A DNA stretch of 13,364 nt, from contig JBHIAH010000076.1 in assembly GCA_046758505.1 (NCBI GenBank), positions 1 through 13,364 on the forward strand, in the 5' to 3' direction. Below, piece by piece: positions 1-13,364 of the stretch (position 1 is its first letter; every line of letters starts with the position of its first letter). The translations under genes were made by a program, and so were the position numbers. A model generated the notes under the pieces. That model did not search any database. It was not told the origin of the DNA and saw only the letters and a program-made list of their open reading frames with translations. Source of the DNA: Candidatus Methylomirabilales bacterium. Its GTDB lineage: Bacteria; Methylomirabilota; Methylomirabilia; Methylomirabilales; CSP1-5.

Positions 1-44
1 CAGGCCGACGAGGGGCAGTCTTTTCCCTTGACGTGGTTTTTCAT
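1..44 (-). CDS. Possible 5' end of a downstream CDS running off the window (MKNHVKGKDCPSSA...)
   Basis: ATG at 44-42 preceded by GGGGGG on the minus strand, in the same direction as udg. Only 14 codons are visible and no family is recognised. Confidence 0.3.
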   Translation of the reverse strand, partial: MKNHVKGKDCPSSA

Positions 45-47
45 AGG

Positions 48-89
48 TGACCCCCCAAGATGATGACCCCCCAAGATGACCCCTTAGGA
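48..89. repeat. Exact 16-bp tandem duplication plus a degenerate third copy
   Basis: TGACCCCCCAAGATGA at 48-63 and 64-79. TGACCCCTTAGGA at 77-89 matches the 13-nt core at 10/13 positions. Confidence 0.85.
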
Positions 90-105
90 AATGGACTACT
101 GCGGG

Positions 106-837
106 TTAGCGGAGGGGGCGGCCGGTGAGCCGGGCGTACTCGCGCTGCAAAAGCTGCAGGTCCTGCCAGGCGCTCTTCTTCTCGTTGGGGTTTCGCAAGA
201 GATAGGCGGGGTGGTAGGTCACCAGCAGGGGAATGCCCTGGTAGTCATGGAATCTCCCGCGAAGCTTAGAGAGGGGAGATTTTGTCTTCATCAGGGCCGA
301 GACCGCAATGCCGCCGAGGGCGCAGATGAGCTTCGGATTGATGGCCCTGAGCTGCGCGATGAGGAACGGCTCGCAGGCGGCGATCTCGTCCGCTTCGGGG
401 GTGCGGTTGTTCGGCGGCCGGCACTTGAGAACGTTACAGATGTAGACCTCCTCCCGTTTGAGGCCGATCGCCTCGATCATCCGCGTGAGGAGCTGGCCTG
501 CCCGGCCGACGAAGGGCTCTCCCTGGGCGTCCTCGTCTGCCCCCGGCGCCTCGCCCACGAAGACCAGATCGGCCTGGGGGTGCCCGACCCCGAAGACGAT
601 CTGGGTCCGGTGGGGGTGGAGCTTGCACCGGGTGCAGTCCCCCAGGATCTGCCGGGCCTCGTCGAGGGTCAGCGTCCCGGAGAGGAGCACCTCCCGCTCC
701 GAGGGCGGCCTCTCTCGCTCGGGCGCCTCGGGAGCACCCGGGAGAAAATCGAGTCCCAACTGCTGCTGGGCCTCGGAATACTCCCGGGTCCTTTTCACCA
801 GCTCCGCCGCCTCGTGGCGCACCTCTTTCGGGCTCAT
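106..837 (-). CDS. udg: Uracil-DNA glycosylase, family 4 (4Fe-4S, SPO1 polymerase-related), 243 aa
   Basis: Motifs CTRC, VFVGEAPG, GEPFVG, NVLKCRPP, EIAAC and HPAYLLR. Start placed at ATG 837 behind GAGGA; the track start at 987 would overlap coaBC. Confidence 0.93.
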   Translation of the reverse strand: MSPKEVRHEAAELVKRTREYSEAQQQLGLDFLPGAPEAPERERPPSEREVLLSGTLTLDEARQILGDCTRCKLHPHRTQIVFGVGHPQADLVFVGEAPGADEDAQGEPFVGRAGQLLTRMIEAIGLKREEVYICNVLKCRPPNNRTPEADEIAACEPFLIAQLRAINPKLICALGGIAVSALMKTKSPLSKLRGRFHDYQGIPLLVTYHPAYLLRNPNEKKSAWQDLQLLQREYARLTGRPLR

Positions 838-884
838 GGGTTCATCCTCGCCTTTCGCGGCCACGGGGCCCGTGTAGAGAGGCT

Positions 885-2087
885 TCAGCGGTTCTCCCCG
901 CGCCGCAAAGCCACGACGCGATCCAGGATGCGATGGGCCACGTCCCGCTTGGGAAGCTCTGGCAGCTCTTCGACCCGCCCCCGGCAATCGAGCATGGTGA
1001 CGCGCGTCGTGTCACCGGCGAAGCCGACCCGGATGTCGTTCGCCACGATCAGGTCCAGGTGCTTCTTCTGGAGCTTCTCCTGGGCATTCTGGAGGAGGTC
1101 TTCGGTTTCCGCGGCAAAGCCCACCAGGATCCTGGACCCCTTGTGCCGGCCCGCCTCGGCCAGGATGTCCGGGTTGCGCAGGAGTTCGACCGTGACGGTC
1201 TCTTGTTTCTTCATCTTGTGCGGGGCGCGGGCGCTCGGACGGTAGTCGGCGACCGCGGCGGCCATGACGAGGATGGTCGCGGTGTCGAGTCGCCCCGACA
1301 CGGCCTGACACATCTCTTCGGCCGTCGTCACGTCGGCGCGCTCGATCCCCGGAGGCGTGGGAAGCGACGTGGGGCCGGTCACCAGCACGACGTGGGCCCC
1401 CCGATCCCGGGCGGCCTTGGCAATGGCGAAACCCATCTTGCCCGAGGAGCGGTTCGAGAGATAGCGGACGGGGTCGAGCGGCTCGTGGGTGGGACCGGCG
1501 GTGACCAGGACCGTCTCGTCCGTGAGGTCCTGGGCACGACCAAGGAGATCTTCGACCGCCTGGAAAATCGCGGAGAGGTCGGCCAACCGCCCGCGACCGA
1601 TCAGCCCGGAGGCGAGCTCTCCGTATTCCGGTTCGAGCACCCGCACCCCGCGGGCCTTCAGATGGGTCAGGTTCTCCTGAACCGCGGGATGGGCGTACAT
1701 CTCCCGGTCCATGGCCGGCGCGAGGACGACGGGGCAGGTACTGCTGAGATAGAGGTTAGAGAGGAAGTCGTCCGCCAGACCGTGGGCGAATTTGGCGATG
1801 GTGTTGGCCGTGGCTGGGGCGACGAGCAGGAGGTCGGCCCGCCCGCCGGCGGCCACGTGACCGATGTGCTGGTCGTAATCGAGGGTAAAGAGGTCGGTGA
1901 GGACCGGACGTCGGGAGAGGGTCTCGAAAGTGAGGGGGCCGACGAACTGCTGAGCACTCTGGGTCATGACCACCGTGACAGCCGCCCGTCGCCTGGTGAG
2001 CTCCCGGAGAACCTCCACTGCCTTATACGCGGCGATACTCCCGGTCACCCCCAGGATGATCTCTTTCTCTTCCAAACTCCGCTTCAT
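885..2087 (-). CDS. coaBC: Bifunctional phosphopantothenoylcysteine decarboxylase / phosphopantothenate-cysteine ligase, 400 aa
   Basis: Motifs GVTGSIAAYK, APATAN, PAM(D), VTAGPTxEPLDPVRYLSNRSSGKMG, AAVADY, GFAAET and DLIVAND. Start at ATG 2087 (MKRSLEEKEIILG). Confidence 0.96.
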   Translation of the reverse strand: MKRSLEEKEIILGVTGSIAAYKAVEVLRELTRRRAAVTVVMTQSAQQFVGPLTFETLSRRPVLTDLFTLDYDQHIGHVAAGGRADLLLVAPATANTIAKFAHGLADDFLSNLYLSSTCPVVLAPAMDREMYAHPAVQENLTHLKARGVRVLEPEYGELASGLIGRGRLADLSAIFQAVEDLLGRAQDLTDETVLVTAGPTHEPLDPVRYLSNRSSGKMGFAIAKAARDRGAHVVLVTGPTSLPTPPGIERADVTTAEEMCQAVSGRLDTATILVMAAAVADYRPSARAPHKMKKQETVTVELLRNPDILAEAGRHKGSRILVGFAAETEDLLQNAQEKLQKKHLDLIVANDIRVGFAGDTTRVTMLDCRGRVEELPELPKRDVAHRILDRVVALRRGENR

Positions 2088-2102
2088 CCTAGACGCCCTT
2101 TC

Positions 2103-2170
2103 CCGATGTTCTTCCAAGACCTCGGACGGCTCGACTGAGCTCGCCGAAATCTTCGGACCTCGAACATCGG
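2103..2170. repeat. Nested inverted repeat (long imperfect hairpin, REP-like) in the thiD-coaBC spacer
   Basis: CCGATGTTC (2103-2111) pairs with GAACATCGG (2162-2170). Inner arms are AAGA/TCTT, TCGG/CCGA and GGCTC-gact-GAGCT. Confidence 0.6.
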
Positions 2171-2188
2171 ACTCTGCACGCCGGACTT

Positions 2189-2971
2189 CTAGATTCGTAC
2201 CAGGTGGTTGACCGGACCTTTCCCCTTTCCGATCTTTTCCCCCGTCTGGATCGCGGCGTGGATGTATCGCTGGGCCGCTTCCACGGCCGCCGTCACCTGG
2301 TGGCCCTTGGCCAGTCCGGCCGCAATGGCCGCGGAAAGGGTGCACCCACTGCCGTGGGTATTCTCGGTCGGGATCTTGGGGGCCTCCCGGACCGCAAAGC
2401 GACTTCCGTCGTACAGGACGTCGAAGATTCGCGATCCAGCCAGGTGCCCGCCTTTCACCAGGACGTACTGCGACCCCAGCGCCTTGATGGCCCGCGCGGC
2501 CTCCTTCATGCCGTTCAGGTCCTCGATCTTCTCTTTCCAGAGAATTGCGGCTTCGTCGAGATTGGGGGTCACCACCGTGGCCAGGGGGAAAAGGAGGGTC
2601 CGCATCGCCTCCACCGCGTCCTCGTCGAGGAGGTGATGGCCGGTGGCCGACACCATGACCGGATCCACCACCAGATTCCGGAGCTGAAATGCGTCCACTT
2701 CCCTCGCCACCGCCGCGACGATCTCCTTTGTGGCCAGCATCCCCGTCTTGCCCGCGTCGGCGCCGATATCGGAGAGGACCGAGCGGATCTGGAGTGCGAC
2801 AAAGTCGGGGGGGAGGACATGAACGCCTTGGACCCCAAGGGTGTTCTGGGCCGTAATGGCGGTCAGGACGGAGAGGCCATAGACTCGATAGGCGGTAAAG
2901 GTTTTGAGGTCCGCCTGGATCCCCGCTCCCCCGCCCGAGTCGGAGCCAGCGATGGTCACAGCCCGTTGCAT
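2189..2971 (-). CDS. thiD: Hydroxymethylpyrimidine/phosphomethylpyrimidine kinase, 260 aa
   Basis: Motifs [53 protein letters not shown] and C-terminal GPVNH. SD GAGGAG upstream. Confidence 0.96.
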
Positions 2972-3001
2972 TGCTTCTCCTCTCCATCCGTCGTCGGGCC
3001 C

Positions 3002-3030
3002 ATTATGCCCGAGGTGACTGCGTTGCGCAA
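3002..3030 (-). promoter_or_regulatory. Putative sigma70 promoter for thiD-coaBC-udg
   Basis: TTGCGC (3030-3025) - 17 nt - CATAAT (3007-3002) on the minus strand. Confidence 0.6.
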
Positions 3031-3099
3031 GCCTTCCGACCCGCCTCCCCGTCGACAGACGCAGGGGGCTTCGCCCCTCATGCGCGGACGCTCCGTGCG

Positions 3100-5241
3100 C
3101 TACCGCGGCCGGGCGTAGAGGGTGCGGTAGCGGTCGTAGCTTCCCAGGACCCGTTTCACGTAGCGCCGGGTCTCCGGATAGGGGATCTCTTCAACGAAAG
3201 TCTCGGGGTCCCGGATGGGATGAGAGTCATTGAGCCAGCGCCGCACAGCGCGCGGCCCCGCGTTGTACGCGGCGATGGTGAGGAACAGATCTCCATCGAA
3301 CTCCCCGCGCATCCGGGCGAGGTAGCGTGTTCCCAGCGCAATGTTCACGCCGGGTGTGTCGAGGTCGGTGGGGGTTGGGGAGTCCGTCTCGGCGGCCACA
3401 CGGGCTGCCGTGGCCGGCAACAGTTGCATGAGTCCCCGTGCTCCTGCCCTCGAAAGGGCCGTGGGATCGAACGTGCTCTCCTCCCGGATGAGGGCGGTCA
3501 CCAGGTAGGGGTCGAGGCGCGTCTCTTTCACATACTGGTCAATCCAGGGCCAGAACCCCCGAGGATAGAGGAAAGTCCAGAACAGGGTGAATGCCTGTTT
3601 CTTTCGGCCGGCGCTGATCAGGGCGGTGACGGTCCGCCTCGCAATCTGGATCACCTTGTCGAACTCGTTGGCGCGAAAGAGCGCCTGGCAGGCCTCCCAT
3701 TGTAAGGGGATCTGGGTGGGGTGGTTCATCGCGAGGTCCCAATACTCTGCCGCCGCGTCCGCCCACATTCGTAGATAGAAGAGTTCCCGCGCCTTGGTCA
3801 GGGCTGGGGAGAGGGCGTCTTTCCGGGGGTCGGGTCGTCCCGGGGAGAATCGCGGGGGCTTGAGTCCGAGACGTTCCCTGGCTCGCCACTCGTAGTACGG
3901 GTCCAGGGTTGCCTGCTTCACGAGTCGCCGGTAGATCTGTTTCGCCAGGGGACTTCTATTCATCTCTTCCAGCAAGCGCCCGCGCCAGTAGAGCGCCTGG
4001 GCCCGCTGGGACGATTGCGGGTACTCATCCAGGAGGTGTTTCAGTTCGTGGTCGGCCCGCCTCACGTCTCCCCGCCGGTACAGCACCCAGGCGCGCCGCC
4101 ACCGGGCCGTATCTCCCAGGCCCGCCTGGGGATAGCGGCGCAGCAGGCGGGCGTACGCGCGGAGGGCCGCGTCCGCCTCCCCCCGCTCCTCGTGGTTGAG
4201 GCCGATGAGATAGAGGGCGTCATCGGCCAGGTCGCTCCGAGGAAATGTTGCGGGGATGCGGTCGAGGGTGGCAATCGCCTGCAGGTACTTCCCCGACCGC
4301 AGGGAGGCCCTCCCGATCAGAAACAGGGCCTTCACCCGGAGGGAAGAATCGGCGGGAGCGTCGGTCAGGGGAAGGAGGGTGGCGATGGCCTCGGGGTACT
4401 CCTTCGTGGCGAACAGGCTGCGCCCCAGCAGAAGCCGGATCTCTTCGTTCTCAGGGTCGGCATGGAGGAGGGGGGAGAGGGCGGCGGCTGCCTCGGTAGA
4501 TCTGCCCTCACGCAACAGGGTCTTTGCGCGGAGGATGTGGTCGTCCGGGGTGAGGGTTACGAACTGCGTGTGCTCCTGGATCAGTTGTGCTGCCTCGTCG
4601 GCGCCCGGGTCTGTCGGGAAGCGGACATAGAGGCGCTTGAGGAGGGACGCCGCCTCCGGCTCGCGCTTCAAGGCCAGGAAAAGTTTCGCCAGGAGAAGGG
4701 AGGCCTCGGGGGCCATGGCTGACGTCGGGTAGCGGTCCAGAAAGTCGCGCAAGGCCTTTTCAGCCGCTTCGTGCCGCTCCATTTCCAGATAGGTCGTGGC
4801 GAGGCGGAAGTGGGCTTCCTCGGCGAGACGACTGTCCGGGTAGCGGGTCAACAGGCGGGAGAGGAGTTGAGTGGCCCCGCGCTGGTCCTCGAGTGCGAGG
4901 GCCGCCCGGGCGGCGTAGGATATGGCGTAATCGGCGAGGAGTGCGTCTTCCGTCGCCGCCTCCTCGAGGAGGGGGAGGGCCTCGGCTGGCCGCTCTGTCT
5001 TCACGAGGCAGTAGCCGGTAAGAAACCTCACCCGTTGCCGGATCGCTTCGGGCGGTGGGTCAACGATTGCACGAAGCGCTGTCAGGGCCGTGGGACAGTC
5101 GCTGGTTTCCAGGGCCACCAGGGCCTCGGTGAAGGCCGACGGAAGATCGCCCGCGAAAGCCTTCGGGGAGTAAAAGAGCAGGACGAGCGCCGCAAGCCAT
5201 ACCCTCCAGCCGCGCCCCAGCTCTGCCTTGTTCGTTCCCAT
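3100..5241 (-). CDS. slt: Soluble lytic murein transglycosylase (Slt70-like) with N-terminal TPR/helical repeats, 713 aa
   Basis: Signal peptide ending in AFA at residue 30; repeated YPxS / ALY/F TPR-type units; C-terminal SLT motifs IREES (catalytic Glu), GLMQL, AYNAG and ETRRYVKRV. Confidence 0.92.
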   Translation of the reverse strand: MGTNKAELGRGWRVWLAALVLLFYSPKAFAGDLPSAFTEALVALETSDCPTALTALRAIVDPPPEAIRQRVRFLTGYCLVKTERPAEALPLLEEAATEDALLADYAISYAARAALALEDQRGATQLLSRLLTRYPDSRLAEEAHFRLATTYLEMERHEAAEKALRDFLDRYPTSAMAPEASLLLAKLFLALKREPEAASLLKRLYVRFPTDPGADEAAQLIQEHTQFVTLTPDDHILRAKTLLREGRSTEAAAALSPLLHADPENEEIRLLLGRSLFATKEYPEAIATLLPLTDAPADSSLRVKALFLIGRASLRSGKYLQAIATLDRIPATFPRSDLADDALYLIGLNHEERGEADAALRAYARLLRRYPQAGLGDTARWRRAWVLYRRGDVRRADHELKHLLDEYPQSSQRAQALYWRGRLLEEMNRSPLAKQIYRRLVKQATLDPYYEWRARERLGLKPPRFSPGRPDPRKDALSPALTKARELFYLRMWADAAAEYWDLAMNHPTQIPLQWEACQALFRANEFDKVIQIARRTVTALISAGRKKQAFTLFWTFLYPRGFWPWIDQYVKETRLDPYLVTALIREESTFDPTALSRAGARGLMQLLPATAARVAAETDSPTPTDLDTPGVNIALGTRYLARMRGEFDGDLFLTIAAYNAGPRAVRRWLNDSHPIRDPETFVEEIPYPETRRYVKRVLGSYDRYRTLYARPR

Positions 5242-5247
5242 GGCTCG

Positions 5248-6315
5248 CTACGATTTGGGTGGGGAAGGGGATCCGCGGAGCGCGTGGATGGCCTCGGCAA
5301 GAGGGGGACGGAGGACCCCCTGGTCCGTGATGAGGGCACTCACCAGCCCCGCCGGTGTGACGTCGAATGCGGGGTTGGCCGCCGGGAATCCGTCGGGCGC
5401 AATGGGAACACCTGCGATAGAGGTGATCTCTTGCGCGCCGCGCTCTTCGATGGGGATCTGGGTGCCCGTCGGCAAGGTCGGATCCACGGTGGAGAGGGGG
5501 GCGGCGACGTAAAAGGGAACATGGTGATACCGGCACAGGACCGCCAGGGTGTACGTGCCGATTTTGTTCGCCACGTCCCCGTTCAGGGCGATGCGATCCG
5601 CTCCGAGGATGACCGCGCGCACCTCACCGCGCCGCATGAAGTCGCCGGCCATGCTGTCGGTGATGAGGCGGGAGGGGATCCCGAGGCGGTCGAGTTCCCA
5701 GGCGGTCAACCGGGCCCCCTGCAGCACGGGCCGGGTTTCATCTACCAGGACCTGAATCCGCTTCCCGTGTTCCCAGGCGGCCCGGATCACACCCAGCGCG
5801 GTCCCGTACCCGACCGTGGCCAGCGCGCCCGTATTGCAGTGGGTGAGCAGGGTGTCGCCGCTCTCGACCAGCCGCTGGCCATGCTCCCCGATGGCGCGAT
5901 TGCAGGCCAGATCTTCGCGGTGCATCGTCAGCGCTTCCTCGACGAGGCGCTGCTTGAGGAGGGGGAGCGAGAGATCCCGGTGCTTGTCGGCGACGGTCAA
6001 GACTCGGTCCAATCCCCAGAACAGGTTTCTCGCTGTCGGGCGCGTGCGGGCCAGCAGATCAGCGATCCCCTTGAGGTCCCGGAGGAATGAGGCCACATCT
6101 GGTGCGTGCACGCTCTGGGCGCCGAGGGCGAGTCCCATGGCTGCCGTCACCCCGAGGGCGGGGGCGCCCCGGATGCGGAGGCTTCTGATCGCCTCGGCCA
6201 CCGCCTCGACGTCCCGGCAATCGATGTAGACCTCTTCCCGAGGGAGACGTGTCTGGTCGAGGAGACGGACACCCCCGTCGGGAAGCCACGTAAGCGTTTG
6301 GATCTCTTGCGGCAT
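5248..6315 (-). CDS. mtnA: S-methyl-5-thioribose-1-phosphate isomerase, 355 aa
   Basis: Motifs LDQT, IRGAPALG, RPTA, THCNTGALAT, ETRP, GADRI, NKIGT and NPAFDVTP. Start at ATG 6315 behind AGGAGG. Confidence 0.96.
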   Translation of the reverse strand: MPQEIQTLTWLPDGGVRLLDQTRLPREEVYIDCRDVEAVAEAIRSLRIRGAPALGVTAAMGLALGAQSVHAPDVASFLRDLKGIADLLARTRPTARNLFWGLDRVLTVADKHRDLSLPLLKQRLVEEALTMHREDLACNRAIGEHGQRLVESGDTLLTHCNTGALATVGYGTALGVIRAAWEHGKRIQVLVDETRPVLQGARLTAWELDRLGIPSRLITDSMAGDFMRRGEVRAVILGADRIALNGDVANKIGTYTLAVLCRYHHVPFYVAAPLSTVDPTLPTGTQIPIEERGAQEITSIAGVPIAPDGFPAANPAFDVTPAGLVSALITDQGVLRPPLAEAIHALRGSPSPPKS

Positions 6316-6335
6316 GTGCTTTCCTCCTGGGCCAT

Positions 6336-6363
6336 ACACTACCAATCCTCCCCCTGCTGTCAA
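6336..6363 (-). promoter_or_regulatory. Putative sigma70 promoter for mtnA-slt
   Basis: Perfect TTGACA (6363-6358) - 16 nt - TAGTGT (6341-6336), with a TG extended -10 element. Confidence 0.6.
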
Positions 6364-6532
6364 CGGAAATTTCCCCCCCCTGAACCGTGTGCATTTCGAG
6401 AACTGCAATTGGTCCCGTTCGGTTCGGCCTACCGCTCGAGTCCCGACTGCTCCTTTCAGTGAGAGAAGACGCCCTGGAGCCTTTCCGGTCGGCCTGTCTG
6501 ATATTCGTGATCCTTCCCCTGCTCCCTTCACG

Positions 6533-6545
6533 CAACCTATTGATA
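6533..6545 (-). promoter_or_regulatory. IHF-binding site consensus
   Basis: Minus strand reads TATCAA-TAGG-TTG, an exact WATCAANNNNTTR match. It sits 17 bp upstream of the sigma54 motif, the usual position. Confidence 0.65.
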
Positions 6546-6562
6546 TTACAGGTGAATCGTGC

Positions 6563-6577
6563 TGGCACAGTCTTTGC
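6563..6577 (+). promoter_or_regulatory. sigma54 (RpoN) -24/-12 promoter
   Basis: TGGCAC-AGTCT-TTGC, with GG at 6564-65 and GC at 6576-77 at canonical spacing. Predicted TSS about 6589. Confidence 0.8.
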
Positions 6578-6637
6578 CATATAGGAAGCAGCTAAACCGT
6601 AAGGCCGTTTCGTCTCAGAAGAGTTCGGAGGAAGGAG

Positions 6638-6769
6638 ATGGGGAGTATCTACTACCGCACCCTGATTTCGGGGATCCTCCTCTTCCCGTGGTCGCTCGTG
6701 GGCCTGATGATCGTGGGAACCGTGTGGGAGCGGGCCAAGGTCCGCGTGCGCATCCGGAATCGTTCGTAG
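6638..6769 (+). CDS. Uncalled 43-aa small membrane protein MGSIYYRTLISGILLFPWSLVGLMIVGTVWERAKVRVRIRNRS
   Basis: GGAGG (6627-6631) lies 6 nt before the ATG. An uncharged hydrophobic stretch (residues 8-30) is followed by an Arg-rich tail. Third codon positions are mostly G/C. Flanked by a promoter and a terminator. Confidence 0.75.
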   Translation: MGSIYYRTLISGILLFPWSLVGLMIVGTVWERAKVRVRIRNRS

Positions 6770-6774
6770 CGAAA

Positions 6775-6810
6775 GCAAAAACCCCCGGAAGTGAATCCGG
6801 GGGTTTTTGC
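6775..6810. terminator. Bidirectional intrinsic terminator (43-aa ORF on +, groEL on -)
   Basis: Perfect 15-bp inverted repeat GCAAAAACCCCCGGA-agtgaa-TCCGGGGGTTTTTGC, which gives a U-tract on both strands. Confidence 0.9.
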
Positions 6811-6862
6811 AGAAGGCAGGGGGGCGTTCACGGGATCGTGTCGGCCCCCGGAGTCACGCCTG

Positions 6863-8500
<1,638 letters not shown>

Positions 8501-8587
8501 TCACTCCCTCCTTCGTGATAACGTGTCAGTCTGTCCCTCGCACTGGCTTCCACTCGTTGCGCGAATCGCGGGATCCGCGGATCGCGG

Positions 8588-8881
8588 TTACTTCAAGATG
8601 CCGAGGACCTCGCTTTCCCGCATGATGAGGTACTCTTCGTCGTCGATGCGGACCTCGTTGCCGGAGTACTTTCCGAACAGGATCTTGTTTCCAGCCTTCA
8701 CGTCAATCGGGAGCCGTTTCCCGTCCTCGGTGAGCTTCCCGGGACCGACGGCGATCACTTCCCCTTCCTGGGGCTTCTCTTTCGCCGTGTCGGGAATGAT
8801 GATGCCACCCTTCTTGACCTCCTTCTCTTCGATGCGCTTGACCAGGATATAATCGTGTAACGGCTGTACTCGTACGGCCAT
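8588..8881 (-). CDS. groES: Co-chaperonin GroES, 97 aa
   Basis: Motifs [28 protein letters not shown] and KYSGNEV. SD AAGGAGG. Adjacent to groEL. Confidence 0.99.
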
Positions 8882-8926
8882 ACTCTCTCACCCTCCTTCT
8901 CTGCCTGACGTGGTTTTGGTTGACCT

Positions 8927-8967
8927 TCCGGGCTCCTCAGGTGAGCTCGTGACCCGAGAAGCCCGGA
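8927..8967 (-). other. 16-bp RNA stem-loop in the groES 5' leader
   Basis: mRNA sense UCCGGGCUUCUCGGGU-cacgagcuc-ACCUGAGGAGCCCGGA pairs continuously, including two G-U pairs. Confidence 0.7.
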
Positions 8968-8985
8968 GCGACCCGCTTCCCGTTA

Positions 8986-9012
8986 TTAGCACTCGATTGT
9001 GATGAGTGCTAA
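8986..9012. promoter_or_regulatory. CIRCE element (HrcA operator)
   Basis: Perfect TTAGCACTC-N9-GAGTGCTAA upstream of groES. Confidence 0.98.
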
Positions 9013-9020
9013 CAGCCCGT

Positions 9021-9049
9021 ACAATATGCGACGGGCGAACGGTATGCAA
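9021..9049 (-). promoter_or_regulatory. Putative sigma70 promoter of groESL
   Basis: TTGCAT (9049-9044) - 17 nt - TATTGT (9026-9021). Predicted TSS about 9014, immediately before CIRCE. Confidence 0.7.
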
Positions 9050-9179
9050 GGCGTGCTATGACGCTATTCAGTCAAGTGTGAGATAATATAGCACTCTGGT
9101 ACGTTTATGTGTAAACAGTTCTTTTAATTTCAGACTTATTCTCAATTTTGCTCGCATTAATACCATATACGAGGGGATG

Positions 9180-9208
9180 TTGCGGGAAAGTCGCGCACCT
9201 GGTATCAT
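9180..9208 (+). promoter_or_regulatory. Putative sigma70 promoter of alr
   Basis: TTGCGG (9180-9185) - 17 nt - TATCAT (9203-9208), with an extended -10 TG at 9200-9201. Confidence 0.65.
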
Positions 9209-9231
9209 GGCCCGGGGAGGGAAGGCGTGCC

Positions 9232-10371
9232 GTGAAAGGCAGGGGCACAGCAGCCATCGTGTCTCTCGATGCGATCGCCCGGAACCTTGGGCGGGTTCGA
9301 GATCGCGTGGGGGAGCAGGTAGAGATCATGGCAGTGGTCAAGGCGGATGCCTATGGCCACGGTGCCGTGCCCGTTGCTCGAACCCTTGTCGAGGCTGGGG
9401 CAGAATGGTTGGGCGTCGCCTTGCCCGAAGAGGGGGTCCAACTGAGGCGCCAGGGCCTTCAGGTGCCTATCCTGGTTATGGGGCCAACTCCTCCGGATCA
9501 GACCCCGGTTCTTGTGGAGCATCGACTCGATCAGATGGTCTCCCACCGCCTTCATGCCCGGGCCCTCTCGACCGGAGTCGGGGGCGCCGGGGCGCGGGTG
9601 AGAGTGCACCTCAAGATCGACACCGGGATGGGGCGACTGGGAATCCACCCATCCGAGGCTGCGGACGCGGCACAGGCGATCGTGCGTCTCCCCGGGTTGG
9701 AATTCGCAGGAGCGATGACTCACTTTGCCGCAGCCGATGCTCCTGATAAGGGCCATGCCCTGGAGCAGCTTCGGCGATTTCTCGAAGCGGTCTGCGACAT
9801 CGAGGCGGCAGGGGTTGTTGTCCCTCTCCGTCATGCCGCCAACAGTGCGGCACTGCTCGACCTTCCCGAGACGCACCTGGACATGGTGCGGCCCGGAATT
9901 GCTCTGTACGGGTACCCTCCGTCCCCGTCGATCTCTGACGAAGGGCTCTGGGAGCCGGGCCTGACCTTCAAGACCTCCATCGCCCAGATCAAGCAGATGC
10001 CCAAGGGTACCACGGTGAGCTACGGCTGCACATACGAAGCGCCGCGCGATATCCTAGTCGCCACGCTGCCGGTGGGATATGCGGACGGGTACAACCGCCT
10101 CCTCTCAAACCGGGGGGAGGTCCTCCTCCGGGGAGAGCGGGCGCCGGTGATTGGCCAGGTGTGCATGGACATGATTATGGTTGATGTGACGGACGTGGGG
10201 GGAGTGCGGGAGGGGGAAGAAGCGGTTCTCCTGGGGTGCCAGGGCGATGAAACGCTCTTTGCCGATGAGTGGGCAGCCCGCCTCGGCACGATTCCCTATG
10301 AAGTCCTGTGCAATATCAGCAAGCGGGTCCCCCGCTCCTACGTGCGGCACGGAAAGCTGATCGACGCCTAG
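9232..10371 (+). CDS. alr: Alanine racemase, about 379 aa
   Basis: PLP-lysine motif VVKADAYGHG, plus HLKIDTGMGRLG, THFA, HAANSAA, VRPGI, VSYG, GYADG, VCMD and TIPYE. GTG 9232 chosen because it follows GGAGG and the promoter; the exact start is uncertain. Confidence 0.96.
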   Translation: MKGRGTAAIVSLDAIARNLGRVRDRVGEQVEIMAVVKADAYGHGAVPVARTLVEAGAEWLGVALPEEGVQLRRQGLQVPILVMGPTPPDQTPVLVEHRLDQMVSHRLHARALSTGVGGAGARVRVHLKIDTGMGRLGIHPSEAADAAQAIVRLPGLEFAGAMTHFAAADAPDKGHALEQLRRFLEAVCDIEAAGVVVPLRHAANSAALLDLPETHLDMVRPGIALYGYPPSPSISDEGLWEPGLTFKTSIAQIKQMPKGTTVSYGCTYEAPRDILVATLPVGYADGYNRLLSNRGEVLLRGERAPVIGQVCMDMIMVDVTDVGGVREGEEAVLLGCQGDETLFADEWAARLGTIPYEVLCNISKRVPRSYVRHGKLIDA

Positions 10372-10558
10372 CGGTCGTAATCCACACCCCGCCTCTGTCG
10401 GGTTCCAGCGCCTTCCTTCGCATGTGAGAGGCTCCTCCTTGGAACAGGGGTACAGTCCGGAGCAGGGGACCGGCATTTTGTCCGTCTCCGGTGCCAGTGA
10501 TTGAACTCTGGACACCAGCCGAGAATTCGACGACCCCTTCGGGGAGGGGGCCTGCCCG

Positions 10559-10594
10559 CAGGAGTCCCAAGGTGGTGGTTTTTGGGACTTCCTG
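10559..10594. promoter_or_regulatory. Inverted repeat upstream of the second sigma54 promoter (candidate activator site or RNA hairpin)
   Basis: CAGG-AGTCCCAA-N11-TTGGGACT-t-CCTG. Confidence 0.45.
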
Positions 10595-10618
10595 GAGGGG
10601 TGCACTTCTTCCCCCGTC

Positions 10619-10634
10619 TGGCATACCGCTTGCA
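10619..10634 (+). promoter_or_regulatory. sigma54 (RpoN) -24/-12 promoter
   Basis: TGGCAT-ACCGC-TTGCA, with GG at 10620-21 and GC at 10632-33. Predicted TSS about 10645. Confidence 0.8.
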
Positions 10635-10742
10635 GCCTTTTCCCTTGTTGATCAACCTCCCCGACGGACGCGGGGGCCCCCAGGACGGATGAGACAGTCG
10701 CCCCCTTAGGGCGGTGTCGGGTTCAAAAAGGAGAGGAGCACC

Positions 10743-11018
10743 ATGGATGCTGGTGCAAATTATGGTGTCGCGATCGCCGAGGGAACCGTGGTCCCAGTGG
10801 TTGGTCGGGAGACGAAGGATGCCTCTCACCTGACTCCGTGTCCTCACCTCGCGTTCATCTGCTGGCTGGAGAGGGTCCTGGCCGCCGCGGATGGGGACGA
10901 GAATACAGAGGCGCTGCTGCTTGGGCTGGGGGCTGCCGCGCTCTGTTTTCTGCTGGGGTATGCCATCATCGTTCTCACCAAGTTCCAAGCGGGCTTCTTT
11001 GCCCTTGGACTCGGCTAG
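10743..11018 (+). CDS. Hypothetical small membrane protein, 91 aa
   Basis: Strong RBS (AAGGAGAGGAG) and a C-terminal hydrophobic segment ALLLGLGAAALCFLLGYAIIVL. sigma54 promoter upstream and a GC hairpin right after the stop. Confidence 0.7.
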   Translation: MDAGANYGVAIAEGTVVPVVGRETKDASHLTPCPHLAFICWLERVLAAADGDENTEALLLGLGAAALCFLLGYAIIVLTKFQAGFFALGLG

Positions 11019-11020
11019 CC

Positions 11021-11050
11021 CCCGCCGCGGGCAGCTGCCCGTGGGGCGGG
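11021..11050 (+). terminator. GC-rich hairpin immediately after the 91-aa ORF (no U-tract)
   Basis: CCCGCC-GCGGGC-agct-GCCCGT-gg-GGCGGG. Confidence 0.4.
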
Positions 11051-11234
11051 CCGCACCGGTAGCCCTCATCCGCCGGCGTTGAGAATCCCCACCACCGTTC
11101 ATCCTGAACAGATTCTCGTTCGTACCTTGGTTGAATAGCGCTCTGGCACGGGGCATTCCCCATACCAATCGTTGGACAATGATGGCCGGTGGCGTAGGGA
11201 ATAGGGGTTGTCCGTTCGTGAGCGGGGGACAGAC

Positions 11235-11765
11235 ATGCTACGCTCGTTGGTCCAGCTCGTATTCGGCAGTCGGCCCGTCTCCTTCGAGAGTCCATTCTCG
11301 GTCAATGAAGCAGTGCGTCGCCTCGCCGCATCGGTAAGCAGAAGCGTGTTTCGCACGGTGTTTCGAGAGGCGGTCATCGGCAAGGTCGCGGCCTCGCGCG
11401 TTATGCTATATCGCTATCGGCCGTTTCTGCGGAATTCATTCCTGCCTGTTTTTGTGGGATCGTTTCAGTTCCGAAACGGGGTGACCAAGCTCGACGGACG
11501 ATTCTCGATGCACGGGTCGGTCAAGGTTTTTATGGCCTGCTGGTTTGGGATGTCCCTCCTCCTGCTCCTCGTCGCGGGTATCTCGTGGATCTCGAATCCG
11601 GCGCAGACGGACGGGGAGGTCTCCGCCGTGACCGTTGGACTGGGCATGGTGCTTTTCGGCATTGCGCTGGTCTTCCTTGGAGAACGCTTCGGCCGACCTG
11701 ATGTAGAGTATATTTCTGCCGTGATCCGCCAGGCCATCGGTGTTGACGGGGTCCATCCGCGGTAG
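11235..11765 (+). CDS. Hypothetical membrane protein, about 176 aa (soluble N-domain plus two C-terminal TM helices)
   Basis: Protein-like composition with hydrophobic segments VFMACWFGMSLLLLLVAGISWI and VTVGLGMVLFGIALVFLG. ATG 11235 follows GGGGGA. Confidence 0.7.
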   Translation: MLRSLVQLVFGSRPVSFESPFSVNEAVRRLAASVSRSVFRTVFREAVIGKVAASRVMLYRYRPFLRNSFLPVFVGSFQFRNGVTKLDGRFSMHGSVKVFMACWFGMSLLLLLVAGISWISNPAQTDGEVSAVTVGLGMVLFGIALVFLGERFGRPDVEYISAVIRQAIGVDGVHPR

Positions 11766-12858
11766 GCATCTTCAGGTCGCTCGCGTTTCCCAGATGAAGG
11801 CCGTCGTGAGGTCGGTGACGCTCTTCCCACCACATGACTTTTTGTCCACCGCTGGGATGAACGCCTGTCGGGCATCGCCATTCTCAGTATGCCTCCCACC
11901 TTGCTCGTTTCTCAAGACTACTTGCGTGTTAGTATTTGTCCCAACAAGACGTCACAGCCAGCGAGATTTCGAAGGACTCATCGGACACCCCTGGTACCCG
12001 ATTTTCATTTTGTTCTCCGTTCCTCTGAGGTCATGTTCTTAGTCCTCTCGGCTCCGGCCCTACTCTGGCCGTGACTCGCTTTTCAGTCCTCTGCAGAAGC
12101 CCGCCGAGGCGCCACGGTTGTGCCAAGTGGTGCGCCCCCCGTCTTACGGACATTTTTGCCCCCCTTAGAGGTGTTAAGGACGACCCCTTGTGAAATGCCT
12201 GGTGGGTCCCCGGTGGGCTTTTATCCCGACCTGCTTTATGCTACTTTGTTCGGGGGCAGCATTTACGTTGCCTCTCTTTCGTATGGGTGCCGAAGCACGA
12301 AACTCCCGGAGGTCCCCGATGCGGTCTGCTCCTTTCAGGCCGTTCGGGGGTGCGTTGTCGAAAGGAAGCGGAGTGCTATTGCCGTGTGTAGGGTCGCATG
12401 AGGATCGGGGAGGCGAACGAGGCGCTTGGTGCAGTTGCCAGCCAGCCCCGGGACAAAGGGGCACGAGAACGGAAGGGGAACTTCCTGGCAGTGAGGCTGC
12501 AATTTCGTGTGCTCAGCGAGTGAACTCTCCTCCTTGGGTACCGGAGGATCGGCGGGTGGCTTCCGCTTCTCCGGACCGGGTAGAATCGTCGCAGAGGTAG
12601 CTGCGAATTTGCGTAGCGCGGGTGGCGCGAAGGAGAGCGGCCTGCTTGGGGCTGGGATCGGTGCTCAACCGGGGCCGCTCTGTGGTGGAAAAAGGACTGG
12701 TACGGGGAGCTTCGGTGGGCGTCGGGGGACTCGGCCAGCTATGGCTATGACACGGAAAAAATGCGTGCCGCGACCCGACCAAGGAGGGGGTATCGCGGAA
12801 GAGAGTTATCGGGCTAAGCGATCGGGCTTCTAGTGAGCAGTAGCAGAGGATGGTGGCA

Positions 12859-13364
12859 ATGAAAGTGCTTCTTGTTGAGGACGATGCAAGAACTGCCTCG
12901 TTCATCATGCGGGGCCTGAAACAGGCGGGCTTCGCCGTCGACCACGCTTCCGACGGTGAGGACGGCCTCCATCTCGGCTCAACCGAAGGATATGACGCGG
13001 CCATCGTGGATATCATGCTCCCGAAGATGGACGGGTTGACGCTGATCGACGAACTCCGGCAGCGCAAACTCTCGACGCCCATCATTGTGCTCAGCGCGAA
13101 AAGCTCGGTGGATGATCGTATCCGGGGCTTGCACGCCGGCGGCGACGACTATCTGGTTAAGCCATTTGCCTTTTCGGAGTTACTGGCACGTGTTCAGGCG
13201 CTCATTCGCAGGGCGAATTCCGTGACGGAACCGACAACGCTTACCGTGAGCGACCTGAGTTTGGACTTGGTCAGGCACAAGGTTTCTCGCGGGGGTAGCG
13301 AAATCGATCTCCAACCCAGGGAATTCGCCCTGCTCGAATACCTCATGCGGAGCGCGGGGCGGGT
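12859..13364 (+). CDS. OmpR-family response regulator, heavy-metal (CusR/CzcR/CopR-like) type; 3'-truncated by the window and absent from the ORF track
   Basis: Manual translation gives MKVLLVEDD...DIMLPKMDG...VLSAK...GGDDYLVKPFAFSELLARVQALIRR...LQPREFALLEYLMR. GAGGA lies 8 nt upstream. Confidence 0.93.
   Translation, partial: MKVLLVEDDARTASFIMRGLKQAGFAVDHASDGEDGLHLGSTEGYDAAIVDIMLPKMDGLTLIDELRQRKLSTPIIVLSAKSSVDDRIRGLHAGGDDYLVKPFAFSELLARVQALIRRANSVTEPTTLTVSDLSLDLVRHKVSRGGSEIDLQPREFALLEYLMRSAGR

Follow-up and report, generated by a model that had tools for sequence, protein, structure and literature searches.

The spacer between an mtnA-like gene and groEL in a Methylomirabilales genome was proposed, in an earlier note made from the sequence alone, to hold a hidden gene for a 43-aa membrane microprotein under sigma-54 and IHF control. 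Is this gene real, what would switch it on, and on what might its product act? The Methylomirabilales are the order that includes the NC10 methane oxidisers, and gene regulation in this order has been little studied. The locus was analysed in a window of 13,364 nucleotides (the whole stretch of DNA that was read), in related genomes, and in protein and metagenome collections.

Results

The microprotein gene between mtnA and groEL

The GGAGG ribosome-binding site, the 43-aa ORF, and the hairpin right after its stop codon were all found where the earlier note had placed them (Table 1). The Shine-Dalgarno region was purine-rich in every orthologue compared. The hairpin folded on both strands, as had been claimed, and a C5/G5 hairpin resembling it was present in 8/8 aligned orthologues. 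A simple terminator scanner gave no entry for this hairpin, which we infer to be a bidirectional intrinsic terminator common to the peptide gene and groEL. The divergent IF-2B-family neighbour, presumably mtnA, was preceded by a TTGACA block that is probably its sigma-70-type promoter and that scored below the threshold of the promoter scanner. The flanking mtnA-like orthologues were 80-85% identical and lay beside the peptide gene in 10 other loci of the genus. Elsewhere in the window, a perfect inverted repeat, presumably of the CIRCE type, was found upstream of groES-groEL; it suggested HrcA control and is ordinary. A second, looser sigma-54 box was followed by a predicted membrane ORF for which no Pfam match was found.

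Table 1. Features of the peptide locus, of the rest of the window, and of other loci mentioned in the text (plain coordinates refer to the window)
Feature	Location	Strand	Remarks
mtnA-like gene (IF-2B family)	5248..6315	-	Pfam PF01008, E 5e-87; divergent neighbour, outside the peptide-gene unit
TTGACA block with weak -10 hexamer	6336..6370 (TTGACA 6363-6358)	-	TCAACGGAAAT invariant in 8/8 aligned orthologues
Conserved upstream element, candidate enhancer	6481..6508	+	~82 nt before the -24 box
IHF consensus WATCAA-N4-TTR	6533..6545	-	exact; 1 match in window vs 0.09 expected
Sigma-54 -24/-12 box TGGCAC-N5-TTGC	6563..6577	+	only strict box in window; 0.01 expected
Shine-Dalgarno region	6627..6637	+	GGAGG 6627-6631, ATG 6 nt further on
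ORF of 43-aa single-pass membrane microprotein (predicted), ILLFPW family	6638..6769	+	hydrophobic residues ~9-29, basic C-tail
Hairpin, 15-bp stem	6775..6810	both	-29.0 and -29.6 kcal/mol; A-/T-tracts either side
groEL	6863..8497	-	Pfam PF00118; convergent neighbour, outside the peptide-gene unit
Inverted repeat, presumed CIRCE type	8986-9012		upstream of groES-groEL
Looser sigma-54 box	10619-10633	+	second box in window
185-aa predicted membrane ORF	11208-11765	+	downstream of the looser box
ILLFPW-TIGR04073-like fusions	L109:2808-3257, L110, L111, L090		genus g8; divergent domain
122-132-aa four-cysteine protein	L095:98-463 (G000 C15:1297-1662), L051:2027-2422, L070:3248-3631
Unnamed ~92-103-aa protein	L054:2219-2539, L055:2664-2972, L058, L066, L067		directly before the peptide gene
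Unnamed 69-71-aa protein	L086:4300-4506, L038-L047		genus g6
Four large kinase-like proteins	G000 C26:2-2575, C41:2-4231, C27:18940-23019, C7 near 64464		genome of the window (G000)

The earlier note had suggested inspecting the mtnA-groEL spacers of relatives, and a conserved gene was found there. The genus comprises 14 genomes (the counts include G007, flagged unpublished), and in all 12 with an assembled locus the ORF lay between mtnA and groEL, intact in 11 and frameshifted in one (G012). G002, G013, and G014 of the sister genus were uninformative because the 3' end of groEL was missing from their assemblies. Over the 25-codon ungapped core of the 11 intact orthologues, pS was 0.34 and pN 0.19 (pN/pS 0.55); these values are uncorrected, the pairs are not independent, and the one-codon gap of one clade inflates pN. 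Over the 14-codon centre, pS was 0.30 and pN 0.065 (pN/pS 0.22). The variable columns at codon positions 1/2/3 numbered 16/6/20, and of the two alternative plus-strand frames, one was interrupted by stops in 10 of the 11 sequences and one in 8. The hexamer score of the ORF was 17.3, equalled by 19/2505 ATG-ORFs of similar length in short frames. Judged by its conservation and by these substitutions, which have a coding pattern, the peptide gene is real.

Lesions were observed in one subclade: the frame was shifted at the C-run of the F-P codons in G012, which is L014, and in L161; 12 nt lying between short direct repeats were deleted in L171; and the ATG was lost in L125. They may reflect decay, slippage, or assembly error. 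A nonsense codon was carried by the peptide gene of L152. In genus g8, seven genomes carried the family and 13 gave no match at E <=1e-5; several genomes without it were 99-100% complete. By these absences and the subclade lesions, the gene is dispensable in places.

A three-part promoter and the sigma-54 machinery of the host

Sigma-54 promoters are silent without an activator. The canonical box and the exact IHF consensus described before were both present, the latter on the minus strand, which had been left unsaid. The box was retained in 12/12 genus loci and in 16/16 metagenome loci with mtnA or groEL context. The best IHF match stood exactly at -30, with 0-2 mismatches, in the eight orthologues tested (of 12); an IHF site at -30 with at most one mismatch was present at only 11/55 strict boxes of the genome and in 20/2000 random windows. 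A further conserved element, absent from the earlier note, was found upstream with its anchor at -79 to -82 in 8/8 orthologues tested. A matrix built without this genome gave 25.6 bits for the element and at most 11.5 bits for the other 102 sigma-54 boxes; with all 103 boxes scored, no enhancer in common with the genome's other sigma-54 promoters was found, and the element is apparently private to the peptide-gene promoter. By its position, it is a candidate site for a sigma-54 activator. As aligned across the orthologues, the promoter is conserved as a unit of three parts, namely the upstream element, the IHF site, and the sigma-54 box.

Confirmation of rpoN and ihfAB in the genome had been called for. 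In this genome of 2.99 Mb, rpoN was found (PF04552, E 2e-64), together with 16 strong PF00158 matches (E <=2e-47) among 19 rows for the enhancer-binding ATPases and five HU/IHF genes. Of these five, one scored best as IHF alpha (106.7 bits) and another as IHF beta (100.6 bits); read as partial translations, both stayed below the curated cut-offs (111 and 115). With rpoN and IHF-like genes present and the frame conserved in the genus, the claim of a real gene of the sigma-54/IHF type was upheld. The promoter type itself is ordinary for the host, since 55 strict and 103 looser sigma-54 boxes were counted genome-wide. By eye, many of the ORFs downstream of these boxes look like PilZ proteins, receivers, and kinases, which agrees with the association of sigma-54 with the cell exterior in general (PMC3162934). 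No PF04012 match for pspA was found in this 96.8% complete genome, though sigma-54 and many activators are present. The genome also encodes four large kinase-like proteins with a common N-terminal multi-TM domain, which occurs in this genus only (10/66 genomes); a strict sigma-54 box stands before each.

The ILLFPW family in the Methylomirabilales

A family profile search recovered 312 proteins at E <=1 (the best 120 listed) and 105 representatives of 50% clusters at E <=0.001. With a profile of divergent members (E <=1e-5), the family was found in 40/66 Methylomirabilales genomes with up to four copies each, a tally that includes the unpublished G007 and G021 and may have missed copies because 26 candidates were scored per genome. 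The copy of G029, one of the 40, had no in-frame start. At the same threshold, 0/185 other genomes of the phylum gave a match; weaker hits on the Rokubacteria side (best E 2e-4) were rejected as chance, the two inspected being TM helices within ~700-aa frames. When 185,579 species genomes were scanned with a narrow pattern, seven loci came back, under titles of Methylomirabilota/NC10 or uncultured bacterium. Because most protein matches carry no taxon, the occurrence of the family beyond the phylum was tested only loosely. Within the phylum genomes compared, the family appears to belong to one order of uncultured bacteria only. The genome of the window carries a single copy without paralogues (next best E 0.2).

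The protein motif was retained across five families despite divergent DNA and new contexts. Copies lay beside an activator and HAMP cyclase, a cNMP-binding gene cluster, PilZ, thioredoxin, an SLT gene, and others (72/182 called neighbours were scanned), and several adjoined sigma-54 activator genes (L087, L079, L071, and L089). The convergence on groEL noted before holds at this locus but is the local synteny of one genus, not a general trait, the other copies lying in unrelated neighbourhoods. A functional tie to groEL or mtnA was dropped because the gene sits in other places in other families. A strict sigma-54 box was found within 220 nt of 29/65 genome copies, the other 36/65 being without a strict proximal box, and at 41/55 metagenome loci (22/31 non-redundant), compared with 53/2786 genes of this genome; the genomes compared are related and do not count as independent. 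A link to sigma-54 is thus characteristic of the family without being universal.

The gene can no longer be called hidden. The exact protein is already a called gene on five protein-collection contigs, and NCBI and JGI list several of its relatives under the name "hypothetical protein". That the peptide lies outside every named family was borne out: no fitting family was found in Pfam, NCBIfam, and PHROG for the peptide or in the rows shown for 95 members (25 of 28 Pfam rows), and PDB sequences gave no match (best E 0.42). The most widespread database match was an unnamed PHROG (10/95 members, best E 0.002), and the best ESM Atlas matches (0.80 and 0.85) were hypothetical clusters, which are leads only. 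No paper on the family was found among the literature listings and abstracts searched; the peptide may be listed nameless in small-protein catalogues such as PMC11364881.

In four genomes of genus g8, fused forms were found in which a basic linker joined the peptide to a signal-peptide-like segment, with a TIGR04073-like domain after it (E 1e-9 to 1e-11, under cut-off). This layout fits a cytoplasmic C-end of the peptide. No fused forms of 141-2000 aa were found among 8000 scored candidates, a weak blank because genomes later proved to contain fusions of 149-153 aa. TIGR04073 was present in 6/6 genomes of family f4. A C-terminal sorting signal related to PEP-CTERM was considered and rejected, as the peptide stands alone or N-terminal in the fusions; CTERM matches were scattered and weak (at most 2/95 members), and exosortase was found in 0/6 genomes of family f4, all six of which bear the peptide. 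Several unnamed proteins were observed next to peptide genes. One, with four conserved cysteines and without a Pfam or NCBIfam family, occurred in 34/66 order genomes and adjoined the peptide gene in two families with differing orientations. The ~92-103-aa protein had a variant sigma-54 box upstream, and a domain looking like it follows the peptide in one chain in protein P0165. In genus g6, a highly conserved 69-71-aa protein precedes the peptide gene, with a divergent PycTM-like gene and a cNMP-binding gene alongside.

Conservation, topology, and predicted structure of the peptide

Among 86 sequences below 70% identity, Y6 (77/84), L14 (83/86), F16 (79), and G27 (78) were conserved, and K or R occupied position 32 in 83%. 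P17-W18 was invariant, which is partly an artefact of the search profile and of using PW as the anchor of the table. The conserved block was centred on Pro-Trp between two hydrophobic arms of ~11 residues, and positions 9-26 were free of charge, whereas the tails varied freely in length and sequence. Conservation on one face of the helix was not found (permutation p = 0.29); the block was contiguous instead. In 95% of 216 proteins, the C-side carried more positive charge than the N-side (means +4.1 vs -0.25), which supports the single-pass N-out/C-in topology predicted in the earlier note. Of the alternating basic tail described there, the net positive charge was conserved but the alternating pattern was not. 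AlphaFold2 predicted one continuous helix (DSSP) for residues 2-42 with a pLDDT of 82 and a pTM of 0.40, and the pLDDT reached 90-92 over residues 11-30. The homodimer prediction scored 0.06 against a mark of 0.42 and gave no verdict. Foldseek returned 0 matches for the model, and the VIA fold search returned generic helices only (best Z 5.5), as a single helix matches generically.

Candidate partners

Candidate membrane partners were compared with the peptide by their distribution, and none held up. The sigma-54-preceded membrane kinase domain, confined to one genus, did not co-distribute with the peptide, nor did exosortase. The 122-132-aa neighbour protein was found in 0/21 genomes of family f5 and TIGR04073 in 0/15 of the host's family. 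PspA was set aside, as it was not found in this genome.

Discussion

We propose that the peptide gene would be transcribed as a monocistronic unit when an enhancer-binding ATPase occupies the upstream element at about -82 and IHF loops this activator onto the sigma-54 polymerase at the box. The mRNA of ~220 nt, with a 5' end expected near 6589, would be translated from an ordinary ribosome site and would end at the hairpin common with groEL. The product would be a single-pass inner-membrane helix with its N-terminus out, its basic C-terminus in, and Pro17 at mid-membrane, where the helix would be kinked. The core of Y6, I13-L-L-F-P-W18, and G27 would most likely pack, within the membrane, onto a larger membrane protein whose gene lies elsewhere, possibly a sensor kinase, a cyclase, or a transporter, which would be modulated when the activator fires, as in AcrZ and MgrB. 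Specific contact is favoured over bulk hydrophobicity because L14, F16, P17, W18, Y6, and G27 are near-fixed while the tail is free. The regulatory microprotein acting on a membrane complex that the earlier note had put forward is thus also the reading favoured here, but no partner was found. In our judgement, there is about an even chance that the peptide acts much as AcrZ or MgrB do, as a Pro-kinked N-out/C-in helix, dispensable and induced by a signal, that would bind a partner in the membrane and modulate it. Several results speak against this modulator: the conservation does not lie on one helix face, as a simple docking face would predict, the AlphaFold2 helix is continuous at the DSSP level with a pTM of 0.40, the subclade lesions occur, and more than half of the genome copies have no strict proximal box. 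AcrZ depends on shape (PMC7267776), unlike the fixed ILLFPW motif.

The peptide might instead be membrane-active, a stress-induced product of the type I toxin-like or depolarising kind that slows growth when the activator fires, with transcriptional control replacing the antisense RNA. The silence of a sigma-54 promoter without its activator could stand in for an antitoxin, and the single best fold of this genome's mRNA paired the Shine-Dalgarno sequence with the LLF codons. Size and shape fit the definitions of such toxins (<60 aa, hydrophobic helix, charged C-tail) in the parts of PMC8309996 and PMC7472228 that were available; its scattered paralogues also resemble those type I toxins of the former that associate with the membrane, and a short hydrophobic helix with Pro, a charged C-tail, and a bidirectional terminator are shared with Fst/Ldr as described in the latter. 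The computed mRNA structure speaks against such a toxin. The opening energy of the start region had a median of 10.0 kcal/mol at 21 loci, vs 10.1 kcal/mol in 80 ordinary genes; 0/21 loci exceeded 95% of their own synonymous-codon nulls for sequestration of the ribosome-binding site, with 13.5 kcal/mol in this genome against a null mean of 14.6; and no consensus pairs were found in the 5' region of nine orthologues. The PxxxG motif of Fst/Ldr was found in 0/216 proteins (PxxxxG in 100/216 and Trp before the tail in 65/216). Residues 9-26 show no polar or charged stripe, and no member was found in phage, plasmid, and viral collections. As for an antisense RNA, the scanner reported no sigma-70-like promoter in 6250-6950, and the best trans-complementary match had an E of 0.13. 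Unlike the Fst/Ldr loci, the peptide gene converges on the groEL transcript, and no convergent antitoxin unit was found. By these sequence tests, the peptide falls outside the type I systems, which weakens the toxin-like option of the earlier note, and we consider a membrane-active peptide unlikely.

It is distinctly unlikely that the peptide instead serves a single membrane complex, either as a small subunit of its structure or as an assembly factor, like CydX, CcoQ, or KdpF. The single-pass N-out/C-in form and the fixed intramembrane motif would suit such a role, and CcoQ and CcoS have the same topology in the available text of PMC12648545. Yet in the annotated contexts the gene never lay within a membrane-complex operon, it has its own enhancer-type promoter, and up to four divergent copies occur per genome while several 99-100% complete genomes of the order have none that was found. 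The contiguous block raises another possibility, namely that ILLFPW forms a turn, as a re-entrant hairpin or a self-associating lipid-binding unit that shapes or organises the membrane. Its Pro-Trp centre, its two hydrophobic arms, and the lack of one-face periodicity would suit a turn, which may resemble the proline hairpins of stomatin- or Pmp3-type proteins. The strong C-over-N charge bias and the single helix modelled over residues 11-30 argue against a turn, and Pmp3 and SPFH were absent from the Pfam rows shown for 95 members (25 of 28); we think it improbable. That the transcript acts as a small RNA, or that the ORF is not translated, is barely credible. One reverse frame was open in 10/11 orthologues and some copies carry lesions, but the synonymous bias, the protein motif kept in divergent DNA, the in-frame fusions to another protein, and the Rfam search, with no match above threshold and only chance hairpin matches, oppose it.

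The modulator reading could be extended to an order-wide intramembrane signalling code, in which peptide copies behind different sigma-54 enhancers, each with its own activator, have the Pro-Trp core in common and address one shared class of membrane target. We doubt that this is so. If it were true, the dose of peptide would add up several two-component inputs within the membrane, and a secreted domain would have been joined to some of the copies. Whatever its function, the microprotein family defined here is marked by a sharp motif, by a promoter conserved in three parts, and by a range that is narrow, within the Methylomirabilales. The promoter is a direct starting point in the search for the activator and for the signal that induces it, and the fixed motif is one in the search for the partner. 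Signal-induced single-pass modulators are already well known as a kind, and the hosts are uncultured.

AcrZ, which modulates the RND pump AcrB in E. coli, is one close comparison. According to PMC7267776, it is an N-out/C-in protein whose bend at P16 is needed for AcrB binding, and it relies on shape and hydrophobicity rather than on specific side chains. Here, too, a small single-pass N-out/C-in helix with a mid-membrane Pro (P17) is predicted, and five RND genes above the Pfam cut-off are present in the genome. The ILLFPW family differs in its fixed L-F-P-W, its multiple paralogues, and its sigma-54 control, and the AcrZ family gave no row for the peptide or in the rows shown for 95 members (Pfam and NCBIfam), nor among PDB sequences. 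MgrB, in the part of PMC12648545 at hand, is induced by its kinase and inhibits it; with regulators of this type, the peptide shares a length below 50 aa, one TM helix, and a signalling pathway that would switch it on. MgrB acts via periplasmic cysteines, whereas no more than about five residues of the ILLFPW peptide would be periplasmic, and 1/216 proteins had a Cys in its N-terminal part. PspG is a membrane protein under sigma-54/IHF control. In E. coli, its gene forms a single-gene unit outside its operon and is controlled by the enhancer-binding protein PspF, as described in the available part of PMC3041696, and the peptide gene would share this stand-alone enhancer-driven layout; the lack of a pspA match here and of a family match to PspG sets them apart. 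CD1980.2 of C. difficile, compared by its description in the accessible text of PMC13724677, likewise has scattered paralogues, differing control, membrane association, and no known partner, but differs in its four-helix model, its C-terminal membrane helix, its riboswitch control, and its near-identical paralogues. The ILLFPW peptide is a member of neither the AcrZ, the MgrB, nor the PspG family, and we regard the ILLFPW peptides as a new family, though one whose kind of protein is already known, on the favoured reading the signal-induced single-pass modulator.
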